A stretch of 64,000 nucleotides of DNA, from positions 124,001-188,000 of IMG/VR virus record IMGVR_UViG_3300033143_006101. One strand, written 5' to 3'. Both the position numbers and the translations under genes were made by a program. Below, in pieces: positions 1-64,000 of the stretch; positions within the stretch are counted from its first letter, which is position 1, and each line of letters begins with the position of its first letter. A model generated the notes under the pieces. That model did no database searches. It saw nothing but the letters and a program-made list of their open reading frames with translations, and was not told the origin of the DNA.

Positions 1-23
1 TTTTTTATTAAGGAGGAAGTATT

Positions 24-365
24 ATGACAGAGATATTAGACAATGGTCTTGAGATAGAAAAGACTTTAGTTGTTAGTACAATTCATATAATGGAAGCTGA
101 CGATGCTTTTTTTACTCAACTTCAAATTGAGCCTTTTAAATTAACACCCCCACTCATTATAGATGATTTAACATATGGTTGGTATATTTATATACCTTCT
201 GATGAGAATGATTTTAATGAGACTTGTAAATCTATTCAAGAAGATACTAGCTTGAGTGATATCTTTTTGGACTTGTTTAAATTAACACGAGAACTTGACT
301 GTCGCTATCTCAAACTAGATAGGGATGGGCCTATCGCACCTGATCTTCCCCAGGGTGATTGGTAA
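24..365 (+). CDS. hypothetical phage protein (DUF5983-like C-terminus)
   Basis: ORF with AGGAGG RBS; motifs 'LVVSTIHI', 'YGWYI' and 'YLKLDRDGP..DLP..DW'. Confidence 0.5.
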   Translation: MTEILDNGLEIEKTLVVSTIHIMEADDAFFTQLQIEPFKLTPPLIIDDLTYGWYIYIPSDENDFNETCKSIQEDTSLSDIFLDLFKLTRELDCRYLKLDRDGPIAPDLPQGDW

Positions 366-423
366 ACAACATGAAAACTTAACCTACAACTGTGGATCCA
401 TAGCAGATGTAGGGTAATTTTTT

Positions 424-633
424 ATGAGGAGGTATTATATATTGACAGATGAGCAACAGAAAAAGTATCTAGAACAGGGTGGTATTCGTTGTCCTTATTG
501 TAATAGTGTAGACATTACAACCACACAACCTGTACAAACTGATATAGGTATTGCTTGGCAGAATATTTGTTGTAACGATTGTACAGAAGAATGGACAGAT
601 GAAAATACTCTTACTAATGTAAAACCAAGTTAG
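424..633 (+). CDS. small zinc-ribbon protein
   Basis: CPYC...CNDC; true start may be the TTG at ~442 after GAGGAGG. Confidence 0.6.
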   Translation: MRRYYILTDEQQKKYLEQGGIRCPYCNSVDITTTQPVQTDIGIAWQNICCNDCTEEWTDENTLTNVKPS

Positions 634-680
634 ATTGATGCTTGCCCTGAGGCAAGCATGAGTTTAATATAGGAGGTAAT

Positions 681-968
681 ATGAATCCATACGAAAAAGA
701 AGGGTATCTTAAACCGGTAATTCCGTATGTTCAAAGAAGTCCCGAAACAGAAAAACTGCATAAAGCAGAAGAGAATATGATAGAAGCTATATTTAAAACA
801 ACACAGGCATTTAGATCAATTTTTAAAACAAAAGGACTCTATCAACATATCTGGAAAGAAGCTTTACCAGAAGTATTAGTACAGGCTCTTGAAGGTTTTG
901 ATAGACCAGCAGCAGAACTTGCAGCTATAGCTTTTCTGGAAAAACAGGGTTATACTATTACAAAATAG
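681..968 (+). CDS. hypothetical protein
   Basis: ORF with AGGAGG RBS after intergenic hairpin. Confidence 0.7.
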   Translation: MNPYEKEGYLKPVIPYVQRSPETEKLHKAEENMIEAIFKTTQAFRSIFKTKGLYQHIWKEALPEVLVQALEGFDRPAAELAAIAFLEKQGYTITK

Positions 969-976
969 GAGGTGCT

Positions 977-1336
977 ATGAAAGTACCCAATAAGAAAAAG
1001 TTAAAGAAGTTAGATGTTTTCAGAGCAACAGATCAACCAGAGGAGTGTAGTCAATGTAGTAGCCGTACTGACTTTGAGAATATAAATGAAATCCAAGAGT
1101 ACCACGAGTGTCTTAATTGCGGTTTTGAATTTATACTTGATCATACAGAGGACTACTATCATGAGTTCTCCGTCACCTTTGACATAGAAAGTACAATGGA
1201 TCCTGACGACATTCCTTATGCAGAATTGATAAGGCTCTGCGGGGATTGGCAGACTACCTGGAGAAAAATCCAGATAGAAATGCTTTCAAATATGAAGATG
1301 GAGACCCTGACAAATAGTATATTCAATATGCGGTAA
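977..1336 (+). CDS. zinc-ribbon hypothetical protein, possible frameshift near 1231
   Basis: CSQC...CLNC; the alternative frame after 1231 reads KALRGLADYLEKNPDRNAFKYEDGDPDK*. Confidence 0.55.
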   Translation: MKVPNKKKLKKLDVFRATDQPEECSQCSSRTDFENINEIQEYHECLNCGFEFILDHTEDYYHEFSVTFDIESTMDPDDIPYAELIRLCGDWQTTWRKIQIEMLSNMKMETLTNSIFNMR

Positions 1337-1385
1337 TTCTATTAATACTTGAATTACTGCACATTTATTATATTAAGGAGGTAAC

Positions 1386-1865
1386 ATGAAATATACAGTA
1401 AAAGCAGTAAAATTTTCACCTGGACATGATAGTTGCTGTATGAATTGTAACCTATATCACGGCAAGAAAAAAATTGCAAGTGTATGGGATGATTCTTATG
1501 GTGGTGGCTATCAGTATACATGGGTATCTGACGAAGAAGAAAAAGAATTTTTAAATCATGTAAAAAGCCAGCCTCAATGGGAATCAGAATTTACTAAAGG
1601 TAAAAAGTTTAATATGACTAATGATATCTATATTCATAGATTAATTAAGCAAGTTGAAAAAGAAAAAGAGGAAAAGAAAAGAATTAAACTGTATGAAAAA
1701 GCAATAGTTGTAATGACTAAAGATGACGACAGCGATTATTCTTATTTTCGCATGCCGAAAGGTAAGACAGTTGCCATGATACCCAAAGAAGTATTACGTA
1801 ATTGGGTATCCGATATTGAGAGAGATTTAAAACCCGATGAATATATTGCTAACACAAACATTTAA
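1386..1865 (+). CDS. hypothetical protein
   Basis: ORF with AAGGAGG RBS. Confidence 0.7.
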   Translation: MKYTVKAVKFSPGHDSCCMNCNLYHGKKKIASVWDDSYGGGYQYTWVSDEEEKEFLNHVKSQPQWESEFTKGKKFNMTNDIYIHRLIKQVEKEKEEKKRIKLYEKAIVVMTKDDDSDYSYFRMPKGKTVAMIPKEVLRNWVSDIERDLKPDEYIANTNI

Positions 1866-1915
1866 CTAACACACCCAAGCTACATGCTTGGGTGTGTTAG
1901 TTAACAGGAGGTACT

Positions 1916-2452
1916 ATGGTAAAAGGAACTAAAACACTTCTCGCCAGAAGAGAAGGTAAAGATTATTTCTTTACATATCTTGTAGAAGATCAAGATGAAA
2001 ATAGTTTGTATGTTCGTGCTTATCCTATAGGCGGTGGACATGAGTTTAAAATTCCCCGCAAAGATATTGTATCTATGGATGCTGTTGTACCAAGAACAAT
2101 AAGAAAGAAGAAAGTAGGATTTGACGAATCTCAATGGGGAATATATGATGCATATGTATTCGATAACAATTATTGGAATGGTTGGTTGCAGCCATTTTTA
2201 GAAAGAGAAGCAGTTAAACAATTTGTTGATGAACAAAATAAATTGGATGAAGATTACACAGACCTTGCATACCGATTTGAAAACAATGTATTATATATTA
2301 ACTATAAAGAGTACGACCAGAGCGAAGAAATAGAAGCTACTACTATTGAGTATGAAGATAAGGAAATCAAAGTATGGGATGTTTCTTTAGGACTATGCTG
2401 GATTGAATGGACCGATGAAGAGTTAGAAAATGAAGGGGGAGAAGATGTATAA
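1916..2452 (+). CDS. hypothetical protein
   Basis: ORF with AGGAGG RBS; 'YWNGWLQP' motif. Confidence 0.7.
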   Translation: MVKGTKTLLARREGKDYFFTYLVEDQDENSLYVRAYPIGGGHEFKIPRKDIVSMDAVVPRTIRKKKVGFDESQWGIYDAYVFDNNYWNGWLQPFLEREAVKQFVDEQNKLDEDYTDLAYRFENNVLYINYKEYDQSEEIEATTIEYEDKEIKVWDVSLGLCWIEWTDEELENEGGEDV

Positions 2453-3209
2453 TTTCCTTGATTTATTCTCTGGTATAGGTGCATTCCCTCTCGGTGCTCA
2501 TTGGGCAGGCATAACTTGGAAGACACATTTCAATTCTGATATTGAATCATATGCTAATGAAATATATCAGAAACGATTTCCTGACAGTATTAATATAGGA
2601 GATATAAAGCAAGCAAACATCAGAGATCTTTTACGAATAACTGGAGATTGGGTTGTTGTTGGTGGCCCTCCCTGTCCTGCTTTTAGTGTAGCAGGAAAAG
2701 GAGGAGGATTTGACCAAGATGATTTATTCTTTGACATGTTCAAAGTATGTGAAAAGATACAACCCAAGATAATTTTAATTGAGAATGTAGAAGGATTTAC
2801 AAAGTGGAAGGAGGTATTACATAATGAGATCGAAGCTATTGGATACGAGTGGGCGGACGCCATCATTGATGCAAGGGATTTTGGAATCCCTCAAGCAAGA
2901 AGAAGGTACTTTGCAATCTGTATTCGACGAGGAAACTTGTCTGGTACACAACATATATGGAGGGTTCAAGGAGAAGAAAGTAAGAGTATTCATGGATTAC
3001 TCTCCAACTTTACGAACTCCGAAAGGCGGTGGACACCTACCATCAAAACTAAAGACGGATGGAGAGATGTCTTCGCTAACGCCAGAAGAGTGCGAGCAAA
3101 TACAAGGACTCCCCATAGGATGGACCGACTCAGATGCATAGGTAATTCAATACCACCTCAGATGACAGGTGTAATATTTCTATATTTAAAACTTAAAGGA
3201 TTTTTATAG
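2445..3209 (+). CDS. C5 cytosine DNA methyltransferase, alpha subunit (motifs I-VIII and X)
   Basis: DLFSGIG (I), GPPCPAFS (IV), ENVEG (VI), PQARRR (VIII), RLRCIGNSIPP (X); motif IX absent in this frame. Confidence 0.9.
   Translation: MYNFLDLFSGIGAFPLGAHWAGITWKTHFNSDIESYANEIYQKRFPDSINIGDIKQANIRDLLRITGDWVVVGGPPCPAFSVAGKGGGFDQDDLFFDMFKVCEKIQPKIILIENVEGFTKWKEVLHNEIEAIGYEWADAIIDARDFGIPQARRRYFAICIRRGNLSGTQHIWRVQGEESKSIHGLLSNFTNSERRWTPTIKTKDGWRDVFANARRVRANTRTPHRMDRLRCIGNSIPPQMTGVIFLYLKLKGFL
2824..3141 (+). CDS. C5 methyltransferase beta subunit, nested in alternative frame (motif IX)
   Basis: SPTLRT (TRD TL-like) and LTPEECEQIQGLPIGWTD (motif IX); own RBS AAGGAGG at ~2808. Confidence 0.75.
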   Translation: MRSKLLDTSGRTPSLMQGILESLKQEEGTLQSVFDEETCLVHNIYGGFKEKKVRVFMDYSPTLRTPKGGGHLPSKLKTDGEMSSLTPEECEQIQGLPIGWTDSDA

Positions 3210-3256
3210 AAATGCTCTAGCCCGTTTGGGTTAGAGTATCTTTATAAGGAGGTATT

Positions 3257-3484
3257 ATGAGTTCTAAAATAGACAAGGAGAGGACCCAAGAGAGGGTATC
3301 GAACCTTAGATTAAGTATTCTTGATCAAGCAACCATTATACAATTACCTAAAAAATATAAAGTGGAACTATATAAGCATTCCCCCATTGCTTTTATTACT
3401 AATAAGGAAAATGGGAAAAGAACGGTAGTTCCTGTAGTTTCATTAAAGGATGTTAAACGAGCACTGTTAGAATTAGATGTGTAA
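3257..3484 (+). CDS. hypothetical protein
   Basis: ORF with AAGGAGG RBS. Confidence 0.65.
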   Translation: MSSKIDKERTQERVSNLRLSILDQATIIQLPKKYKVELYKHSPIAFITNKENGKRTVVPVVSLKDVKRALLELDV

Positions 3485-3541
3485 AATTAGTGTTGGATCC
3501 ATAACAGGTCCAGCACCAATTTTATTAGGAGGTGTAACTAA

Positions 3542-4420
3542 ATGTTATTAACTAATAGTTACTTTTCAGGTGCGGGATTATTTGAGATAGGACTCCAGCA
3601 AGGAGGACTAGCACTCCAGCAAAGCTTTGAACTTGATGAGAAGTGCTGCAATACCCACAAGCATAATTTTAATCATGCAGTAGTACAATCAGATATTACA
3701 CAGAAGTTAGCATCAGAGGAGAAAGAGTGTGATGTAATGGTTGCAACTTATCCTTGTAATAAATATTCACCCATTGCTGATATACATGGGGCACGTACCG
3801 GAGACGATTTGTTTCTACATTTCTTCAGGCATATAGCTTTGAAGAAGCCTGAGATTTATGTTGTAGAGAATGTACCCGGGATGAAAAAGTTTCCAGTAGT
3901 TATGGAAGCAATGACTAAACTACCTGATTATTATGTATCAGTATTCTGCCCAGTTGAAACCGAAAATTGGTTACCACAACGCAGGAAGAGATTGATACTG
4001 ATTGGTTCAAGACAGCACTTTCAATGGAGAGAACCAGAACAAGAAAAGAGAATTAAGCTAAAGGATATCTTAGAAGAGAATCCAGAAGTTAATATAGTCA
4101 AAGCTATTGGACAGAGAATGTCCGGTAAATATAGGGACATGCCTATCATTAGTGATCCTAAGAAGGATGATATAGCTCCCACTTGTGTAGCTCATTACTC
4201 TAAAGATTTATCTACTCGTCTTGTGAAAGATGATAGATATGAGTATGGAGTAAGACCATACAGTGTACGTGAGTACGCGAGATTGCAAGGAGTTCCTGAT
4301 TGGTTTGAGTTTACTGGAACAGCAGTCCAGAACTACAAAATGATTGGCAATGGAGTTCCCGTACCTATAGGCGAATGGGTAGCCAGAGAGTTACTCAGAT
4401 ACAAAAAACATAAGATGTAA
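3542..4420 (+). CDS. C5 cytosine DNA methyltransferase (single chain)
   Basis: SYFSGAG, YPCNKYS, ENVPG, PQRRKR, SVREYARLQGVP, IGNGVP. Confidence 0.92.
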   Translation: MLLTNSYFSGAGLFEIGLQQGGLALQQSFELDEKCCNTHKHNFNHAVVQSDITQKLASEEKECDVMVATYPCNKYSPIADIHGARTGDDLFLHFFRHIALKKPEIYVVENVPGMKKFPVVMEAMTKLPDYYVSVFCPVETENWLPQRRKRLILIGSRQHFQWREPEQEKRIKLKDILEENPEVNIVKAIGQRMSGKYRDMPIISDPKKDDIAPTCVAHYSKDLSTRLVKDDRYEYGVRPYSVREYARLQGVPDWFEFTGTAVQNYKMIGNGVPVPIGEWVARELLRYKKHKM

Positions 4421-4474
4421 TTTTATAGGGCTCCAGGATTCCCGGAGCTTTACAAACATTATAAAGGAGGCAAC

Positions 4475-4687
4475 ATGAATTTTATAGAAGTAAAATCGTC
4501 TAACATAGCATCAATTGGACATGACCCAATGACAAAGAAGATGCAAATAATATTTACTAATAGTTCTGTGTATCAATATGATGATGTAACAAAAGATGTA
4601 TTTAATGCATTTGTTAATGCTCCTTCTGTTGGAAGATACTTTCATCAGAATATAAGAAATGCATACACGAACACAAAGATCTCTTAA
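4475..4687 (+). CDS. KTSC domain protein
   Basis: VKSSNIASIGHD...YQYDDV...APSVGRYFHQNIR. Confidence 0.9.
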   Translation: MNFIEVKSSNIASIGHDPMTKKMQIIFTNSSVYQYDDVTKDVFNAFVNAPSVGRYFHQNIRNAYTNTKIS

Positions 4688-4746
4688 AGTATTAGCTATG
4701 GATCCATAGTTAGATCCATAGTCATCACTCTAATTAAGGAGGAGCC

Positions 4747-4986
4747 ATGGATATTATAGGCCAGAAGATTAAAAATGTTCGACACATGACTAAAAAAGAA
4801 TATGAGTATAATGGCTGGGAACCAAATGGGTATGATCCACCAATGGTTATTGTGCTGGAGGATGGCACGTGCCTTTATCCCTCACAAGATTATGAGGGAA
4901 AAGGTCCAGGTGCTATCTTTGGACATAGCCCTAAAGAGAAAGACCCCGAGAAAAAATTCTTTGTCTTATATATAGACAAAAAATAA
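4747..4986 (+). CDS. hypothetical protein
   Basis: ORF with RBS; 'LYPSQDYEGKGPGAIF'. Confidence 0.7.
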   Translation: MDIIGQKIKNVRHMTKKEYEYNGWEPNGYDPPMVIVLEDGTCLYPSQDYEGKGPGAIFGHSPKEKDPEKKFFVLYIDKK

Positions 4987-5040
4987 GTTTTACGAGACTC
5001 TATTCAATAGGGCCTCGCAAGATTTAAATAGGAGGAAGGT

Positions 5041-5502
5041 ATGATACAATATTCTATAAATGAAGAAGTGTGTCCTCACTGTGGAAGTGAAGACATTGAT
5101 AGTATATCACACAAACAAACTGAAGAACATTTGCAGTATCATTATAAATGTAATCAGTGTGGTGAGAAATATCTAAACTTATATACAATTAACTATCACG
5201 GTACACTATATGATGCACCACTTACATATGATGATATAAAACCACCACTCGAATATGAAGATTGTGACTGGTGGTTCTCTATGGACTTACGTCATGCATA
5301 TCCTAATAAAGAATTAGAGTATGGAAATAATACTATCGGTGATATTATAAAGAAGAAACTAAACAGAACTAAACTCAAAGGTAAGTTTGAATTAGACACT
5401 GAATATTCTTGTCTCTATATCTACTTCAAAACACAAGAGGACGGAAATTATTTCATCGATTGGATGAATAAACAACACAGTAAAAAGAAACAAATTGTAT
5501 AA
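5041..5502 (+). CDS. zinc-ribbon hypothetical protein
   Basis: CPHC...CNQC. Confidence 0.65.
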   Translation: MIQYSINEEVCPHCGSEDIDSISHKQTEEHLQYHYKCNQCGEKYLNLYTINYHGTLYDAPLTYDDIKPPLEYEDCDWWFSMDLRHAYPNKELEYGNNTIGDIIKKKLNRTKLKGKFELDTEYSCLYIYFKTQEDGNYFIDWMNKQHSKKKQIV

Positions 5503-5553
5503 GTTTTACAGGAGCCAAAAGGTTCCTGCAAGATTTAAATAAGAGGTAATAAT

Positions 5554-6135
5554 ATGAATATTAATTGGTCACTATGGGAGGTACCCAAACAGAAACACAG
5601 TTCTGCTAACACTTCGATCAATAAAACTCGTGTACCCAAGTTGTTCAAGGTGATAAAAGATAAATTTGGATGGGGATACTTACAATGGAACTTTGATATT
5701 GGTTCTGGTAAGTATATTGATACCATACGGGACTATTTACGAGAACAGTCCACCCAACTTTACTATTATGACCCATTCACAATTGACTGGGAAGATAACA
5801 GAAGAAACCTTATCACCTGTGCTACCAAAGGCGGGGCACACACAGTCACTGTTAGTAACGTGTTGAATGTTATCAAGGAGAAGAGGAATCAAACCCGAGT
5901 AATACAACAAGCACATGTTATGTTAAGACCCGGACCTAGAATAACTTCTGATGGTCGTATGGTTCCTAGCACAGCTTACTTCTCCGTGTACTCTAAACAA
6001 GGATGTGGTGTTGGTGAAGAGACTAAACCTGACTGTTGGCAGTCTAACAAAACAATACACGAATATCTCCCAGAAGTAAAAAAGATCTTTGGTAACGTAG
6101 CGATCAAGTATGGTATAATTATAGCAACCAAGTAA
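5554..6135 (+). CDS. putative class I SAM-dependent methyltransferase-like protein
   Basis: FDIGSGKY (SAM motif I-like), YDPF, SNVLNVI. Confidence 0.6.
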   Translation: MNINWSLWEVPKQKHSSANTSINKTRVPKLFKVIKDKFGWGYLQWNFDIGSGKYIDTIRDYLREQSTQLYYYDPFTIDWEDNRRNLITCATKGGAHTVTVSNVLNVIKEKRNQTRVIQQAHVMLRPGPRITSDGRMVPSTAYFSVYSKQGCGVGEETKPDCWQSNKTIHEYLPEVKKIFGNVAIKYGIIIATK

Positions 6136-6187
6136 ACGTAAGCTAACTCTATATTAGAGTTGGCTCATTTTTATTTAGGAGGATCTT

Positions 6188-6370
6188 ATGATAACAAACA
6201 CTGAAGTCAAAACTATCACCCCGATCAGTTATAATATTTGTCCTCATTGTAACACGGTGCAATTTATATATATAATATCTTATATTAAAAACAAACAAAA
6301 AGGTATTGTAATAGGTTGTAAACAATGCATAAAAGATCGAACAGAGATAAACATTAAAAAACAGTCTTAA
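6188..6370 (+). CDS. small Cys-rich protein
   Basis: CPHC...GCKQC; AGGAGG RBS. Confidence 0.55.
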   Translation: MITNTEVKTITPISYNICPHCNTVQFIYIISYIKNKQKGIVIGCKQCIKDRTEINIKKQS

Positions 6371-6417
6371 GCCTGTTTAAAATAGACAGGCTTAATATTA
6401 TTTTAGGAGGTAATATT

Positions 6418-6615
6418 ATGTTAGCTATAGGAACAGTAACAAACGTAACAGCAACAGGATTAAATTCAGTAGAATTACAACGTAATGGAAAAATATTAGG
6501 AACATGGAATTGTGATGTGAACATTCCTTATCCACATCTATATAGATTTGAAGAACAAGATCAATTCTGTTACCCAGTAGATTTAAATACTATAGAACAA
6601 CAAATGGAGGACTAA
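6418..6615 (+). CDS. hypothetical protein
   Basis: ORF with AGGAGG RBS. Confidence 0.6.
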   Translation: MLAIGTVTNVTATGLNSVELQRNGKILGTWNCDVNIPYPHLYRFEEQDQFCYPVDLNTIEQQMED

Positions 6616-6616
6616 T

Positions 6617-6994
6617 ATGACTGAACTTACATTTACTAAAAGAGTCATAACCCAACTAGAACAATCTTATAGCAAAGAGATTAGTTTAATAAATTATGTT
6701 GAAGATAGGAATTGGGGAATGTTTACAAAAGCTGGTGATAAATCCATAACTAATAAAGCCTTGGGTTTGATTAAGAAATTGGAGAAGGCTAAAACAACAA
6801 CTCAAAAGTTTAATGCTCTTACAGCATTCTTACGCTCGTATCGTCGAATGGGCTCCACTAAAACAATGAGTGAAGCATCTGATACAGCTGTTAGAGAATG
6901 TGTAGGATCCTTCTTTGACAAAGTTTGTATTGCAGTTGGCATAGGCCAAAGCACTGCTGATGAAATTTGGGAAAGTCCTGAGAGTGGTTATTAA
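6617..6994 (+). CDS. hypothetical protein
   Basis: ORF with GGAGG RBS. Confidence 0.7.
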   Translation: MTELTFTKRVITQLEQSYSKEISLINYVEDRNWGMFTKAGDKSITNKALGLIKKLEKAKTTTQKFNALTAFLRSYRRMGSTKTMSEASDTAVRECVGSFFDKVCIAVGIGQSTADEIWESPESGY

Positions 6995-7047
6995 AATACC
7001 CTAGCCCCTTCCAGGGGTCTGGGCAATTTAATAAAGGAGATGATATT

Positions 7048-7072
7048 AAAAAACCCTTCCGTTAGGAAGGGT
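7048..7072 (-). terminator. intrinsic terminator
   Basis: acccttcc-taac-ggaagggt followed by T-run on minus strand. Confidence 0.75.
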
Positions 7073-7152
7073 CTACCCGTTTATCTCACAATCTCGGAAA
7101 CAGGAGGTTTCGGTTTGTAAGCGGGACAATATCACAAGAGAATTTTGAGTTA
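7048..7152 (-). ncRNA. candidate ~105-nt small RNA with anti-SD (CCUCCU) hairpin
   Basis: Flanked by a TTGACT-17-TATATT promoter and an intrinsic terminator; no ORF; hairpin gaaac-CUCCU-guuuc. Confidence 0.55.
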
Positions 7153-7159
7153 TATATAA

Positions 7160-7188
7160 AATATAATGGGACATAAGATAAAAGTCAA
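7160..7188 (-). promoter_or_regulatory. sigma70-type promoter
   Basis: TTGACT-17 bp-TATATT. Confidence 0.6.
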
Positions 7189-7241
7189 CAATTTTTTTCA
7201 TTTTGTATAAAAAAATAAGTAACTTTTTTGTGGTTTTTTTG

Positions 7242-7269
7242 TTGACAAATCGCTTATTTTTTTTATATT
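7242..7269 (+). promoter_or_regulatory. sigma70-type promoter (divergent from previous)
   Basis: TTGACA-16 bp-TATATT with AT-rich upstream region. Confidence 0.6.
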
Positions 7270-7352
7270 AATAGGTGACATATAAAAAGAATGGAGATGC
7301 TGGTCACAAACTAGCAACATTATATTAATTTAAATTTAATAGGAGGGTAATT

Positions 7353-7856
7353 ATGAGCAAATTACCTGAACCTACTATAGACACAGTTAAGTCTAGAGTA
7401 GAAACGAATCTGCTTAATGATGGGTTTTTGCATCCATATGCTATTCTATGCACATTTAAAGATAAAAATGTTGGAGTGGGAATAAGCACTCCTCATAATA
7501 CAGATACAAAAACAATTAATGTATCTAGATTATTGGTAGCTTTAGATCAAATTGAGACATATAAAGTATTATTGATACATGAAGCATGGAAATATATTAA
7601 ACCAGATAACATGGATGAAACAGAATTTGCAGAAACTATGAAAGACAAAGCGATGTGTGAATTCTTAGATAAGAGAGAAGGATATATGATAACTGAGGTA
7701 ACAAGAGACAGTGTTAAGACAGGCGTAAGAGAATATCATAAAACAGAATATGATACTATAGGTTTTGTGGGAGATTTACTAATCACTAATGATAATGAAA
7801 AAGCATCTCCTTATGGATATGAGCAGATCCAGGATAAATTAGTAACAAGAAATTAA
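7353..7856 (+). CDS. hypothetical protein
   Basis: ORF with AGGAGG RBS downstream of promoter. Confidence 0.7.
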   Translation: MSKLPEPTIDTVKSRVETNLLNDGFLHPYAILCTFKDKNVGVGISTPHNTDTKTINVSRLLVALDQIETYKVLLIHEAWKYIKPDNMDETEFAETMKDKAMCEFLDKREGYMITEVTRDSVKTGVREYHKTEYDTIGFVGDLLITNDNEKASPYGYEQIQDKLVTRN

Positions 7857-7918
7857 GTTACATGAACGGTTGGACGCAGGAGGGTTCGATTCCCTCCCGT
7901 TTGAATGGAGGTAAATAT

Positions 7919-9319
7919 ATGATTATAGGAAAAGGTTCAAAAAACATAACATTATTTACCCAAATGGCTAATCGCCATGGGATTGTTTCAGGAGCAACAG
8001 GAACTGGGAAAACAGTCTCACTGCAAGTAATTACAGAACAATTTAGCAAAGCTGGAGTACCAGTCTTCTTAGTTGATGTAAAAGGAGACTTGGCCGGTAT
8101 AGCTAAAAGGGGGCAACTACAAGATAAAGTTAAAGAAAGAGTACAAGAACTCGAGATGACAACATTTAAAACTGAGGCGTGCCCGGTTATATTCTGGGAC
8201 ATGTTTGGAGATAATGGTCATCCAATCAGAGCATCTATTTCTGATATGGGATCATTATTGCTAGGCAGACTGTTAAGTTTGAGCCCAACCCAAGTAGGAA
8301 CACTTACACAAATATTTAAAATAGCAGAAGATTATGATTTGCCTTTGATAAAGTTGAGAGATCTTCAATCAGTAGCACAATACGTTGAACTCTTTGCAAA
8401 GGATTTTGCAGAAGAATATGGAAAAATATCAACAGCAAGTATTGGTGCAATCTTAAGAGGATTGCTAGTACTGGAAACTGAAGAGGTTAATAAACTCTTT
8501 GGAGAACCCAAACTTAGGATACTTGATCTGATGAGAATGAAAGATGGTAGAGGAATAGTAAATATCCTCTCAGCAGAAAAACTTATTACTAAACCAAAAG
8601 TATATACGACCTTCTTACTGTGGTTGTTATCAGAATTGTATACTAAATTACCTGAAGTGGGAGACAGAGAAAAACCTCAATTAGTGTTCTTCTTTGATGA
8701 AGCACACCTTCTCTTTGAGGACGCACCTAAAGTACTACTTGAAAAAGTAGAACAAGTTATTAGACTGATAAGGTCTAAAGGTGTTGGTATATTCTTTGTT
8801 ACCCAAAGTCCAGCAGATATTCCTACGAATGTCTTAGGACAACTTGGTAATAGAGTACAGCATGCTCTAAGAGCTTATACTCCTAAAGATTCTAAAGCAG
8901 TAAGAATAATGGCACAGACATTTAGAAGTAATCCTAAAATAAATGTCGAGCAAGCTATTACTCAACTGAAAGTAGGAGAAGCTCTAGTATCATTATTAGA
9001 TGAAAATGGTACACCTGAAATTGTTGAACGAGTTTTGATGCATCCACCATCAAGTCAAATAGGTCCAATTAGTAATGAAGAAAGAGCACAACTAATGAAG
9101 TGCTCCCCTTTGCATGAAGTATATGAAAGAGAGATCAATGCTAAAGCAGCATATCACATTATTAAAAACATACGCGAAGAGCAAAAGAGAGAAACACAAT
9201 TAAAACCGAAAACCAGAAAAGGGAAGCAACCAGAAAATCTAATGGAAACAGTAATGAATACCTTTGCAAAATCAAACAGTTCATCACTAGGAAGTAAGAT
9301 CTTTAAGTTGTTAAAATGA
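7919..9319 (+). CDS. HerA/FtsK-like ATPase, DUF853 (YjgR-like)
   Basis: ANRHGIVSGATGTGKT, DVKGDL, FFDEAHLLF, RLIRSKGVG, LGNRVQHALRA; start at ATG after GGAGG. Confidence 0.92.
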   Translation: MIIGKGSKNITLFTQMANRHGIVSGATGTGKTVSLQVITEQFSKAGVPVFLVDVKGDLAGIAKRGQLQDKVKERVQELEMTTFKTEACPVIFWDMFGDNGHPIRASISDMGSLLLGRLLSLSPTQVGTLTQIFKIAEDYDLPLIKLRDLQSVAQYVELFAKDFAEEYGKISTASIGAILRGLLVLETEEVNKLFGEPKLRILDLMRMKDGRGIVNILSAEKLITKPKVYTTFLLWLLSELYTKLPEVGDREKPQLVFFFDEAHLLFEDAPKVLLEKVEQVIRLIRSKGVGIFFVTQSPADIPTNVLGQLGNRVQHALRAYTPKDSKAVRIMAQTFRSNPKINVEQAITQLKVGEALVSLLDENGTPEIVERVLMHPPSSQIGPISNEERAQLMKCSPLHEVYEREINAKAAYHIIKNIREEQKRETQLKPKTRKGKQPENLMETVMNTFAKSNSSSLGSKIFKLLK

Positions 9320-9320
9320 A

Positions 9321-9512
9321 ATGTCAAAGACAAAAAATAAGTTAAACAAATTTACATTTATATGCAAGAAATGTAATCTTAAAGTTTACATTCACACTGA
9401 TTATAAGAAAGAAGAAGTAAAACCTAAAGAGTGTTCCGCTTGTGGAGGGAAACGGTTTAAAGAGCCTAGAAAAAAACAAGCTGATGCCAGCCCCGAAGAG
9501 GGGCAGGCATGA
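9321..9512 (+). CDS. small zinc-ribbon protein
   Basis: CKKC...CSACGG. Confidence 0.55.
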   Translation: MSKTKNKLNKFTFICKKCNLKVYIHTDYKKEEVKPKECSACGGKRFKEPRKKQADASPEEGQA

Positions 9513-9533
9513 GTTTATTTTAAAGGAGGCAAA

Positions 9534-9653
9534 ATGAAAAAATGGATTAAAAAAGAAAACATCAACAAATTAGTTCAAAAATACAATGTTAGCTATAATT
9601 GTATTTATAGAATAAAAAAGGGGGAAAGATGGAAACACCTATTAAACCAATAA
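9534..9653 (+). pseudogene. 39-aa remnant resembling the C-terminal HTH of HNH homing endonucleases
   Basis: KYNVSYNCIYRIKKGERWKH resembles KYGVTYRNIYDIKNGKIWKH at the end of the HNH at 35891. Confidence 0.5.
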
Positions 9654-10234
9654 AAAAATATAATATTATTTACGCTGACTGTCCATGGAAATTTAATAAT
9701 AAGAATACTGGAGGTAGCATGACATCAGGTTCTGCTAATCAATACAATGTATTATCTGTAGAAGAATTATGTAAATTACCTATAGAAAAAATAATAGCTG
9801 ACGACTCTATCTTATTTTCTTGGTGGGTAGGAAGTATGGTAGAGGAAGCCATCACAGTAGCCAGAGCTTGGGGATTTAAACTTAAAACTATGTCTGGATT
9901 TACTTGGGTCAAGAAAACAAAGAACTGGAAAGACTGGTTCGGTATGGGATTCTGGACACGACAGGGAACAGAAAATATATTGATAGCTACCAGAGGACAG
10001 CCAGTACGACGAGCCGCTAATGTTCGACAAGTACAACCACTGGAATCATTTAATGAATCTGTTGAGGCTCGTAACAAAGGGCATTCAATCAAACCAGATT
10101 TATTTAGAGATAAAATTGTAGAACTATGCGGTGATTTACCCCGCATTGAATTATTTGCGAGGGAATCGAACCCTGGATGGGATGTCTGGGGTAAAGAAGT
10201 GCAATCTTCTATTGATTTTTCTAAGTTAATGTAG
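9629..10234 (+). CDS. MT-A70 family adenine methyltransferase
   Basis: IIYADCPW (DPPW variant), AWGF, FTWVK, GMGFWTR, HSIKP, RIELFAR, GWDVWG. Confidence 0.9.
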   Translation: METPIKPIKKYNIIYADCPWKFNNKNTGGSMTSGSANQYNVLSVEELCKLPIEKIIADDSILFSWWVGSMVEEAITVARAWGFKLKTMSGFTWVKKTKNWKDWFGMGFWTRQGTENILIATRGQPVRRAANVRQVQPLESFNESVEARNKGHSIKPDLFRDKIVELCGDLPRIELFARESNPGWDVWGKEVQSSIDFSKLM

Positions 10235-10285
10235 TATCCGTATGTTATTTTAGCTAAACCCCAAAATCATAGCTAAAAGCTGGAT

Positions 10286-10322
10286 CAGTCGGGTCCCGCA
10301 CACCGGACCCGGCTGTATTTTT
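10286..10322 (+). terminator. probable intrinsic terminator
   Basis: GC-rich stem cagtcgggtcc/ggacccggctg followed by T-rich tract. Confidence 0.6.
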
Positions 10323-10330
10323 AATTTACT

Positions 10331-10522
10331 ATGGAGGTTAGAATGGAAACCACAAAAATTCGAGTAGCAGTAAACAAAGACAAATATAATAGGTATAAAC
10401 AACTTGTTAAGGTGAAAAAAAATGAAGATATAACATTTTATAACATAGATCTTTTTGAAAAAGCTATGTCTGAAGAAATTGAACAGCTAAAACAACTTCC
10501 GGATAAAAGGAGGACAGTATGA
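10331..10522 (+). CDS. hypothetical protein
   Basis: ORF; probable start at METTK after GGAGG. Confidence 0.55.
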   Translation: MEVRMETTKIRVAVNKDKYNRYKQLVKVKKNEDITFYNIDLFEKAMSEEIEQLKQLPDKRRTV

Positions 10523-11064
10523 GTGAAGTACACATTGATCATACTAAACAAAGCTTGATAGAATCAATGCATCTTAAAGAAGAGGATTACAAGACAGTAA
10601 TGGACTGTATTGGTACATTACATGAAAGTAAACCTCTACCTGATATGATTACAGATTTAGAAAGTAAGAAAATAGAAAAAGTGAATTATTATGTGTCTAT
10701 TTATACATTTACTATGATGCAAACAGCAGCACAAAAATCATTCGCTAAATTCGCCACAAATGCAATCGATACGGAAAAGACAACTGACGAACAGGATATC
10801 AGGGATGCATTGTCAATATTATTAGGATTCGTACAGAATAACGATGTAACCTCAGACGTTACAAAGATTTCAATGTTATTGATTCCAATAATAGTAATGG
10901 CAGCAACAAAGATTATACCACTATCACTTTGTATAGAAACATTAGTACAAGCCCTTGAATTTAATAATATATCTTTAACAGATATATTCAAAGGCACTGC
11001 TGCATTAGGAGAGTTTATCGATCCAATCCTATTTAAAGGAGTAATGGAGCAGGGAGAACATTAA
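10519..11064 (+). CDS. hypothetical protein
   Basis: ORF with AGGAGG RBS. Confidence 0.65.
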   Translation: MSEVHIDHTKQSLIESMHLKEEDYKTVMDCIGTLHESKPLPDMITDLESKKIEKVNYYVSIYTFTMMQTAAQKSFAKFATNAIDTEKTTDEQDIRDALSILLGFVQNNDVTSDVTKISMLLIPIIVMAATKIIPLSLCIETLVQALEFNNISLTDIFKGTAALGEFIDPILFKGVMEQGEH

Positions 11065-11252
11065 CAGGAGGTTTTATGAGAATAGAATATCATAAACCAA
11101 ACACATATGAAAGGAGGAGGAGAGCGAACTTCTGGTTAAGTACAGGAAGTTTTCTTGCTTCAACCGCAGTTTCATATTTAGTATTATTAGTTGGTCTTGC
11201 TATTGCAACTATAACATTAGTTATAATTCTAGCTAACAAATAGGAGGTAAGC

Positions 11253-11486
11253 ATGAACAAAGAAAGAGACGAGTACATTAAAAATATTGGTTCATCTTAT
11301 AGACAAGACACAATTAACATGGCACAACAAGATAGTCAAAACGATTACTGGTATGAAGTTGGTACAACTGTACCTCATGTAACAGTTGGTGCTATCATAG
11401 GTAGCATCATTGGATTCTCATTAGTTATGTATTTTTTGGCATGGCCATTGTTTAAAGCATTCTTTGGCCCAGCTTTTGGATTCTAA
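11253..11486 (+). CDS. small membrane protein
   Basis: hydrophobic C-terminal helix; AGGAGG RBS. Confidence 0.6.
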   Translation: MNKERDEYIKNIGSSYRQDTINMAQQDSQNDYWYEVGTTVPHVTVGAIIGSIIGFSLVMYFLAWPLFKAFFGPAFGF

Positions 11487-11496
11487 GGAGGATAAC

Positions 11497-11805
11497 ATGA
11501 GCATAAAGAAACTTACTACCAACTTTGCTAGTTTTGCAACCAGAATTCTTGGTTTCAGTATGATATGGGTATTCTTCGCCAGGTTATTTAGAAGAACACC
11601 TAAACCAGTTAGTCAAGTAAATACAGAAGAAGAAAAGGATACATTATTTATAGAAATGAATAATTATTATAAGGTGCATGGTATGTATTGTCCCAATTGC
11701 GGGGCAAACGTACCAATAGCATCAATTTGTGGTAATTGTGGTAAACCAATACAACAAACTAAGCCCAAGAAACTTTTACCGGGCACAACAGTGAGAAGGT
11801 ATTGA
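11497..11805 (+). CDS. membrane-anchored zinc-ribbon protein
   Basis: N-terminal hydrophobic segment; CPNCG...CGNCG. Confidence 0.6.
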   Translation: MSIKKLTTNFASFATRILGFSMIWVFFARLFRRTPKPVSQVNTEEEKDTLFIEMNNYYKVHGMYCPNCGANVPIASICGNCGKPIQQTKPKKLLPGTTVRRY

Positions 11806-11849
11806 AAAAATACCTTCTCACTCAATTTTTTTGTTAAAGAATGCATGTT

Positions 11850-11923
11850 TTCTCCTATATATTATATATAGACTTAATTATATAATATAATATATAGACT
11901 TAATTATATAATATATAGGAGAA
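11850..11923. repeat. 26-bp tandem duplication overlapped by a 19-bp inverted repeat
   Basis: atatatagacttaattatataatata x2 (11864-11915); arms 11850-11868 and 11905-11923. Confidence 0.85.
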
Positions 11924-11925
11924 GT

Positions 11926-12309
11926 ATGATGAAAAAATGGATTTATTTAACTATTGGAATCTTATTTTTGATATCAGTAGGAGGCAACATAGTTTTTATT
12001 ATGGGCAAAGGGATACATGTACATAATAATTACCATCAAGAACAATATCAGAATCAAAGTCAAACACAACTTGTTATTTCTCTATTTGCTGAACGAGGTT
12101 ATATGAAACAAATAACTAAGCGAATAGAAAGAACTAAAGTAACTTCATTCTGTAAAACATTAACTGCTTTTGAATATATGTTTAAAGATTTCTTAGAAGA
12201 TACTGAAGACGATGATTTTGTATATATTTTGTATCCTAAAATAGTTACTAATCCTGATGTCATGGATCCAAAAAGTGATTATAAACCAATAAAAAGAATA
12301 CGAAGATAA
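11926..12309 (+). CDS. membrane/secreted hypothetical protein
   Basis: N-terminal signal or TM segment. Confidence 0.6.
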   Translation: MMKKWIYLTIGILFLISVGGNIVFIMGKGIHVHNNYHQEQYQNQSQTQLVISLFAERGYMKQITKRIERTKVTSFCKTLTAFEYMFKDFLEDTEDDDFVYILYPKIVTNPDVMDPKSDYKPIKRIRR

Positions 12310-12516
12310 TAGGAGGTGCTAGTTATGCCAACATGTTTGCCAATATTTTTCATAGGAATGCTTGTAGGATTGATTATAGGCTATGTGTTAAAGCACATAG
12401 AAGTAAGCAGAAAAAAGGCAAAGTTTTATGATGGCACTGGAAAGTCCATGCCTATGTAATTTACCTTAAAGTTCTTCCAGTAACAACTATCATTTAAGAA
12501 ATAGTGGGGTGTTGAT

Positions 12517-13119
12517 ATGATATTTACTATCGTTCTTAGATACGTTAGACTAAGTATGTTTTGGTTAACATTATTATACATACCCATGTTTAGTATTGCC
12601 GCAAACTATCCTGAGTATGAGTATGAACAATCTTATAAAATACTCAAAACACAATACCCATGGTTGACTTTACCTTTCTATTATAAGATATGTCTTATGG
12701 CACCATACTATAAATTAGACCCCGCACTCTGCTGCTCTTTAATTCATTCCGAATCTTACCACAGGATATATAGACCTATACTTAAACAAATGAAATGGGC
12801 TGTTTCTAAGTCAGGAGCTATGAGTTATTGGCAAGTGATGCCTGTTCATTACCCAAAAGATCCTAAAGCATTACTTCGTGATACCACTCTAAATTTTCAT
12901 AAAGGGATGGGCTATCTCAGAAAATGTATTTCCTTTTCAAAAGGAGATTTACGAGAATCTTTACGAAGATATAACCAAGGGATCCATGGTAGAAGAAATA
13001 AATATCTTGGATGGAATACTTATGTAAAACCAATTTTAAGGAGATACACATACTCATTATCGATGATAAATAAACCAAAACCAGAGTCAGGACCAGTAGT
13101 ATTTGCAGCAGTAAATTAA
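12517..13119 (+). CDS. lytic transglycosylase (SLT domain)
   Basis: LIHSES (catalytic Glu), SKSGAMSYWQVMP, LRRYNQG; N-terminal hydrophobic anchor. Confidence 0.85.
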   Translation: MIFTIVLRYVRLSMFWLTLLYIPMFSIAANYPEYEYEQSYKILKTQYPWLTLPFYYKICLMAPYYKLDPALCCSLIHSESYHRIYRPILKQMKWAVSKSGAMSYWQVMPVHYPKDPKALLRDTTLNFHKGMGYLRKCISFSKGDLRESLRRYNQGIHGRRNKYLGWNTYVKPILRRYTYSLSMINKPKPESGPVVFAAVN

Positions 13120-13173
13120 ATTTATGAGATGACCTATAAAAATTTTTAAAAATCTATTTATAGGTGATGCGTA

Positions 13174-13365
13174 ATGAAATGTTCTCGTTGTTTTGAGTTA
13201 AAAAGAAAAGTAAAAAGGTTAGAGGAAGACTTGGAAGAAACCATAAAAAAGTTAAATGGTTATATCCATATCAATAATTATAAAATATTAGAATTACGGG
13301 GAGCTAACTCCGAAATCAAATATTTACAAGATGTAATTAAAAGATTGGAAAAGAAGAAGAAATAA
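13174..13365 (+). CDS. small coiled-coil protein
   Basis: ORF track; heptad-rich. Confidence 0.45.
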   Translation: MKCSRCFELKRKVKRLEEDLEETIKKLNGYIHINNYKILELRGANSEIKYLQDVIKRLEKKKK

Positions 13366-16300
13366 TTACATCTTTCTTTTATTTAGATTAGGTAACACAT
13401 TCTTTCTAACAACTATCGTTTCTCCAAAGACACCTTCTCCACTTATAGACATACCACCGAGAGGAGCCTGCCCCCATATTGCACCATGAGGATTATGCTC
13501 TGCTTGTTGCATTACTTCATACGCAGAAGCAATAGATTTTATTGTAGGTAATGAAATTTTGTGCGGTAGAATATGCTGCCCATGTACAGTCTGTCGTATA
13601 TAATCTTCATAACAAAACCAACACACACGACATACAGCATCAGCATAGTCTTTAGAACCTTGTGGTGGGTGATCCAATCTCTTTCCTTTTATTAACGTCA
13701 ATTGTTTTAACTCATGTATCAATGTTTCATAATCAGGGCATTGCTTGGGCAATTCTATTTGCCCTTGATATATAAGTTGTTTTAAAACCTCATACATTTC
13801 TAAATTAGCCCCAACTTGTTCTACATAAATACCCTCAGAAAAAAGTCTTTGTATAGACTCTACACTACTCCATCTATCATATCCAACTTTCCCTACATTA
13901 AAATTATCACATATTAATTTAATAACTTCTTCTACATTACTAAAAGATACCGTTATTCTATTCTCTGGATCCGGAGCCCATCCAGTTATAAGATCTATTA
14001 CAACTTTTAATCTTACAGATTCTTTATCTACCCCATCCTTTTCTCCTACTTTAACAGGAGATTCTTCTATATGTCCCATAGCTAACGTAAAATGGTCACG
14101 TTTCTCGCCCTGGTCCACACAAACATAATATTTATTTATCTGATCCTGTGCTAAAGGCAGTGCTTTCTTACCTATATAAATCCTAAATACTATACCTTCA
14201 TCAGTCTGCAGTTGTTCTTCGATCATTTTCTCTGAGAAAAGAACTAATGCATCTCCTTCTGTTAGTACCTTATCTATTCTTTCAGGAAATTCAAAGAAAG
14301 GATTGATTGTTGCCGGAGGTATAGCTAAATAGTCACGTCGATATGTCTCGGGATTTTGTATTCTTTCACTTTCAAAGTCTTCTCCCTCAATAAAACCACT
14401 AGGATTAGCTTCTGTTTTAGGACTCAACTCAAAAGTAGTTGCATGCATACCATATAAATTAGGTACCTTTCTATCCATCTTTTCACGCATAGCACCTACT
14501 ACTACAGACTGTGCTCCTACGTAACAGGTACCAGACATGGCTAATAGTTGCATAGTATAATCGTCTTCAAACATGGGAGAGGAAATAACTACTATCTTAC
14601 TTACTTTCTTAAGGTTAGATACTGATCTAGATACAGTGGAATAAACCGCATTAGCAGAACGAGTCTGAGACTTGGCAGCAACAGCTCCTTCTACTACATC
14701 AAAACGACTAAGCTCATCCAATACTACACAATAACTTGTCTTACCAGCCAACGCAGAAGAGTTAGAGTGCAGGGATAACATAGCCAATCGTCTTTCCGGA
14801 AATTCCACAGCTTGTTTAAGCCTTTGGAATAGTGTATGCTTTCCCTCATTGGCTTCTCTCTCTTTTAAGTACGCGAAATACTTTACCCACCAATTCTTCT
14901 TATCAATAATACTTTCTATATGAGCAAATACAGTTTCTTTAGCCTGGATTTCAGAAGAGGCTATACATTGTCCAGTTAATCTTGATGGCTCTAAACCAAA
15001 TTCTACTGCCGGATCCGGGAACTGTAACATATACTGTGTCATATATGTCATAATTACAGCTGCAATATAAGAATTGTGTGTTACTGTACCATCAGCTAAA
15101 CAAAATAAATTATCTTTATCTACTCCAATCCCCGCATATTCTCCCTCACCAATCGATTCTACTTTAATAGAAGATAAATAATTTTCCCTATTGGACTGTT
15201 TCCCATTGTGTATATACTGTTTATATTTAATCTTGCAAGGTATCTCCCATACATCTCCATATATTGAGATTCTCCATGTAGTTCCCTCATAACCTTCAAC
15301 TTGACATGTTGTTTTCTTTTTCTGTATATGAGTTCTATATCCAAGTGTATCAGCTAATCTTTTCACATCATTAGCTAATTGTTCATTAGATAATGCTATA
15401 TCATAACCATGCCTATCAGCTCGATGATGCCCATCAGTATCTATAATTCCTGCCAATACCTCCAATCTAATTTCCTTACTATTTGAAATATAACATTGGG
15501 GAATATGTTTATTACTAACAAGACTTAATTTTTTAAACTCTTCCCACAAGGGGTTTAATAACCCAGAAGTTTTACATAAACGATAATTAGCAGATTTATT
15601 ATTTCTTTTATCTGATATGGAAAGCTTTAAGTTATTCTTAGCACAATAATCTTCTAACCACTGCACTATTTCAATATCCGCTGATGTAATAATGGGTTGT
15701 TTAGAAAAACCATCTCCAAGCCAAACTCCTATCAAATAAGGATCAATAGGAACAGGTTGTTCTGAAAAAGTAATTAATCCAGCTTTATATCCTCTAAAAA
15801 AATATTTCCACTTATCCGATTTCTTTAAATAATCTTTTATAGAAATATTAACAACATCAGGCTCATTCGGATATCTTCCATTTGGTTGTCGATTAGACCT
15901 ATCATCTCTAGCAGACTGAGTTTTTTTTAGTGAAAGAATATGATATTCGTTTACTGTATAATTATCTGCTTGAGATTGATGTATCTCAAACAATTCAGAT
16001 GCCCCCCGCGAAGTTTCTAACACAGTCCGTGAAATAGAATCTGGACCCATAACCAAATCACCTACTTTAATATCTTTAGCCTTTTTTAATGTCCCATCAA
16101 ACATTAAAATATTCTGGTCAATTTGGACACATTTACCTCCACGCATACCGGCACACAGAACACCCTGATCAAACTTATTCTTATCTCCTACTTTAGAAAA
16201 TAACTCCTCTAAAAACTTTCTTTGCAGAGCTCGTAGTTTAATCCCTAAATATTCTTTGGATTCAGCATACTCAATGATGTCAGCTGTATGCTTTACTGGG

Positions 16301-16407
16301 CATTTCACTATCTTTTTAGCAAAATAAGGAGTTTCTATAGTAGAATGTGCTGTGTCTTGTGGGATATAATTAGAATTTAATAATTTATCACCTAAACCCA
16401 TAATCAC
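13366..16407 (-). CDS. terL: terminase large subunit, intein-containing
   Basis: Walker A GMRGGK|S split by intein; Walker B VVLDE; C-terminal nuclease 'CVDQG...D', 'YDRW', 'DHPPQGSKDYADA'. Confidence 0.88.
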   Translation of the reverse strand: MIMGLGDKLLNSNYIPQDTAHSTIETPYFAKKIVKCPVKHTADIIEYAESKEYLGIKLRALQRKFLEELFSKVGDKNKFDQGVLCAGMRGGKCVQIDQNILMFDGTLKKAKDIKVGDLVMGPDSISRTVLETSRGASELFEIHQSQADNYTVNEYHILSLKKTQSARDDRSNRQPNGRYPNEPDVVNISIKDYLKKSDKWKYFFRGYKAGLITFSEQPVPIDPYLIGVWLGDGFSKQPIITSADIEIVQWLEDYCAKNNLKLSISDKRNNKSANYRLCKTSGLLNPLWEEFKKLSLVSNKHIPQCYISNSKEIRLEVLAGIIDTDGHHRADRHGYDIALSNEQLANDVKRLADTLGYRTHIQKKKTTCQVEGYEGTTWRISIYGDVWEIPCKIKYKQYIHNGKQSNRENYLSSIKVESIGEGEYAGIGVDKDNLFCLADGTVTHNSYIAAVIMTYMTQYMLQFPDPAVEFGLEPSRLTGQCIASSEIQAKETVFAHIESIIDKKNWWVKYFAYLKEREANEGKHTLFQRLKQAVEFPERRLAMLSLHSNSSALAGKTSYCVVLDELSRFDVVEGAVAAKSQTRSANAVYSTVSRSVSNLKKVSKIVVISSPMFEDDYTMQLLAMSGTCYVGAQSVVVGAMREKMDRKVPNLYGMHATTFELSPKTEANPSGFIEGEDFESERIQNPETYRRDYLAIPPATINPFFEFPERIDKVLTEGDALVLFSEKMIEEQLQTDEGIVFRIYIGKKALPLAQDQINKYYVCVDQGEKRDHFTLAMGHIEESPVKVGEKDGVDKESVRLKVVIDLITGWAPDPENRITVSFSNVEEVIKLICDNFNVGKVGYDRWSSVESIQRLFSEGIYVEQVGANLEMYEVLKQLIYQGQIELPKQCPDYETLIHELKQLTLIKGKRLDHPPQGSKDYADAVCRVCWFCYEDYIRQTVHGQHILPHKISLPTIKSIASAYEVMQQAEHNPHGAIWGQAPLGGMSISGEGVFGETIVVRKNVLPNLNKRKM
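15073..16131 (-). mobile_element. intein (353 aa) with LAGLIDADG homing endonuclease
   Basis: starts CVQIDQ, ends VTHN followed by Ser; 'GVWLGDG' and 'LAGIIDTDG' blocks. Confidence 0.95.
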
Positions 16408-16627
16408 CTCATATCATTTAGTATTTAAACAATAGGAGATAACGGATGAAATTTAAGGTGTTTTAATATCCACAGGGATACCTAATTCTACATCAAATTC
16501 CCCGGCCAGGAACTTCTCAGCAACCAAATTAAACAAATCTTGTATAGTTACATCATAATATTTTGCCCTATTAATTAATTTATAATGCACATGTGCAGGG
16601 AGCATTGCTTGTACATGTTTTAAATGT

Positions 16628-17383
16628 CTATTTTCTTCCATAATTATATGACACAACTCTCCCTGTACTTGATAGTACATATTCTGAGAACATATTCTCA
16701 TGAAAAAAATACTTCAATTCTTTTTTAATCTTGTTTATGATCTCATAAACTGCATGATATGTTATACCCAATTCTTTACTCAAAGCTGAACATGTAGTGG
16801 ACCCAAGAAATACCTTCAAGCAAACCTCTTTAACTGTAGAACTCCTTGAACTCTTCTCAGATCTCTCCAAGATATAATTGATATATTCATTTTCTAATAT
16901 CTTAGAATCATAATAATCATATACCTTATTTGTCTCATCTAAATCTGGATGAGATAAAGAAGTTTCAATTACCTTGATGTCTACTGGTAAAAAATTGTCT
17001 GACATTACTTTTTCTACCCAGACATACATATGTTGTGGGAGTAATAACTTCATGAAGTAAGAAAAAGATGCAATGTTTTTATCATATCTATATAATAATG
17101 TAAGAAACATTAAATAAGTTTCTTGTAATACATCATTAAATTCCATCCTTTTTTCTACAAAAGGATAATACTTTCCTGCAACTTTCTTTACATACGGTTC
17201 ATACACCTTGACTAAAAAAGCTATAGCATCTTTCGATGGTGTATCCGTTCCCTTCCTTCTTTGTGCGACACTAACCGCTTGCTGTATAATCTTGTATAAC
17301 CTACGTGTTTCTTCTACACTCCTGTTTCCAAAATTGCGACTCAAAACCAATGCTTCCTTATACTTTGATCTCATGAGTCGCAA
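16628..17383 (-). CDS. sigma-70-like RNA polymerase sigma factor
   Basis: region 2 'FNDVLQETYLMFL...YDKNIASFSYF'; C-terminal HTH 'LSKELGITYHAVY'. Confidence 0.75.
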   Translation of the reverse strand: MRLMRSKYKEALVLSRNFGNRSVEETRRLYKIIQQAVSVAQRRKGTDTPSKDAIAFLVKVYEPYVKKVAGKYYPFVEKRMEFNDVLQETYLMFLTLLYRYDKNIASFSYFMKLLLPQHMYVWVEKVMSDNFLPVDIKVIETSLSHPDLDETNKVYDYYDSKILENEYINYILERSEKSSRSSTVKEVCLKVFLGSTTCSALSKELGITYHAVYEIINKIKKELKYFFHENMFSEYVLSSTGRVVSYNYGRK

Positions 17384-17410
17384 CCTCCTTATAAAATTAT
17401 TAATTTTTTT

Positions 17411-18853
17411 TTACGGGGCATCCCCCATAACATAATTTTGTATAGTCTTCTCATAGAATTTTTTTCGATTTAACGCACTATATTTGAGTACATATTTAGG
17501 GGTATCCTCCATAACAAATGCTTTATTGTCTACGTAATCTCTTACTACAGGTACCGGCTTACCTTCAATGAATCGTCTGATCCTACCTACCTTTTGTTTT
17601 AATTTTGGTAAGTTAGAAGTTGGTGTTGTGATATGCAATGACGATAACCTGGGGTAATCCAATCCCTCTGCAGCTATTGAAGATGAAGCGACAACAACTT
17701 GCACAGATTCATCTTTTCTAATCTCTGTCCAATTGGTTTTCTTTCTTGTTGCTCCAATCAAAAGAACAGAGTTATAACCAAACTCTTGTAATCTTTTATG
17801 TAAATATTTGCTATGTGCTACCCTATCAGATAGAACTAAAGGTATATATCCAGCTTCAATATCTCGAGAAATATGTTCCAAGATAATACCATTGCGTTCT
17901 TCGTGTCCTGCTAATAAAGAAATAGCTGCAGTAATATCCAACACATCCTCACGCTGATGCCCTGTCCATCTGTTCCTTGTAGGTATCTCAAATGAAATAT
18001 TAGTGTCAATCATCTCATATTCAAAGGTAGTTATTCTGTGCTTCACTTCACTTGCTGTAATATCTAAAAGCATATCTCCTACGATATCTAATGTTAGTAT
18101 ATGATTACCGTCTTTTCGTTCTACAGTAGCTGTTACACCTACTCTATATTTTGATGATGAACGATGCATTACACCTAACCACATATTAGAACTGAACCTG
18201 TGACATTCATCCCCTATTATCAATCCGAATTGATTTAGTATATCACTCCCGGATTCTACCATATTATATAATGTATTGATTACAGCAGTACAAATATTCC
18301 CTTCTCTTTTCTCATCTCCGTCATATCTTCCTAAAACAAAGTTACCACCTAATCTATTTTCTATTTCTTCTTCCCACTGTCCTCTTAATTTATGTTCATG
18401 GACCACAATAAGTGTGGGTTGTTTAAGTTTAGCAATCAACCCAAGAATACTAATAGTTTTTCCACCACCAGTATCCATTTGGATCAAGCCACCCTCATTA
18501 TCTATTAACGTTTTAATTATCTTGTCTTGCTGAGGTTCAAGTGTAGTATTTTTTAAATGGCAATCTATTGTAAGAAGTTCTATTCTCTCATCGGCAATCC
18601 TAACAAGTAGATCATGTTCCTTATAGTAATCTAGGACTCGTTTTAATCCACCACGAGGAAGAAACAAGCATCTCATATTATCTAAATGAGATACACTATA
18701 ATGTATAAGAGTTTGGCTCGTCTTTTTTACAGACAACTTTAACCGTTTCTTTCTATAGTACTCGGGATTCTTATATGTAAAAAGGTCTACAAGGCCAGTT
18801 ATTTTTCTACCTAAAGTATCTATAGGGATATATATCTTATCTCGAACTATCAT
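17411..18853 (-). CDS. superfamily 2 DEAD/DEAH helicase (UvsW-like)
   Basis: TGGGKT, DECH, TAT, EGLD, QKVGRIRR. Confidence 0.92.
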   Translation of the reverse strand: MIVRDKIYIPIDTLGRKITGLVDLFTYKNPEYYRKKRLKLSVKKTSQTLIHYSVSHLDNMRCLFLPRGGLKRVLDYYKEHDLLVRIADERIELLTIDCHLKNTTLEPQQDKIIKTLIDNEGGLIQMDTGGGKTISILGLIAKLKQPTLIVVHEHKLRGQWEEEIENRLGGNFVLGRYDGDEKREGNICTAVINTLYNMVESGSDILNQFGLIIGDECHRFSSNMWLGVMHRSSSKYRVGVTATVERKDGNHILTLDIVGDMLLDITASEVKHRITTFEYEMIDTNISFEIPTRNRWTGHQREDVLDITAAISLLAGHEERNGIILEHISRDIEAGYIPLVLSDRVAHSKYLHKRLQEFGYNSVLLIGATRKKTNWTEIRKDESVQVVVASSSIAAEGLDYPRLSSLHITTPTSNLPKLKQKVGRIRRFIEGKPVPVVRDYVDNKAFVMEDTPKYVLKYSALNRKKFYEKTIQNYVMGDAP

Positions 18854-19101
18854 TCACTAACTCTAGCATACTTAAACATGATACGTGAATTAGAATCCTC
18901 ATTTAAAGGTGGTGATCCCTTTCCAGCCAGGTTATCCTTTGTAAACTGTATACATGTAAGGAGTATCTCTCCTTTAGATAGATACACCCCGAAACGATTA
19001 AACCATAAATCCCTAATAACATCCCGCAAACGTTTGAACTCAGCTATATCAGGTACGTAAATAGACATCCTGCTTCTTGAATAATCTTTAGACACAGTCA
19101 C
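18850..19101 (-). CDS. hypothetical protein
   Basis: ORF tightly coupled in operon. Confidence 0.5.
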   Translation of the reverse strand: MTVSKDYSRSRMSIYVPDIAEFKRLRDVIRDLWFNRFGVYLSKGEILLTCIQFTKDNLAGKGSPPLNEDSNSRIMFKYARVSE

Positions 19102-19741
19102 ATCTATACCCTCTTAGATCTTTCATTACAGACAGCTTCGTTAATCCTTCATTAAAATAATTATATACAGTTGTGTTATGTGTAGCTGAGGAAATGTTTA
19201 GTTGTAATTTAATGTCTTTTATTGTATAACCTTCTAACCACAACAGCATAATATTTCTCTGTAATGAACTAAGCTTTGCTATAGCTCCCTCAAGATCCAT
19301 CTGTAAGATAGTTCTATCCTCATCCCATATAGGTTTTGACATCCCCATATCTTCTGATATAACATTGTTCTCATCCATATCTGCCTGTATTCCATTAACA
19401 CAATTCCAATAATCATACATAGAGATGTCTTTACTTCTGGAAGTCTTTTTAGTATTTAAGGGATGCAGAATATGATTACTTATTTCCTTTCTAACATTGC
19501 GAAAGATAGCCATATTGAGTGGTTCATTGATACGCCTTCCACCAATCCCATTAGCTATCCCAATGTACACATGCTGTCGTACATCATCTTCTTCATAATC
19601 ACAGTTAGAATATTTTTTGCTGAGCTTTTGTACCCAACGCTCATACCTAGCAAAAATTCGGTTAAGTAGTTTGTTTTTAATAAAGTGGTTGGTTGTGCAT
19701 ATATATCTATTGCACAATAGATCTAATTCGTTCCCTATCAT
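19088..19741 (-). CDS. second sigma-70-like factor
   Basis: 'EEDDVRQHVYIG' region 2; 'LSSLQRNIMLLWLEGYTIKDI' region 4. Confidence 0.7.
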   Translation of the reverse strand: MIGNELDLLCNRYICTTNHFIKNKLLNRIFARYERWVQKLSKKYSNCDYEEDDVRQHVYIGIANGIGGRRINEPLNMAIFRNVRKEISNHILHPLNTKKTSRSKDISMYDYWNCVNGIQADMDENNVISEDMGMSKPIWDEDRTILQMDLEGAIAKLSSLQRNIMLLWLEGYTIKDIKLQLNISSATHNTTVYNYFNEGLTKLSVMKDLRGYRCDCV

Positions 19742-19801
19742 TTAATTGCCCCCAAAGTCTATAGCTAATTTTTATTTGTTTTGATACAAAACTATTGTTT
19801 A

Positions 19802-20881
19802 TTAAATGTTAAAGTCTTCTTCAAATACGCCGTCTTCTAACTCAGATAGATCTAAAATATCTTCTTTAGCTTTTTTTTCTACAAATCGTTTTTCGTCCCT
19901 TTTTAAATTATTGATTCTTGATTGTAGTACTCGTGGAAGTTTGAGCCCTGCATTAATCATAGTAACTCTAACAACATCATCTAACATAGGATCTGCAAAC
20001 ATTCCTAATCGTGATATTGCACTACCACATACTCTCTTTGTTATATCGAATATTTTCTTAGCTTCTTTAGTATATATTTTTTTCTTAGGTATATCTATGC
20101 CTATTAAGTAAGCTAAAGTAGACTTATATGTATATCCCTCAGCCAATGAAGGCTTGAATATTTTTTTAAGCAGGTCTTTATCTTCTGTTCTAAAATCAGC
20201 ATGATAAAAGTACATTGTTCTAATATCTACCATTCCATTACCATACTGCAGGACTCTCATAATCTCACCCTTATCTATGGATCCAATACCTGCCTGAGTA
20301 ACTTTCCCCTCACGCAATAATTCAAATGCAGATTTTACTTCTATTACTATATGATTATTAATCTCTTCCCACCAATCATTACCTATACCTTTACTTTGCA
20401 TGAGGTACTCATTATCTGCAAGCATAAACATGTTAATCTTTAAGTCTTTTAATTGTTTCAATGTTTTTAATGAATTATCTGCAGCAAGTATTCCTTGCAT
20501 TCGTGGAGGGAGAGTAGCAATACAACCAGTGGAAATCTTTTTTTTATTTAAATAATTTATAATGAGCGGAGCAGCACTACCTCCTGTTCCTCCTCCTAAC
20601 CCACAAATAACCAAGATTAATTTATTAGGATCTATATTAGCTTCTATAAAAGCTTCAAACTCTTTCCAATGTTTTTTTAATAAGCTTTTACCTTTAAGAG
20701 GAGAACCCCCGGTTCCACTAGTACCTAACAATAATAATTTTCTAGCATCAATAAAAGTTCCCCGAACATCTAACTCATCAGAATTTATATAATAAGTATC
20801 CACTCCTAATTTTGCAAATTTCAAGCCAATTCTAGTACCGCATTGACCACAACCAATAACTTGCAAAGCATTTTCTATCAT
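19802..20881 (-). CDS. tubulin/FtsZ-family GTPase (PhuZ/TubZ-like)
   Basis: GCGQCGTRI, GTGG, GLGGGTGGS signature, ADNE; acidic C-terminal tail. Confidence 0.9.
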   Translation of the reverse strand: MIENALQVIGCGQCGTRIGLKFAKLGVDTYYINSDELDVRGTFIDARKLLLLGTSGTGGSPLKGKSLLKKHWKEFEAFIEANIDPNKLILVICGLGGGTGGSAAPLIINYLNKKKISTGCIATLPPRMQGILAADNSLKTLKQLKDLKINMFMLADNEYLMQSKGIGNDWWEEINNHIVIEVKSAFELLREGKVTQAGIGSIDKGEIMRVLQYGNGMVDIRTMYFYHADFRTEDKDLLKKIFKPSLAEGYTYKSTLAYLIGIDIPKKKIYTKEAKKIFDITKRVCGSAISRLGMFADPMLDDVVRVTMINAGLKLPRVLQSRINNLKRDEKRFVEKKAKEDILDLSELEDGVFEEDFNI

Positions 20882-21285
20882 ACTCTTTCCTCCAACTCTA
20901 TTAGTTTTAGATAGTTAACTGTAAGATGATTACAAATCTCGGCATGCTTACAATCCTTACACTTGGCTATTTTGTGTGCATACGCAAGAGCTCTTTGCTT
21001 TTTATACTCTTGTAATATAGCAACAGTTTCCTTTGTAAGAACAAAACTATCCTTGAGCCTCTTCCCATCTACCACAACGGAAGAAGCATCATCAATGCCT
21101 ATTTCATCTATCAACACAGTATTTTTTGGAGTTAATACTTCACTGTCTTCAAACTCTACAACACGTTTGAGGACAGAGGGGATCATGTTGCCGAAACATG
21201 ATGGTAAGTTTAACATCTCCAATTCGCTTTTGACAAGCGAGTCTATCTGTGGTTCGATAGCGTCTATATTTATTTTTATTTTCAT
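20878..21285 (-). CDS. hypothetical protein with C-terminal Cys cluster
   Basis: CKDCKHAEICNH; coupled to tubulin gene. Confidence 0.55.
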   Translation of the reverse strand: MKIKINIDAIEPQIDSLVKSELEMLNLPSCFGNMIPSVLKRVVEFEDSEVLTPKNTVLIDEIGIDDASSVVVDGKRLKDSFVLTKETVAILQEYKKQRALAYAHKIAKCKDCKHAEICNHLTVNYLKLIELEERV

Positions 21286-21458
21286 TCATCTGTGTCATCT
21301 AAAGCCCTCATAAACACAATATCTTCTGCCTTATCATTTTCCAGATAATAATCAAGAATCCTACGAATAGCATCTGAAAATGTCAAATCCATTCTTTTAG
21401 CAATCTTTTTTATTTCTTTACTTTGTCTTACTGTTATATATAATTGCTTTCTTATCAT
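21282..21458 (-). CDS. ribbon-helix-helix (CopG-like) protein, 58 aa, not in ORF track
   Basis: hand translation MIRKQLYITVRQSKEIKKIAKRMDLTFSDAIRRILDYY. Confidence 0.7.
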   Translation of the reverse strand: MIRKQLYITVRQSKEIKKIAKRMDLTFSDAIRRILDYYLENDKAEDIVFMRALDDTDE

Positions 21459-21524
21459 AGCTATATAAAATTATTAATTTTATCCATGTAATACAGACCA
21501 GCATAATAAATTTAAAGTATAAAG

Positions 21525-22502
21525 TCAACTACTTTTTTGTAAATTATTCAACTGCCATAAGATATATCTCTCCTGAGATATAAAATCTAAAATGCTCTGC
21601 TCATTATTAATCACCATAAACAATTCCCTAACAGTACATTCAGCTGTATCCTTTTTACCTTCTGGCAAAGTACACACACCTACTTTAACACCAGCATTTA
21701 ACAAAGGTATAGCATCCTTTACTAATTGTAACCCCGGATTATCAGCATCAGGAACTATCACAACATGCTTATATTCTTTCAATTTTGCCAGTTGTAATGG
21801 GGTCAATAATTCCGAATGTATCCTATTAGATAAGGAAGCAACTACCTGCACCCCAGCCCTTCTTAAAAATATCATATCAAAGATGCCTTCTACTACATAA
21901 ATAGGCTTATCTATATCAGATGCCGTAGCTATTCCAACTAATATATCCTTTCTCGGGTACTTTCCGTACAGCTTTCTACTATTATAAGGACTTCTCATAA
22001 AGTAATTTCTTAATTTATTGCCCTGATAAATAGGAATTATAATCCATCCCACATATGGTTTCTCTTCTACTTCTCCCATTCCCCATTCGAGAATCTCAGA
22101 TGAATTAAACCCTCTCTTTTCAAGATAAGGATGAGACTCAATTAATCTATGCTGTGGTAGATGAACAATGATTCTTAATGAAGGCTGATCAGAGTTTCTT
22201 TTCTCGAATTTTTCCCTCATCAAATCATAACGTTCTGCTTCTTCCTCTTCAGTATCAGCCTGGGCATCAAAGTTACTCAAGTAATGTAGGGCCTCAACAC
22301 CACTGAGATTAAGAAAGTCATCAAGCATGGTAAAAATATTTCCACTTCTCTGACAAGAGAAGCAATGATAGTAACCTCCTTCCTTATTAATTGACATAGA
22401 AGGATGGTTCTCCTCATGAAACCAACAAGCAGTACGATAGTCATCTCCTACTTCATCATACACTATTCCTAATCGGGTTAATATCTTCGCCACATCTATC
22501 AT
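21525..22502 (-). CDS. dnaG: DNA primase
   Basis: CHC2 zinc finger CWFH...CFSC; TOPRIM VEGIFD, PDAD. Confidence 0.9.
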   Translation of the reverse strand: MIDVAKILTRLGIVYDEVGDDYRTACWFHEENHPSMSINKEGGYYHCFSCQRSGNIFTMLDDFLNLSGVEALHYLSNFDAQADTEEEEAERYDLMREKFEKRNSDQPSLRIIVHLPQHRLIESHPYLEKRGFNSSEILEWGMGEVEEKPYVGWIIIPIYQGNKLRNYFMRSPYNSRKLYGKYPRKDILVGIATASDIDKPIYVVEGIFDMIFLRRAGVQVVASLSNRIHSELLTPLQLAKLKEYKHVVIVPDADNPGLQLVKDAIPLLNAGVKVGVCTLPEGKKDTAECTVRELFMVINNEQSILDFISQERYILWQLNNLQKSS

Positions 22503-23938
22503 TGAAAACTATTACCCTCCACCTCAATCTTAGCCATATCAATCATATCTTGATACTCACTGTCAATAGGAGACAACCTTGTTGTGTTGGGATCAAAAAA
22601 GAAATTAACAATTTTATTTCCTAACCCCATTCGTTGTTTCAAGAATATAATCTCAGCCAAATTAACGTTAGGATCCACCTCCGCTTCACCATAAGCCAGT
22701 TCTCTTTTAAGTGCCTTCTCAGGATTATAATACGGTCTATGGATCCCTAATATTATGTCAGCTACCTCCTCCCAAGCCCCAGCATTCTTCAAATCAGACA
22801 TACGAGGACGACTAAACTTACGTTTAGTAACCTCCCTATTTATCTGTGCAACAGGAATAGTATGCACACCTAACTTCCTTGTCATAGTTTGAGTAATATT
22901 TAAATTCTGTTCATAACTTCTTGCAAAGTTATCACTTTGGAGCAAATCACTAATCTTGCCATACAGATCAATCACTAGTACAATATATTGCGTTTTTAAT
23001 TTATCCTGCAGAAGCATTGTTTGTTCATTGATAGTAGCTAATGTCTGAGTAGGTTTATCATTTAAAAGAATGTAAGGATTGTTACGTATCCTTTCAAGTT
23101 CCCATTCATAAACTTTCTTTTCCTCATCCGTAAACTTATCCCAATGAGCAGTAACTCTCGTTACAGCAATATTAGTATTGAATGCTATAAGTTTATTCAT
23201 TAGTGATCTATTCGGCATCTCTAATGCAAACTGAGCAGTGTATATTCCTCTATTAGAAAGGTTCTTCATCAGAGAAAGTGCAAATGAGCTTTTACCCATC
23301 CCAGGAAGACCACATATAATTGTAATTTGTCCTTCCTGCAACCCTTCTGTTAGTTTATCATCTAATTGTCTAAAACCCGTTGTCCTCTTCCCTTGCATCT
23401 TATCCCTTAATTCAATATAATCTGCCGTTACTTCTTCCATAGTCTGAAATTCTAATTGATATGTAGAATATCCTTTACCTATTACACTGTTTATAGCATT
23501 CACTCTTTCTTCTACTGCTGAGAGTGGTTGTGTTGGATCTAAAAGAGATTTGTACAAAGATTTAAATACGAGATCCATTACTTCTGATTTTACATTATCA
23601 AGCACAAGTTTTTCTATATGCTCATTAAAGTTTTGTTCTGGGACCTCCGCGAAATTGTTTATAATACCATCAATGAATTTATAATCAACTATCTTACGTA
23701 CAGGACAGAGTTTAGATTTTAAAAGCAAAGCATCATGATTCATTTCCATACCAGCTTCAGCACATGCTATCACAGCCCAACTTAAAGTTTGAAATTCAGG
23801 AGTCCTGAACTGTCTATAATCTATTCGTCGTAAGAAGATCTCTCTATTAGTTTTATTCTTAATAGCATTAATAACAATAATAGCTTCATTCTCCTCATCA
23901 ACAGGAATGTCTCCTATATCTTTTAATGGATTAGCCAT
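22499..23938 (-). CDS. dnaB: replicative DNA helicase
   Basis: GLPGMGKS, LEM, AQINR, RPRMSDLKNAGAWEEVAD, KQRMG. Confidence 0.93.
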   Translation of the reverse strand: MANPLKDIGDIPVDEENEAIIVINAIKNKTNREIFLRRIDYRQFRTPEFQTLSWAVIACAEAGMEMNHDALLLKSKLCPVRKIVDYKFIDGIINNFAEVPEQNFNEHIEKLVLDNVKSEVMDLVFKSLYKSLLDPTQPLSAVEERVNAINSVIGKGYSTYQLEFQTMEEVTADYIELRDKMQGKRTTGFRQLDDKLTEGLQEGQITIICGLPGMGKSSFALSLMKNLSNRGIYTAQFALEMPNRSLMNKLIAFNTNIAVTRVTAHWDKFTDEEKKVYEWELERIRNNPYILLNDKPTQTLATINEQTMLLQDKLKTQYIVLVIDLYGKISDLLQSDNFARSYEQNLNITQTMTRKLGVHTIPVAQINREVTKRKFSRPRMSDLKNAGAWEEVADIILGIHRPYYNPEKALKRELAYGEAEVDPNVNLAEIIFLKQRMGLGNKIVNFFFDPNTTRLSPIDSEYQDMIDMAKIEVEGNSFQ

Positions 23939-23939
23939 G

Positions 23940-24698
23940 CTATTTTTTCTTGCCTCTTAATTGTAGCGTAGATATATCACCTCTTAATTCTAATGACGAA
24001 AAAGAACGACGGAGTACTGTACCAGACCTATGAAATTCTTCTGGTATATTTATTATATTCTCTCTAGATGTCATTATAAATTTACTATCTTCTAACAATG
24101 CATTATCTATAAACTGAAATAAATGTACCTGGGTATACGGTCCACCTACAGTTACCGAATCTAAATCAAAAGCATCATCGATAATATAAAATTTATATCC
24201 TTTTAGTTTTTCAAGATATTCCTTATCATCAAAATCAGTAAAGGCATCTAAGAGAGTTTGCATTTTTAAAAACCGTACACTGAATTTCTTTTCAATTAAC
24301 TTAATACCTAAAGTTGCTGCCAGTGTAGTATGCCCAGAGTTATCATCTGATCCCCAAAGCCACAGTACATTGTTATCAGTAAAAAATTCTATAGGATCAT
24401 TCATGATGGTTGTGAGTACATCAACTTGAGATTGATTAAACTTTTTTACATCTGGAGGAAAAGGTATTTTAATATAATCATCAAAAGTATATTTACATAA
24501 TGATTTATGTATTCCTGCTTCAGTTAATTTATAATCTAAAGCAACCTCTTTGTCTTGTTTCTTTCTACACTCACATGGGAACCATACTTCTTCTTCATAT
24601 GAAGTAGCATTATCTCTTAATACAACTTTGTTTCCATCATCATCATACATTACTTTTTTCAGAAGGAATCCTTTATCCTCACATACATTACACTTCAG
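23940..24698 (-). CDS. DnaC/IstB-like helicase loader
   Basis: CNVC...CEC zinc motif; degenerate Walker A 'SGHTT'; Walker B IIDD; adjacent to dnaB. Confidence 0.7.
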   Translation of the reverse strand: MKCNVCEDKGFLLKKVMYDDDGNKVVLRDNATSYEEEVWFPCECRKKQDKEVALDYKLTEAGIHKSLCKYTFDDYIKIPFPPDVKKFNQSQVDVLTTIMNDPIEFFTDNNVLWLWGSDDNSGHTTLAATLGIKLIEKKFSVRFLKMQTLLDAFTDFDDKEYLEKLKGYKFYIIDDAFDLDSVTVGGPYTQVHLFQFIDNALLEDSKFIMTSRENIINIPEEFHRSGTVLRRSFSSLELRGDISTLQLRGKKK

Positions 24699-25218
24699 CA
24701 TCTTCCTCTCCCATACCCAAGAACTTCCCCTGCTGATCCACAAACGCTTTCCATTTTAATATATAATATTCTTTAATATTTAAATTCAATTTACAAATAA
24801 AAAGGCTGGACATAGTTTTTATATACAGATTTTCCAATTCCTTCATAGCAAATGTTTTACTTTTCTTATCTGTACCAAATACATCAAGAGCAATCTCATC
24901 TATAAGATGACAACAATCGCATGCTCTTAATACAGCATAGTTCTCATCCTTATGAGGTTCAAATCCAAAACGCAGTACAGGAATTTTATCTGTCTTAAGT
25001 GCTTGTCGCTCAAGCTTATCCAAGACTAAAAGAGAAATAGAATATTTATTTGCAGTAGTAAATTTATCTTCTACAAGAAAGTACTCCCCACTAGCATCCC
25101 CTTTCTGAAACCATAAGTTACCACTTCCTAAATGAGAACTACCGCCTACTTCCTTTCCTGCTTTATTCTCACGCTTTTTTGATGTCCTTTTTATTTTTCT
25201 TTTGTTCATCAGCTTCAC
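24688..25218 (-). CDS. PD-(D/E)XK nuclease, Holliday junction resolvase-like
   Basis: E...GSG...KGD...VEDK. Confidence 0.65.
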   Translation of the reverse strand: MKLMNKRKIKRTSKKRENKAGKEVGGSSHLGSGNLWFQKGDASGEYFLVEDKFTTANKYSISLLVLDKLERQALKTDKIPVLRFGFEPHKDENYAVLRACDCCHLIDEIALDVFGTDKKSKTFAMKELENLYIKTMSSLFICKLNLNIKEYYILKWKAFVDQQGKFLGMGEEDAEV

Positions 25219-25444
25219 CTACCTTTACACTTATATTAATTTCTAAAACAAATAAGTATACAACTATCTGGATTAACTTATTTTTTGGTTCAGATTTATC
25301 TAGTTTAAATATGTCTCTTCCTTCTATATGTATTCCTAAACCAAGGAAAGAAGGTTCATACTCAACTCCTATTCTTACCGCACCAATATGTTTTGTCCAA
25401 AGCTGATGAGACTCTCTTGTAGTTGCTAATTTTTCCTTTTTCAT
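25169..25444 (-). CDS. hypothetical protein
   Basis: ORF in operon. Confidence 0.5.
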   Translation of the reverse strand: MKKEKLATTRESHQLWTKHIGAVRIGVEYEPSFLGLGIHIEGRDIFKLDKSEPKNKLIQIVVYLFVLEINISVKVGEADEQKKNKKDIKKA

Positions 25445-26817
25445 TATGCTACTCCTTGCATATCACTATATAATTCCCCTACAAATTTAGGGTTCTCTCT
25501 AAAAAATGTATTAAGCTTTTCCTTACCCTGAAATTTTTCTCCTTTAACAACATACCATGTGCCAGCCTTCTGAATCTTCCCAGCATTTATTCCAAGTGCA
25601 ACTATTTCAGCTGTATGATCTATCTGCCCTGTCTGAAATGTACTACCATCTTTAAAATAATAATCTATTTCATGCAAGTCAGCTGGGGCTGCAAGTTTAC
25701 TCTTCTCGGTTCGTAATCGTATACGTTGTCCATGATAGGTAAGAGCAATTTCTTTCCCTGCACTCCCATCTTCCTTTAGATAAGTCAGCTTATGAAATTC
25801 TAAAGCTAATGAGATCAGATGGGCAACAGCATGTCCTCCAGAATATGTGGGGGCTGACTTAATAAACCCCAATGTACTACGAACTTGTGAGTTAATAAAC
25901 AGAGCTGGCCTAAAAGATTCTGACTCATCCTCTATATTCTCAGCGGCATAAGCACTACATACATACCTGACCATCAAAGCATTAGCCTTTGGTTCAGCAC
26001 CCATAGTAGCCTCATCTGACTCCCTATTCTTAACATATTTAGGAACAGCAGCCTGTAGACTATCCAATATAATAGCATCTATTTCCTTACTTTTTATAAT
26101 CTCCCTCATATATTCCGTGGCTTCCTCTGTATCAGTAGGATCACTAACAATGAGTTCTTTAGTAATAACTCCACATTTCATAAGATAATCTGGAGTACTC
26201 ATATGCTCTCGTTTATTCTCTGTTATTTTTACAGTTTTTAACCATGCCTCAGTACCCACCATCCAATCCTGTTGTTTTTTAGTTAATTTTTCTTTCTCTT
26301 GTAACTCTGCTAATGTAGTTGTCTTATCATTGTAATCTAATTCGTTAATCTTCTCTCCTGTCTGTGCATTAGTAAAACTTTGAACAGTAATTATCCTGGG
26401 TGTTTCTATCCCCAATGTTTTCTCAAAGTCTATCATACAAAATCTTCTAGGAACAAAGATATTGTCTTTACATTGACATACAGGAATTCTTAAAATGTCC
26501 CTGAGTACTACAGTCCATCTATCAGCATTGTCATCTACTGGAATATCTGGACGAATACCATGACACACTCTACATATCCTTTGGTTATACGCCATCATTT
26601 GATAGAGGGAAGCATTCTTTCCTGAAGACTTTGCTCCAAATAATAAATGGATCCTTCTGTAAACATATCCACCACCTATCATTGCATCTATAGAAAAAGA
26701 ACCAGAAAAGAATCTTTTCATTCTAAATGCTTTAGCTTTATCCAAAGTACTAAGTTTAGTGTTACCTCTATCTTTATTAATCTTCTGGATTATATTAGGT
26801 AATTCAAACTCTTTCAT
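25444..26817 (-). CDS. recA: RecA-family recombinase with insertions
   Basis: SGSFSIDAMIGGG, GAKSSGK, IILDS, INSQVR, SGGHA, IQKAGTWY, KFQGKE. Confidence 0.88.
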   Translation of the reverse strand: MKEFELPNIIQKINKDRGNTKLSTLDKAKAFRMKRFFSGSFSIDAMIGGGYVYRRIHLLFGAKSSGKNASLYQMMAYNQRICRVCHGIRPDIPVDDNADRWTVVLRDILRIPVCQCKDNIFVPRRFCMIDFEKTLGIETPRIITVQSFTNAQTGEKINELDYNDKTTTLAELQEKEKLTKKQQDWMVGTEAWLKTVKITENKREHMSTPDYLMKCGVITKELIVSDPTDTEEATEYMREIIKSKEIDAIILDSLQAAVPKYVKNRESDEATMGAEPKANALMVRYVCSAYAAENIEDESESFRPALFINSQVRSTLGFIKSAPTYSGGHAVAHLISLALEFHKLTYLKEDGSAGKEIALTYHGQRIRLRTEKSKLAAPADLHEIDYYFKDGSTFQTGQIDHTAEIVALGINAGKIQKAGTWYVVKGEKFQGKEKLNTFFRENPKFVGELYSDMQGVA

Positions 26818-27308
26818 TATACCTCCTTTATTCCAAGTAATAAAAGAATCACCTCTCTAGTACCTGGGTGTAATTGCATTTTTTTATTATTTGCTTTCCA
26901 CCATTTAACAGTATCCGGTGTATCTTGTGCTTTGCCTGCCCCTTTCCAATCGCACACCATTTCGATGATAGCATCAAGTTTCATTCTATATGCTTTATTC
27001 TTTCCTTCTGTAGCAAGGACCCAATGCTGCCAATGATGATCATTATATCGCGTATGTTTAAACCAAGCATACTCAAACGCTTCATTCCCCGTTTCTGTAG
27101 GCTTATAATATCCAGTTTTATCTCTTTTAGTTTTACTAGATCCGTCCTTATCATGAAAGAATTTTGCATATGCTATAAAACAACTAGGTAAAAACTTATC
27201 CCAATCATGAATGATCCCTCTCCAAATTAAACTTTCTTTAAAACATTCAATAGTCACATACCATTTGTGACGAACTATATACTTTAAGTAATTCCAATAT
27301 CTTTTCAT
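26817..27308 (-). CDS. DUF5662-like HD-fold protein
   Basis: HKWYV, HDWDK, H..YNDHHWQHW, EMVCDW. Confidence 0.75.
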   Translation of the reverse strand: MKRYWNYLKYIVRHKWYVTIECFKESLIWRGIIHDWDKFLPSCFIAYAKFFHDKDGSSKTKRDKTGYYKPTETGNEAFEYAWFKHTRYNDHHWQHWVLATEGKNKAYRMKLDAIIEMVCDWKGAGKAQDTPDTVKWWKANNKKMQLHPGTREVILLLLGIKEV

Positions 27309-27691
27309 ATTCTTCTTTCTCCTGATTCGTTTTCAAATAATCTTGATATACTATTACAATGACCACAACGTGGACATATACATCTTAATTCTAAACCAAC
27401 TTCGGCATCTATTATTTTAATTGGCATCACAGAACCATTAAGAATAGGATATACATGACCACAACCTGAACAGTTCATAACAGAACAATCGTTAGTTACC
27501 CATTCTTTATAATGATTAGGTAATGAGTATCCGAAATTAGGAACATAACAATGCCCTGCTACTGGCACAGAAGATACAGTATCAGTATAATCAACTAGTT
27601 GTGCTCCTTCTATTTTCCTACGTTCCTTTGCTTTCTGATCTACTTTTTTATTAATCCAAAGAGCACACACATCAGCAATTTTATCAAACAT
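27305..27691 (-). CDS. zinc-ribbon hypothetical protein
   Basis: CSGCG...CPRCG. Confidence 0.55.
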   Translation of the reverse strand: MFDKIADVCALWINKKVDQKAKERRKIEGAQLVDYTDTVSSVPVAGHCYVPNFGYSLPNHYKEWVTNDCSVMNCSGCGHVYPILNGSVMPIKIIDAEVGLELRCICPRCGHCNSISRLFENESGERRI

Positions 27692-28449
27692 TACAACTCC
27701 CCCTAAATGAATGGATAAAATTCATCATGAGTTCTTTTAATCGATTCCTTACTTTCTTTTAGATATCCTTTATGACTTCCAATATTGATAGAGAAACCCA
27801 TTTGAATACATATAATATCCAACGAAAAATTAACGTAGTCTGTGTTTATATGAACATCTGCTCCTAAGTTAAAGCTTTTCCTAATCGAAAACCATATCAA
27901 TACCTTATAGTAACTTGTAATATGAAGTACATCCTTTGTAATTCCAAAGACTTTAGAATAATATTTAAAATTATCTTTAGCTTGACTCATTACTAATCTC
28001 GTCTAAATCAAACTCAATATCATTTTTATCTTTATTCATTATAGCTTTACCACATACAACTTTATATCGTTGCAGTTTTATTATGGCGTTCTTATTTGTT
28101 TCAGCATCTTGTTCTATTATAGCTCTATTAATATATCCTAAATTACTGCCATCCTTTTCTTTAATTGCTAATTGTACTGACTGAATAACTTGCCCCTTCT
28201 CACAGTCACAATCCCTCTCCACACTTATGACACACATTATACATTATTAACTCTCGATCATATCCTTTACAATAAGCAACAATGTTTACTTCAGTAGGAT
28301 AAATTCCATAGTAGCAACAAGTGGTGTGTTTTCTGTTGCTGGACCAGTATCCATTTTAATACTTTTAATAAAACCTGTTGCGATCATATTACCATTCTTA
28401 TCTAATAAACGAATTCTTTCTTCTCCATTAATAATAGTTGATATTAGTT

Positions 28450-28812
28450 TCATTTTTCCCCTTCTTGTTCATCATCCCACATAAGAAAAAGCAAGCAGCA
28501 CATAGCATGAGCTAAATGATGCACCCCGGATTCTGGATCATCAACCTCCCCATCATACCAATCAATAATATGACGTACTGCTGCACTAAAATATCTCCTA
28601 TGCCTATTAGATACATACTTCCAATTATCTTTACTAGGATATTTATTTGCTCCATGCATAAGAACTTTAACAACTTCTTTAAATTGCTCCCATGGAACTA
28701 AATCCCAGCGTAATTTTTCCTGGTCATATTTAACTCCTACTTCTTTTTCTAGTTCCTTTCTTGTTAACAAATCCTCTGAAGCTAAATTTATTTCTTCTTT
28801 TTTATCCCCCAT
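28450..28812 (-). CDS. dATP/dGTP diphosphohydrolase domain protein (DUF5664)
   Basis: GVKYDQEKLRWDL, GANKY, NW, RH, DPESGVHHLAHA. Confidence 0.88.
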   Translation of the reverse strand: MGDKKEEINLASEDLLTRKELEKEVGVKYDQEKLRWDLVPWEQFKEVVKVLMHGANKYPSKDNWKYVSNRHRRYFSAAVRHIIDWYDGEVDDPESGVHHLAHAMCCLLFLMWDDEQEGEK

Positions 28813-28822
28813 CAGTTACCTC

Positions 28823-31402
28823 CTATTTTGTCCATTTATCCAAAACCTCCAAATCTGCCTTCAAACCTATTTCTATATCAGGTATATCTTCAATAAGACT
28901 TTTAACTAACTGAGCACCAACTATCCCAACTTCATGCTCAGGGCAATCAACTAAGATACAATCATGAACAACACCTACAATCTTTGCTAATTTATTCGTA
29001 CTATCTATCCATTTCTGTAATCTTATTAAACCAAAATTTGTAATGTCACTTGCGGTTGCTTGGATGGGCATATTTGTTGCTTGACGAAGAGCCCCTTCCC
29101 TAACTTTAGTATCAGTACTATACACCTTAGATAAATATCGACGACGACCATGTGCACTTTCTACATAACCATATTCTATAGCAAATCTTTCAACAGCCTT
29201 AAGCCACTGCTTTGCTCCACTATATAAATTAAACCAGCTGTCGATAAACTTCTGTGCTTTTGAGGTACTCTCATGTCTTTCAATAGATGTGTCCATAGGG
29301 TACCCAAGTTGTGTAGCTAAAGAAAATGCGGATAACCCGTACACAATTCCGAAGTTAATCGTTTTTGCTATTGTCCTAGCTTTCATATGCTTTTCATTAT
29401 TCTTATCAAATTGTTCATAAGAAATATGAAGAAGAGCATTACAAGCTGTTGCAGCATGAATATCATGATCAGCTTTAAATGCTTTAATCATTTCCACATC
29501 ACCAGAGAACATTGCCAATACTCTAAGCTCTGCCTGCCCTAAATCTGCAGCCAAAAGTTTATTACCAGGAGCAGGAATAATCATATTACGTATCCTATTA
29601 TCTCTTGGTACTGTTTGAAGCGGAGGATTAATACAGCTAAGTCTTCCAGTTGCAGTAGTATGTTGTAAGTAACCCGGGTATACTCTTTGAGTATTTGGAT
29701 CCATAAGATCCAAAAACCCATCTATATAAGTCGAGGTCTGTTTATTTATTTTCCTATACTCTAAGATATTTGCAAGTTCGGGATAGGTTTCGGCATAATA
29801 CTTTATTGCAGCTTCATTAAGAGAAGGATCTCCTTTAGGAGTTTTAAACTTATCACTTTTCGTAATCTTTAATTTATTAAAAACAAATTTTCTTAATTGT
29901 GGTGCAGAATTTATATCAAATTGCCCTCCATTTCTTGCATATATTAATTCCTCTATTTCTGCAGCTCTACTGTTATTCTCTTTTTTGACTTTCTCCATAT
30001 GAGCAACATCTATACGTATCCCATTTTCCTCTATACGAAGTAAAGTATTAGCTAAAGGCATTATCAGATGATAAAATAAATTATTATATGTTTTACCAAT
30101 CTCAGCAACCTGTTGTTGATAGATACGAAATGTTACATCAGAATCTAACGCAGAGTAATAAGGTACCGGTGGTAATCCACTCCTCTTTAACCTTGCCTGT
30201 TTCTTGTCTTCCACATACATTGCATAATTATCAAACTCAGTTCTTTCAATAGGTGCATCCTTTTTCTTCTTAGTCTTTTGTTTCTTTTGTGTAGCAACAA
30301 TACCTCCTTCACCCAGAATATCTTCATAACCACCAAGAGGAGTATGTGTCCAAGCCATGGTCTTTAGCTTATAAAGACCTATAACCTCTCTACCCTCATA
30401 ACTCATTGTTGTAGTGTGTTCAGCATACAGCGTATCAAAACCAAAATTATTAATAGTTAAACCAACTGCTCTTAAGAACTTCACATCAAACACACCATTA
30501 TGAAATACTTTAACAATACTTGGATGACTTAGTATTTGATTTAACAAATCAAAAAATGGAAGTATATCCTCCCATTTAATATGTACTCCTTTACCTGATT
30601 CAATACAAAAAGAAATGTGTGTGATTCTATTCTCCCTTGGATTCAATCCATCAGTTTCTATATCCATTGCTATTAAAGAAGAATCCAGTAACCGATTAAG
30701 ATATGCTTTAATTTCTATTGGATCAGACAGTGATACAGGAGTAGCTTCAAGCAATCTTGTCTTAGGTTCATATGCCAATTTCCTGGCCATTAATATATCT
30801 TCTTCAAACTGTTGATATATCAATGCATCTTGCCGATAGCCTAAATACATGGGGTGATAAGTTGTTACTATAGTACATTCTAATTCTGGATGATAGAATT
30901 GTTTACCGCGTGCAATGGTCATAGCTAAACCTAGACCAAGCATTTGATCCATAGCTGTTTTTCCTAACGTAAGTATTACTTTAGGTTTTATTTCATCGAT
31001 AAGTTTATAAGTAAAAGTACGACAGCATTTAATTTGGGTAGGAGTAGGTTTTTTATTTTTACCTTCTTTATCAGTAGGTCTGCATTTAACAGAATTAGTT
31101 ATAAAACAATCTATATTGTGTTGATTTAATTTATTTTGAAGGATACTACCAGCTTTCCCTATAAAAACATTCCCATCTTTATCTTCATTAGCTCCCGGGG
31201 CTTCACCAACAATTAATAAAGGTGCTTCTTTATTTCCACGCCCCTCAATATAGGGAGTCTTTACTCGTTTATATAACCCACATTTTTTACAGTATGCATT
31301 ACTAAACAACTCACTCAACATCTGTTCACGTACACTTAATCTAATACCTGTCGGAACAGATCTAACCGCCTTTATATCAATCATAATGCTCTCCAAAGTC
31401 AT
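28823..31402 (-). CDS. polA: family A DNA polymerase with N-terminal family-4 uracil-DNA glycosylase domain
   Basis: VGEAPGANED, NSVKCRP, TYHP (UDG4); DIETDG, FHNGVFD (exonuclease); TATGRLS, DLGQAELR, RTIAKTINFGIVYG, VHD (polymerase). Confidence 0.95.
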   Translation of the reverse strand: MTLESIMIDIKAVRSVPTGIRLSVREQMLSELFSNAYCKKCGLYKRVKTPYIEGRGNKEAPLLIVGEAPGANEDKDGNVFIGKAGSILQNKLNQHNIDCFITNSVKCRPTDKEGKNKKPTPTQIKCCRTFTYKLIDEIKPKVILTLGKTAMDQMLGLGLAMTIARGKQFYHPELECTIVTTYHPMYLGYRQDALIYQQFEEDILMARKLAYEPKTRLLEATPVSLSDPIEIKAYLNRLLDSSLIAMDIETDGLNPRENRITHISFCIESGKGVHIKWEDILPFFDLLNQILSHPSIVKVFHNGVFDVKFLRAVGLTINNFGFDTLYAEHTTTMSYEGREVIGLYKLKTMAWTHTPLGGYEDILGEGGIVATQKKQKTKKKKDAPIERTEFDNYAMYVEDKKQARLKRSGLPPVPYYSALDSDVTFRIYQQQVAEIGKTYNNLFYHLIMPLANTLLRIEENGIRIDVAHMEKVKKENNSRAAEIEELIYARNGGQFDINSAPQLRKFVFNKLKITKSDKFKTPKGDPSLNEAAIKYYAETYPELANILEYRKINKQTSTYIDGFLDLMDPNTQRVYPGYLQHTTATGRLSCINPPLQTVPRDNRIRNMIIPAPGNKLLAADLGQAELRVLAMFSGDVEMIKAFKADHDIHAATACNALLHISYEQFDKNNEKHMKARTIAKTINFGIVYGLSAFSLATQLGYPMDTSIERHESTSKAQKFIDSWFNLYSGAKQWLKAVERFAIEYGYVESAHGRRRYLSKVYSTDTKVREGALRQATNMPIQATASDITNFGLIRLQKWIDSTNKLAKIVGVVHDCILVDCPEHEVGIVGAQLVKSLIEDIPDIEIGLKADLEVLDKWTK

Positions 31403-31404
31403 AG

Positions 31405-31962
31405 TTATTTCAGAAGACTTTCTTCTTTTTTATCTTCTGTTTTCTTTATTTTATTTAATACTTCTAACTGATACTTCTTAACGTCTGCAACTCCATCATT
31501 TGAATTCGTCAATTGATAATAATCGCTTGCTATACGACTTAAAATATAAGCATCTGCCAGATCAGATGAATCAAACTCTTCTCCAAAGTTCTGAAAGCAT
31601 TTCAAGATCATCAGTTCCTTTTTAGCTTTCCAATTTCCAGTACAATATTTCTTCACTTGTGTCGGTGCTGAATAAATCCATTCCATTCCATTCTTAAATA
31701 AGCATAATTTATAAATCCCTGTTACTTCTCCTATATTAAAAAGGTGACCATCGGATACCCCAAACGCAGGGGATTCCATACAAGTAAATATAATTTTGTT
31801 GAAGAAGGGCTCTAGCACTTCCAAAAATAAATTCTCTAAGTGAAAAAGTCTTTCTGTTCCTTTTGCATCTACATAAAGACGTTCTTTTTTTATTAATTTA
31901 TAATTATCATCAATAATTACTATACCAGTCCCTGTTATACTTATATCACAACCTAAAAACAT
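31405..31962 (-). CDS. ruvC: RuvC-like Holliday junction resolvase
   Basis: LGCDISITGTG, E, PTQVKK..TG..KAKK, DLADA. Confidence 0.8.
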   Translation of the reverse strand: MFLGCDISITGTGIVIIDDNYKLIKKERLYVDAKGTERLFHLENLFLEVLEPFFNKIIFTCMESPAFGVSDGHLFNIGEVTGIYKLCLFKNGMEWIYSAPTQVKKYCTGNWKAKKELMILKCFQNFGEEFDSSDLADAYILSRIASDYYQLTNSNDGVADVKKYQLEVLNKIKKTEDKKEESLLK

Positions 31963-31965
31963 ATT

Positions 31966-32485
31966 TCAAACCTTTTTAAATTTTAAATTTGATCTTCTAT
32001 TATTAGCTTGTTCTTTACGAGTAGACCATTTACAATTTTCTTTACAATAATCACCATCATTATCAATTCTATCAAGTGTTAGTCCTATTTTATAATCTTT
32101 ACCCATATCATTATAAAAACCCTCGAATGTTTCCCATTTTAAATTGTATGTAATTCCCCTGCCCCCATAATATTTATAGTCTCTCCTTGTTTCATTATTA
32201 CAACGTCTTTTTATAGAATACCAAACTTGATATATTCTGTCCCTACTTTTACCATGTTTAGTTTTCGTTTTAATCACTATTTCTCGTCATAGACAACCAC
32301 AACTTTTAACATAACCCATTAATTAAACTATTCCTACTTACTATTTTTGTATTACCACAATCACACACACATAAATAATATTTAATTTTTTTATTTCTAT
32401 TTTCCGTTCTACTAAAATAATCTTTACGATATGTTAGTTCTTTTACGATCAATCTACCAAATTTTTTTCCAATTAATTTATCCAT
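31966..32485 (-). pseudogene. degenerate HNH homing endonuclease
   Basis: GKKFGRL, CVCDCG, then a frameshift and TGA around KSCGCL, then [18 protein letters not shown]. Confidence 0.8.
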
Positions 32486-32601
32486 GGTATATATTATTAA
32501 AAAAAACAATAAGTCTGGCTTTGGAAATAATTTTATATTTATCATTTACCTCCACCAGACCTGTCCCTATTAAAAAGAGATCTAATCCAACAAACATTCA
32601 C

Positions 32602-33846
32602 TTATCCTAATTTGTATGTCTTACCACAATGAGGACAAGTATCAAGTGTAACAAGAAACAATTTTCTACATGAAGGCTCATCACAAGCTTCTAACAGTTT
32701 CTTCTTACATGCGTCATTAGTACAATGTACACTGTCACTTGGTACATGTGCTTTACAGAAAGGACACACAATCATTTTCACCGTGTCAGCTGAACCTCGT
32801 GTTTTAACTGCTTGCTGTTCTGGAGGAGGAACCTGTTGTTCTGGTGGAGCCTGTTGTTCTGATGGTCCCGGTGGAGGAGTCGTATTGATCGGCTCCACTG
32901 GTGGTGCTTGTGTTTGTACCTCAGTTACTACAGTTTGAGTTTGAGCTGGTGGGATCCTACTTTGTGCAGGAGGAGGGGTTGTTTGTTGTGGATTTGGCCC
33001 TGGTCCCGGCTCCCCTTCCATGGATGCCTCAAGCTTAGCTTGCTCTTCCAATTGAGCCAGATATTTTGTACCTAAAACACCATCTATCCTTGCGATAGTC
33101 TGAGCCAAATATTTAAGTACATATCTTGCCGGAGATAGAGCACCTTCTCTCTTAAGAGTATAGACTTCATATGCTTTTTCCTCATCTGTAAGAGGCCCTA
33201 CAAATACATTAGGATTATTCTCGGCTTTCATGGCATTATACCTTGTACCTTTCTTGCCGGATCCAGTTTTCTTGTAATTGATATCATAATCCTGCAGATT
33301 TCCACAGTTATCTCTTACATCAAGAAGACTTTGTAAACCAGTAGAACCTATTTTCAAAAGTTTTGTGTGCTTATTAACCATACACCAATTCTGACCAGTC
33401 AAATTACCTTCTGTTTCCACCTCTCTATCAATACAATTGAATGCATACTGTCTGCGAGGCTTCCAATTGCCTGCATTTTCAGATTTATCCTCATTAAATG
33501 CTACCCGAAGTATAAGCTCAGGATCTTGCTGATCATAAACATAATACTTCTGCTTAAATTCATCAAGACGCGAGTCTAAAATACCACCACGATAGAAATT
33601 TGAGCGATCTCCTAATAGCTCAGCAAGGACACTCTTTCCCTCATGGTCATTCTCGATAATAAATGGTCTTTTCTCTTTATCATCACACATCATCCAAGAC
33701 TCAAAATATTCAACGGCACTGTCAGGATCTACAATCCGAATGATATTAGGTAAGTCTTGTTTAATCTTTTTCTCAACAGCATAATTACTGCTACGATTTT
33801 CTTCATCATCTTTAATATGCTGTCGATAACGATCTAGCACACTCAT
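32602..33846 (-). CDS. putative ssDNA-binding protein with Pro/Gln linker and double zinc ribbon
   Basis: position in replication cluster; 'YDINYKKTGSGKKGTRYNA' as in phage SSBs; CPFC/CTNDAC/CDEPSC/CPHC at C-terminus. Confidence 0.6.
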   Translation of the reverse strand: MSVLDRYRQHIKDDEENRSSNYAVEKKIKQDLPNIIRIVDPDSAVEYFESWMMCDDKEKRPFIIENDHEGKSVLAELLGDRSNFYRGGILDSRLDEFKQKYYVYDQQDPELILRVAFNEDKSENAGNWKPRRQYAFNCIDREVETEGNLTGQNWCMVNKHTKLLKIGSTGLQSLLDVRDNCGNLQDYDINYKKTGSGKKGTRYNAMKAENNPNVFVGPLTDEEKAYEVYTLKREGALSPARYVLKYLAQTIARIDGVLGTKYLAQLEEQAKLEASMEGEPGPGPNPQQTTPPPAQSRIPPAQTQTVVTEVQTQAPPVEPINTTPPPGPSEQQAPPEQQVPPPEQQAVKTRGSADTVKMIVCPFCKAHVPSDSVHCTNDACKKKLLEACDEPSCRKLFLVTLDTCPHCGKTYKLG

Positions 33847-34245
33847 CGTTAACCTCCTGTTAAATTAATTTTGGGTATATATTATATAAAGGCTAACGAC
33901 GAAAAATTTTACAGAAAAAGTTCAAAAAATTGAAAAAAATTGGAAGGTTATTGGTTGAGCAGGCTGTCTAAATACTGATGCAGTTCTATAGATTTCATAT
34001 CTGACTCATCTATCATTTCTTCTTTTACTTGTTCGAGAATAGTTTCAACTACAAACAAATTACCGTCACAAGCCCCTATAAGATTCTGATATAAGCATGC
34101 ATATTTTTGCAGGTCACTCTCTATATCTCCTTCAGCATCCTTTTTTATTTTATTTAAAGTAGCAATTACTGACCGTGTTAATTTATGTACATCTACAAGT
34201 ACCTCTTCTTTCATTACCACTCCTAGTCGATTTCTACTGTGCAAA

Positions 34246-34842
34246 TCACTTCTTCTTCCTTTTCCGCTTATCTCTCATGTATTCTTCTATTGTTTCCATA
34301 ATATCATTTAATTTAACAAACTCACTTAATAACCGAGAATCTCTTCTCTCCTCATGCTCGAATCTTCTTATTGTACCTATTGCATCTGCTGTTCTTCTTT
34401 TTTTGTACTTGTTTAACAGATCACCAAAACTACCCACACCAGAAGAACGCTCTAATCGAAATGCAAATGTTGATATAGATTTTAATATTAAGCAAGGGTT
34501 GACTCCTGCATTATACATGAAAGGAGGAGCCTCATCCCAAAGAACTTTATAATACAGATCAAATTCATCTATCACTGTACCTCCACCCAGAGCATCATGC
34601 ATTATATATTCACCGATTCTTTCCTTCTTTACTTTACCCAATAGTCGATCAATATTTTCTTGTAATACAGCAGGGTCTTGTAACTTATGCTCTTGATCAC
34701 CGTACATCTCCTTTAGTTTTCTCCGCTTTGGTAGGGATATCAGGTGAACCGGTTGAGCAGGTAAAACTGGTCTTCTAGATATCTCACGAACAAGTACTCC
34801 AGGTGCTTTGTGTAACATTGCCATTATATCCTCCTTAATCAC
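34246..34842 (-). CDS. hypothetical protein
   Basis: 198-aa ORF in operon. Confidence 0.55.
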   Translation of the reverse strand: MIKEDIMAMLHKAPGVLVREISRRPVLPAQPVHLISLPKRRKLKEMYGDQEHKLQDPAVLQENIDRLLGKVKKERIGEYIMHDALGGGTVIDEFDLYYKVLWDEAPPFMYNAGVNPCLILKSISTFAFRLERSSGVGSFGDLLNKYKKRRTADAIGTIRRFEHEERRDSRLLSEFVKLNDIMETIEEYMRDKRKRKKK

Positions 34843-35092
34843 TCTTAGATGATTCTACTTTAATACTAAAAGGACTTACCATTTTAATAATCATTCCCAT
34901 AAAACCTATCACAACAAATAAACATACTGTATCCCAAAAACCTATAGCTTGATACTTCTGAGGAAGAAAATCAAAGTATTCCTTTCCTATATCTAATACA
35001 GTCCAGAAAAACCAGAAAGGCACTGATACACTGCATTTAATTAAAAAATCAACAATCCAACCTACAATAGGTATAGCATTAATAGCACTCAT
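34835..35092 (-). CDS. membrane protein
   Basis: two hydrophobic segments; AGGAGG RBS. Confidence 0.6.
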   Translation of the reverse strand: MSAINAIPIVGWIVDFLIKCSVSVPFWFFWTVLDIGKEYFDFLPQKYQAIGFWDTVCLFVVIGFMGMIIKMVSPFSIKVESSKSD

Positions 35093-35286
35093 TGTTACTC
35101 CTCCTTTTTCATTTTATCTTTTAATTTATATATTTCTCTCATACATTCTAATATAGAAACAAGAGCCCCTATTATAATAACATCATACATTGCTGGAAAC
35201 TCACCTCTTGCAAACAATAATGATACAATAAAAGCAATCACCATATTAATAATCAAAACACCAATAGGTCTAAAAAGTCCACCATA

Positions 35287-35880
35287 CTACATTCTCCTTA
35301 TATGAAATCTATTAGTTATTATATAATTATTCTTCACTTGACTTTCAAAGTAATCATCAATGACCATAGTAGCAAAATTAACCATAAAATGTATGAAAGG
35401 AATTGCACTTCTTACTTCACAGATATCTTCTGCATCCGGATCCACACTTCCAGGTACAGTGTACTTCTCATCCCATGTTACTTCCCCTGACAATTCCGGA
35501 GAGAAGCCTATATGCAAGCAAGCAACATCTTTAGATAATTCAGCCACTAGACTTCTGGATTCTTTATTATCAAAACAATCCAATACTAACACATCCTTTT
35601 TATCAATACCATCTAAAATATCAATTATGTCCGTAAACTTTTCTATCTTCTTTTGAATGGGAGTATACTTCATCTTTCTCACAAACCTCGGGAACACTGC
35701 CTGCATAGCCATTGTCTTATACAATCCAATATGCTCTAAAAAATAGGGTTGAATAGGAATATTTCTGTCCTCTACCTCATCACAATCCACCCCAATATAC
35801 TCAAAATCTGAATACTTTTTAGCTAATTGAAGTAATAAATTCCCTCCCAATGCTCCTAACCCCATTACACATATTAACAT
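35287..35880 (-). CDS. ThiF/MoeB (E1-like) adenylyltransferase
   Basis: GLGALGG, DCDEVEDRNIPIQ, GLYK, DCFDNKESR, 'DICE' Cys. Confidence 0.88.
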   Translation of the reverse strand: MLICVMGLGALGGNLLLQLAKKYSDFEYIGVDCDEVEDRNIPIQPYFLEHIGLYKTMAMQAVFPRFVRKMKYTPIQKKIEKFTDIIDILDGIDKKDVLVLDCFDNKESRSLVAELSKDVACLHIGFSPELSGEVTWDEKYTVPGSVDPDAEDICEVRSAIPFIHFMVNFATMVIDDYFESQVKNNYIITNRFHIRRM

Positions 35881-35890
35881 TTTTTCCTCC

Positions 35891-36495
35891 TTAAATAGTT
35901 ACATGTTTCCAAATTTTACCATTTTTAATATCATAAATGTTTCTATAAGTAACACCATATTTTTTATATATTTGAGCAGGTTTACTACCATTACCCAATT
36001 CTTTTTTAATTTCCCGAACTTGTCTTTCAGTTAGTTTAGACACGCCTATGCGTTCGCCCTTAGCTTGCCTATTCCTTTTTACCATATCTTGTATATTATC
36101 ATAATACGTTCCTAATTCTAAATGTTCCGGATTTATACAATTTCTAATATCACATTTATGTCTTATAATTTTACCTTTAGGAATACTTCCTTTAAACTTT
36201 TCGTATATAAATCTATGAAGCATATATACAATAGTATCTAATTCAATATGAACGTACCCATCCGTACCTGCCTTGTGTGAAGTACAAACCCAATATTCAG
36301 ATAAACCGTCAACAAGTTGCTCCTTTTCCCATTCAATTTTCTTTTGTCCCCATACAACTTTCTCTTCATTTTTTTTAACAAACTTTCTATCGCATATTTC
36401 GAAACATTATAAATTTTTGCTATTTCAACATTGGAATGCAGATCAATCAGTTTACTAATTTCTTTAATCTCTTCCTCAGCCCACTTCTTTCTCAA
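35891..36495 (-). pseudogene. HNH homing endonuclease, frameshifted
   Basis: HRFIY...IRHKCDIRNCINPEHL; N-terminal part in a different frame. Confidence 0.75.
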
Positions 36496-36715
36496 TCTAT
36501 ATCTCCATCATCTTCTTTATGATTTTGTATATGAGTTTCTCCTCTTGTCTTTATAACTTCAAGTTTTTCTATCTTAAAAACAATATGCCATATTATCCAT
36601 CCAATCCATAACCTATAAATACCCTGAACAGTATCATAATCAGTCCAACAATTTACTTTAGAATAGGTAATTCTTATTTTATTAAACAATAAATCTATAG
36701 CTCTATCTAATCTAC

Positions 36716-37219
36716 TCATATCTCCACTTTTATAATTTCTCCTTCAGGAGATAGCTCAGCTTCAATAGGATCCTCAAAGTCAGCCATCATACCTTCATAT
36801 ACTCCTTGCCATGTCTCTCTACTCTGCCCTTTAGGATCATTCATTCTATTATCAACATTATTCTGAGTCTCAGTAAAATGAACTAATACTATCTTCATAT
36901 TCACACCACGATCTTGCCGAGCCATATCTACCAAATCTATCCAATCAAGTCTCTTCTTTCTAATAATATTCGTTTCATCTATAATAATATTAAAACCATA
37001 ATCGAATGCTGTTGTCACAATATCATAACAAGCTGATCGTATAAATGGTTCATACTTTTTATCAAAAACATACTTCCCTTTTATCATTGCTCTAAGAGAA
37101 TCTCTATTTACAATCACAACATTGTCCTCTTTAGCTTTTTCTTTAGCCCAGGTACTTTTTCCAGAACCTATTATACCACATAATATATAAACAGTTACAT
37201 CAGGTGTGTTTTCACTCAT
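36716..37219 (-). CDS. P-loop kinase (AAA_33, polynucleotide kinase-like)
   Basis: GIIGSGKST, NRDSLR, IIDETN. Confidence 0.8.
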   Translation of the reverse strand: MSENTPDVTVYILCGIIGSGKSTWAKEKAKEDNVVIVNRDSLRAMIKGKYVFDKKYEPFIRSACYDIVTTAFDYGFNIIIDETNIIRKKRLDWIDLVDMARQDRGVNMKIVLVHFTETQNNVDNRMNDPKGQSRETWQGVYEGMMADFEDPIEAELSPEGEIIKVEI

Positions 37220-37813
37220 CGAAGTTTGCCTCCTATTTTAATTATCTATTATCATCATCACAAGTGCTATAAAAGCAAAGCCCAGCCCTACAAAAGAAAG
37301 CCAACCAATATCTAATACCATAGATGCTATACTGCATGTAAGACTTATCCCAACTAAAACCCATCTGGTTGCTATATTATTTATTCTGCCCCAACTAATC
37401 ATTGAACTCTACCTCTTCCTCATTTTCCTTGTCTTTATGTATTACCCTAGAAGATCTATTAGATACATTTTTTCTCCATAATCACCCAGCTTATCTAATA
37501 CTTCCTTATCTGATGCCCCATCCTTAGCTTTTAATTCGGCCATCATAGTTCCATCTTTAAGAAAATAAGTATAACAATTTGAACAAAATTTATTTACAAA
37601 TTTACCAGCTATATCATACCCATCCCCATCTTTACGTTCTACAATATATCGATTTCTTTAGCTATAGTAGAAGCTTCTGTGACTAATCCCTCAGTTTTTT
37701 CGAGGGAATTATCTTCTTCTTTTCGATTAAGTGTGGGAAAGAAGAATTTTATAACAAATTTATATATTACCCACATTGCAAACACTATAAGAATTGCCCA
37801 AAGAACAAACATC

Positions 37814-38269
37814 TTATTCACCTCCATATGATAAATATTTTAAAAATAATAATTGATCACCAGTTAATCGTACTGGATATACCTTCTTTTCTAATAGTAA
37901 TTTCCCATGAGTATCACATCTAGTATTATCAAACCAATATCCAACCACATCATGTTTAACTGAAAATAAATCATCTTCATGAAACGTAATAATATTAAAG
38001 TAAATTACACATTCTAATGCAGTATGCCATCCTTGTACACAATTAAGATCTTTATCACTATATGTTGTCATCCCTGGGGGATGCACATGATAAAATTGTA
38101 AATCTTCCGGTATAAAATTCAGCCCTAATGTTTTAATAAAATTCCATGGACGAAAAAAATTAAACTCAACAGACCCAGCTTCTCCTATACTGTAATCTAT
38201 TATTCTATCATCATATGTAATTACTGCAGATTCAATCACTCCTATCATTCTCCTGTTAAATAACTCCAT
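37814..38269 (-). CDS. JAB/MPN+ (JAMM) metallopeptidase
   Basis: E...FYHVHPPGMTTYSDKD matches HxH-x7-SxxD. Confidence 0.75.
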   Translation of the reverse strand: MELFNRRMIGVIESAVITYDDRIIDYSIGEAGSVEFNFFRPWNFIKTLGLNFIPEDLQFYHVHPPGMTTYSDKDLNCVQGWHTALECVIYFNIITFHEDDLFSVKHDVVGYWFDNTRCDTHGKLLLEKKVYPVRLTGDQLLFLKYLSYGGE

Positions 38270-38694
38270 GCTTTCATATAACGACCAACACGTTCCATAT
38301 CCTTTTTTCGCATATCATGTCTGTTAATTATTCTACGTAGATCCATGTTATGTTCAAGATCTTTTATTTTCACCTTACGAGCAATGCTATGCTCTTTAAT
38401 AGCTGCTATCATATTAACATATCTTTCTTCTTTATCACTTCCACTATGGTTATTTTTATCTAACAATACTAATGCATCTCGTATCTCTTCTGTCAGACCA
38501 AAATTAGCAATTTGGGTAATAGTATAAGCAGTATCTTCAGTAACGTCATGTAATACTGCTACAATTCTCTCAGTATCAGTTTCCATTTGAGTCATAACAT
38601 ACAAAGGGTGTAAGATATATGGTCTGCCACTTAGATCTTTTTGTCCTACATGAGCTTCCATTGCTAATTGTATTGCCGACTCAAGCGTTATCAT
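38245..38694 (-). CDS. HD-domain hydrolase (RelA/SpoT hydrolase / Mesh1-like)
   Basis: AHVGQKD..GRPYILHP, AVLHDVTED, KVKIKDLEHN. Confidence 0.85.
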   Translation of the reverse strand: MITLESAIQLAMEAHVGQKDLSGRPYILHPLYVMTQMETDTERIVAVLHDVTEDTAYTITQIANFGLTEEIRDALVLLDKNNHSGSDKEERYVNMIAAIKEHSIARKVKIKDLEHNMDLRRIINRHDMRKKDMERVGRYMKAWSYLTGE

Positions 38695-38982
38695 TCTTTC
38701 TCTCCCAAATACAAGCCGATAAAGGTTTAAGTAATAAACCAATTCCTGATACTACTGATAGTTTAAAAAATTTCTTCCTGGATATTTTATTCATTATCAG
38801 GCCCCTCACATTCTTCAAGTATTTCCCACCAATCTTCTTCTGAAATCATTACATCTCCATACCAACCTTCTCCATTCCAAAGACCATTTGTTTGTAGTGC
38901 TACCATCCAATCAGATTGAGAACCTTTATAATCATCAGGTGGTATTGCTGGAAGATATTCTTTTTCCTTCTTAGTCATATTA

Positions 38983-39588
38983 TTACCTCGACATTTTATG
39001 TACTCTAATAGGTATTCGACTCAATGAATTTACTAAATCTTCATTCTTTATACGATAAGACATTGACAATTCCTTACTAACCTTTGCATACTCGGGGCTT
39101 TCTAACCAATCAACATATTTCATATCACCTCGAGTCTTATTACACTTTTTACAAGAAGTTATCAAATTCTTCTCTATTGAAGGACCTCCGTCTTTCCATA
39201 GTATTAAGTGATCTACTGTAAGAGGTACATCGTTCCGGCCACAGTATCGACAAGTATAATTATCTCTTCTATATACTGCCCAGGATACTCTTTGTTCTAT
39301 TTGTCTAGTTGTTTTTCGTAGTATAGCTTTACCTATTATTTTATTATCTCCCAATTCAGCCAAAACCTCTGTTTCCACGATATCCGTTTGCCGAAGAAAC
39401 TTTTTCCAGTCATCCTCATCCATCAAAAGAACCTTCATTTCATTACCGAGAGCCTCATCAAACTCGTCCGGAAAAAAACAAAGGTAGTCCCTACCATCTC
39501 CCGACCATATCGCACCCGAGATCTGTACTGTATTTCCTATATCCAATAAATTAATATCATCCAATTTCACAAAATCTTCATCTTGCAT
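38983..39588 (-). CDS. HNH endonuclease
   Basis: RDNYTCRYCG, TVDHL, GG, NLITSCKKCN. Confidence 0.85.
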   Translation of the reverse strand: MQDEDFVKLDDINLLDIGNTVQISGAIWSGDGRDYLCFFPDEFDEALGNEMKVLLMDEDDWKKFLRQTDIVETEVLAELGDNKIIGKAILRKTTRQIEQRVSWAVYRRDNYTCRYCGRNDVPLTVDHLILWKDGGPSIEKNLITSCKKCNKTRGDMKYVDWLESPEYAKVSKELSMSYRIKNEDLVNSLSRIPIRVHKMSR

Positions 39589-39937
39589 GATCTACCTCCA
39601 ACATTTTATATACTTTCTTTCCAGTTTTAGAATCAGGACATAATTCTAACACATCAACTTTTGATAAATCAAGACTTGGTGTATTAAATATCTCCAAGGT
39701 TCTTGCAAACACTTCATTTTTAAATTCTATATCCATATCACCCCAAGAAACACAGTGTACCGCCTGCAGAGTATTGTATATAGCAGAAGATGGGTGAATA
39801 TTTAAAATCTTACAGCAATTATCAATTGTACAGATACTAAAATGGGGTCCCTTAAACATATCTTTAAGACTAACCATGACAGCTTTTTTCTGAAAATCTA
39901 CAAGGGGCATTTTTGATGCATTATTAAATAATTCCAT
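39578..39937 (-). CDS. hypothetical protein
   Basis: ORF in operon. Confidence 0.55.
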   Translation of the reverse strand: MELFNNASKMPLVDFQKKAVMVSLKDMFKGPHFSICTIDNCCKILNIHPSSAIYNTLQAVHCVSWGDMDIEFKNEVFARTLEIFNTPSLDLSKVDVLELCPDSKTGKKVYKMLEVDHAR

Positions 39938-40189
39938 TGTACACCCACCCTAAATTCTTTTAAATCTCCACATTGCTCACATTCTAAAACAAATACTTCG
40001 CCTGTTTTATTTGTTTCTTTGGTCACCATATTCATAGATTCCAGCTTATAGCTTTCTGTTCTTTTCCATTTAGGATGTAAGCATGGAAGTACAGGTACTA
40101 ATCTTGCCAAACCACAATGCTTACAATATTGATATCCCTTTTCCACTCTATCATATTTATGAACACAAAGTTTACCTACTAACCAATTA

Positions 40190-40782
40190 ATCATAGCTAA
40201 AGATATCTCCAATTTTTACCATATTTTATAGAATATATAGTTTGAACCACTACATTATATTTTTTAGCTATTACACTACAACTAATTATTTTTAAATCTT
40301 TTTTAATTTGAATCACGTTTTTCTCTGTGAGTTTGACTAAAGGGTGTTTTTCTCCAATAGTATGCTTTTACTTCTTAAAATCTTATCATTAGCATTATCT
40401 TGATAAGTACCTGGATAGATATGATCTGGATTTATACATAATGAATTATCACATTTATGACAAATTATTTTATTTTGAGGAAATTTTCCAAATTTTTTCT
40501 CATAAAAATATTTTACTACTAAAAATTTTTTTCCATTCCTTTTTAAACGAGGATAGCCTCTAGTTAACGATTTTTTCTAGGAATTTTATAATAGTTTAAA
40601 GCACGTTCAATTGAACCAACACTCCTATTAAAATTTTTACTAATTTCTATATTGGTTAAATTTGTATGATTAACACAATATTTCAAATTTTCCAATTCTT
40701 GCCTAGTCCACTTCATCATCGTAATACCAGCCTTCTCTTTCTTTATTACGTCTTGTAATATATGTAACTCTTTCCCTCTCAT
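40190..40782 (-). pseudogene. degenerate HNH homing endonuclease fragments
   Basis: 'CHKCDNSLCINPDHIYPGTYQDN' readable near 40400-40470; broken frames. Confidence 0.65.
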
Positions 40783-41566
40783 ATTCTTTAGCGGTTAGCA
40801 CCATACTTGTTACATTAAATTTCCTATCTCCCCCACTTGTGCAAAACCCAGCTTCAATTGTTTGAAAAGTGGACGCATCCAAGACCGAATTATAAGTTCT
40901 CCCAGTCTCCTCCAATTGCCAATCAACAAACAATCTATTGCCAGTAATAGAATATTCCAAAACTTTACTACCTACATTTCCAAATGCTAAAGCTAATCTA
41001 CCAGGCAATGACTCTGCCCATTCTTTTACTTTCTTATCATATATAACTTTTTCATCTGCTTTACGAATTGCTTCTTTTTCTAGACTATGAAACAAGTAAA
41101 GAGTCTTGAGTTCAGGGGTCACTCCTTTCTTTTCTATGATGCTCCTATCATTATCAAATTCCGATTTTACATCATAGATAAAAGCATCCTCATAGTTTAC
41201 ACTATAGTAATATAAACAATTATCTTCCCAGAGGATTGCCTTAACAGCAGAAAATGTTGGAGCAGTATTAAAATGTAACACAGTCATCATATCAATGCCA
41301 AGTTTACGTTTACCTACATCAAAATTCTGGAAGATTAGATTATTATTATACGTATAACCTTTAATAGTTTTTGCTTTCGGAAATTCTATTTCCGGTGATA
41401 CTCCTTCAATACATCCACATTCATTACCATTAAGCTTAACTTTATACCAACCATAAATATGTGCATCACACATAGTATATTTCTTCCTGTTGTATTGAAA
41501 ACACCCATCTACAATAGGAACAATAACTTCTTTGGGTCCAACAAATTTATTAAAATCAATAGACAT
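40703..41566 (-). CDS. hypothetical protein, candidate E2-like/Cys carrier of the Ubl system
   Basis: C-terminal domain with 'IEAGFCTSGGDRKF'; function inferred from context only. Confidence 0.4.
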   Translation of the reverse strand: MSIDFNKFVGPKEVIVPIVDGCFQYNRKKYTMCDAHIYGWYKVKLNGNECGCIEGVSPEIEFPKAKTIKGYTYNNNLIFQNFDVGKRKLGIDMMTVLHFNTAPTFSAVKAILWEDNCLYYYSVNYEDAFIYDVKSEFDNDRSIIEKKGVTPELKTLYLFHSLEKEAIRKADEKVIYDKKVKEWAESLPGRLALAFGNVGSKVLEYSITGNRLFVDWQLEETGRTYNSVLDASTFQTIEAGFCTSGGDRKFNVTSMVLTAKEYERERVTYITRRNKEREGWYYDDEVD

Positions 41567-41963
41567 ACTCAGCTGGTTTCTCCGCTTTAGAAGGAACTTC
41601 TCTAGATATTCCTATAATCTCTTTTGATTCAAGTATATTACGATAGCAACTACATGCCTTTATTCTTAAACCTACTACTGTAAATTCATAAGTTTTACCC
41701 TTTTCTATATCAGAATATACATCACTACTATCACATTTCAATGCCCATATTTCATCTGTATTTTCTAATACTTCTTTATTTGTGAAAATGATATATTTAT
41801 CATCATCCCCATCTCGCTTAGTAACCTTATCCTTCACAGTAGCAACAACTGTATCCTGTGTTACTAAGTAGCATATAAGATCACCACATGCAAAAAGAAG
41901 AACAAGTACTATCCCGAGTATTATATGTGAACTATTATTATTCATCTTCTTTCTCCTTCTCAA
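41556..41963 (-). CDS. DUF1523-like membrane-anchored protein
   Basis: TM segment, then KYIIFT..EVLENTD...SSDVY...GKTY.F.V.G.R. Confidence 0.65.
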   Translation of the reverse strand: MRRRKKMNNNSSHIILGIVLVLLFACGDLICYLVTQDTVVATVKDKVTKRDGDDDKYIIFTNKEVLENTDEIWALKCDSSDVYSDIEKGKTYEFTVVGLRIKACSCYRNILESKEIIGISREVPSKAEKPAEYVY

Positions 41964-42402
41964 TTGTATGTTCTATCCCCAATTTTAAAATATCTCTTAC
42001 TTCCATAAGAAGCATACCTAACATATTCCTACCTCTACCATTACAAATACCCCAATAAGTATCATCCCAATTATTACCTTCTATTAATTCTAAATTATGA
42101 GTATCTAATAATCGTTCTTTTAGATCAGAATGCTGAGTAAATTTAAGTAAAAGACCTAAATACATTATACTATCTTTTACCTTTTCTCAATCTTCACGCA
42201 TTCTTACTTTTCTACCTAAACGTTTCGCACTTCCAGGTCCGGGTACTCGCCTTATCTCTTCATGATCAGCTTCGAATTTAGCTTTATGAGACTGAAAAAA
42301 ATGTTCATTAGTAGGATACATTTTACCATTATAAATCATTTCTGCTTTATAAAAATTAGACAGAAAATCATAAATACCTGAAAAATTATCGATATTTTCC
42401 AT
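41938..42402 (-). pseudogene. NADAR (YbiA-like) protein interrupted by in-frame TGA
   Basis: FLSNFY, EHFFQ..K, AKRLGR, RED*EKVKD (stop at conserved Trp, 42187-42189), KFTQH, LIEGN.W.D.YWG, GRNMLG. Confidence 0.85.
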
Positions 42403-42534
42403 TACCTCTTCTCCTGCTCTTAAGCTCTTGTAATACTTCATCTTTTAATTAATCATTCGATATAGTATTAAAATAATCTAGTAATAAGCATAACTCATAA
42501 TGTGCATAATGCTTTAAACACTCTATCTTATTTT

Positions 42535-42951
42535 CTATTTTCCTATCCCCACGTCCATCATTTCTCTCAATTGCCGAATCTGTTGACATCCGCACTCTCC
42601 TATCATTGCTATTGTTTTTTTCATATTTTTTTCGTTTAAAAAGAAATCTTCTAAATGCTCCAGCACATCTCTTATCCCTAATTCTTTAACAGTATCCTCA
42701 TGCACATAAGAAATAGGTCGCTTAAAAATACGACCCATTGCAATGTTTCTTCCCATTTCTTTATTATAATTCTTATCGGCAGGGTGAAGAACAGCTATAC
42801 CTACACGATAAGCCGAATCTATTTGTGCCATTACAATCGTAAATTTACGTCCACCATTCTTATGGCAGTGACGAATGTAAGGCGTTACTTCTAAATGATT
42901 ATTTTCATCATCTTGTGTATAACACAGTACTCCTCCAGCAAAAGTAACCAT
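42535..42951 (-). CDS. hypothetical phage protein
   Basis: 'GIAVLHPADKNYNKEMGRNIA' motif. Confidence 0.6.
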   Translation of the reverse strand: MVTFAGGVLCYTQDDENNHLEVTPYIRHCHKNGGRKFTIVMAQIDSAYRVGIAVLHPADKNYNKEMGRNIAMGRIFKRPISYVHEDTVKELGIRDVLEHLEDFFLNEKNMKKTIAMIGECGCQQIRQLREMMDVGIGK

Positions 42952-42964
42952 ATCATTCTCCTTA

Positions 42965-44617
42965 TTATTTTAATTTTATAGACTCATACCACCGTGGGAG
43001 TTCAAGAAGAGGAGTACCCATAATGTCATCAATTATAGACATTGCTCCCCTCATAGCATCCCGTACTGCTTGAGCTACTAAAGCACTTTCAGTTAATGTA
43101 TTAGGATCCACTCTACTAACAGGTATTCCTACAGCTTCGAGAGAATCAGATAGCCTTTCTCTACGAGTAGTAATTGTTCCTGGTGGAAACATTATTACCA
43201 CTGCAGCTTTAGGGCGACCAAGCCCCTTCTCATCACAGTTTTCAACTATTTGTCTGATAACACCAGTATTGTGATCTTCATCTGTAAGATAAATATCAAT
43301 TTCACAATTTAATTTACGAGCATCTTCATACCATGACAAACAATTTGTTCCATGACCACCACAATGAATACCATACAACCTTGCCATGAATGCATCCTTT
43401 TCAAATGTTTCAGGTAGATCTAACTCCCTCTTATCATCATCAAATAATCCCCAATGAAAATTCTCTTCTGGATTCTTAATGCATTCTGCTATAATAGAAC
43501 CACGTTCCTTAGCAAAGTTAATTGCATGCATCATAGAAGGGCTTGCATCTATATGAACAAACACTTTACCAAGATCACCTACAATTTCTTTTCTTTTGTC
43601 AGCACGAGCTTTCTTAAGTTCTTTACTAACATCTGCATCTACTTCAGTAGTAATTTTATCTACACGATCTAAAGCAGTCTTAGCAGTTTTAATCTTCTCT
43701 GTAAAGACTTCCATTATTTCCTTATCTTTAAGCAAACCTTCTTTATCAAAAAGTTCACGATAAATAACTGCTTGATCACCACTACATTGTTCAAGTACTG
43801 CAGCTGCAATAACTGGCGATATCTTTTTATTCAAAGCACCCAGTACACCCTGAGGTTTTAACTTCTCCTCACGGATCTTTTCTGCTATTGCAAGATCACT
43901 AAGCCCCTTGAAATTAAAGATTTCACTTTTCTCCGCAACTCTTCCGTCCTTTTGATCCCATCCAAACACAGCAACGGCTTCATCAGAAGGAGCTATATGC
44001 AAAGCCCTATACATATTCAACATAATCTTAGTAAAAGCTGCTTTTTTAATTCCTTCCAAAGCTTTTGGATTCTGTTCACGAAAACGAATATACTTCTTAC
44101 ATGCATTTTTAAGACTACGAGCGAAGTGTGTACCTTCTTTATACCTTGCACCAAGTGGCATCTTGAGATTTGCTATCGTAATCAAACGAGACACTAACTT
44201 TGGATCCATAGTTAATACAGCAGCCTGGGCAACTCTACGATAATTAGGTTTTTTATAATCACTGCCTTCTGAGAAAGGTGTACCATCTGCATCACTCAAA
44301 GAATTGATAAATGTAGATAGAACTTTTAAATCCTTTCCATCAGATTTAGTTATAGCCCAGCTGTTAAAATGAGCTAAAAAGACAGGATCTTGATCAGCAA
44401 GAGTTATAAAAGTATCAAGTATAGGTTGTAACCTTTGCTCTTGTACTTCAGGCACTTCTGTTATAGTCCCATCTGGATTACGCCGTTTTCTCATAATAGT
44501 CTGTCCATTCTGCAGGGTGTTCTTAGACCATACATGTGTACATCCACTGATAATTGTTTTATAAACATCTAAACGAGTTTCGTCGTTCAGATAAGCGAGT
44601 TGATTCTCTTGTGCCAT
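42965..44617 (-). CDS. Ro60/Rsr-like TROVE-vWA RNA-binding protein
   Basis: helical N-terminus with 'DPVFLAH', 'RSLKNA', 'RALHIAP'; C-terminal vWA MIDAS DASPS...T...TD; Y-RNA-like gene directly upstream. Confidence 0.7.
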   Translation of the reverse strand: MAQENQLAYLNDETRLDVYKTIISGCTHVWSKNTLQNGQTIMRKRRNPDGTITEVPEVQEQRLQPILDTFITLADQDPVFLAHFNSWAITKSDGKDLKVLSTFINSLSDADGTPFSEGSDYKKPNYRRVAQAAVLTMDPKLVSRLITIANLKMPLGARYKEGTHFARSLKNACKKYIRFREQNPKALEGIKKAAFTKIMLNMYRALHIAPSDEAVAVFGWDQKDGRVAEKSEIFNFKGLSDLAIAEKIREEKLKPQGVLGALNKKISPVIAAAVLEQCSGDQAVIYRELFDKEGLLKDKEIMEVFTEKIKTAKTALDRVDKITTEVDADVSKELKKARADKRKEIVGDLGKVFVHIDASPSMMHAINFAKERGSIIAECIKNPEENFHWGLFDDDKRELDLPETFEKDAFMARLYGIHCGGHGTNCLSWYEDARKLNCEIDIYLTDEDHNTGVIRQIVENCDEKGLGRPKAAVVIMFPPGTITTRRERLSDSLEAVGIPVSRVDPNTLTESALVAQAVRDAMRGAMSIIDDIMGTPLLELPRWYESIKLK

Positions 44618-44645
44618 AATAGTCTCCTCCCAAAATAATTTGTAA

Positions 44646-44780
44646 ATGGCAGTTCAAGTTGTAAAAATAGTTTTTTCAGTCCTCAAAACTGATGCTCTAC
44701 CCAACTGAGCTAATTACCGAATGGTTGGTAATGAGAGATTTGAACTCTCGGCTTGTATATTCTTACGATGGAACTGCCAT
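44646..44780 (-). ncRNA. Y RNA-like 1: bulged-C stem enclosing a circularly permuted tRNA (T arm, closed acceptor, D arm, anticodon arm)
   Basis: AUGGCAGUUC(C)A/UGAACUGCCAU; gagag-UUCAAAU-cucuc; auuacc-aaccauuc-gguaau; UAGCUCAGUUGGGUAGAGC; ucagu-uuugagg-acuga. Confidence 0.85.
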
Positions 44781-44787
44781 ATATAAA

Positions 44788-45078
44788 TCATCCTGCTTCA
44801 CTATTAGGTATTACATAGATATTGTGTCTATCTTCAGCTCTATGAATCTTATATATCCAACCAGTCCTATCATCCTTTATGTCTTTATCAAATACTTCAA
44901 CAAGCACCGGGCGAATTGTCTCAAGAATTTCTTCATCCGTAGAATCAAAAGAAAGCCCCAAATCACTAAGATCCCTTTGATAATCCTGTCTTTGAATAGG
45001 TACAATAAGCTTGTTACGAGCACCATCATCAAGAGGCGTAAGCTCTATTGTTGCAGGAACATTATTTTCAGTTGTCAT
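44788..45078 (-). CDS. putative ubiquitin-like (beta-grasp) protein
   Basis: 96 aa, beta-beta-alpha-beta-beta pattern, ends IYVIPNSEAG; near E1 and JAB genes. Confidence 0.55.
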   Translation of the reverse strand: MTTENNVPATIELTPLDDGARNKLIVPIQRQDYQRDLSDLGLSFDSTDEEILETIRPVLVEVFDKDIKDDRTGWIYKIHRAEDRHNIYVIPNSEAG

Positions 45079-45665
45079 AATATTACCTCCTTAAAATAAA
45101 TTTAGTATTCATCTTCTTCATCTTTCTTTTCTTTAGTTGTTACACCAGCTCGTCTATTTACTTCTTTTATCATTAAACTACCCCCAAGCCAATACTTTGT
45201 ATTCATTTCTTTATCCTGAAAAGAAACAAAACCTTCATTAAATTGTAAATTATCTGCATAAAATTTATCAGCTGTTGTAGCAGCATAAGGTGTAATTAAA
45301 TATCTATAAGAAAACTCTTTTAACTCTTCTTTTGCTTCATCAACAACAGGATCATTTTTTGATTCTCCATTATTATTAACAGTTTGAATAGTCTGTTTAC
45401 TACTTGCACCTGCCATATTTAATTTAGTCTCACACACCTTCAAATCGTTTTTATATCTAACAGCATCCGCATTATCTGAACTACAACTCTGTGCTCCACA
45501 AACACAACCTCCGCAACCATCAACTAAACAACCACTCACATAAAAAATTAATGAACAATAAAGAAAAGCTTTAGTATGATTTTTTTAAAATTCTTCCTTT
45601 ATACTCTTCCAAAGTATATCCCATTCAAAATCACCGTTGTATCCATCCCTACATCTAATCATAGC

Positions 45666-46703
45666 TTACTCCTTATCTTTTTTTTGAAATATTCCTTTTA
45701 TCTTATCCATTGTTTGTTGTATAATTAGCTTACCTAAAAATAATTTATTCAATAATCTAGTCGCTCTATCCTCTTCTACCATAAGATTTTTATAATTGCT
45801 ACGATTTGTACCCTCAAGTCGTTGATTCCTGTCTTTAGCATCCTTAATTATCTCCTTCATTAACTTGTTATCCATCTCAGGTATACGATCTAATTCATAT
45901 AAAGGATCTTCTGTCTTAACTACTTCTAGGAATTTATCAAGAGTCAAATCACAATGTTCATCAATCCAATCCATAATAAAATAGAGACGATCATGTAAAT
46001 ATTCTTGAACACCAAATAAAATTGGATCCTTTTCCTTAATTTTCTTCTTAGTTGTTTTTACTTCTTTCTCTAGTTTCTTTCCAGTAGCCTTTTCTTGTTC
46101 CTTTTCTTCTTTAGTTTGTACCTTACCTTTATGATCCCCATATAATATTAAATAAGTATCAAACAAATTTAATTGCTTAAAATTTTTCAATGCCTTCTGT
46201 ACTTTTGCAGGCAATACTCTCGGATAATCTTCAAGTTTATCCAACTTAACTTCAACATCACGAACATTATGCATGAATCTTTCAACTACAGCTCTATCAA
46301 TTATATATTCTATACCACAAGCTAAAATCTCTGATTCTCTAACAGTAACTGCTAATTGAAAAGCAAACTCCTCATACAATGCCTGTTGTCCACTAAACTT
46401 GGCTTGCATTACCAGTGCTTTTAACTTCTCTAGTCGTTCTTGGAGTCTGACTTGCTGAAGTTTTGTAAGTTTACTTTTTACAAATTTAAAATAAAATTTT
46501 AAAGGAGCTTTTCTACTCTTAGGATACCTGCCATTTCGAATAGCGTGTATTTCGGAATCGCTGGCACCGGATGAAGGGGCAAATGGTTCGTAAACATTAC
46601 TACCCCATTCAAGACCACTTGCCGTGTGTATTTCAATATTAATAGGTGATGTGTCTATAGTACCAAAAGTACTTATATTAGCAGTATTATATATTCTAGA
46701 CAT
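45666..46703 (-). CDS. hypothetical protein
   Basis: 345-aa ORF with AGGAGGAGG RBS; 'KDPILFG...RLYFIMDW'. Confidence 0.7.
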   Translation of the reverse strand: MSRIYNTANISTFGTIDTSPINIEIHTASGLEWGSNVYEPFAPSSGASDSEIHAIRNGRYPKSRKAPLKFYFKFVKSKLTKLQQVRLQERLEKLKALVMQAKFSGQQALYEEFAFQLAVTVRESEILACGIEYIIDRAVVERFMHNVRDVEVKLDKLEDYPRVLPAKVQKALKNFKQLNLFDTYLILYGDHKGKVQTKEEKEQEKATGKKLEKEVKTTKKKIKEKDPILFGVQEYLHDRLYFIMDWIDEHCDLTLDKFLEVVKTEDPLYELDRIPEMDNKLMKEIIKDAKDRNQRLEGTNRSNYKNLMVEEDRATRLLNKLFLGKLIIQQTMDKIKGIFQKKDKE

Positions 46704-46711
46704 GCCTCCTC

Positions 46712-47260
46712 CTATTGCATAACTGTTGTAATCAAAGACATAATAAGTTTAATTTTATCAGATTCTGACTTTTTAAGCTCATTTATCATAAAATCAATTT
46801 CTTCTTTTTCTGCAATTCGTAATAATTGTAATTTATTATCTATCTTTGAATTACCAACGCTACCATCATCAAGTATTACAATACCTTTACCATGTTTATT
46901 TTCATTAGTAGCATCTGTAATTAAACAAGGTATATTCAAATGAACTTTTATACCTGAACTAGAACTGGCTGTCTGTATTACTACAATACCTTGCTCAAAA
47001 GCTACACGAGCATCACTATCTTTTTTAGGTGGTATATTTAAATCCAAACCTTCATTCATTAATTCCCTAACCACATCTGAATAACACCCAAATTTATCAC
47101 TATAAATTATCTTTTGCATATTCCTTTCTTTCTTAGATAATTTACTTTTCTTAGGCTTATACGATCTTGGATATAAATTATTTTTCTTGCCCCAATTTAC
47201 AGTATTTTCATATAAAATATCTGCTAATGCTTTTTTTGTTGAATCTGCTGGTTTTATCAT
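46712..47260 (-). CDS. hypothetical protein
   Basis: ORF with AGGAGG RBS. Confidence 0.6.
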   Translation of the reverse strand: MIKPADSTKKALADILYENTVNWGKKNNLYPRSYKPKKSKLSKKERNMQKIIYSDKFGCYSDVVRELMNEGLDLNIPPKKDSDARVAFEQGIVVIQTASSSSGIKVHLNIPCLITDATNENKHGKGIVILDDGSVGNSKIDNKLQLLRIAEKEEIDFMINELKKSESDKIKLIMSLITTVMQ

Positions 47261-47945
47261 GGAAACTTCCTCCTTAATATTAAACATGTTATAATAATAA
47301 AAACAATTAATAACCCATAACCAATAAATGTATATAACATTGTTGGCTCAGCACTAGAAAATAAAATAAATACAATAGCTGCACCTAAAATAGAACCATA
47401 AAAAAACAATCCAATTATTTCAATTTTTCTCATAGCCATTATTGAAATCATCTTGTATCTCTCTTATTTCTTTACCTAATCCTTTCATGAAGGATCCACC
47501 ACCAGATTTAGAAATTGTAGTGCATCCTTTAGTAAGCATTGAAATTATTACAACATAGCATAATATAATTAAAATCATACCTGCTAATGCAAAACCCTAT
47601 AATTTTATTCATTTTTCTTCAATCTCCTCCACATGGTTCCATTTAACCAAAACAAGATCAAAAAATTTATCACGTTCTTCTTCTGTATGAAAAACACAGT
47701 CGATCAAATCACGAACACGACATATAGGTTTGCCCCTTTGCCTGATAGCAACATCATCACATGAAAACCATACCGCAGGGGGTTTTTCTTCCTTCGATAT
47801 GCTTGATGAGTCTAACCAAACGGAAACGCCTTTTAGAATTGATTCGGTATTAGGTAAGATCTTATCCAGATCTATAGCTCAATTAAGACATTCTACAATA
47901 TGCATCTCCAAGTAACCTCAAACTAATACAACTATTTATTTTTTA

Positions 47946-48087
47946 ACAGTAGTTCAAGTTGGTATATTTAAGCTGGATCAGTGGTAAGCCCGTATAACCC
48001 CAGGCCCCTGGGCTTTTAGTCCTTGCGAGACTACGTTGCTATAAACAACGCTTTTGTGCTTGTAAAATATACCTGTGGAACTACTGC
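47946..48087 (-). ncRNA. Y RNA-like 2: bulged-C stem enclosing a three-hairpin non-tRNA domain
   Basis: GCAGUAGUUC(C)A/UGAACUACUGU; ggUAUAUUU/AAAUAUAcc; UACAAGC motif. Confidence 0.75.
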
Positions 48088-48099
48088 AAATTTTCATTT

Positions 48100-48153
48100 C
48101 TAACTGTCCTAATAGGGAGGTCACGGAGGTCCTACAATAATTAGGACAGTTAG
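48100..48153 (-). ncRNA. hairpin RNA with 14-bp stem and two GACCUCC motifs in loop
   Basis: cuaacuguccuaau/auuaggacaguuag, located between Y2 and Y3. Confidence 0.45.
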
Positions 48154-48156
48154 AGT

Positions 48157-48232
48157 ATAGGGAGTCCAAGTTTATATTACACGTCAAGTAACCCGAAGAT
48201 AACTTGTAGGTAACATATATGAAACTCCCTAT
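48157..48232 (-). ncRNA. Y RNA-like 3: minimal 76-nt form
   Basis: AUAGGGAGUUU(C)A/UGGACUCCCUAU; UACAAG motif; AACUU 3' internal loop; abuts tRNA-Met 3' end. Confidence 0.7.
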
Positions 48233-48308
48233 TTGCAGGAGAGAGATTCGAACTCCCGTATGACCTTGGTTATGAGCCAAGCGACCTAGCCAGCTGGTCT
48301 ATCCTGCA
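48233..48308 (-). tRNA. tRNA with CAT anticodon (Met, or Ile2)
   Basis: TGCAGGA/TCCTGCA acceptor, cttgg-CTCATAA-ccaag, GTTCGAATC T-loop; CCA not encoded. Confidence 0.88.
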
Positions 48309-48596
48309 TTATTCCTTATTCCTTTTCTTCTTCCTTTTCTCTGCTTCTGAATCTGGCATTGCATCATGACATTTCTTACAATATACATCACACTTCTTAA
48401 TCTCTCTCAAAAATCTGTCAGGTGCCCAAGACCATATTCTATGATCTACTTTTTTACCAGGTTCTCTATGGTGAAGAGAAAGATTTTTTGTTGTGCCACA
48501 TCCTTTGCACTTCTTACCTTTATAAAACCTTTCCCTTCTTTTACGTAACCATTCTTTTTGATAGCTTTTTAAATCTTCCTTGTCTTTGTAGGGCAT
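48309..48596 (-). CDS. small HNH endonuclease
   Basis: CKGCG..NLSLHH...KCDVYCKKCH; inserted within the RNA cluster. Confidence 0.8.
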   Translation of the reverse strand: MPYKDKEDLKSYQKEWLRKRRERFYKGKKCKGCGTTKNLSLHHREPGKKVDHRIWSWAPDRFLREIKKCDVYCKKCHDAMPDSEAEKRKKKRNKE

Positions 48597-48603
48597 TAGT
48601 TTA

Positions 48604-48804
48604 TTAAGTCACACGAACCGCTACTGCTCGTGGTCCTTTATCTCCTTGCTCAGTATCAAATTCCACTGCATCTCCTTCATTTAATGTTTTAAATCCAGTA
48701 CCTTCAATACTACTATGATGTACAAAAATATCATTTCCATCATCATCTGTAATAAAACCAAAACCTTTTTTCTCGTTAAACCATTTTACTTTACCTTGCG
48801 ACAT
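48604..48804 (-). CDS. cspA: cold-shock domain protein
   Basis: [34 protein letters not shown]. Confidence 0.95.
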
Positions 48805-48853
48805 ATTTTTACCTCTATTGCTTAAATTCAACCCGTTGAATCCAACTGGTTAT

Positions 48854-48989
48854 TCGGGGAAGAAGGAGTTGAACCTTCGACATTCAGTTTCCAAATGCTT
48901 GTAAGATAATATTATGGGAACCTAAAAGGTTCAAGTTATACCATCTAGAAAACAACACACTGAGACTCTACCTACTGAGCTATTCCCCG
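48854..48989 (-). ncRNA. Y RNA-like 4: tRNA-Pro-like body with 63-nt Y module inserted in the anticodon loop
   Basis: CGGGGAA/UUCCCCG-A acceptor, D and T arms intact; insert 48896-48958 contains AACUUGAACC-uuuu-aGGUUCC and UACAAGC; UUUGGAA precedes the 3' anticodon strand. Confidence 0.8.
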
Positions 48990-48997
48990 TTTATTTT

Positions 48998-49128
48998 AAA
49001 GGAGTTCAAGTAATAGTTGCAATTAGTTTGCAAGTGAAAGATTTGAACTTTCGACCTAAAGTTTAATAGACTTTTGCTCTACCAACTGAGCTAATTTGCT
49101 TGTAAGCAACTATATAGGAAACTCCTTT
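48998..49128 (-). ncRNA. Y RNA-like 5: Y stem enclosing a complete unpermuted tRNA-like cloverleaf (49028-49100, anticodon ATT)
   Basis: AAAGGAGUUUCC/UGAACUCCUUU; auaguugc/gcaacuau; UAGCUCAGUUGGUAGAGC; aaagu-CUAUUAA-acuuu; gaaag-UUCAAAU-cuuuc. Confidence 0.8.
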
Positions 49129-49154
49129 AATTTTCCTTAAAAATATAAAATTAA

Positions 49155-49289
49155 TTATCCATTAACTTTACACATACTTTTCGCTACAAGTTCTCTTATT
49201 AATTCAGAAATACTTTTTGCTTCTTCAAATGCCTTTTTCCGAAGAAAAGCATGTTGTTCATCTTCAAATATAATAGTTGTTTGTTTCAT
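49155..49289 (-). CDS. ribbon-helix-helix protein, 44 aa, not in ORF track
   Basis: hand translation MKQTTIIFEDEQHAFLRKKAFEEAKSISELIRELVAKSMCKVNG. Confidence 0.7.
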   Translation of the reverse strand: MKQTTIIFEDEQHAFLRKKAFEEAKSISELIRELVAKSMCKVNG

Positions 49290-49356
49290 CTTAGCAACCC
49301 CAAATCTCTTCATCTTTTCGTCTATAGCTAATTATTTATATATATGATTATACAAC

Positions 49357-49385
49357 AATATAATCAAGATACATAATATTGTCAA
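49357..49385 (-). promoter_or_regulatory. sigma70-type promoter heading the RHH / Y RNA / cspA unit
   Basis: TTGACA-17 bp-TATATT. Confidence 0.75.
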
Positions 49386-49415
49386 CAATTTTTTTAAAAA
49401 AATTACTAAAAGTGA

Positions 49416-49457
49416 TCCTGGGTAGTATATATATATATATATATATACTACCCAGGA
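49416..49457. repeat. perfect 42-bp palindrome with (TA)11 core
   Basis: tcctgggtag-(ta)11-ctacccagga. Confidence 0.9.
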
Positions 49458-49465
49458 CAACATTT

Positions 49466-50622
49466 TTACTTGCGGTACAGCGTCAGTTGAATCACTTCGT
49501 CTTTGAATTCTACAGCTTCACCGCGTAACAGTTTGCCATTCTTACCTTCTTCTTGAACTTCCCTAATCTCAATGATTTTAAAAGGAAGTTTTTGAGTCTC
49601 TCCGAAGATCACTTTCTCTTCAAATTTACAACCTAACTCCTTACCTATGAGTTTTTTTTTATCATCTCAGGTTTAAATTCAAAGATATTAGCCTCTTCTT
49701 TCTTTAGATAACTACTACCTTCTTTGGCAACTACATCTTCCTTTACTGCATTCCAAGAAGCAGGGAGATCATACACATCTACTCCCCTTATTTTATTCTC
49801 ATGAAGAAAAATAGCACCAACCTGATTCTCGATTGGTGGGATCTTCTTCATTACTTCTTTGATAAAAGCAGTCATGTCATCTAAAGCATCCACTAAGTCA
49901 TCAGACGCAGGAATATCCTCTATGTTCTCATCTGATGACTTGGATATTCTATTACGCCCTATTGGTGGTAGTCCAGATGGTCCACATGAACCAGCTACCC
50001 CAACAGGAGCAGCGTCCACCTCATCTGAACTTGAATCCTCTGAAGAATCACATAATGTAGGCAATACTTCATTGTCCATATCACTTATATTACATGAAAA
50101 AGATCTTCGAACAGGATTATGCTTATAAGACTTGATACGATCACCTCTACCAGTCTGTGCAAGATAGACTGCATTGTGATTGCTAACAGAATCCCAAGTA
50201 CTTCCTTGGCTAGAGAGATCTACGTCGAAGGGTGCTCGTCCACTATATTTCATCTCTGCCCCTTTTTGAGTCGGTTTAGATTGATGCACACAGTGAACAT
50301 TAATGCGAGTACTCTTACCAGGCATGATAAGGTAACTATGAATAGCAACCCGTTCCTGGGCTTTACCTCTGAAGAGTTCACCTCTACTAATAAATACAGG
50401 CGTGCCCTCATTGTTCTGAACATAAAGATAGTTTACCTGTCCGGTATCTTCTACCTTAATATCCTATGCCTCAGCAAACGTAATGTATTTACGTTTCTTT
50501 TTTGACTTCCTTGTTATTGGCACGATAACGTTTAGTGATTCCTCACTCATTCTCCAAGCCTCGCCCAAGACGAATCCATTCTTCTCGCTTGAAACGGACT
50601 TGATAAATTGTTGTATTGATAT
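49466..50622 (-). pseudogene. ARPP-1/DUF6569-like protein, disrupted
   Basis: 'YITFAEA*DIKVEDTGQVNYL..N....VFI..GELFRGKAQER...INVHCV'; in-frame TAG at 50464-50466, frameshift in A9 run at ~49655, ATA at the expected start. Confidence 0.6.
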
Positions 50623-50656
50623 GGCAGTACCTCCTATATTTAAATTAACCACAAAG

Positions 50657-51091
50657 TTAATGTGATCGCCTAAAGTTAACTCTCTGTGCTTGAGTACCTC
50701 CTTTAATAATATAATTTTTAGTTGGTATAAATTTTTTAAAATAGATAATTTCTATAGAACGAGCTTCCAATTCGCTCACCTTATTTTGTAATTGTTGTAT
50801 CTTAGCCTCATAAGGAACTATGACTTCATCAATGTATTGGTCTGCTCTAAATTTATCTTGTTGCTTATATTCAATATAAGTAAGCATTGAAAAAACACCA
50901 TAGCCTATCAAAGTCAAAATCACTAACATAGTTAAAAAGATAGTAGTATCAATACTGATACTGAATTTTCTTATCCAATAGAATAAAGAAATATTGGATG
51001 ATCTTCCAAATGAAAAATTAAACCAAGATCCCTTAACCGGAGCGGAGGGCCTTATCATTTGATGCAATCGAGTATTCATGTATGCTTTCAT
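50657..51091 (-). CDS. membrane-anchored coiled-coil protein
   Basis: one TM segment followed by heptad region. Confidence 0.5.
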   Translation of the reverse strand: MKAYMNTRLHQMIRPSAPVKGSWFNFSFGRSSNISLFYWIRKFSISIDTTIFLTMLVILTLIGYGVFSMLTYIEYKQQDKFRADQYIDEVIVPYEAKIQQLQNKVSELEARSIEIIYFKKFIPTKNYIIKGGTQAQRVNFRRSH

Positions 51092-51111
51092 AAATTTAAA
51101 TGATAGTAAAC

Positions 51112-51441
51112 TTATTTAAATTTTGAAGCCAGCATCATTGCTACATTAGCTATATCAACACATTCCTTATGTGCTTTTTCAGCTTCTATCTCATCCACTT
51201 CAGCCTCTTCTGCTACATACCATTGTAATATTTTACTTACCTCTCCCACTTCCTCAATTAATTTAAAAAACAAATATTCTATACTACAATCTTCCCATCC
51301 ACCTTTATGATCGTTTGCTTTTAACACCTCTTCCATTTCAACTGAAAATTTTTGCACTTCTTTCCGTACTCTTGCAACTTCAAGTACAAAATCTATTTCC
51401 TTTTGTGACAGTATACCTTTGTCTTCTTGTGTTGATCCCAT
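51112..51441 (-). CDS. MazG-like nucleotide pyrophosphohydrolase domain protein
   Basis: KLIEEVGEV...KECVDIAN. Confidence 0.7.
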   Translation of the reverse strand: MGSTQEDKGILSQKEIDFVLEVARVRKEVQKFSVEMEEVLKANDHKGGWEDCSIEYLFFKLIEEVGEVSKILQWYVAEEAEVDEIEAEKAHKECVDIANVAMMLASKFK

Positions 51442-51450
51442 AACACACTC

Positions 51451-52035
51451 CTATATTCCTTTTTGAACCGCTATTTGACGATAGGTCAACATAGCATGCA
51501 ATTTGTATGAGTAACTATCTAAACTACCGCATACTCTTTTTACTAAACCAAGCTTAAACCCTTCCTCTCTTAGCTTGGCTTTGTATGATTCATACTCATC
51601 AGTAAAAGCGGTTATAATTAATTTCTCCTTTGCTGTTTCAGTTCTGTTTATCTTCTTAGTACGAGCAACCCCATCCTTACCCATGATCTCTTCAGTAGCT
51701 ACATCAACTCTAACATATTTCTCTGCCTTCCATCTCTCAAATTCATCTTCAAGTTGCTGCACTACCCTTTGTTGGGATTCGAATACTACACCGTACATGA
51801 ATATCCGTCTCGAGATATGATTTATCTCTTTTAAGATCATTTCAATATCAGTAGTGTCATCTATCTCTAACATATTAGAATCAAAATAAATTTTTATTTC
51901 ATCAAAGGTTTCGTATGTCTGGCCTTCTTTAAAATGCTTGAACATCTCACCAAACTTACCAAATACTTCTTCCATTGTATTAGTTTCTATTGGTGCTTGT
52001 CGTGTTTGTATATTATTATCCATTTTTTCTCCCAT
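51451..52035 (-). CDS. helical protein, possibly UvsY-like recombination mediator
   Basis: long coiled coil with 'RTETAKEK' turn. Confidence 0.4.
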   Translation of the reverse strand: MGEKMDNNIQTRQAPIETNTMEEVFGKFGEMFKHFKEGQTYETFDEIKIYFDSNMLEIDDTTDIEMILKEINHISRRIFMYGVVFESQQRVVQQLEDEFERWKAEKYVRVDVATEEIMGKDGVARTKKINRTETAKEKLIITAFTDEYESYKAKLREEGFKLGLVKRVCGSLDSYSYKLHAMLTYRQIAVQKGI

Positions 52036-52259
52036 TTTATTTATAACTTAAATTTTTTGTTCTTAACCAAGCAATAGCTTCAACTCTTCCATCAAAACCT
52101 TTTGACTTCCAAATTTTAGGATCTCTCCCTGCTTCTACCATATGAAATTTCCAACGATAGCCTTTATTAAACTTTTCTAACTCTACTTCACCAAACTGCT
52201 CTAACTCTATACCTATAATATTCCTCTTATTTATTAAATGAGTACCATTATCTTCCAAA

Positions 52260-53168
52260 TCAAGAAACACAGGCTATCTCCTCCTCTACATCAAAACTAC
52301 TTCTATACATTTTCATGTCAGTTAAATCCAAATATTTTGAAAATGCTTCCGGATCGTAGAGAGAAACATTACAAAAATTATCTTCTGTTAGATAAGGATG
52401 AAAACCAGCTCCAAATGCAATTTTACTAATATCGCTTATCTCTGTTTTTAGTATCTTAAAAAGTTTATCAAATGCCAGGTCTTTACATACCGCCCTGCCC
52501 TGAGCTATATAAGGTAACAATACATAATACTCCGGAGTATCTCCATAAGTATTATAAACATTTAAAAAATATTCAATACTAGATTCATCAGAAATAATTA
52601 AATGGAAATTAGTATGTATTTTAGCATTCTGCAATAATGTAAATGCATTATTCCAATACTCTTCAAGATGAGGATGACAACTTATCGCTACCCCACCACA
52701 ATATAGTGATGTATAGTTCAATAAATGATCAAGTAGTGCAATAGGCCATTTAGCAAACAAACCATTGGTAGTATAATTAGGTGTTATATTAAGTTTATAA
52801 AATGCCATTAAGATTTTATTAAAATCAGGATGCATTGTTGGTTCCCCACCACCTATAGCTACCTGGAAAGGTCTTTGATTTTCATCCATCGAACCAAAAA
52901 ACTCATTTATCTTTTCCAAAGCATTTTCTGCATGCTTTCCATTCTTGTATGAACTTTGATAACACCAGGAGCAGCCACCTTCACACATATTTGTTATCTT
53001 TACATCATAAAACTCTGGATAAGGCAATTCACTTATATCTTGCTTTGGATCCATAGCTAATCTTAATGTTTTACCATTAAAGTACACCGCTTTGTAATTA
53101 CATTCTGAGAAATGCCGGGTCCTAATCATAGCATCTGTTCCTCCCATAAAATTGTCTTTTATCATCAT
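52260..53168 (-). CDS. radical SAM protein
   Basis: CEGGCSWC (CxxxCxxC), GGGEPTMHP, YTTNG. Confidence 0.92.
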   Translation of the reverse strand: MMIKDNFMGGTDAMIRTRHFSECNYKAVYFNGKTLRLAMDPKQDISELPYPEFYDVKITNMCEGGCSWCYQSSYKNGKHAENALEKINEFFGSMDENQRPFQVAIGGGEPTMHPDFNKILMAFYKLNITPNYTTNGLFAKWPIALLDHLLNYTSLYCGGVAISCHPHLEEYWNNAFTLLQNAKIHTNFHLIISDESSIEYFLNVYNTYGDTPEYYVLLPYIAQGRAVCKDLAFDKLFKILKTEISDISKIAFGAGFHPYLTEDNFCNVSLYDPEAFSKYLDLTDMKMYRSSFDVEEEIACVS

Positions 53169-53457
53169 CCCAAATGAAACCTCTGTGCATTAAAAATATG
53201 CTCAATCCATTCTTGAATCATCCAAATATATGATTAACCTCTTTTTTATTCTTCACTAAATAAGGCTCCCCAAACATTTCACTAAAATCATGCGATTCCC
53301 CTGTATGTTTATCATACAAAGCAATAAGTTCTAATAACATCTCGTTAATTATTTCTACAGATTTAGTCGTATCACACACAAATATTTGAGATGAAGAATT
53401 AGTAATTACATCTACCATAGAACGTACCGGAATTAAAAAAAGTTGTTTAGCCATCTC
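53164..53457 (-). pseudogene. ITNSS-motif paralogue 3, apparently internally deleted or frameshifted
   Basis: RSMVDVITNSSSQIF; a likely C-terminus WMIQEWIEHIFNAQRFHLG* lies in another frame. Confidence 0.5.
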
Positions 53458-53926
53458 TTGTTCCATCCTGTTCAAAAATATCTTTGAACACTCTACACAA
53501 ACTTAATGTTTCTATATCTGTATTATCTTTTGGTTTAATAATAAGGTCCTCATTTCTCGGAAAATTAAGATAATTTGTAGCATACCGTTCCTGCTGATCT
53601 TTACTCATTGCACGAAAGATTTCAATAGCCTTAGCATATTGATTATCCCAATCTTCCCTAGTTTCATTAGGCATGCTGTTTAATTCTTCAAACTCTTCAC
53701 TTTCTAACATATCTTCAGCTATTGATTCCAATGCATCCTCTGTATAATCAATAGTAAATTCAAATAAATCCTCAGCTTTTTTATCACTGCCTGCTACAGA
53801 TAAAATATAATCAATCATCTCTTTCGCAACAGCAATTGATTTGTCTCCATTTGTCCAAGTGTAAATAACCGTTGATGAATTAGTAATTACATCAACCATA
53901 GAATGTACTGCTATTCTTAATTCCAT
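53447..53926 (-). CDS. ITNSS-motif paralogue 2
   Basis: HSMVDVITNSSTVIY. Confidence 0.75.
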   Translation of the reverse strand: MELRIAVHSMVDVITNSSTVIYTWTNGDKSIAVAKEMIDYILSVAGSDKKAEDLFEFTIDYTEDALESIAEDMLESEEFEELNSMPNETREDWDNQYAKAIEIFRAMSKDQQERYATNYLNFPRNEDLIIKPKDNTDIETLSLCRVFKDIFEQDGTRDG

Positions 53927-53934
53927 ATATCCTC

Positions 53935-54489
53935 CTATTGATATCCTTCTTTAACATCAAAAATATTCTGAAGTCTCTCGGAAAGATAGATACATTCCTC
54001 AGACCCATTTATGGGAGTAATAACTAATTCTGCGTCTATATTTCCATATGTATCCTTATATTTCTTGTGATCTTCATTACTTCCCATACACACTTCCTTA
54101 TATTTTTCATCGGCCTTTTTTTCTATTTGCTCACTCATTGCTTCTGTAAGTTTTTCAATAACCTTCTCCTCCAGCTCATTCTCACTAAAGAGAGCATTGC
54201 TTGCCTTAGCCTCTTTCATCATCTTAGCAAACTCATCCGGGAACTCCTGTGCAATATTATTACAAATTTCTTCTGTATACATTTCTAAAAAGGTATATTC
54301 ATCTCCAGGAATGATACTAAACCTGAATAGTTCATCGGCAGTTTTATCCATACATGCCATTTTCAAAATAGTATTAATAAGCTCTTTTGCCATTTCAATA
54401 GTATTTTCATGAGGCTGCACATAAATAACTGTTGATGAGTTAGTAATTGTGTCTACAAACGAGTGAATAGGTACTTTAATCTTTTTCAT
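53935..54489 (-). CDS. ITNSS-motif paralogue 1
   Basis: HSFVDTITNSSTVIY. Confidence 0.75.
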   Translation of the reverse strand: MKKIKVPIHSFVDTITNSSTVIYVQPHENTIEMAKELINTILKMACMDKTADELFRFSIIPGDEYTFLEMYTEEICNNIAQEFPDEFAKMMKEAKASNALFSENELEEKVIEKLTEAMSEQIEKKADEKYKEVCMGSNEDHKKYKDTYGNIDAELVITPINGSEECIYLSERLQNIFDVKEGYQ

Positions 54490-54749
54490 TTTAATCCTCC
54501 AAATTCTTGTAAATATAATGATCTAATATACTCCTGTATTAATAGGGATCTCTTCTTCTTGAAATGCTTTTCTAATTTCTTAAGCCTTTCAATATCCTCA
54601 GGCTTTAATGATACCGTTACCGGCCTAGCCTTGTTCTCAGAATTTATTCGATATCTTCCCATAAATACCCCTACTTTCTATAAAGGGTATTTATAAAAAA
54701 TTTTACACTTTTTTTGTAAAAAAATTGGTAAATAACATATATAAGTAGT

Positions 54750-55316
54750 ATGGAATGGTATTTAATATCTACTAAATCTAGCTTGCTAAGAGTGAGTATG
54801 CTCTTGCAGGAACTAAATATAGGACAACCTATGGATCCACTGCTATATCTTCGACTGGGGTATAAAAACCTATCTACACAAGATAAAGAAACCTACTATC
54901 TATTAAAAAACATTAGTGACTTAAATAAAGAACCCATTTGCCAAGCAAATATTGATTATCTTGCCACAGCATTAAGCACTTCTGAGTCAACACAATATTA
55001 TCGACTTAAAAACCTGCAAAGATCAAAGTTAATAAAAATTCTAAAAGATAATACCTTCTATATTATTGATCCACCATACCCGGATTCCACATTCGTATCC
55101 ACCGTCATTCAGCTATTAAAAAGGAAGAGACTCGGAACTACTATACATTTGTATAAGACATGCAACAACCCTATCCTAAGAATGCAGTACCTTTTAGAGA
55201 TTAAAAAAATGCAACAAAGAGGAGTACATCATTACCATTTAAATAAAATCCTACCAGAAAACAATGAACTAATTACGCCATTAACATCATTTAATATCAT
55301 GAAAAATTTATCGTAA
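54750..55316 (+). CDS. putative winged-HTH DNA-binding protein
   Basis: 'YLATALSTSESTQYYRLKNLQRSKLI'. Confidence 0.55.
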   Translation: MEWYLISTKSSLLRVSMLLQELNIGQPMDPLLYLRLGYKNLSTQDKETYYLLKNISDLNKEPICQANIDYLATALSTSESTQYYRLKNLQRSKLIKILKDNTFYIIDPPYPDSTFVSTVIQLLKRKRLGTTIHLYKTCNNPILRMQYLLEIKKMQQRGVHHYHLNKILPENNELITPLTSFNIMKNLS

Positions 55317-55408
55317 ACTCCTTAAAAAATGACCAGTTTTCTCTACCATTTAAATTACGCCAAATAACATATTCCTTTATAAATCAATACGCAATTGCAG
55401 GAGGATCA

Positions 55409-56968
55409 ATGAACAAGCAAGATCTAAGGCAAGAGTTAATAGATGAATTTATAAAGATAGAAAAACAATTTAATAAGGAGAGTCCTGGTAGAAAAATCAC
55501 AAGAGATTACTTTAGACAACATACTAAATATCAAGAGAAGAGTTGGACTCACCTTTTTGGAAGCTTTAAAAGTTTTAAACAACTAGCTTCAACGCAAAAG
55601 GAAGTCACTAGAGAATCCATCCGAATTAAAAAGAATGATAGAAGAAAAGGTACAAAACGAAAATATTTTGTCACGTCAGCAATCTCAGGTGCAGAACTTG
55701 ACCAAGATTTTTTTCTTAGTGCTTTAAATTATTGTAAATTAACTAATACACGATTAGTTATACTTCCAATGCGGGGAGTAAAAGTATCAGATGCAGGATA
55801 TGCTGAAGAGTTACTTGAAAATGCAGACTACTTTGCAACTGAATATATTTTCAACAGTAATTTAGTAGCTAAAGATTTTCTTATCAATCCCCAAATGATG
55901 AATCCTCTAACTGGGTTGGATCGTTTTGGACAAAAGCACTATTCTCTTATAATTGCATCCCCAAAACAATTTATGAGGGTGGTACCTGTTAGTCACGAAA
56001 GTTATCCGCACACTATTCACAGTACTGGAAGCATAACAATACCAACATATGCGTCTACACGAGTTGGTAGACTAGCAGAACAAGATCATTGCCGTGGCGG
56101 TTTAATAGTAGAAATAGAAAATGATAAAATATTTCATATTAGACAAATCCAAGCAGATAAAAACGGTAACTTTTATGATCTAGGAACTTATTATACTAGA
56201 AAAGAATCCGAAGCAAGCAGAGTATCCGCAATTGTATTGGGAGACATGCATATAGGATTCGAATGCCCAACAGCTGTCAAAGCTTGGATGGAATGTATTA
56301 AAAAAACTAACCCCAAGTATATCATAATGCATGATATCTTCAATGCCCACAGTATTTCACACCATCATATTAATAATATAGAAAGACAAGTAAATAGAAA
56401 AAAAGAATTGAATACTTTAAAAAAGGAATTGAATGTTGTTGGTGAAACATTAAAAAAGTGGAGTGAAACATTTCCTGATAAGGAAATAATTGTGGTAAGA
56501 AGTAATCATGATGAAGCATTGGATAGATACTTATTCGAATGCAGGTATAAAGATGATTGGATCAACCATAGGCTGGCCCTTAGATTAGCAGCATGGTTAA
56601 TTAATGAAAAAAATCCATTAGAAGAATACATTACAACAATGTTTAATATTAAAAACATAAGATGGTTAAGAAGAGACAAGGATTATAAATTACATAATGT
56701 AATAATCAGTGCTCATGGGGATAAAAAGGCTTATGGAGCAGCAACAAATAATGTTCTAAATGCCGAATCATCCTATGGTAACGCTATCATAGCTCATTCC
56801 CATTCCCCTCAAGTTTATAGAAACGTATGGAGAGTAGGTACAACAACTGAGCTGATATTAGACTATAATAAAGGAGCCCCTTCTAACTGGCTCCATGCAA
56901 GCTGTCTATTATACAAAAGCCAACAAAGACAAATGATTACAGCAATAGAAGGCAATTGGAAAATATAA
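55409..56968 (+). CDS. calcineurin-like metallophosphoesterase domain protein
   Basis: GDMH, HDIF, SNHD, HGD, HSH. Confidence 0.8.
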   Translation: MNKQDLRQELIDEFIKIEKQFNKESPGRKITRDYFRQHTKYQEKSWTHLFGSFKSFKQLASTQKEVTRESIRIKKNDRRKGTKRKYFVTSAISGAELDQDFFLSALNYCKLTNTRLVILPMRGVKVSDAGYAEELLENADYFATEYIFNSNLVAKDFLINPQMMNPLTGLDRFGQKHYSLIIASPKQFMRVVPVSHESYPHTIHSTGSITIPTYASTRVGRLAEQDHCRGGLIVEIENDKIFHIRQIQADKNGNFYDLGTYYTRKESEASRVSAIVLGDMHIGFECPTAVKAWMECIKKTNPKYIIMHDIFNAHSISHHHINNIERQVNRKKELNTLKKELNVVGETLKKWSETFPDKEIIVVRSNHDEALDRYLFECRYKDDWINHRLALRLAAWLINEKNPLEEYITTMFNIKNIRWLRRDKDYKLHNVIISAHGDKKAYGAATNNVLNAESSYGNAIIAHSHSPQVYRNVWRVGTTTELILDYNKGAPSNWLHASCLLYKSQQRQMITAIEGNWKI

Positions 56969-56975
56969 ATTTTAA

Positions 56976-57004
56976 TTGACAGATATATTAATTTATATTA
57001 TATT
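56976..57004 (+). promoter_or_regulatory. sigma70-type promoter
   Basis: TTGACA-17 bp-TATATT. Confidence 0.65.
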
Positions 57005-57010
57005 GACCTA

Positions 57011-57086
57011 TCTATCATATATTTGACACTCCAAGTTGAATTATATGCCTATTTTGACTGAATCCCTTCTCCGGAAGGGATTTTTT
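57011..57086 (+). ncRNA. candidate ~75-nt small RNA
   Basis: between promoter and terminator; hairpin with ACUCCAA loop; no ORF. Confidence 0.45.
57061..57086 (+). terminator. intrinsic terminator
   Basis: aatcccttc-tccg-gaagggatt followed by T-run. Confidence 0.8.
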
Positions 57087-57108
57087 CGTTTGTAACATAA
57101 AAAAAAAG

Positions 57109-57138
57109 TTGACATTATACAGCTATCCAATGTATATT
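57109..57138 (+). promoter_or_regulatory. sigma70-type promoter for the PP2C-NadE-PncB-kinase unit
   Basis: TTGACA-18 bp-TATATT. Confidence 0.6.
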
Positions 57139-57193
57139 GCTTATATAGACAAAACATATAAAAATTGAAGTTATACTGAGGAGATGCTGTAAG

Positions 57194-58036
57194 ATGGAAC
57201 AATTTAAAATCGCTGGTGGTAGTGTTGCCGGACGTGATCATATTATTTCTAACAAACCCAACCAAGACGCATATGATTGGATAGAGGATGATGAATTCAT
57301 TATAGCAACTGTCTCTGATGGTTGTGGAGGAAGCCCACATAGTGAAATAGGAGCTAAATTAGGAGTTAAATTATTTAATAGTTACGTTTTAGAACATATT
57401 AAAGATATAACACAAGATGATATGCGAGTATTTATACTCAACTATCATCGCACACTAGAAATAGCTACAATATTACTCAATAAAAAAATAAACAGGCTTG
57501 CCGTAGATACTGCTCACGATATGGGATATAAGAAAACACTTAATGACTATTTCCTATTTACAATAGTCAACACAATTATTACAAAAAAGAATGCTGGCGT
57601 AGCTGTTATAGGAGATGGTATCTTTCAATTCAATGAGAGATTAACAGTAGTAGAATCCAAAGACAATACCCCAGATTATCCTATATACAGCTTATTGGGA
57701 AAACCGTTTACAATTACACACGCTACAGCAAAAGGAGATCATATTAATGATCCTTGGGATTTTCTTCTTATAGGATCCGATGGCTGTAATGATTTAATAC
57801 AAGCTGCAGACAAAACATTACCAGGTAAAAAAGGAAAAGTAGGAGAACTACGACAATTTTACGATAATGATAAATTTTATAAAAACCCTGATATGGTTCG
57901 TCGTAGGCTTGCCCAAATAAATAAGACAACGCAGAGAATTGATTGGGATAACAAAAAGATAAACACAGAACACGGGCATCTTAAAGATGATACCACTCTT
58001 ATTTGTATAAAAACAAATTATGAAAAAGGAGAGTAA
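57194..58036 (+). CDS. PP2C-family protein phosphatase
   Basis: GSVAGRDH...NQDA, VSDGCGG..HSEIGA, IGDG, GSDG, DDTT. Confidence 0.9.
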   Translation: MEQFKIAGGSVAGRDHIISNKPNQDAYDWIEDDEFIIATVSDGCGGSPHSEIGAKLGVKLFNSYVLEHIKDITQDDMRVFILNYHRTLEIATILLNKKINRLAVDTAHDMGYKKTLNDYFLFTIVNTIITKKNAGVAVIGDGIFQFNERLTVVESKDNTPDYPIYSLLGKPFTITHATAKGDHINDPWDFLLIGSDGCNDLIQAADKTLPGKKGKVGELRQFYDNDKFYKNPDMVRRRLAQINKTTQRIDWDNKKINTEHGHLKDDTTLICIKTNYEKGE

Positions 58037-58037
58037 T

Positions 58038-58340
58038 ATGATAGAACAAGAATTAATAAAAGCGTTATCTGAAAAGATATTGAAAAACATTCTATCAGAC
58101 GAAGATTTTATTACAAAAAATACTAACGCATTAAAATTAAAAGTAAAGAAAGCAATAGAAAGAGTATCTGTAGAACAACTAACAGATACTTTAGAACATT
58201 TGTTAGCAAGAGAACTAAACGATGTATCTATTTGTGATATTTGGGAAGACATGAATGGAGGAGATGCATTAAATGATGCACTCTATGATTTTTTCAAAAG
58301 AATAGATTTCACTTTAAAACCAAAAAAGAAAAAAAGATAG
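58038..58340 (+). CDS. hypothetical protein
   Basis: ORF with AGGAG RBS. Confidence 0.55.
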   Translation: MIEQELIKALSEKILKNILSDEDFITKNTNALKLKVKKAIERVSVEQLTDTLEHLLARELNDVSICDIWEDMNGGDALNDALYDFFKRIDFTLKPKKKKR

Positions 58341-58348
58341 GAAGTGAT

Positions 58349-58597
58349 ATGAGCTTAATCTTAAACTGTTGTGAATGTGAGAAAGAAATTTCCAGAGGAA
58401 CAGTCGGAACACTTCCTTTAGAAAAGAAAGATATGAATGATGATTATTTCTTTTTAGGTAAAGGAATTGGATACACAGGGCTTTGGTCTAATTCTAATAT
58501 GGAAGTTGATGAAAAATACCGCCAACCTGTCATATGTGGTACTTGTATAAAAGAAAAACTTCCAGAAGTAGCAAAAACTTTTTACAAGGAGGATTAA
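58349..58597 (+). CDS. small Cys-rich protein
   Basis: CCEC...ICGTC. Confidence 0.55.
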   Translation: MSLILNCCECEKEISRGTVGTLPLEKKDMNDDYFFLGKGIGYTGLWSNSNMEVDEKYRQPVICGTCIKEKLPEVAKTFYKED

Positions 58598-58598
58598 G

Positions 58599-58847
58599 AT
58601 GCAGTCAGACATGAGACATTTAGTAGACTTAGAAGGTAAAACAGAGAAAGAGAAAAACAGAATGAAGAATAGAGGTTACGAAAAAATTCCTAAAGACTTA
58701 CAAGCAGAGGCTACAAAACAATTAAAAGATAAAAAAGAAATAATTGTTAAAGACGATGGTAGTGCATTATCGGAACATGCGAAGAAAGAACGTAAGAGAA
58801 GATTAGAAAAAGCGAGAAAGAGACGTAAAAAAAGGAAGAAAAGATGA
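58599..58847 (+). CDS. small basic protein
   Basis: Lys/Arg-rich C-terminus; AGGAGG RBS. Confidence 0.55.
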   Translation: MQSDMRHLVDLEGKTEKEKNRMKNRGYEKIPKDLQAEATKQLKDKKEIIVKDDGSALSEHAKKERKRRLEKARKRRKKRKKR

Positions 58848-58860
58848 AATAGGAGGCAAT

Positions 58861-59535
58861 ATGAACTTAAGTGAATATAAAGAACATTTTATCAATAAAG
58901 AATTAGTACCTGTCACAGGATTATGTGGCAGAATTATTCGTGGCACTAAACCAGAAGATTTTGAGACATTGACAGATGATCCAGATCGTAAATTAGTTAT
59001 GCTTATGGGCCCAGATGGTCTCGAGAAACTTCTAGGTAAAGATGCGTATAATATGCTTATAGAAATAGGATATGAAAAAGATTATATCCAACGTAAACTG
59101 GATGAAGGCAATCAATTCAAACTTGTTGTCTTTGAAGAAGGTGGAGAAGCAGATATTGCTGAATGGTTTAATGTTATACGCATAGTTGGTAAAACATATC
59201 CTAAAATTTCTAGTAAGCTACAAAAACAATTGTACGAATTAAAAGCTACCCCATTTAAACAAATAGAAAATCAAGTTGGATATGATTTTAGTGAAATAGA
59301 TAAGTTAGGAAAACAGGATGCTCGATTTATGACCTATGAACGCTATGAAAAGAGCCATGGTACGTTAGAACAAGCTAGGGCATTTTTATATTTCACAGTA
59401 CATCTAAGAGAACTCTTTTCAGGTGATGGTTATACATACACTGCAGATGGAGACAAGGGTTTAATGGAATATATTTGTCCCAATAAAAAACTCAGTGAGC
59501 TTGGAGCTCACGAAGTAATTAATATTAATTTTTAG
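58861..59535 (+). CDS. hypothetical protein
   Basis: 224-aa ORF with AGGAGG RBS; 'LFSGDGYT...G..EY'. Confidence 0.7.
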   Translation: MNLSEYKEHFINKELVPVTGLCGRIIRGTKPEDFETLTDDPDRKLVMLMGPDGLEKLLGKDAYNMLIEIGYEKDYIQRKLDEGNQFKLVVFEEGGEADIAEWFNVIRIVGKTYPKISSKLQKQLYELKATPFKQIENQVGYDFSEIDKLGKQDARFMTYERYEKSHGTLEQARAFLYFTVHLRELFSGDGYTYTADGDKGLMEYICPNKKLSELGAHEVININF

Positions 59536-59544
59536 GGAGGACAG

Positions 59545-60378
59545 ATGATATTACACTGCGATAAAACGGTTACACACACCATCAAAAGACTTCGAGAATT
59601 TACGGACATAGCAGTTATTGGCCTAAGTGGCGGGGCCGACTCTACTGTAGTTGCAAGCCTTTGTGTACAAGCACTAGGAGAAAAAAACGTATACGGTATA
59701 CACATGCCGTATAGTGAAACAGATAGAAATGAACACAACTCTATGTCTTTAAATATAGGAAAATATCTCGACATCAACAACATCACCCATGATATCTATA
59801 AAGCAGTAGATGAATGTGAAAAACAAGCACAGTTTCAATTAGGAAAACGTTTTCACGAAGACTTAACCACTCGACAATGGAACCTTCTTTTAGGCAATGT
59901 GAAAGCTCGAGAAAGGATGCAAGTACTTTACACCTACAATGAGCTAGTTGCACATGCTACAGGAAAAAAATGTAGAGTCATAGGAACAGGAAACCTCTCA
60001 GAGGATTTTATCGGGTACGCTACTAAATATGGGGATTTGGGTGTGGACATCAATCCAATAGGTGACTTGTTTAAAAGCGAAGTGTATCAATTGTTAGATT
60101 ACTTCAAAGATCTCGGAGTAATTAAAGAAGAGCACATCAATCGAATACCTTCAGCCAATTTGTGGGAAAGGCAAACGGACGAAGAAGAGATTGGAATGAC
60201 ATACGATGAAATGGAACCTATTATTCATGATCTAATGCAACCACATGGTCTTGGTCGGCCAGTAGACAAAGAGATATACAATAAAGTAAAAAAATTATAT
60301 TACAGCAATCTTCATAAAACAGAACCAATACCTGTAATTAATTTAACACAATTTACTGATAGGGTGGTATCAAGATGA
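59545..60378 (+). CDS. nadE: NH3-dependent NAD+ synthetase
   Basis: GLSGGADS, NVKARERM, GTGNLSE, GYATKYGD, NPIGDLFKSEV, PSANLW..QTDE. Confidence 0.95.
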   Translation: MILHCDKTVTHTIKRLREFTDIAVIGLSGGADSTVVASLCVQALGEKNVYGIHMPYSETDRNEHNSMSLNIGKYLDINNITHDIYKAVDECEKQAQFQLGKRFHEDLTTRQWNLLLGNVKARERMQVLYTYNELVAHATGKKCRVIGTGNLSEDFIGYATKYGDLGVDINPIGDLFKSEVYQLLDYFKDLGVIKEEHINRIPSANLWERQTDEEEIGMTYDEMEPIIHDLMQPHGLGRPVDKEIYNKVKKLYYSNLHKTEPIPVINLTQFTDRVVSR

Positions 60379-61031
60379 TAATCTACTGTACTTTAAATAA
60401 AATTACAGGAAGAATCTATATAGGCAAAGATACAAAAAATGACCCTAACTACTTAGGCTCCGGTAAAATATTAAAACACGCAATCAAAAAATATGGAGCA
60501 CACAACTTCTCGAAACATATTTTAGAACACTGTTCCTCTAAAAAAGAATTAGAAAAAAAAGAGAGAATTTGGATAACTGGCTTAAACACAACTAACCGTG
60601 TCATAGGATATAATATAACAAAAGGAGGAACAGGAGAAGATACTTTTACCAATAACCCTAACAAAGAAAAAATAAGAAAACAAAAATCCAAAAAACTAAA
60701 AGGTCGTCCTTCCCCAAAAAAGGGAACAACAATAAAAACAGAAACAAAACAAAAGATAAGTAAAAACAATGGACGATACTGGAAAGGGAAGCACCTCTCT
60801 ATACAAACAAAAAACAAACTTAGAGAAAAAAATAAAAAACAAGACATGTCTTACCAACATGTTAAATATACTTTATTATCACCAGATAATAAAATTATAA
60901 TTACAACCAAAGGCTTATCCCATTTTTTAAAAGAACATAACATTCCCAAAACCTGTTTTTATAGATTGGTAAAAAACCCTGCTAAAAAATATAAAGGATG
61001 GAAAATTTTATGCAACACTACAGTTTCTTAG
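60375..61031 (+). mobile_element. free-standing GIY-YIG homing endonuclease with NUMOD3 repeats
   Basis: IIY...IYIG, YLGSG, GYNI..GG; basic repeats; inserted between nadE and pncB. Confidence 0.85.
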
Positions 61032-62173
61032 ATACTGATTACTATAAATTTACACAAGGACAATTCGTCTTTAATCAATTTCCTAATATGAAAACGAAAC
61101 ATGTATTTTTTAATAGGAGTAAAAACATAGACTTACGTCCGTATAAACAAGAAATAGAAGAAGCTATTTTACAATTTTGTGATACGACCATCACTCCCGA
61201 CGAACTTTCCTTTTTAAAATCACAAAAAATATTTAAAACGAATTACTTAGAATTTCTCAAATTATTAAAACTGAACCCTATATTTTTAAAAATATGGAAC
61301 GATGACACTTTACATATAGAAATAGAAGGACCATTCTTCATTACTATTTATTTTGAAAAAATATTATCTATTATAAGCGAAGTTTATTCTAAAAAAACAC
61401 TACTTTACCCCGACTTTAAAGATGCTTACAAAACTTTAGATAAAAAAATAAAAATACTTAATGACAAACCATATGGAGTTAGATTTGCTGATTTTGGAAC
61501 AAGAAGAAGATACAGCTATGCTTGGCATAGAAAAGTCATAGAATACTTTCATACCAAATTAAATAATCATCAAATGATTGGCACGTCCAATGTCTTATTT
61601 GCAAAAGATTATAACATTAGACCTATTGGCACCCAGGCTCATGAAATATACATGATGGGACAACAAAGTAGTGTTAAACTAGCAGATAGCCAAAAACATA
61701 TATTACAAAAATGGGTAGACGAATATCGCGGAGACCTTGGGATCGCACTAACAGACACTATTAATCTAAACGCATTCTTGAAAGACTTTGATAATTATTT
61801 TGCTAAGCTGTACGACGGTGTACGACACGATAGTGGGGACCCCTTTCTATTCGGTAGAAAAATAATTGAACATTACCAAAAATTGGGAATAGACCCTAGA
61901 ACAAAAACAATTGTTTTTTCTGACGGTTTAAACTTTGACCTTGTGATGAAACTATTTGAAGAATTCAGTGACCAAATAAAAGTATCTTTTGGCATAGGCA
62001 CAAACCTTACTCATGATTTTTCAGACATAGGCCCTCTTAGTATAGTAATCAAAATGCAACAATGTAATGGACAACCTGTCGCTAAGATATCCGATTCACC
62101 TGGAAAAATAATGTGCCAAGACGAGCAGTATCTTAATTATTTAAAAAGAGTATTCGAAGTAACAGCTGACTAA
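60998..62173 (+). CDS. pncB: nicotinate phosphoribosyltransferase
   Basis: LDTDYYKFT, DFGTRRR, GTSN, GTQAHE, LTDT, GVRHDSGDP, FSDGL, FGIGT, KISDSPGK. Confidence 0.95.
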   Translation: MENFMQHYSFLDTDYYKFTQGQFVFNQFPNMKTKHVFFNRSKNIDLRPYKQEIEEAILQFCDTTITPDELSFLKSQKIFKTNYLEFLKLLKLNPIFLKIWNDDTLHIEIEGPFFITIYFEKILSIISEVYSKKTLLYPDFKDAYKTLDKKIKILNDKPYGVRFADFGTRRRYSYAWHRKVIEYFHTKLNNHQMIGTSNVLFAKDYNIRPIGTQAHEIYMMGQQSSVKLADSQKHILQKWVDEYRGDLGIALTDTINLNAFLKDFDNYFAKLYDGVRHDSGDPFLFGRKIIEHYQKLGIDPRTKTIVFSDGLNFDLVMKLFEEFSDQIKVSFGIGTNLTHDFSDIGPLSIVIKMQQCNGQPVAKISDSPGKIMCQDEQYLNYLKRVFEVTAD

Positions 62174-62190
62174 TACACTGGAGATCAACT

Positions 62191-62457
62191 ATGCTAAATT
62201 CTTTACAAAAATATTTAATAAACCACAACAGTAAAGAGCTACAAGACTTCAAGTATCCCTTCATGCCTCAATGTATTATTCATGTTAGTATTACCATAAC
62301 AAAACATTCCTTCTCCGATAAATTTTATTGGTATGGAAGAGTAGACTTTGAAAACGGCAATACTAAAGGTAAACAGCGATTTGGCGATAGTGATGATTTT
62401 GAATCTTTAGTACATGAAATGAATGAATTTATAAAAAGCCTAGAAGGACAAAAATGA
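62191..62457 (+). CDS. hypothetical protein
   Basis: ORF with GGAG RBS. Confidence 0.55.
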   Translation: MLNSLQKYLINHNSKELQDFKYPFMPQCIIHVSITITKHSFSDKFYWYGRVDFENGNTKGKQRFGDSDDFESLVHEMNEFIKSLEGQK

Positions 62458-62777
62458 AAGAGAACAGAATAACAATAGATTTTATGCATAATGACGAAAG
62501 TTATTCTGCATGCTATAAAGCAGATTTTTACGCAGATAAATATATAGACCATCGTCTTCAAAAAGTATTGAAATGTAACGACACAATTGTAGGCTCTATG
62601 ATTAAAGATAGAAACTTAATGAAAACCTTTTCGATTGCAGGTGATGGTATAGAAGAACACCCCCCACAATACGGATTCCCCCACATCACAGGAGCTATGG
62701 AATATATAGCAGAACTTGATTTATTATTACCCCATTGGCTTATAAAACCCAGGAGAAAAGATGAGAATCTCGATTAA
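62454..62777 (+). CDS. hypothetical protein
   Basis: ORF in operon. Confidence 0.5.
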   Translation: MKENRITIDFMHNDESYSACYKADFYADKYIDHRLQKVLKCNDTIVGSMIKDRNLMKTFSIAGDGIEEHPPQYGFPHITGAMEYIAELDLLLPHWLIKPRRKDENLD

Positions 62778-64000
62778 AGGACAACAACACAACCTCACTC
62801 CCTCAAAGATCATAGGACAAGGAGGAGAAGCTGTCATATATAAAATAGATCAGAATACTGTTGCAAAAATATTCAAAGATAGTAATCACCCCGACTTCAT
62901 TACTAAAGAAGAGAAAGATGCAGTTAAATTTAGACTAAAAGAGCACCAGAAAAAACTCCTTGAATTTCCCCAGGGGCTACCGTCAAATGTAATTGCACCA
63001 AAAGACATTATACAGGATAATAATAAAGTAATCGGGTATACAATGCAATTAGTATCCGCAGCTGAAGTATTGAAAAAGTACAGTGAAAAACAATTCCGAC
63101 AAATGGGCATAAATAACAGTACTGTAATAGATATTTTTTGGATGCTCAGAAATATTGTAACTAAAGTACATGAAAAAGATATAGTCATAGGCGACTTTAA
63201 TGATTTAAATATTATGGTTGTAAATACTAGTTCATATTTAATAGATACTGATAGCTTTCAATATGGGAAATGGTTATGCCGAGTATATACAACCAGATTT
63301 GTGGATCCATTAAATTGTAATGGAGAGATGATATTATCAAAACCACATAATAAAAATTCTGATTGGTATGCGTTCAATATTTTATTATTTCAATCATTAT
63401 TATTAGTAGATCCTTATGGAGGCGTGTTCAAACCAAAAGATAAAAGCCAAAACATACCTCATAACAAAAGACCTTTATATAGAATTACAGTATTCAACAA
63501 TGAAGTTAAATATCCTAAACCAGCAACACCGTATAGCATATTACAAGATGATCTATTACATCATTTCCAACAAGTATTTGAAAAAGATATTAGAACACCG
63601 TTTCCGGAAAAACTTTTAGAAATGGAATGGAAAAAATGTAAGAAATGTGATTTAATGCATGCTAGATCACAATGCCCTATTTGTATAGGCATAGTACCAG
63701 CACCAATAATAAAAGAGGCTATTCAAGTAAGAGGAAAAGTGACTGCTACAAAGAAATTTACAACAAAAGGTATTATCGTATTTGCTCAGGTATTAAATAA
63801 TAAATTATATTGGTTATTTACTAAAAAAGATGACAGTACCCCCATCTTATTTTTAGGTGTAGATAAAACAGAATCTGAATTACAAAAAGTAGTCCTAAGA
63901 CCCGGTAAAAGATTCAGAATATATAATAATTGTTATGTAGAAGGGCAAACTACAAAACTTTATTATAATGCAACTAAAACCAGGCACCCAGGACAGCAAA
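62761..64000 (+). CDS. Ser/Thr protein kinase (runs off window end; not in ORF track)
   Basis: hand translation MRISIKG...IGQGGEAVIY, VAKIF, IVIGDFNDLNI, LIDTDSFQ, DWYAF; then CKKC...CPIC zinc ribbon. Confidence 0.88.
   Translation, partial: MRISIKGQQHNLTPSKIIGQGGEAVIYKIDQNTVAKIFKDSNHPDFITKEEKDAVKFRLKEHQKKLLEFPQGLPSNVIAPKDIIQDNNKVIGYTMQLVSAAEVLKKYSEKQFRQMGINNSTVIDIFWMLRNIVTKVHEKDIVIGDFNDLNIMVVNTSSYLIDTDSFQYGKWLCRVYTTRFVDPLNCNGEMILSKPHNKNSDWYAFNILLFQSLLLVDPYGGVFKPKDKSQNIPHNKRPLYRITVFNNEVKYPKPATPYSILQDDLLHHFQQVFEKDIRTPFPEKLLEMEWKKCKKCDLMHARSQCPICIGIVPAPIIKEAIQVRGKVTATKKFTTKGIIVFAQVLNNKLYWLFTKKDDSTPILFLGVDKTESELQKVVLRPGKRFRIYNNCYVEGQTTKLYYNATKTRHPGQQ

What the first reader, a model, noticed from the sequence alone, without database searches (positions are those of the whole stretch)
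48854..48989. Y4: tRNA-Pro-like gene with the Y module inserted inside-out in its anticodon loop
Seen: a normal tRNA with C1-G72 and A73, intact D and T arms, and a 63-nt insert between positions 31 and 32. Removing the insert gives loop UUUGGAA (anticodon UGG, Pro, consistent with the G72/A73 identity elements). The insert holds the Y module in permuted order: the ACUUGAAC strand first, a short U-rich loop, then GUUCC and UACAAGC. An alternative 10-bp pairing (uuucuagaug/cauuuggaaa) would hide the anticodon. The anticodon stem ucagu/acuga is identical to that of Y1. Inference: either a Y RNA with free tRNA ends (RNase P/CCA-processed, possibly prolylated) or an unusual excisable tRNA insert.
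Basis: partly seen in the sequence, partly recalled or inferred. Interest (0 to 1): 0.85.

Follow-up and report, generated by a model that had tools for sequence, protein, structure and literature searches.

The report
tRNA carrying a Ro-type Y-RNA hairpin
A giant-phage gene encodes a normal-looking, open-ended tRNA whose anticodon loop is replaced by the conserved hairpin that marks the partner RNAs of the phage's own Ro60-like protein, so it is most likely a Y RNA built on an ordinary tRNA, not on the circularly permuted tRNA described so far.

Summary
On the minus strand (48989 to 48854) lies a 136-nt tRNA-like gene (Rfam tRNA 49 bits). ARAGORN in intron mode calls it tRNA-Pro(UGG) with a 63-nt insert after position 31.

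The insert belongs to a conserved, covarying RNA module. The window holds five copies within 4.5 kb, beside a divergent Ro60 gene (42965-44617) that Pfam misses. A covariance model built without this phage finds the insert at 43.6 bits.

Of 55 examined, 47 sit inside complete tRNA bodies: in the variable-arm position, between the D and anticodon arms, or, as here, inside the anticodon stem. Twelve of the 47 encode CCA.

The module folds as helix A, an internal loop holding ACUU, helix B, then an invariant UACAAGC.

Best reading: a Ro60-partner Y RNA with native tRNA ends, the unpermuted counterpart of YrlA, and not a decoding or spliced tRNA. Ro binding and processing are inferred, not shown. 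I rate it a new variant of a known kind.

The parts
48854..48989 (-). Whole chimeric RNA gene (Y4): a tRNA-Pro-like cloverleaf with a 63-nt Y-module hairpin inside the anticodon stem
   Evidence: Rfam tRNA 49 bits. ARAGORN in intron mode: Pro(tgg), intron at position 32, 63 nt. Fold z = -3.5.
48983..48989 (-). Acceptor stem 5' strand CGGGGAA. It pairs with 48855-48861 (UUCCCCG); the discriminator A73 is at 48854.
   Evidence: Acceptor pairs show compensatory changes among the five type-c homologues.
48965..48980 (-). D arm (GCUC AGUAGGUA GAGU)
48959..48963 (-). Anticodon-stem 5' strand UCAGU. It pairs with ACUGA at 48884-48888 across the insert.
   Evidence: pair probabilities 0.8-0.9. Compensatory changes among homologues.
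48896..48958 (-). The 63-nt insert, a hairpin-form Y module
   Evidence: Model R2, built without this phage, scores it 43.6 bits, E about 9e-7. R1 scores it 49.8 bits.
48938..48946 (-). Helix B, first strand AGAUGGUAU. It pairs with AUAUUAUCU at 48904-48912.
   Evidence: Pair probabilities 0.88-1.0. All 9 pairs show compensatory changes across 66 homologues.
48933..48936 (-). ACUU, which lies in the internal loop between helices B and A. ACU is invariant and the fourth base is U or C.
   Evidence: ACU is invariant in alignments A2 and A4. Unpaired in the fold. It occupies the same place as the ACUUG of the Rfam YrlA consensus.
48918..48932 (-). Helix A, GAACCU / AGGUUC, closed by a UUU loop. 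In the linear Y RNAs this helix carries the 5' and 3' ends.
   Evidence: All 6 pairs covary, 93.5% of cells paired.
48913..48917 (-). CCAUA, the 5'-strand side of the internal loop, starting with the C that follows helix A in most modules
48897..48903 (-). UACAAGC motif. Its ACA and final C are invariant. In this RNA, AAGCA (48896-48900) is predicted to pair with UGUUU at 48950-48954 (helix C).
   Evidence: invariant columns; pair probabilities 0.75-0.88.
48889..48895 (-). UUUGGAA, the remnant of a tRNA-Pro anticodon loop. It now forms the 3' side of a 4 x 7 internal loop.
   Evidence: Not conserved in the type-c homologues.
48862..48878 (-). T arm (GAAGG UUCAACU CCUUC)
48996..49135 (-). Linear Y module whose helices A and B enclose a tRNA-like domain (ARAGORN tRNA-Asn(att), 49028-49100). 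Its 3' strand ends 8 nt before C1 of Y4.
   Evidence: (z = -4.4).
48150..48232 (-). Mini Y RNA of 83 nt, immediately after tRNA-Met (48233-48308)
   Evidence: (z = -4.7).
47943..48092 (-). Linear Y RNA whose inner domain is not tRNA-like
   Evidence: (z = -4.5).
44643..44786 (-). YrlA-like Y RNA: a permuted tRNA-like domain with a closed acceptor hairpin, directly upstream of the Ro60-like gene
   Evidence: Rfam YrlA 29.1 bits, E 4e-4, below the gathering score of 69. Fold z = -5.2..
42965..44617 (-). Divergent Ro60 (TROVE plus vWA) protein of 550 aa, the presumed protein partner
   Evidence: The family profile matches human RO60 at E 7e-7. AF2 model pLDDT 82. The top 11 PDB fold matches are all Ro60/TROVE. 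No Pfam hit.
49357..49385 (-). Best sigma-70-like promoter match (TTGACA, 17 nt, TATATT), upstream of Y3, Y4, csp, HNH, tRNA-Met and the two further Y RNAs. It is a consensus match only.
   Evidence: The total number of promoter-like sites is no higher than in shuffles.

Best explanation
Y4 is a chimeric non-coding RNA of an uncultured jumbo phage. Its body is derived from tRNA-Pro and keeps native 5' and 3' acceptor ends. Its anticodon stem is extended by a rod about 60 nt long: helix C, helix B, an internal loop with ACUU opposite C-rich residues, and helix A capped by a loop. This rod is the hairpin form of the module found in the phage's four other Y-like RNAs.

Proposed mechanism:
1. It is transcribed with the neighbouring Y RNAs and tRNA-Met as part of one minus-strand cluster.
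2. It is cut out like a tRNA. RNase P cleavage at C1 would at the same time create the 3' end of the upstream Y RNA, followed by 3' trimming and CCA addition.
3. The hairpin is bound by the phage's Ro60-like protein at helix A and its internal loop.
4. The L-shaped tRNA part acts as the effector end, as proposed for YrlA, presenting a tRNA surface to tRNA-binding factors.

Because 70 nt lie between the two strands of the anticodon stem, it is not expected to decode.

What is shown: the tRNA body; the conserved, covarying module; its genomic linkage to the Ro60-like gene; and the recurrence of tRNA-module chimeras. What is inferred: transcription, processing, Ro60 binding and the effector role.
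For: 1. tRNA body. Rfam tRNA 49 bits; ARAGORN Pro(UGG) with a 63-nt insert; tertiary-interaction nucleotides intact (sequence).
2. Module is real. A model built without this phage scores the insert 43.6 bits. On 66 distinct homologues 87.7% of cells pair, against 32-45% when partners are slid, with 357 compensatory cells and every pair of helices A and B covarying.
3. Same module in this window. Five matched pairs of 5'-strand and 3'-strand motifs all lie on the minus strand between 44.6 and 49.1 kb. The other four RNAs fold as helix A, internal loop, helix B with z of -4.4 to -5.2.
4. Link to Ro.
- The adjacent 550-aa protein is Ro60-like by profile and by fold.
- The RNA directly upstream of it gives a weak YrlA match whose consensus has ACUUG at the same loop position.
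- All 67 hairpin hits in related loci are on the Ro-gene strand.
- Linear candidates number 114 on the Ro strand against 13 on the other.
- A pattern scan of 2.9 million viral contigs gave model-confirmed modules only on two Ro-encoding contigs.
5. tRNA-type maturation is plausible. 47 of 55 modules sit in bodies with a 7-bp acceptor stem and a canonical T loop, and 12 of 47 carry CCA at positions 74-76 where about 0.7 is expected.
6. The architecture is conserved. Five type-c RNAs from four lineages share acceptor stem, anticodon stem, helices C, B and A and the T stem, with compensatory changes. The L088 locus is syntenic.
7. Precedent. M. smegmatis YrlA is cut by RNase P and receives CCA in vivo (PMC4201824).
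Against: - There is no expression, end-mapping or binding data of any kind.
- The Ro-binding role of the module rests on linkage and on resemblance to YrlA and metazoan Y stems.
- The GNCGAA motif that Chen et al. use for bacterial Ro-binding stems is absent.
- Y4 gets no Rfam YrlA or Y_RNA hit.
- Helix A is capped by a loop and does not carry the RNA ends, and no known Ro-Y complex has that form.
- The same phage has three more module-bearing tRNAs about 70 kb from the Ro gene, in its main tRNA cluster. Tight linkage is therefore not obligatory, and a role in tRNA biology independent of Ro is possible.
- The related loci were fetched because they encode Ro, so co-occurrence is partly built into the sample.
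Confidence: 0.62

Rival explanations
1. Ro-tagged working tRNA. The RNA is matured, receives CCA and is charged (here by ProRS through G72, A73, G35 and G36). The module is a handle by which Ro60 stores, protects or delivers phage tRNAs, for example against host tRNA-cleaving defences.
For: - Most related chimeras keep a perfect 5-bp, 7-nt anticodon arm, usually with U33 and a purine at 37, and carry many different anticodons.
- 12 of 47 encode CCA.
- Three further copies lie inside the phage's main tRNA cluster.
- Y4 keeps C1-G72 and A73, and UGG sits in an open internal loop.
- C1 is specific to tRNA-Pro in these loci.
Against: - In Y4 itself the anticodon loop is broken, and UUUGGAA is not conserved in the type-c homologues.
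- A37 replaces the G37 that I recall as usual in tRNA-Pro (from memory, not tested).
- A helical arm of about 25 bp carrying a 60-kDa protein would probably not fit the ribosome (inference).
- Standard tRNAs with anticodons UUG and UGA, which two of the L095 chimeras appear to carry by my own reading, coexist in that cluster.
Confidence: 0.12
2. A functional chimeric RNA whose module binds something other than Ro60, such as the conserved 96-aa protein encoded just upstream of Ro, the cold-shock protein, or a host factor. The Ro linkage would then be only co-regulation.
For: - Binding has not been tested.
- A conserved 96-aa ORF lies between the Y RNAs and the Ro gene, 41% identical in L088.
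- A cold-shock-domain gene follows Y4 directly.
- Three module-bearing tRNAs lie far from the Ro gene.
- The bacterial GNCGAA Ro motif is absent.
Against: - The architecture (terminal helix, asymmetric internal loop with ACUUG, second helix, tRNA-like domain) is that of YrlA (10.1101/312249).
- One copy sits immediately 5' of the Ro start codon, as in bacterial rsr-yrlA loci.
Confidence: 0.15
3. An intron-containing tRNA-Pro. The 63-nt insert is excised and the halves are ligated to give a decoding tRNA-Pro(UGG). The released hairpin might itself be the Y RNA.
For: - Removing exactly 63 nt restores a 7-nt loop, UUUGGAA, with anticodon UGG.
- In type-a relatives, removing the module would leave a normal 4-6-nt variable loop.
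- The window encodes kinase-like and phosphoesterase-like proteins that could belong to RNA repair.
Against: - 63 nt is far too short for a group I intron, and there is no Rfam intron hit.
- The junctions form a 4 x 7 internal loop at position 31/32, not a bulge-helix-bulge at 37/38.
- Relatives carry tmRNA genes, so the hosts are bacteria, which lack the splicing endonuclease (established knowledge).
- The insert is the most conserved part, and the flanking 'loop' residues differ in every homologue and lie on different sides of the module.
- The same module works in linear RNAs with no tRNA to restore.
Confidence: 0.06
4. A decaying tRNA pseudogene with a junk insertion.
For: Default ARAGORN does not call it, and the anticodon loop is destroyed.
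Against: - The insert matches an independent covariance model at 43.6 bits.
- All stems are intact.
- The architecture recurs with compensatory changes in four phage lineages and, in other insertion positions, in dozens more.
Confidence: 0.03

Closest known systems
YrlA-type bacterial and phage Y RNAs (Rfam RF02553; Chen et al. 2014, PMC4201824; Wang et al. 2018, bioRxiv 10.1101/312249)
   Same: - Encoded beside a Ro60 gene.
- Two-part design: a bulged stem presumed to bind Ro, plus a tRNA-like domain with T arm, D arm and acceptor stem.
- The Ro stem continues from the anticodon stem, giving an elongated tRNA.
- ACUUG sits in the internal loop next to the terminal helix, as in the Rfam consensus.
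   Different: - The topology is reversed. YrlA is described as a circularly permuted tRNA with a loop-closed acceptor stem, no CCA end, and the RNA ends in the Ro stem. Y4 has open acceptor ends and a loop-closed Ro stem.
- No GNCGAA motif.
- No Rfam YrlA hit.
- An invariant UACAAGC motif not described for YrlA.
- The partner Ro60 is a divergent clade that Pfam does not detect.
[quoted passage not shown]
   Same: A Y RNA that ends up with a free, CCA-bearing tRNA-like acceptor end attached to a Ro-binding stem.
   Different: There the free end arises by cutting a closed loop, giving a two-piece RNA that also keeps open ends in the Ro stem. Here the open acceptor stem is encoded directly and the RNA is one piece.
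Metazoan Y RNAs (hY1-hY5, Xenopus Y RNAs)
   Same: A terminal helix with a bulged C on the 5' strand, and an ACUUGA-type sequence on the 3' strand next to the helix. This resemblance is from my own knowledge of the hY1 sequence and was not tested with a tool.
   Different: - No tRNA domain.
- The ends lie in the Ro-binding helix.
- No Rfam Y_RNA match here.
Yrl1 and Yrl2 of Thermus phage phiLo with phi-Ro60 (PMC12135203; PDB 9KOP, 9L5Y)
   Same: Phage-encoded Ro60 with several Y-like RNAs encoded just upstream. Both phiLo Ro60 structures (9KOP, rank 1; 9L5Y, rank 5) are among the top five fold matches of the window's protein.
   Different: The phiLo RNAs were identified through a CGAA motif and are not described as complete tRNAs with an inserted hairpin.
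Class II tRNAs (Leu, Ser, Tyr) with long variable arms
   Same: An extra helical arm emerges from the tRNA core. 20 of the related chimeras carry the module exactly in the variable-arm position.
   Different: - Class II arms are about 10-20 nt and serve synthetase recognition. The module is about 55-65 nt, with its own conserved motifs.
- In Y4 it is in the anticodon loop, not the variable region.
Intron-containing tRNAs (bacterial or phage group I; archaeal bulge-helix-bulge)
   Same: A tRNA gene interrupted in the anticodon loop. Excising the insert would restore a 7-nt loop.
   Different: No ribozyme core, no bulge-helix-bulge, a non-canonical position (31/32), and an insert that is conserved and shared with RNAs that are not tRNAs.

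Membership tests
Y RNA of the YrlA type (RF02553) | Encoded close to, and on the same strand as, a Ro60/Rsr gene | tested here: met
   Y4 lies 4.2 kb upstream of the Ro60-like ORF 42965-44617, on the same strand, inside a cluster of five Y-like RNAs.
Y RNA of the YrlA type (RF02553) | Ro-binding module: a terminal helix, an asymmetric internal loop with conserved nucleotides, and a second helix | tested here: met
   Helix A, a loop with ACUU opposite C-rich residues, and helix B; both helices covary. The Rfam YrlA consensus has ACUUG in the equivalent loop.
Y RNA of the YrlA type (RF02553) | GNCGAAN0-1G motif on the 5' strand of the Ro-binding stem (Chen et al. 2014) | tested here: not met
   No such motif in the insert, and it is not conserved in the 40-sequence module alignment.
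Y RNA of the YrlA type (RF02553) | tRNA-like domain (T arm, D arm, acceptor-like stem) | tested here: met
   Rfam tRNA 49 bits over model positions 1-71.
Y RNA of the YrlA type (RF02553) | Circularly permuted topology: RNA ends in the Ro stem, acceptor stem closed by a loop, no free CCA end (10.1101/312249) | tested here: not met
   The opposite holds: the acceptor stem is open and helix A is closed by UUU.
Y RNA of the YrlA type (RF02553) | Reaches the Rfam gathering score | tested here: not met
   No YrlA hit for Y4 at gathering score or at E up to 10. The neighbour at 44673-44777 scores 29.1 against the required 69.
Y RNA of the YrlA type (RF02553) | Physical association with Ro60 | not testable with these tools
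   Needs a pull-down or gel-shift assay.
Decoding tRNA-Pro(UGG) | Cloverleaf with 7-bp acceptor stem, D and T arms, and the conserved tertiary nucleotides | tested here: met
   U8, A14, G18G19, U54-U55-C56, A58 and the G15/C48 pair are read from the sequence.
Decoding tRNA-Pro(UGG) | C1-G72 and A73, the acceptor signature of bacterial tRNA-Pro | tested here: met
   Present. In these loci 8 of 9 tRNA-Pro genes start with C, against 12 of 282 others.
Decoding tRNA-Pro(UGG) | A 7-nt anticodon loop closed by the 5-bp anticodon stem | tested here: not met
   70 nt lie between the two strands. The UGG triplet is on one side of a 4 x 7 internal loop.
Decoding tRNA-Pro(UGG) | Anticodon conserved in homologous genes | tested here: not met
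   The residues between the anticodon stem and the module differ in all type-c homologues and lie on different sides of the module.
Intron-containing tRNA | Self-splicing group I core | tested here: not met
   The insert is only 63 nt. No intron family appears in the Rfam scans.
Intron-containing tRNA | Bulge-helix-bulge motif at the exon-intron junctions, usually at position 37/38 | tested here: not met
   The junctions are at 31/32 and 94/95 and flank a 4 x 7 internal loop followed by a 5-bp helix.
Ro60 / TROVE protein (partner ORF 42965-44617) | HEAT-repeat ring plus a C-terminal vWA domain with a DxSxS MIDAS motif | tested here: met
   - The top 11 PDB fold matches are all Ro60/TROVE, TM about 0.5.
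- The family profile matches human RO60 at E 7e-7, collinear.
- D357, S359 and S361 are invariant.
Ro60 / TROVE protein (partner ORF 42965-44617) | Match to Pfam TROVE (PF05731) or vWA_Ro60 at threshold | tested here: not met
   No Pfam hit for the window protein. Relatives reach only sub-threshold vWA_Ro60 scores, 25.5 against 27.7 bits.

The most novel reading that the evidence does not exclude
These jumbo phages may attach a Ro60-binding arm to otherwise complete, CCA-ended, chargeable tRNAs of many specificities. Y4 would be the tRNA-Pro-derived member with the arm in the anticodon loop. Ro60 would then be recruited directly onto the tRNA pool, for example to shield phage tRNAs from host anticodon nucleases, to act as decoys for them, or to hold them for repair. 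That would give Ro60-Y RNPs a defined substrate class, tRNA, and show how Y RNAs can arise from tRNAs by grafting a module onto them, without circular permutation of a tRNA dimer.
Probability: 0.15. Interest if true: 0.9.

Novelty: new variant of a known kind. Interest (0 to 1): 0.72.

Why it matters
The tRNA-mimicking Y RNAs described in the papers I could read are circularly permuted tRNAs without a free acceptor end. What their tRNA-like domain does is still open.

This locus, and at least 47 related genes, show the same kind of presumed Ro-binding module grafted at three different sites onto ordinary tRNA frames. Some of these have an encoded CCA and an intact anticodon arm. They accompany a large Ro60 clade found so far only in phage and metagenome contigs, which domain databases miss.

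If Ro60 binds them, the question 'what does the tRNA half of a Y RNA do?' becomes directly testable. The natural variants differ in exactly the informative features: open or closed acceptor stem, and intact or disrupted anticodon. It would also suggest a simple evolutionary route from tRNA to Y RNA.

In practice, tRNA finders either skip these genes or call them intron-containing tRNAs, so phage tRNA inventories are affected.

Tried and rejected
1. Its pair probability is about 0, it breaks the covarying helix B, and it is absent from the L088 homologue.
2. ACUU pairing with UACAAG is topologically incompatible with helix B, which covaries.
3. A possible sixth module at 12357-12423 (minus strand; R1 22.5 bits, E 0.02) has no helix B and lies inside a plus-strand ORF with its own ribosome-binding site. 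I treat it as chance.
4. Rfam Y_RNA or YrlA matches for Y4 and for the 47930-48240 region: none, even at E up to 10.
5. Close relatives among 50,697 deposited phage genomes. By DNA only the cold-shock gene and the tRNAs match. By protein there are two remote hits at 22-24% identity.
6. Cellular genomes: one 2-kb MAG fragment among 185,579 species, so no host could be inferred.
7. Pattern scan of viral contigs. Three of the six loci (L093, L094, L097) had no Ro gene, no tRNA and no significant model hit, and are chance pattern matches, as the expected background suggested.
8. Isotype assignment by overall similarity to 291 phage tRNAs was uninformative, since all were about 67-72% identical. 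Only C1-G72 and A73 point to Pro.
9. Two review articles (PMC10870794, PMC6047535) and PMC6542706 are not held, so I could not check them for a prior description. The P0003 contig returned no DNA.
Full report
**What is there**

The feature lies on the minus strand, read from 48989 down to 48854. Rfam's tRNA model matches it end to end at 49.0 bits, E 1.9e-7 for the window, with 68 nt inserted in the anticodon loop. ARAGORN misses it by default. With introns allowed it reports tRNA-Pro(tgg), a 73-nt body and a 63-nt insert between positions 31 and 32, leaving the loop UUUGGAA.

The sequence shows C1-G72, A73, a perfect 7-bp acceptor stem, a D arm with GG, T loop UUCAACU and a 5-nt variable loop. 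The fold of the 136-mer is the cloverleaf plus one long hairpin, -41.3 kcal/mol, z = -3.5.

**Anatomy of the insert**

From the anticodon stem (UCAGU/ACUGA) outward the predicted structure is:
- a 4 x 7 internal loop; its 3' side is the old anticodon loop UUUGGAA
- helix C (UGUUU/AAGCA)
- a 3 x 3 loop
- helix B (AGAUGGUAU/AUAUUAUCU)
- a 5 x 5 internal loop (AACUU opposite CCAUA)
- helix A (GAACCU/AGGUUC), capped by UUU.

ACUU is therefore unpaired and does not pair with UACAAG.

**The same module elsewhere in the window**

Matched 5'-strand (UUC-C, 10-13 nt, UACAAG) and 3'-strand (ACUUG-RAC) motifs occur five times. All are on the minus strand between 44.6 and 49.1 kb. Besides Y4 they are:
- 44643-44786, a YrlA-like RNA
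- 47943-48092
- 48150-48232, a mini form
- 48996-49135, which encloses a tRNA-like domain that ARAGORN calls Asn(att).

All four fold as helix A, internal loop, helix B and an inner domain, with z of -4.4 to -5.2. In these four the RNA ends lie in helix A. In Y4 the order is circularly permuted, so helix A is capped and the tRNA ends are free.

**The neighbouring protein**

ORF 42965-44617 (550 aa) begins 26 nt after the first Y-like RNA. It has no Pfam or PHROG hit. More than 186 homologues exist, almost all unannotated and many on contigs above 100 kb.

- A profile of 30 of them matches human RO60, collinear, at E 7e-7.
- An AlphaFold model (pLDDT 82) has Ro60/TROVE structures as its top 11 PDB matches. 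These include Xenopus Ro, D. radiodurans Rsr and the Ro60 of Thermus phage phiLo.
- The DxSxS MIDAS residues are invariant.

The window is part of a 252,876-bp IMG/VR contig. The protein family is nearly absent from 185,579 species genomes and from 50,697 deposited phage records.

**Is the insert a conserved element?**

I collected 86 further loci around homologues of this protein (L002-L087). From 40 hairpin modules I built covariance model R1.

- R1 finds 67 hits at E up to 0.01 in 833 kb, every one on the strand of the Ro gene.
- By my reading of the coordinates, all lie within about 6 kb of the Ro gene.
- On the model alignment 87.7% of cells pair, against 32-45% when partners are slid. 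There are 357 compensatory cells, and all 15 pairs covary. An alignment fitted to the model leans towards its structure. The independent MAFFT alignment shows the same trend.
- Model R2, rebuilt without any sequence from this phage, still scores the Y4 insert 43.6 bits, E about 9e-7.
- ACU of ACUU, and ACA and the final C of UACAAGC, are invariant.

**The module is repeatedly grafted into tRNAs**

Of 55 hairpin modules examined, 47 lie in a complete tRNA-like body with a 7-bp acceptor stem and a canonical T arm. By a heuristic classification that includes some errors:

| Position of the module | Count |
|---|---|
| Variable-arm position, after an intact anticodon arm | 20 |
| Between the D arm and an intact anticodon arm | 14 |
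| Inside the anticodon stem, like Y4 | 5 |
| Unclassified | 8 |

Twelve of the 47 have CCA at positions 74-76, where chance expects about 0.7.

The five type-c RNAs come from the window, L088/L009, L011 and L012. They share one consensus structure, with compensatory changes in the acceptor, anticodon and T stems and in helices A and B. The residues between the anticodon stem and the module are not conserved. UUUGGAA is unique to the window, and in L088 the loop-like CUUUUGA lies on the other side of the module.

L088 (Ro 57% identical) is syntenic: a Y3-like RNA, a type-c chimera, a type-a chimera, a YrlA-like RNA, a conserved small ORF (41% identical over 96 aa), then Ro.

A pattern scan of all IMG/VR contigs made without reference to Ro returned six loci. 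Model-confirmed modules occurred only on two Ro-encoding contigs. One of those loci revealed three more module-bearing tRNAs in this phage's main tRNA cluster, about 70 kb from the Ro gene (L095 4376-5010).

Linear-type candidates number 114 on the Ro strand and 13 on the other, mostly 120-150 nt long.

**Interpretation**

The best-supported reading is that Y4 is a Y RNA, that is a partner RNA of the phage Ro60, built on an unpermuted tRNA-Pro frame.

The frame probably derives from tRNA-Pro. C1 occurs in 8 of 9 tRNA-Pro genes but in only 12 of 282 other tRNAs in these loci. A phage tRNA-Pro in L011 shares 6 of 7 acceptor pairs (my comparison of the sequence).

The intact tRNA core and acceptor stem, the CCA-encoding relatives, and the placement directly after another Y RNA (8 nt apart) and among tRNAs suggest tRNA-type maturation. 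RNase P cleavage at C1 would also create the 3' end of the upstream Y RNA. This is inferred.

Ro binding is inferred from three things: linkage, the shared module, and the architectural match to YrlA, whose Rfam consensus carries ACUUG in the same internal loop. With 70 nt between the anticodon-stem strands and no conserved anticodon, decoding is unlikely.

**Rival explanations**

- Splicing is unlikely. There is no group I core and no bulge-helix-bulge, the position is non-canonical, relatives of the phage carry tmRNA genes (so the hosts are bacteria), the insert is the conserved part, and the same module functions in RNAs that contain no tRNA.
- A pseudogene is contradicted by the comparative data.
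- A different binding partner for the module cannot be excluded.
- Real aminoacylation and a role as a Ro-tagged tRNA also cannot be excluded. This applies especially to the type-a and type-b relatives that keep a normal anticodon arm.

**Comparison with what is known**

Chen et al. 2014 (PMC4201824) found YrlA RNAs next to Ro60 in more than 250 bacteria and phages. They showed that M. smegmatis YrlA is cut by RNase P and receives CCA.

Wang et al. 2018 (10.1101/312249) describe YrlA as a close tRNA mimic that 'lacks a free CCA end'. They say it resembles a circularly permuted tRNA with a closed acceptor stem, its anticodon stem continuing into the Ro-binding module.

The phiLo study (PMC12135203) shows a phage Ro60 binding two Y-like RNAs encoded upstream.

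Y4 works like these RNAs in design but fails YrlA membership on topology, on the GNCGAA motif and on the Rfam score. Four full-text searches found no paper describing a Ro-type module inserted as a hairpin into an open-ended tRNA. Three papers I wanted to check are not held, so prior description cannot be ruled out.

**Verdict**

I rate it a new variant of a known kind, of real interest to RNA biologists. Everything about function awaits expression and binding experiments.

Noticed in passing
window 42965-44617 (-): A 550-aa protein with no Pfam or PHROG hit is a divergent Ro60 (TROVE plus vWA). It has more than 186 unannotated homologues, nearly all on phage or metagenome contigs. It is almost absent from 185,579 species genomes and from deposited phage records.
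   Followed up: yes
window 44643-44786 (-): A YrlA-like RNA (Rfam 29.1 bits, below threshold) with T arm, closed acceptor hairpin, D arm and a complete anticodon-like arm (loop UUUGAGG). It starts right after the stop codon of a 96-aa ORF and ends 26 nt before the Ro start codon.
   Followed up: partly
window 48996-49135 (-): The tRNA-Asn(att) called by ARAGORN and Rfam (49028-49100, 61 bits) has two acceptor-stem mismatches and an A34 anticodon, and is enclosed by Y-module helices A and B. It is probably the tRNA-like domain of a Y RNA and not a working tRNA. L088 6461-6600 is its counterpart.
   Followed up: partly
window 48150-48232 and 47943-48092 (-): Two further Y-like RNAs. One is an 83-nt mini form directly abutting tRNA-Met. 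The other is a 150-nt form whose inner domain consists of three hairpins that are not tRNA-like.
   Followed up: partly
L095 4376-5010 (same contig, about 240.7-241.4 kb, outside the window): Three more tRNA-like genes carrying the hairpin module in the variable-arm position sit inside the phage's main tRNA cluster (11 standard tRNAs in 10.6 kb), about 70 kb from the Ro gene. One has the same helix A and loop sequence as Y4.
   Followed up: partly
window 44788-45078 (-): A 96-aa ORF of unknown function just upstream of the YrlA-like RNA and the Ro gene. It is conserved in the same position in L088 (41% identity, E 8e-24). It may be a third component of the system.
   Followed up: partly
window 49645-50325 (-): A 226-aa protein with an ARPP-1 domain (PF20208). 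A 371-aa ARPP-1 protein also lies just upstream of the Ro homologue on the P0003 contig.
   Followed up: no
window 49415-49458: A 44-nt perfect palindrome with an (AT)n centre that looks like a terminator on both strands. It produces spurious weak matches to several miRNA families.
   Followed up: no
window 48604-48831 (-) and 48309-48596 (-): A cold-shock-domain protein gene directly follows Y4. An HNH endonuclease-like ORF lies between it and tRNA-Met, so protein genes are interleaved with the RNA genes in one minus-strand cluster.
   Followed up: no
window 45666-46703 (-): A 345-aa ORF matching a PHROG 'transposase' family (phrog_10081, E 1e-23) lies between the Ro-proximal Y RNA and the distal Y and tRNA cluster.
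   Followed up: no
window 36716-37219 (-), 55409-56968 (+), 52260-53168 (-): An AAA_33/KTI12-type kinase-like protein, a 519-aa calcineurin-like phosphoesterase and a radical-SAM protein. The first two could belong to an RNA end-healing or repair set, as has been discussed for jumbo phages that encode TROVE proteins.
   Followed up: no
window 12357-12423 (-): A weak match to the module model (22.5 bits) without helix B, inside a small plus-strand ORF. Judged to be chance.
   Followed up: yes
L003 2478-2779, L006 6098-6415: Related Ro-encoding phage contigs carry their own tmRNA genes and very large tRNA arrays (18-32 tRNAs within about 20 kb).
   Followed up: no

What the first reader, a model, noticed from the sequence alone, without database searches (positions are those of the whole stretch)
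48998..49128. Y5: complete unpermuted tRNA cloverleaf clamped inside a Y stem
Seen: a 73-nt cloverleaf (49028-49100) with anticodon loop CUAUUAA, one change from the tRNA-Asn loop CUGUUAA, and two acceptor mismatches. Its leader and trailer pair with each other to form the Y module. tRNA scanners would probably call only a pseudo-tRNA. Inference: a caged tRNA whose ends are blocked until processing, or an intermediate showing how Y RNAs arise by capture of a tRNA gene.
Basis: partly seen in the sequence, partly recalled or inferred. Interest (0 to 1): 0.75.

Follow-up and report, generated by a model that had tools for sequence, protein, structure and literature searches.

The report
tRNA-shaped Y RNA of a phage
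A jumbo phage encodes a 131-base RNA in which a complete tRNA cloverleaf is closed by a conserved two-part stem of the kind that docks on Ro60 proteins. It is one of more than 50 such RNAs found beside a divergent phage Ro60-like gene, so it is most likely a tRNA-mimicking Y RNA and not a working tRNA-Asn.

Summary
On the minus strand, 49100-49028 is a canonical 73-nt cloverleaf (Rfam tRNA 61.3 bits; ARAGORN "Asn, att") with anticodon loop CUAUUAA and two acceptor mismatches. Its leader and trailer form a 10-bp and an 8-bp stem.

The 550-aa gene 4.4 kb downstream has no Pfam TROVE hit but folds like Ro60/Rsr. The same stem motif (GUUyC ... UACAAGC ... ACUUGrAC) closes four other RNAs in the window.

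A covariance model finds 53 full-length relatives beside Ro-like genes in metagenomic phages, all on the gene's strand. Both stems covary strongly (92% of cells paired against 59% in shuffles; G·U 59 against A·C 9).

- Scanners call it a good tRNA, not a pseudogene.
- It is not a recent capture. It is 77-84% identical to Y-embedded tRNAs of other phages but at most 65% identical to any tRNA of its own genome.

Across the family the anticodon is hypervariable (25 anticodons, including Leu and Ser anticodons on short-variable-loop bodies) and the acceptor helix ranges from 2 to 9 bp. This argues for mimicry and against decoding. A caged pre-tRNA remains a minority possibility, because CCA follows the acceptor in about 40% of relatives.

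I rate it a new variant of a known kind.

The parts
49119..49128 (-). Stem a, 5' strand (AAAGGAGUUU). It pairs with 48998-49007.
   Evidence: Sequence; minimum-free-energy fold; family helix 1 is 92.5% paired, and 10 of 10 pairs show changes on both sides.
49114..49118 (-). 5' side of the internal loop between stems a and b (CCUAU). The first C is nearly invariant in the family and is a bulged-C-like position.
   Evidence: Column 12 entropy is 0.14 bits across 53 sequences.
49106..49113 (-). Stem b, 5' strand (AUAGUUGC). It pairs with 49013-49020.
   Evidence: family helix 2 is 88.3% paired, and 8 of 8 pairs show changes on both sides.
49101..49105 (-). UUACA linker. It is the first part of the UACAAGC motif that follows stem b in every Y-type RNA of this family, whatever the interior.
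   Evidence: columns 31-33 (ACA) have entropy of 0.14 bits or less.
49028..49100 (-). Complete class-I tRNA cloverleaf, 73 nt. Acceptor 5' strand 49100-49094; D arm 49091-49076; anticodon arm 49074-49058 with anticodon AUU at 49067-49065; variable loop 49057-49053; T arm 49052-49036; acceptor 3' strand 49035-49029; discriminator A at 49028.
   Evidence: Rfam RF00005 at 61.3 bits; ARAGORN Asn(att); D, anticodon and T helices are 97-99.5% paired in the family.
49021..49027 (-). 3' linker (ACUAAUU), unpaired. The nearest relatives have CCA starting one base after the discriminator-equivalent position (e.g. GCA-UCCA-AAUU); Y5 has none.
49013..49020 (-). Stem b, 3' strand (GCAACUAU).
49008..49012 (-). 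3' side of the internal loop (UACUU). It contains the conserved ACUU that, with the following GAAC, makes the ACUUGrAC signature. The Rfam YrlA consensus has a similar 3' strand (cUuGucG).
   Evidence: Columns 164-166 have entropy 0.14-0.67 bits; the YrlA consensus is printed.
48998..49007 (-). Stem a, 3' strand (GAACUCCUUU). Y5 ends 8 nt before the 5' end of the next tRNA-like element (Y4, 48989-48854).
42965..44617 (-). Divergent Ro60/Rsr-like protein (550 aa), the presumed protein partner of the Y stem.
   Evidence: No Pfam hit. The family profile matches human RO60 at E = 3.4e-6, and 13 of 45 members hit PF25045 vWA_Ro60. The AlphaFold model has pLDDT 86, and its top 13 Foldseek PDB matches are all Ro60/TROVE/Rsr over 513-605 columns.
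44646..44780 (-). Y1: the same Y stem closing a circularly permuted tRNA (T arm, closed acceptor hairpin, D arm, anticodon arm), directly upstream of the Ro-like gene.
   Evidence: Rfam YrlA at 29.1 bits, below the gathering score of 69.
47946..48087 (-). Y2: the same Y stem with a non-tRNA interior.
48158..48231 (-). Y3: a minimal Y hairpin that abuts the 3' end of tRNA-Met (48308-48233).
48854..48989 (-). Y4: a tRNA-like element with open acceptor ends. Its anticodon loop is replaced by a closed version of the Y stem (ACUUGAACC-UUUU-AGGUUCC...UUACAAGCA).
   Evidence: Rfam tRNA at 49 bits with a 68-nt insert; fold; motif scan.

Best explanation
Y5 is a Y-like non-coding RNA belonging to a divergent phage Ro60 system. 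It is a roughly 131-nt transcript segment. Its 5' and 3' ends form a bipartite stem: stem a of 10 bp, a conserved C / ACUU internal loop, and stem b of 8 bp, followed by the family motif UACAAGC. This stem is the docking module for the Ro60-like ring encoded 4.4 kb downstream on the same strand (inferred). The stem closes, across a 5 x 7-nt internal loop, onto the acceptor helix of a complete L-shaped tRNA body. That body is the effector module (inferred). It presents a tRNA-like elbow and anticodon arm to a tRNA-binding partner, such as a host exoribonuclease like PNPase (as in Ro60-Y RNA-PNPase complexes), RNase P, or tRNA-modifying or tRNA-targeting enzymes. It most likely does not decode AAU codons. 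Shown: the cloverleaf, both stems and their covariation, the shared motifs, the genomic association with the gene and the shared strand, and the Ro60-like fold of the protein. Inferred: Ro binding, stability of the 131-nt form, and the identity of the partner. The 3' end is probably made by RNase P cutting at the 5' end of the adjacent Y4 element (inferred). The RNA lies downstream of a promoter-like site and a small ORF, so its 5' end probably needs an endonuclease cut (inferred).
For: tRNA and stems.

Shared stem motif: the same motif occurs in five RNAs within 4.5 kb, all co-oriented with the Ro-like gene.

Ro60-like fold of the 550-aa protein.

Family size: model R1 finds 53 full-length homologues (68-134 bits) in 39 sources, all on the strand of the Ro-like gene.

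Covariation: 91.7% of cells are paired against 59.4% in shuffles. The covariation score is 0.80 against 0.21 (0 of 500 shuffles reach it), and slid partners give 30-41% paired. Every pair of stems a and b has changes on both sides.

RNA-level pairing: G.U 59 against A.C 9 in stems a and b shows pairing on this strand and not a DNA-level inverted repeat.

Against a decoding role:
- 25 different anticodons occur on near-identical bodies, with entropy of 1.8-1.9 bits at positions 34-36.
- Leu and Ser anticodons sit on bodies with 4-5-nt variable loops.
- The acceptor helix ranges from 2 to 9 bp, and pair 1-72 is formed in only 36% of sequences.
- Y5 has 5 of 7 acceptor pairs, whereas most of the genome's other tRNAs have 7 of 7.
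- The genome already has a canonical tRNA-Asn(GUU) with discriminator G, while Y5 has A34 and A73. From established knowledge of E. coli AsnRS identity (G34, U35, U36, G73), Y5 would be a poor substrate.

Precedent: bacterial Y RNAs carry tRNA-like domains, and D. radiodurans Yrn1 has the D, anticodon, T order inside the Y stem (PMC4201824). A phage Ro60 binds phage Y-like RNAs and host PNPase (PMC12135203).
Against: No expression, end-mapping or binding data exist.

Neither Rfam's YrlA model nor its Y_RNA model matches Y5.

The protein has no Pfam TROVE hit, and its TM-scores to Ro60 structures are only 0.45-0.5.

The loci were found through the Ro-like gene, so the RNA-gene association is not independently tested. 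Of five pattern-derived contigs with Y5-type matches, only one held a Ro-like gene; the other four are partial contigs, CheckV 9-67% complete.

Features that a pure structural mimic would not obviously need:
- the anticodon loop keeps tRNA geometry (7 nt in 49 of 53, U33 in 42 of 49, purine 37 in 49 of 49);
- N-CCA follows the acceptor helix in 22 of 53 against 4.6 expected;
- acceptor pairs 2-7 covary;
- the loop CUAUUAA recurs in about five lineages.

AAU makes up 83% of Asn codons in the phage, so an AUU anticodon would match the commonest Asn codon.
Confidence: 0.6

Rival explanations
1. Caged pre-tRNA. Y5 is a precursor of a functional tRNA. The Y stem, with or without the Ro-like protein, holds leader and trailer together and delays or controls RNase P and 3' trimming. 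A 73-nt tRNA with anticodon AUU is released, receives CCA from the host, and reads the abundant AAU codon.
For: The core is fully canonical and scores higher than the window's genuine tRNA-Met (61.3 against 55.7 bits). Single-stranded linkers of 5 and 7 nt leave room for RNase P. Across the family, N-CCA is enriched after the acceptor (22 of 53 against 4.6) and some members have 7 of 7 acceptor pairs plus ACCA (L014, L088). None of the phage's free tRNAs encodes CCA, so its absence in Y5 is uninformative. AAU is 83% of Asn codons. M. smegmatis YrlA is cut by RNase P and receives CCA in vivo (PMC4201824).
Against: A34 next to U35 U36 is not a standard bacterial anticodon. Y5 has the A1.A72 and A6.C67 mismatches, and its A73 differs from the G73 of the phage's own tRNA-Asn. 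Close relatives with the same body carry CAU, GAU, AAU, UAU and other anticodons. Members with Leu or Ser anticodons lack the long variable arm. Many members have acceptor helices of only 2-4 bp and cannot be charged. In particular, most other members with the AUU loop have acceptors of 2-4 bp.
Confidence: 0.2
2. Decoy or sensor for tRNA-targeting factors. The Ro-like particle displays tRNA bodies with diversifying anticodon arms as baits for host anticodon nucleases or other tRNA-directed defence enzymes, and so protects the phage's 24 real tRNAs.
For: The anticodon is hypervariable while loop geometry is conserved. In five close pairs the anticodon differs at 4 of 15 positions against 6.4% elsewhere; L047 and L048 are identical except at anticodon position 35; L014 and L088 keep an identical Y stem but have a remodelled anticodon arm. 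Several Y-tRNA fusions occur per genome, and tandem arrays such as L049 exist.
Against: This is purely inferential. The sample of close pairs is tiny. Hypervariability is equally expected from relaxed constraint. No defence or counter-defence gene was identified nearby, and the phage has no RtcB, Rnl2-type ligase or CCA-adding enzyme by Pfam.
Confidence: 0.1
3. Ro-independent processing stalk. Stems a and b are an RNase III-type or other endonuclease site used to excise small RNAs from a polycistronic transcript, as leader-trailer stems do for rRNA. The neighbouring Ro-like gene is then incidental.
For: Y5 lies inside an apparent operon downstream of a promoter-like site and a small ORF, so excision is needed. 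About 18 bp of interrupted helix is near the size of an RNase III substrate.
Against: The invariant unpaired nucleotides (C bulge, ACUU, UACA) point to sequence-specific protein recognition and not to helix-only recognition. The 3' strand resembles the Rfam YrlA consensus. The motif also occurs as closed hairpins inside tRNA-like genes, where it cannot excise anything. It co-occurs with the Ro-like gene in dozens of loci.
Confidence: 0.07
4. Chance inverted repeat, DNA-level repeat or decaying pseudo-tRNA with no function.
For: The acceptor has two mismatches and the anticodon is odd.
Against: The fold has z = -4.2. There are 53 homologues with compensatory changes in every stem pair. G.U greatly outnumbers A.C, and all copies lie on one strand. 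Y5 keeps every tertiary-interaction nucleotide.
Confidence: 0.02

Closest known systems
Deinococcus radiodurans Yrn1 (bacterial Y RNA)
   Same: It is bound by a Ro60 orthologue. Its tRNA-like elements run in the normal 5'-to-3' order (D-like, anticodon-like arm, T arm), so the Y stem sits where the acceptor stem would be. Both strands of the Ro-binding helix are recognisable (PMC4201824).
   Different: Yrn1's mimicry is partial: there is no clear D arm, the 'anticodon' loop has 6 nt and there is no variable region. Y5 is a complete cloverleaf with every tertiary-pair nucleotide, a 7-nt loop and its own acceptor helix in addition to the Y stem. Y5 also has the UACAAGC motif, and its protein partner is far more divergent.
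YrlA (Rfam RF02553; Salmonella, Mycobacterium and mycobacteriophage Y RNAs)
   Same: It is a Y RNA encoded beside Ro60/Rsr with a tRNA-like domain (T arm, acceptor-like stem, D arm). Its 3' strand (cUuG...) resembles ACUUGrAC. M. smegmatis YrlA is cleaved by RNase P and receives CCA. Y1 in this window has this architecture.
   Different: YrlA is circularly permuted (T arm before D arm, acceptor closed by a loop) and has the GNCGAA 5' motif. Y5 is unpermuted, has an open acceptor end tied into the Y stem, has a full anticodon arm, and gives no RF02553 match.
Thermus phage phiLo Ro60 with Yrl1/Yrl2
   Same: It is a phage-encoded Ro60 ring with phage-encoded Y-like RNAs located upstream of the gene. 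It forms complexes with host PNPase (PMC12135203). Its structure is among the best fold matches to the window's protein (9kop, 9l5y).
   Different: Yrl1 and Yrl2 are described as stem-bulge-stem RNAs with a CGAA motif, and no tRNA cloverleaf is reported. The protein is only 14-15% identical in the structural alignment.
Ordinary phage tRNA genes
   Same: It has a cloverleaf and a high tRNA model score, and ARAGORN calls it a tRNA. It lies in a genome with 24 other tRNAs.
   Different: It has a conserved 18-bp leader-trailer stem with protein-recognition-like motifs, a non-standard A34 anticodon and a mismatched acceptor. It sits in the Ro/Y cluster and not in the terminal tRNA arrays.

Membership tests
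Y RNA (Ro60-associated ncRNA, broad sense) | Encoded near, and co-oriented with, a Ro60/Rsr orthologue | tested here: met
   A gene with a Ro60-like fold lies at 42965-44617(-), 4.4 kb downstream on the same strand. All 53 homologues lie on the gene's strand. Caveat: the loci were ascertained through the gene.
Y RNA (Ro60-associated ncRNA, broad sense) | The 5' and 3' ends pair into a long stem interrupted by a conserved bulge or internal loop (the Ro-binding helix) | tested here: met
   Stems a and b have an invariant C / ACUU loop and show covariation in 18 of 18 pairs.
Y RNA (Ro60-associated ncRNA, broad sense) | Physical binding to Ro60 | not testable with these tools
   Needs RIP or EMSA.
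YrlA (Rfam RF02553) | Match to the covariance model at or above the gathering score (69 bits) | tested here: not met
   Y5 has no match at E <= 10. Neighbour Y1 reaches only 29.1 bits.
YrlA (Rfam RF02553) | Permuted tRNA-like domain: T arm, closed acceptor-like stem-loop, then D arm | tested here: not met
   The order in Y5 is acceptor, D, anticodon, T, acceptor.
Metazoan-type Y_RNA (Rfam RF00019) | Match to the covariance model | tested here: not met
   No match was listed at E <= 10 in 47930-49140. The similarity of ACUUGAAC to the metazoan CUUGAC strand is recalled from memory only.
tRNA (RF00005) | Cloverleaf with conserved D- and T-loop nucleotides, above the gathering score | tested here: met
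   61.3 bits against a gathering score of 29; ARAGORN call.
tRNA (functional decoder) | Seven standard acceptor pairs and an anticodon of the normal bacterial set that fits the body's identity elements | tested here: not met
   5 of 7 pairs; anticodon AUU with A73, whereas the genome's own tRNA-Asn has GUU and G73. Relatives carry 25 different anticodons on the same body.
tRNA (functional decoder) | Processing to a mature size, CCA end, aminoacylation | not testable with these tools
   No transcript data. CCA is not encoded, but no tRNA of this genome encodes it either.
Ro60/TROVE protein family (for the partner gene) | Pfam TROVE (PF05731) match | tested here: not met
   No match in the whole 252,876-bp genome or in the protein.
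Ro60/TROVE protein family (for the partner gene) | HEAT-repeat ring plus C-terminal vWA domain with a MIDAS motif | tested here: met
   Full-length Foldseek matches to 13 Ro60/Rsr/TROVE chains at E 1e-8 to 4e-6. D357, S359, S361, T424 and D446 are invariant. vWA_Ro60 is hit in 13 of 45 members.

The most novel reading that the evidence does not exclude
The phage Ro60-like particle carries a set of tRNA bodies joined to one docking stem in several topologies: at the acceptor end (Y5), in the anticodon loop (Y4), in the variable arm, and permuted (Y1). Their hypervariable but correctly shaped anticodon arms would serve as baits or sensors for host tRNA-targeting defence nucleases. Y5-type RNAs would then be counter-defence decoys and neither Y-RNA tethers in the classical sense nor tRNAs.
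Probability: 0.1. Interest if true: 0.85.

Novelty: new variant of a known kind. Interest (0 to 1): 0.6.

Why it matters
Y RNAs with tRNA-like domains and phage Ro60 homologues are both known. A Y RNA that contains a whole, unpermuted, scanner-positive tRNA with its own acceptor helix was not described in any paper I could find.

Here it is not a one-off. It defines a class of at least 50 covarying members tied to a large, previously unrecognised branch of Ro60-like proteins that Pfam TROVE misses.

It matters for three reasons:
- It gives the Y RNA field a natural series of topologies linking tRNAs and Y RNAs, which makes the long-suspected tRNA origin of Y RNAs, and the role of the tRNA-like domain, directly testable.
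- ARAGORN of the 53 as ordinary tRNA genes with odd anticodons. Phage tRNA inventories, and inferences about codon adaptation or suppressor tRNAs, may therefore be contaminated by such mimics.
- The conserved unpaired nucleotides (C bulge, ACUU, UACAAGC) are concrete targets for binding and structural studies.

Tried and rejected
- Close relatives of the region: blastn against GenBank phages found only cold-shock-gene and tRNA similarities. An exact-pattern scan of IMG/VR for the anticodon arm found nothing. A single-sequence scan for the Ro-like protein in IMG/VR found nothing. Only the profile-based scans worked.
- Pfam and PHROGs on ten neighbouring ORFs: these gave no hit for the Ro-like gene. 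A Pfam TROVE search of the whole genome gave none.
- Phage-encoded RNA-repair or tRNA-maturation enzymes as context: no RtcB, no CCA-adding/PolyA_pol head domain and no Rnl2-type ligase was found.
- Independent test of the RNA-gene association: the pattern TTACAAGC-N(2-8)-TAGCTCA was scanned in IMG/VR, and most hits were chance matches. Only five loci gave full-length R1 matches. One of their contigs holds a Ro-like gene; the others are partial contigs, CheckV 9-67% complete. The test is inconclusive.
- Absence of CCA in Y5 as an argument against function: rejected, because none of the genome's free tRNAs encodes CCA.
- DNA-level inverted repeat or mobile element: rejected on the G.U to A.C ratio and on strand bias.
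- Recent capture of the phage's own tRNA-Asn: rejected on identity.
- Two review papers on bacterial Y RNAs were not held in the library.
- My first regular-expression screens missed many members and admitted noise. The covariance model replaced them.

Full report
**Setting.** The window is bases 124001-188000 of a 252,876-bp IMG/VR phage record with direct terminal repeats. The genome is 33% G+C. Everything discussed here lies on the minus strand.

**1. The observation.**
- Rfam's tRNA model matches 49100-49028 at 61.3 bits (gathering score 29). It marks exactly two non-standard acceptor pairs.
- ARAGORN calls tRNA-Asn with anticodon att at the same coordinates.
- Read directly, the anticodon loop is CUAUUAA and the mismatches are A1.A72 and A6.C67.
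- All tertiary-interaction nucleotides are present: U8, A14, G15/C48, G18G19, U54U55C56 and A58.
- The flanks pair as stem a (49128-49119 with 49007-48998; 10 bp) and stem b (49113-49106 with 49020-49013; 8 bp).
- The 131-nt segment folds with both stems at -34.3 kcal/mol (z = -4.2; 0 of 200 shuffles as stable).
The available scanners call a good tRNA, not a pseudogene. The tRNA ends are separated from stem b by a 5 x 7-nt internal loop and are not clamped directly.

**2. Surroundings in the window.** The same stem design closes four other RNAs within 4.5 kb, all on the same strand:

| Element | Coordinates | Interior |
|---|---|---|
| Y1 | 44780-44646 | Circularly permuted tRNA; weak Rfam YrlA match, 29.1 bits |
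| Y2 | 48087-47946 | Non-tRNA interior |
| Y3 | 48231-48158 | Minimal hairpin abutting tRNA-Met |
| Y4 | 48989-48854 | tRNA-like element whose anticodon loop is replaced by a closed copy of the stem |

- The common design is: stem a 5' strand, GUUyC, stem b 5' strand, UACAAGC, interior, stem b 3' strand, (A)ACUUGrAC, stem a 3' strand.
- Y1 lies directly upstream of a 550-aa ORF (44617-42965). This ORF has no Pfam or PHROG hit, and the genome has no TROVE match at all.
- A profile of 45 homologues of the ORF nonetheless matches human RO60 (E = 3.4e-6). Thirteen of the 45 members hit PF25045 vWA_Ro60.
- Its AlphaFold model (pLDDT 86) has Ro60, Rsr or TROVE structures as its top 13 PDB matches. 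These include Thermus phage phiLo Ro60 and cover 513-605 aligned columns (E 1e-8 to 4e-6).

**3. Transcription context.**
- A promoter-like site (TTGACA/TATATT, 11 of 12 matches) lies at 49385-49357.
- It sits just downstream of a strong bidirectional terminator-like palindrome at 49415-49458.
- A small ORF follows the promoter-like site, then Y5, and Y4 begins 8 nt after Y5.
- Y5 is thus probably cut out of a longer transcript. RNase P acting at the 5' end of Y4 would create the 3' end of Y5. Both points are inference.

**4. Related sequences.**
- The Ro-like protein has more than 180 metagenomic homologues.
- Profile scans fetched 10 viral and 80 metagenomic loci.
- Y5-type elements were first seen by eye in L009, L014 and L015.
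- A covariance model built from eight of them finds 53 full-length matches (68-134 bits) in 39 sources. Every one lies on the strand of the Ro-like gene, often with several per locus.
- Two or three of the weakest matches (L081:53, L039:8703) look like ordinary tRNAs with chance flanks.

**5. Covariation.**

| Measure | Observed | Control |
|---|---|---|
| Cells forming a standard pair | 91.7% | 59.4% in shuffles; 30-41% with slid partners |
| Covariation score | 0.80 | 0.21 in shuffles (0 of 500 reach the observed value) |

- Stem a is 92.5% paired, and 10 of 10 pairs show changes on both sides.
- Stem b is 88.3% paired (8 of 8 pairs with such changes).
- Acceptor pairs 2-7 are 85.7% paired (6 of 6). 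The nominal 1-72 pair forms in only 35.6% of sequences.
- In stems a and b, G.U cells outnumber A.C cells 59 to 9. The pairing is therefore selected in RNA on this strand and not as a DNA inverted repeat.
- The alignment was fitted to the model, which favours the structure. The size of the effect and the slide control make an artefact unlikely.
- The nearly invariant unpaired positions are the first loop C, the ACA of UUACA, and the CU of ACUU (entropy 0.23 bits or less). These are the likely protein contacts.

**6. Decoder or mimic?**
- The loop keeps tRNA geometry: 7 nt in 49 of 53, U33 in 42 of 49, and a purine at position 37 in 49 of 49.
- Positions 34-36 are almost maximally variable (1.8-1.9 bits). 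There are 25 anticodons; CAU occurs 7 times, AUU 6 times and UAA 4 times.
- Leu and Ser anticodons sit on bodies with 4-5-nt variable loops.
- The acceptor helix ranges from 2 to 9 bp. Most other members with the AUU loop have helices of only 2-4 bp.
- Close pairs differ preferentially in the anticodon: 4 of 15 positions against 6.4% elsewhere. This rests on only five pairs.
- The phage has 24 other tRNAs in terminal arrays, including tRNA-Asn(GUU) with G73. Most have 7 of 7 acceptor pairs.
- Y5 has A34 and A73. From what is known of E. coli AsnRS identity, it should not be charged with Asn.

Three results point the other way:
- CCA follows the acceptor helix in 22 of 53 members, against 4.6 in shuffles.
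- Y5 lacks CCA, but no tRNA of this genome encodes it.
- AAU is 83% of Asn codons.

I therefore favour mimicry (0.6) over a caged functional pre-tRNA (0.2). I keep open that RNase P nicks some members, as it does M. smegmatis YrlA (PMC4201824).

**7. Origin.**
- The Y5 core is 77-84% identical to Y-embedded tRNAs of other phages, such as L028, L026 and L093.
- It is at most 65% identical to any tRNA of its own genome.
- The nearest free tRNA in any locus is a tRNA-Met at 73%.
- The "capture intermediate" idea is not supported. This is an old, inherited architecture, perhaps derived from a Met/Ile-like tRNA.

**8. Comparison with known systems.**
- Bacterial Y RNAs mimic tRNAs. Yrn1 of D. radiodurans has the same D, anticodon, T order inside the Y stem, but only partial mimicry. 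YrlA is permuted.
- Phage Ro60 homologues and phage Y-like RNAs are known.
- Y5 fails the Rfam YrlA and Y_RNA models, and its partner protein fails Pfam TROVE.
- I found no paper describing a complete unpermuted tRNA inside a Y stem.
- Verdict: a new variant of a known kind.

**9. Limits.**
- There are no expression or binding data.
- The RNA-gene association is subject to ascertainment bias, and my attempt to test it independently was inconclusive.
- tRNAscan-SE and R-scape were not available.

Noticed in passing
window 42965-44617 (-): This 550-aa protein has no Pfam TROVE or PHROG hit, but its predicted structure matches Ro60/Rsr over its full length. It has more than 180 metagenomic homologues, mostly on large phage-like contigs. 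It looks like an unrecognised branch of the Ro60 family.
   Followed up: partly
window 48854-48989 (-): Y4 is a tRNA-like element with open acceptor ends (Rfam tRNA 49 bits). Its anticodon loop is replaced by a 68-nt insert holding a closed copy of the Y stem (ACUUGAACC-UUUU-AGGUUCC...UUACAAGCA). This is the topological inverse of Y5, and it begins 8 nt after Y5.
   Followed up: partly
window 44646-44780 (-): Y1 has the same Y stem around a circularly permuted tRNA (T arm, closed acceptor hairpin, D arm, anticodon arm). It is the only element with a weak Rfam YrlA match (29.1 bits, gathering score 69). It lies directly upstream of the Ro-like gene.
   Followed up: partly
window 47946-48087 and 48158-48231 (-): Y2 has the same stem with a non-tRNA interior of three hairpins. 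Y3 is a minimal stem-loop that starts 2 nt after tRNA-Met(CAU) (48308-48233).
   Followed up: no
own genome 240.7-241.35 kb, outside the window (L002:1051-1188, 1410-1552, about 1553-1700, + strand): Three tRNA-like genes in the terminal tRNA array carry a closed Y hairpin in the position of a long variable arm. One (L002:1410-1552) matches Rfam tRNA at 53 bits and has the anticodon loop AUUGAAA. This is a fourth way of joining the Y module to a tRNA body.
   Followed up: partly
L049:115-1620 (+): A tandem array of about eight Y-type RNAs lies directly upstream of the Ro-like gene (2155-3711) in a metagenomic contig. Several other loci (L039, L025, L051, L094) also hold many copies interleaved with ordinary tRNAs.
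   Followed up: no
L047:12083-12209 and L048:12123-12249: Two Y5-type copies are identical at all other aligned positions and differ only at anticodon position 35 (UUA against UCA). Both anticodons are complementary to stop codons, and the acceptor helix is only 4 bp.
   Followed up: no
all loci: ARAGORN of the 53 Y-embedded tRNA modules as ordinary tRNA genes with assorted anticodons. tRNA counts, and inferred suppressor or rare-anticodon tRNAs, in such phages may therefore be inflated.
   Followed up: partly
window 49415-49458 and 49357-49385: A 20-bp palindrome with an (AT)n core looks like a bidirectional terminator. It is followed on the minus strand by a near-consensus promoter-like site (TTGACA, 17-nt spacer, TATATT) and a short ORF (about 49292-49151) ahead of Y5.
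   Followed up: no
window 48604-48831 and 48309-48596 (-): A cold-shock-domain protein gene (Pfam CSD, E = 3e-28) and an HNH endonuclease-like gene (PHROG 4234) sit between the Y RNAs. HNH-like genes also flank the Y clusters in L009 and L010.
   Followed up: no
family alignment A5, acceptor helix: A.C mismatches are unusually frequent in the acceptor-like helix (21 A.C against 15 G.U cells). This is the opposite of the pattern in every other helix. Y5's A6.C67 is one example.
   Followed up: no

What the first reader, a model, noticed from the sequence alone, without database searches (positions are those of the whole stretch)
59545..62173. Phage nadE + pncB: a deamidated (Preiss-Handler-type) NAD+ rebuilding route
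Seen: intact NadE and PncB separated by a GIY-YIG endonuclease. Known: described phage NAD reconstitution pathways (NARP1, NARP2) use amidated intermediates to counter NAD-depleting defences such as Thoeris and SIR2 systems, while PncB and NadE work through nicotinate and NaAD. NadD/NadM and PncA are not seen in this window. Inference: a different NAD-restoring counter-defence route.
Basis: partly seen in the sequence, partly recalled or inferred. Interest (0 to 1): 0.6.

Follow-up and report, generated by a model that had tools for sequence, protein, structure and literature searches.

The report
Phage NAD salvage island without NadD
A complete 253-kb jumbo phage carries intact genes for three of the four steps that turn nicotinamide into NAD+ (a nicotinamidase just outside the window, PncB and NadE) but not the middle adenylyltransferase; this arrangement recurs in other phages, is untested, and could keep NAD+ up in the infected cell.

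Summary
NadE (59545-60378), a free-standing GIY-YIG endonuclease gene (60375-61031) and PncB (60998-62173) are intact, with all catalytic motifs.

The window lies in a complete 252,876-bp phage genome.
- A divergent long-form nicotinamidase (PncA-like, 340 aa) lies 835 nt past the window end, so nicotinamide can enter the route.
- NadD/NadM is absent from the whole genome, even with a phage-tuned profile, so a host adenylyltransferase must bridge NaMN to NaAD.

The route differs from NARP1, NARP2 and NARP3. Phage Preiss-Handler clusters (pncB-nadD-nadE) were already described in 2024, with the same untested counter-defence speculation.

Of 49 PncB-carrying viral records, 17 have PncA+NadE+NadD-like and 8 share this NadD-less set.

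New here:
- The endonuclease is an insertion, absent in a syntenic relative, and related genes abut pncB/nadE in five other phages.
- The 224-aa ORF upstream of NadE belongs to an unnamed family of 853 clusters that is fused to long-form nicotinamidase in other genomes.
- A kinase-like gene, a PP2C gene and a 261-aa ORF recur in the same island.

Counter-defence is plausible but not shown.

The parts
56976..57138 (+). Two sigma-70-like promoter matches (56976-57004 and 57109-57138, 11 of 12 positions each) flank a terminator-like hairpin (57060-57083). This is a possible start of the transcription unit that runs through the NAD genes.
   Evidence: These are consensus matches only, and the total promoter-like count in the region is below the shuffled expectation, so the evidence is weak.
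57194..58036 (+). PP2C-type Ser/Thr phosphatase, 280 aa, a recurrent member of the island.
   Evidence: PF13672 E=1.8e-14. It is syntenic in L011 at 58% identity. It is also present next to the kinase-like gene in L064 and L097.
58861..59535 (+). 224-aa protein (P0121) of an unnamed family, 10 nt upstream of NadE. The same domain is fused to long-form nicotinamidase in other genomes.
59545..60378 (+). NadE, a single-domain NH3-dependent NAD+ synthetase, 277 aa. It catalyses the last step (NaAD to NAD+).
   Evidence: It is 60% identical to the syntenic gene in L011.
60375..61031 (+). Free-standing GIY-YIG homing-endonuclease gene, 218 aa, inserted between nadE and pncB.
   Evidence: TIGR01453 is above its cut-off and phrog_314 E=7.5e-32. 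The syntenic relative L011 lacks it; nadE and pncB there are 9 nt apart. There is no paralog in the genome. Related genes abut pncB or nadE in L017, L029, L034, L035 and L037.
60998..62173 (+). PncB, nicotinate phosphoribosyltransferase, 391 aa (probable start at 61010). It catalyses the first committed step (nicotinate + PRPP to NaMN).
   Evidence: It is the only NAPRTase-family gene in the genome.
62761..64000 (+). 5' part of a 638-aa protein-kinase-like gene; it runs on to window-equivalent position 64677. It is followed outside the window by the nicotinamidase (genome 188835-189857, window-equivalent 64835-65857). After an inserted helicase/RNase H block comes the conserved 261-aa ORF (genome 192674-193459).
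   Evidence: Kinase-like gene: Pkinase E=5.9e-7, and a PKA catalytic-loop match to 1fot at E=9e-6. Atlas places it in a family of 570-640 aa. It recurs inside NAD clusters at 24-43% identity. Nicotinamidase.

Best explanation
The phage encodes a host-dependent, deamidated NAD+ salvage route.

Proposed steps:
1. A long-form nicotinamidase converts nicotinamide to nicotinate and ammonia.
2. PncB converts nicotinate and PRPP to NaMN.
3. The host's own NaMN adenylyltransferase (NadD, or NadM in an archaeon) makes NaAD.
4. The phage's ammonia-dependent NadE amidates NaAD to NAD+.

Expressed together during infection, these enzymes raise or restore the NAD+ pool from nicotinamide or nicotinate, whatever drains it. 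The drain could be host NADase defences or the phage's own NAD+-using enzymes.

Shown: gene identity, intact catalytic residues, conserved synteny, absence of NadD, and recurrence of the gene set in other phages.

Inferred: expression, substrate specificity, reliance on host NadD, and the effect on the NAD+ pool.

The GIY-YIG gene is a selfish insertion and not part of the pathway.
For: - Enzyme identities exceed curated cut-offs and the active-site motifs are intact.
- Nicotinamidase: it belongs to a family of more than 4000 proteins that sources name nicotinamidase. NF008623 gives E=1.4e-7. The AF2 model has pLDDT 88.6. The Foldseek top 14 are all solved nicotinamidases at probability 1.0 and TM 0.72-0.79 by target. 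The family-invariant residues Asp53, Lys215 and Cys267, plus Asp101, His103 and His181, match the nicotinamidase triad and metal site.
- All of these genes lie on one strand in one block.
- The block is conserved at 54-78% protein identity in relative L011, which indicates purifying selection.
- NadD absence: there is no CTP_transf_like match. A filter-free search of all six frames with a phage-tuned NadD profile gave a best E of 0.34, no HxGH motif was found, and the positive control scored 1e-14. The genome is complete, with terminal repeats and a CheckV estimate of 100%.
- The same PncA+PncB+NadE set without a NadD-like gene occurs in 8 of 49 PncB-carrying viral records, including two complete genomes, G009 and G010, where the genes are contiguous.
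- From established biochemistry: nicotinamidase releases the ammonia that NadE consumes, and NadD is a housekeeping enzyme of nearly all bacteria.
Against: - There are no expression or metabolite data; no sequencing run was listed.
- The host is unknown, so the presence of a host NadD or NadM is assumed.
- NadE's preference for NaAD over NaMN is not established. Its clade contains the Francisella NMN synthetase 3fiu.
- The nicotinamidase is a long form with an insertion of about 70 aa. It scores below the Pfam gathering cut-off (18.6 against 27 bits), so its substrate is inferred from fold and active site.
- Most near-complete PncB phages with NadE do carry a NadD-like gene (7 of 9), so NadD is evidently useful.
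- Four conserved island members (the 224-aa domain, the 261-aa ORF, the kinase-like gene and PP2C) are unexplained by this simple model.
Confidence: 0.6

Rival explanations
1. Dedicated counter-defence. The island is selected mainly to rebuild NAD+ after Thoeris, DSR, SIR2-HerA or RES-type effectors cleave it. It uses the released nicotinamide plus PRPP, like a deamidated analogue of NARP2.
For: - A nicotinamidase is present, so the defence product nicotinamide is a direct input.
- The route needs PRPP, not ADPR. By the logic given for NARP2 in 10.64898/2026.01.28.702374, it would also work when ADPR is phosphorylated by aRES.
- NAD+ reconstitution by ordinary salvage enzymes is a proven anti-defence strategy: NARP2 and NARP3.
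- PMC11662467 proposed the same idea for phage Preiss-Handler genes.
Against: - No experiment exists for any phage PncA/PncB/NadE set in the library searched.
- Many hosts already have these enzymes and are still depleted by NADases.
- The route costs PRPP and about three ATP per NAD+ and depends on host NadD.
- The island is linked to an NAD-dependent ligase and other conserved genes that have no evident role in defence evasion.
- No known anti-defence gene was identified next to it.
Confidence: 0.3
2. Self-service recycling. The island mainly supports phage-encoded NAD+ consumers. The 224-aa protein is an NAD+-cleaving or ADP-ribosylating enzyme whose inhibitory by-product, nicotinamide, is removed by the nicotinamidase and recycled through PncB and NadE. 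The NAD-dependent ligase is a further consumer.
For: - The 224-aa domain is fused to a full-length long-form nicotinamidase in 10 independent cluster representatives and in phage-like contigs L096 and L097.
- It sits 10 nt upstream of NadE here and in L011.
- Family-invariant Arg and Glu residues lie on strands.
- An NAD-dependent ligase lies in the cluster in L011, L053 and L055. The phage has its own short form at genome 77954-79060.
- From established knowledge: nicotinamide inhibits sirtuins and ADP-ribosyltransferases.
Against: - No Pfam ART or RES model matches any of 34 family members.
- The family also occurs in contexts with no NAD genes: L013, L014 and L015.
- It is absent from the other 80 viral PncB loci and from the NadD-less phages G009 and G010 (positive control).
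- Ligase turnover yields NMN, not nicotinamide.
Confidence: 0.25
3. Francisella-type variant. The phage NadE is an NMN synthetase that amidates NaMN directly. The route would then be nicotinate to NaMN to NMN, with a host NMN adenylyltransferase (NadR or NadM) finishing the job, so NadD is not needed.
For: - NadE belongs to the short clade that includes F. tularensis NadE 3fiu, with E=4e-24 and similarity like that to the other top hits.
- NadD is absent from the phage.
- PMC3376133 documents that this functional shift exists.
Against: - The phage NadE is no closer to 3fiu than to the Campylobacter, Pyrococcus and Helicobacter enzymes.
- PMC3376133 reports that typical single-domain members, including the archaeal one, have no NMN synthetase activity.
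- An adenylyltransferase is still needed, and the phage has none.
- The specificity residues could not be checked because the primary paper is not held.
Confidence: 0.1
4. Passenger genes. These are recently captured host genes with no role in infection.
For: The closest cellular PncB homologues sit in ordinary pncA-pncB operons. A selfish endonuclease sits in the cluster.
Against: - The genes are intact, with all catalytic motifs.
- The block is conserved between phages at 54-78% identity.
- Similar sets recur in dozens of viral genomes.
Confidence: 0.03

Closest known systems
Preiss-Handler clusters of 'NAD-jumbo phages' (PMC11662467, e.g. Kuafu_71 pncB-nadD-nadE)
   Same: Large phages carry clustered pncB and nadE. 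The deamidated route is the same, and so is the untested suggestion of countering Sir2-type NAD+ depletion. My IMG/VR survey finds the complete set in 17 of 49 PncB-carrying records. One example is G025, with contiguous pncB-nadD-nadE-pncA.
   Different: This phage lacks nadD, so it does not meet that paper's criterion of a complete pathway. It adds a long-form nicotinamidase, has a homing endonuclease between nadE and pncB, and sits in a wider conserved island (224-aa domain, kinase-like gene, PP2C, 261-aa ORF).
NARP2 (Nampt + Nmnat; Osterman et al. 2024) and the Vibrio phage KVP40 NadV/NatV salvage pathway
   Same: An ordinary salvage pathway carried by a phage. It starts from nicotinamide and PRPP and does not depend on ADPR.
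   Different: NARP2 uses amidated intermediates (NMN), needs two enzymes and is self-sufficient. The route here uses deamidated intermediates (nicotinate, NaMN, NaAD), has three phage enzymes and needs a host adenylyltransferase. The only NAPRTase-family gene is PncB-type, and there is no Nmnat.
NARP1 (Adps + Namat) and NARP3 (PnuC + NadR-like; PMC13464706)
   Same: The aim is the same: to restore NAD+ in the infected cell.
   Different: The phage has no PRPP-synthetase-like gene, no second NAPRTase-family gene, no PnuC and no NadR/Nmnat domain.
Bacterial nicotinamide salvage (PncA-PncB-NadD-NadE), e.g. the P. aeruginosa pncA-pncB1-nadE operon
   Same: The enzymes and chemistry are the same. 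The phage PncB is about 45% identical to P. aeruginosa PncB 1yir. PA5oct infection induces the host pncA-pncB1-nadE operon (PMC7318152), which is the same three genes without nadD.
   Different: The genes are carried by a virus. The nicotinamidase is the 340-aa long form rather than the 180-215-aa PncA. NadD is left to the host.
Free-standing GIY-YIG homing endonucleases of T4-like phages (Seg type)
   Same: A small GIY-YIG ORF is wedged between two conserved genes and overlaps both. It is absent from a close relative.
   Different: The target is not known. The association with pncB/nadE junctions in six different phages has not, to my knowledge, been described.

Membership tests
Complete Preiss-Handler pathway (the 'NAD-jumbo phage' criterion) | Nicotinate phosphoribosyltransferase (PncB) is present. 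| tested here: met
   TIGR01514 398.9 bits against 269.55. Motifs are intact against 1yir.
Complete Preiss-Handler pathway (the 'NAD-jumbo phage' criterion) | NaMN adenylyltransferase (NadD or NadM) is present. | tested here: not met
   PF01467 gives no match in the complete genome. A phage-tuned HMM run with --max on all six frames gave a best E of 0.34. No HxGH motif was found. The control locus scored 1e-14.
Complete Preiss-Handler pathway (the 'NAD-jumbo phage' criterion) | NAD+ synthetase (NadE) is present. | tested here: met
   TIGR00552 174.5 bits against 63.65. The P-loop and substrate motifs are intact.
Nicotinamidase (PncA/Pnc1) | Isochorismatase-like fold with an Asp-Lys-Cys triad and an Asp/His/His metal site. 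| tested here: met
   The Foldseek top 14 are all solved nicotinamidases at probability 1.0. Asp53, Lys215, Cys267, Asp101, His103 and His181 are invariant in the family.
Nicotinamidase (PncA/Pnc1) | The sequence model scores above its curated cut-off. | tested here: not met
   PF00857 scores 18.6 bits against 27. NF008623 scores 31.6 bits against 174. This is a divergent long form, so membership rests on fold, active site and the names that sources give to close relatives.
NadE as NAD synthetase rather than NMN synthetase | Preference for NaAD over NaMN. | not testable with these tools
   The enzyme is about equally distant from NAD synthetases (3p52, 2e18, 1xng) and the Francisella NMN synthetase 3fiu. 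The paper with the specificity determinants is not held.
NARP1 | An Adps (PRPP-synthetase-like) gene plus a Namat (NAMPT-like) gene. | tested here: not met
   There is no Pribosyltran_N match. The only NAPRTase-family gene is PncB.
NARP2 | A Nampt gene plus an Nmnat gene. | tested here: not met
NARP3 | A PnuC transporter plus a NadR-like kinase/adenylyltransferase. | tested here: not met
   There is no PF04973 match and no PF01467 match.
Free-standing GIY-YIG homing endonuclease | A GIY-YIG catalytic domain with a C-terminal DNA-binding region, lying between genes, and present or absent among relatives. | tested here: met
   TIGR01453 58.2 bits against 56.05; phrog_314 E=7.5e-32. It is absent at the same junction in L011. 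Cleavage activity was not tested.
ART/RES-type NAD+-using enzymes (for the 224-aa protein) | An ART-like split beta-sheet fold with catalytic Arg and Glu. | tested here: inconclusive

The most novel reading that the evidence does not exclude
The NAD genes are part of a larger conserved viral 'NAD island' whose core is PP2C, a kinase-like protein, the 224-aa domain, the long nicotinamidase and the 261-aa ORF. In this reading the unnamed 224-aa domain family (853 clusters, often fused to nicotinamidase) is a new NAD+- or nicotinamide-handling enzyme. It might, for example, be a divergent ART-like NAD+ consumer coupled to immediate nicotinamide removal. The island would then be a regulated NAD+ turnover system rather than a simple salvage pathway.
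Probability: 0.25. Interest if true: 0.75.

Novelty: new variant of a known kind. Interest (0 to 1): 0.5.

Why it matters
NAD+ depletion is one of the commonest bacterial anti-phage strategies. All three phage NAD+ reconstitution pathways shown by experiment (NARP1, NARP2, NARP3) use amidated intermediates. A deamidated, nicotinamidase-fed route that borrows the host's NadD would be a fourth solution. It is directly testable in E. coli, which supplies NadD.

The NadD-less gene set recurs in complete phage genomes. This suggests that phages need to boost only the entry and exit steps of the pathway.

Separately, the fusion of an unnamed 224-aa domain to nicotinamidase gives a concrete functional handle on a large family of hypothetical proteins. 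The recurrent endonuclease insertions beside pncB and nadE show that these metabolic genes are shared widely enough among phages to sustain a homing element.

Tried and rejected
- megablast of the region against GenBank phages found no match.
- A single-sequence scan of IMG/VR with PncB found nothing. The alignment-based scan worked.
- The whole-genome PF00857 scan missed the nicotinamidase, so a six-frame first look returning nothing is not proof of absence. I therefore re-tested NadD with my own profile.
- A profile of close nicotinamidase homologues against PDB sequences found no hit. The fold search settled the question.
- 224-aa protein as the missing adenylyltransferase: rejected as unlikely.
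  - It has no HUP or Rossmann-like signature.
  - It co-occurs with a NadD-like gene in L097.
  - It is absent from the NadD-less complete phages G009 and G010 (control).
  - It is not similar to unannotated neighbours in megaphage LR756501.
- Searches with the 224-aa protein or its model in ESM Atlas, PDB Foldseek and BFVD gave nothing significant. The atlas fold library was not available.
- Complex prediction of the nicotinamidase with the 224-aa protein scored 0.00 against a mark of 0.32. The tool gives no verdict, so this is evidence neither for nor against binding.
- The look-up of sequencing runs listed no run, so read laying was not used and expression is untested.
- The PncB in the Moraxella phage Mcat17 record lies outside attR, so it is probably host flank. 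About 20 IMG/VR loci at roughly 40% identity sit at contig ends and look like prophage-flanking host genes. They were left out of the tally, together with short contigs (L036, L037, L047, L048, L057, L061, L067) and L070, which is not held.
- The Sorci 2009 paper on the Francisella enzyme is not held, so the NMN synthetase specificity residues were not checked.
- No alternative genetic code was used. The big profile search was used once, only after the word search and family scans left the 224-aa protein open.
Full report
**What is there**

The window is bases 124001-188000 of a complete virus record of 252,876 bp. The record has direct terminal repeats and a CheckV completeness of 100% (the repeat is 72 bp by my check). 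G+C is about 33% and there are 25 tRNA genes.

At the reported coordinates three + strand ORFs are packed head to tail.
- NadE (59545-60378, 277 aa) exceeds the curated cut-off of TIGR00552 (174.5 against 63.65 bits) and matches PF02540 at E=2e-54.
- The middle ORF (60375-61031, 218 aa) is a GIY-YIG endonuclease. TIGR01453 is just above its cut-off and phrog_314 gives E=7.5e-32.
- PncB (60998-62173) exceeds the cut-offs of TIGR01514 and NF003704 by a wide margin.

Alignments to solved structures show the catalytic signatures of both enzymes are intact.

**The rest of the pathway**

I searched the whole genome, not just the window. There is no PRPP-synthetase-like gene, no Nudix gene, no second NAPRTase-family gene and no PnuC. 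NARP1, NARP2 and NARP3 are therefore excluded.

The family scan for isochorismatase also returned nothing. A Pfam scan of the ORFs just downstream of the window then gave a faint isochorismatase hit in a 340-aa ORF at genome 188835-189857, 835 nt beyond the window end. I followed this up.
- Its best PDB sequence hits are M. tuberculosis PncA and Leishmania nicotinamidase, aligned on the catalytic Asp and metal-binding His motifs.
- It belongs to a family of more than 4000 proteins of about 350 aa that NCBI and JGI call nicotinamidase. The closest members are 76-78% identical.
- The catalytic Asp-Lys-Cys triad and the Asp/His/His metal site are invariant in that family.
- An AlphaFold model (pLDDT 88.6) hits 14 solved nicotinamidases first, at probability 1.0.

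Because the quick scan had missed this gene, I re-tested the absence of NadD more carefully. I built a profile from 11 NadD-like genes that lie beside pncB in other viral contigs and ran it without filters against every open frame of 50 aa or more. The best E-value was 0.34, no HxGH motif was present, and a control locus scored 1e-14. NadD/NadM is absent.

**Relatives and the endonuclease**

A 24-kb JGI contig (L011) is a syntenic relative. Its gene order is metallophosphoesterase, PP2C, 224-aa ORF, NadE, PncB, kinase-like gene, NAD-dependent DNA ligase, three small ORFs, nicotinamidase, 261-aa ORF. Protein identity to our phage is 54-78%.

In L011, nadE and pncB are 9 nt apart and there is no endonuclease. 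The GIY-YIG gene in the window is therefore an insertion. It has no paralog in the genome.

Related GIY-YIG genes (29-41% identity) directly abut pncB or nadE in five other, different viral loci: L017, L029, L034, L035 and L037. This looks like a homing hot spot.

**How common is this**

GenBank phages hold PncB in only 14 records. In several of them pncB and nadE are adjacent:
- MT835470 has pncA, a 98-aa ORF, pncB and nadE.
- LR756501 has pncB, two ORFs and nadE.
- MT835946 has pncB and nadE.

The best PncB homologue overall (58% identity) sits on a phage-like contig next to a NadE. The next hits are bacterial pncA-pncB operons.

IMG/VR holds 426 viral contigs with a PncB relative. I searched 49 whole records. 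NadE is present in 34, a PncA-like gene in 34 and a NadD/NadM-family gene in 25.
- The full set (NadE, PncA-like and NadD-like) occurs in 17 records.
- The NadD-less set (NadE and PncA-like only) occurs in 8 records.
- Among the 12 near-complete genomes, five have the full set and two have the NadD-less set. Those two are G009 (168 kb) and G010 (140 kb, terminal repeats), both with contiguous genes.

Our phage therefore belongs to a recurring NadD-less minority.

**Literature**

- NARP1 and NARP2 (bioRxiv 10.1101/2024.02.11.579819) and NARP3 (PMC13464706) use amidated intermediates and do not mention PncB or NadE.
- PMC11662467 (Microbiome 2024) already reported that 174 of 668 gut jumbo phages encode a complete salvage or Preiss-Handler pathway. 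It named a pncB-nadD-nadE cluster and suggested, without testing, that this might counter Sir2-type NAD+ depletion.
- PA5oct infection induces the host pncA-pncB1-nadE operon (PMC7318152).
- I found no experimental test of a phage PncA/PncB/NadE route.

The idea is not new. The NadD-less, nicotinamidase-containing configuration and its wider context are.

**The wider island**

The 224-aa ORF 10 nt upstream of NadE has no hit in Pfam, NCBIfam, PHROGs or PDB sequences. It does define a family. The word search found 88 members, and the exhaustive profile search found 853 clusters.

In that family, 10 of the 26 representatives of 400 aa or more are fusions. They carry this domain at the N-terminus and a full-length long-form nicotinamidase at the C-terminus. 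One more is fused to a homologue of the 261-aa ORF.

The fusion is a single ORF in two contigs.
- In L097 the order is PP2C, kinase-like gene, fusion, small ORF, 261-aa homologue, small ORF, NadD-like gene.
- In L096 the order is kinase-like gene, fusion, 261-aa homologue.

The kinase-like gene also recurs inside NAD clusters of more distant phages, for example short ligase, long nicotinamidase, kinase-like gene, PncB, NadE in L053 and L055. It has a genuine protein-kinase catalytic core.

The conserved core is therefore PP2C, the kinase-like gene, the 224-aa domain, the long nicotinamidase and the 261-aa ORF. NadE, PncB, NadD and the ligase come and go.

The domain is unlikely to be the missing adenylyltransferase. 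It co-occurs with a NadD-like gene in L097, and it is absent from the NadD-less phages G009 and G010 (control).

**Mechanism**

The best-supported reading is a host-dependent deamidated salvage route:
1. Nicotinamide is converted to nicotinate by the phage nicotinamidase.
2. Nicotinate is converted to NaMN by phage PncB.
3. NaMN is converted to NaAD by the host NadD or NadM.
4. NaAD is converted to NAD+ by the phage's ammonia-dependent NadE.

The ammonia released in step 1 is the co-substrate of step 4 (established biochemistry).

The data cannot say whether the selected benefit is evasion of NADase defences, supply for the phage's own NAD+ users, or both. Those users would be the short NAD-dependent ligase at genome 77954-79060 and possibly the 224-aa protein. 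A Francisella-type NMN synthetase role for NadE remains possible but is not favoured.

**Limits**

- The host is unknown. Homologues of island proteins appear on contigs binned to Lokiarchaeota and to Bacteroidota. The sigma-70-like promoters upstream of PP2C are only consensus matches.
- There are no expression data.
- The complex prediction for the nicotinamidase and the 224-aa protein gave no verdict.

**Verdict**

The genes are real, and the deamidated route is real and distinct from NARP1-3. The route is incomplete without the host, it was already anticipated in the literature, and its counter-defence role is unproven. It is a new variant of a known kind, of moderate interest. The fused 224-aa domain and the endonuclease hot spot are the freshest leads.

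Noticed in passing
window 60375-61031; loci L017 9205-9909, L029 12718-13071, L034 9351-9977, L035 6926-7660, L037 2754-3392: GIY-YIG endonuclease genes related to the one in the window (29-41% identity) directly abut pncB or nadE in five other, different viral contigs. The syntenic relative L011 has none. The pncB/nadE junctions look like a homing hot spot for one endonuclease lineage.
   Followed up: partly
window 62761-64000 (runs on to genome 188677); window 57194-58036; loci L053, L055, L059, L060, L023, L064, L097: A 570-640-aa protein-kinase-like gene recurs inside phage NAD gene clusters at only 24-43% identity. A PP2C phosphatase accompanies it in three loci (L011, L064, L097). No link between Ser/Thr signalling and NAD salvage is known to me.
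   Followed up: partly
genome G000:C1:192674-193459 (outside the window); L011 11042-11827; L024 8342-9001; L097 8084-8881: A 261-aa ORF with no Pfam or PDB match follows the nicotinamidase in several phages. In one protein (P0336) it is fused to the 224-aa domain. It is a further unexplained member of the island.
   Followed up: partly
L013 (GCA_016930515.1 contig, 'Lokiarchaeota' MAG), L014, and the hit tables: Close homologues of the 224-aa protein (69%) and homologues of PncB (52-53%) are on contigs binned to Lokiarchaeota or Promethearchaeota. The nearest named nicotinamidase (76%) is labelled Bacteroidota. The host domain of this phage is unresolved, and some of these short contigs may be mis-binned viral fragments.
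   Followed up: no
window 55409-56968; genome 196079-196762; L008 4187-4891: Calcineurin-like metallophosphoesterase genes lie near the NAD genes here, in L011 and in gut phage MT835470. A 2026 preprint notes that calcineurin-domain proteins of the Metis defence system cleave NAD+ to AMP and NMN. Whether the phage enzymes touch NAD+ or its fragments is unknown.
   Followed up: no
genome G000:C1:77954-79060 (outside the window): The phage's NAD-dependent DNA ligase is a short form of 368 aa with only the adenylation and OB domains. The relative L011 has a 632-aa form with BRCT inside the NAD cluster. The two are only 30% identical.
   Followed up: partly
window 49028-49100 (genome c173028-173100): ARAGORN calls a tRNA-Asn with the unusual anticodon ATT, in addition to a normal tRNA-Asn (GTT). 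The genome has 25 tRNA genes in all.
   Followed up: no
genome G000:C1:197489-200482, - strand (outside the window): A class II ribonucleotide reductase gene is interrupted by an intein with a LAGLIDADG endonuclease domain. This is a second kind of selfish element in the same region.
   Followed up: no
genome G000:C1:242530-242880 (outside the window): A borderline Macro-domain ORF (19.8 bits against a cut-off of 22). Macro domains handle ADP-ribose derivatives, so this is a possible further link to NAD+ turnover.
   Followed up: no
method note: The six-frame family scan of the whole genome returned no candidate for PF00857, although a divergent nicotinamidase is present. Empty answers from that first look should be backed by a second method.
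   Followed up: yes
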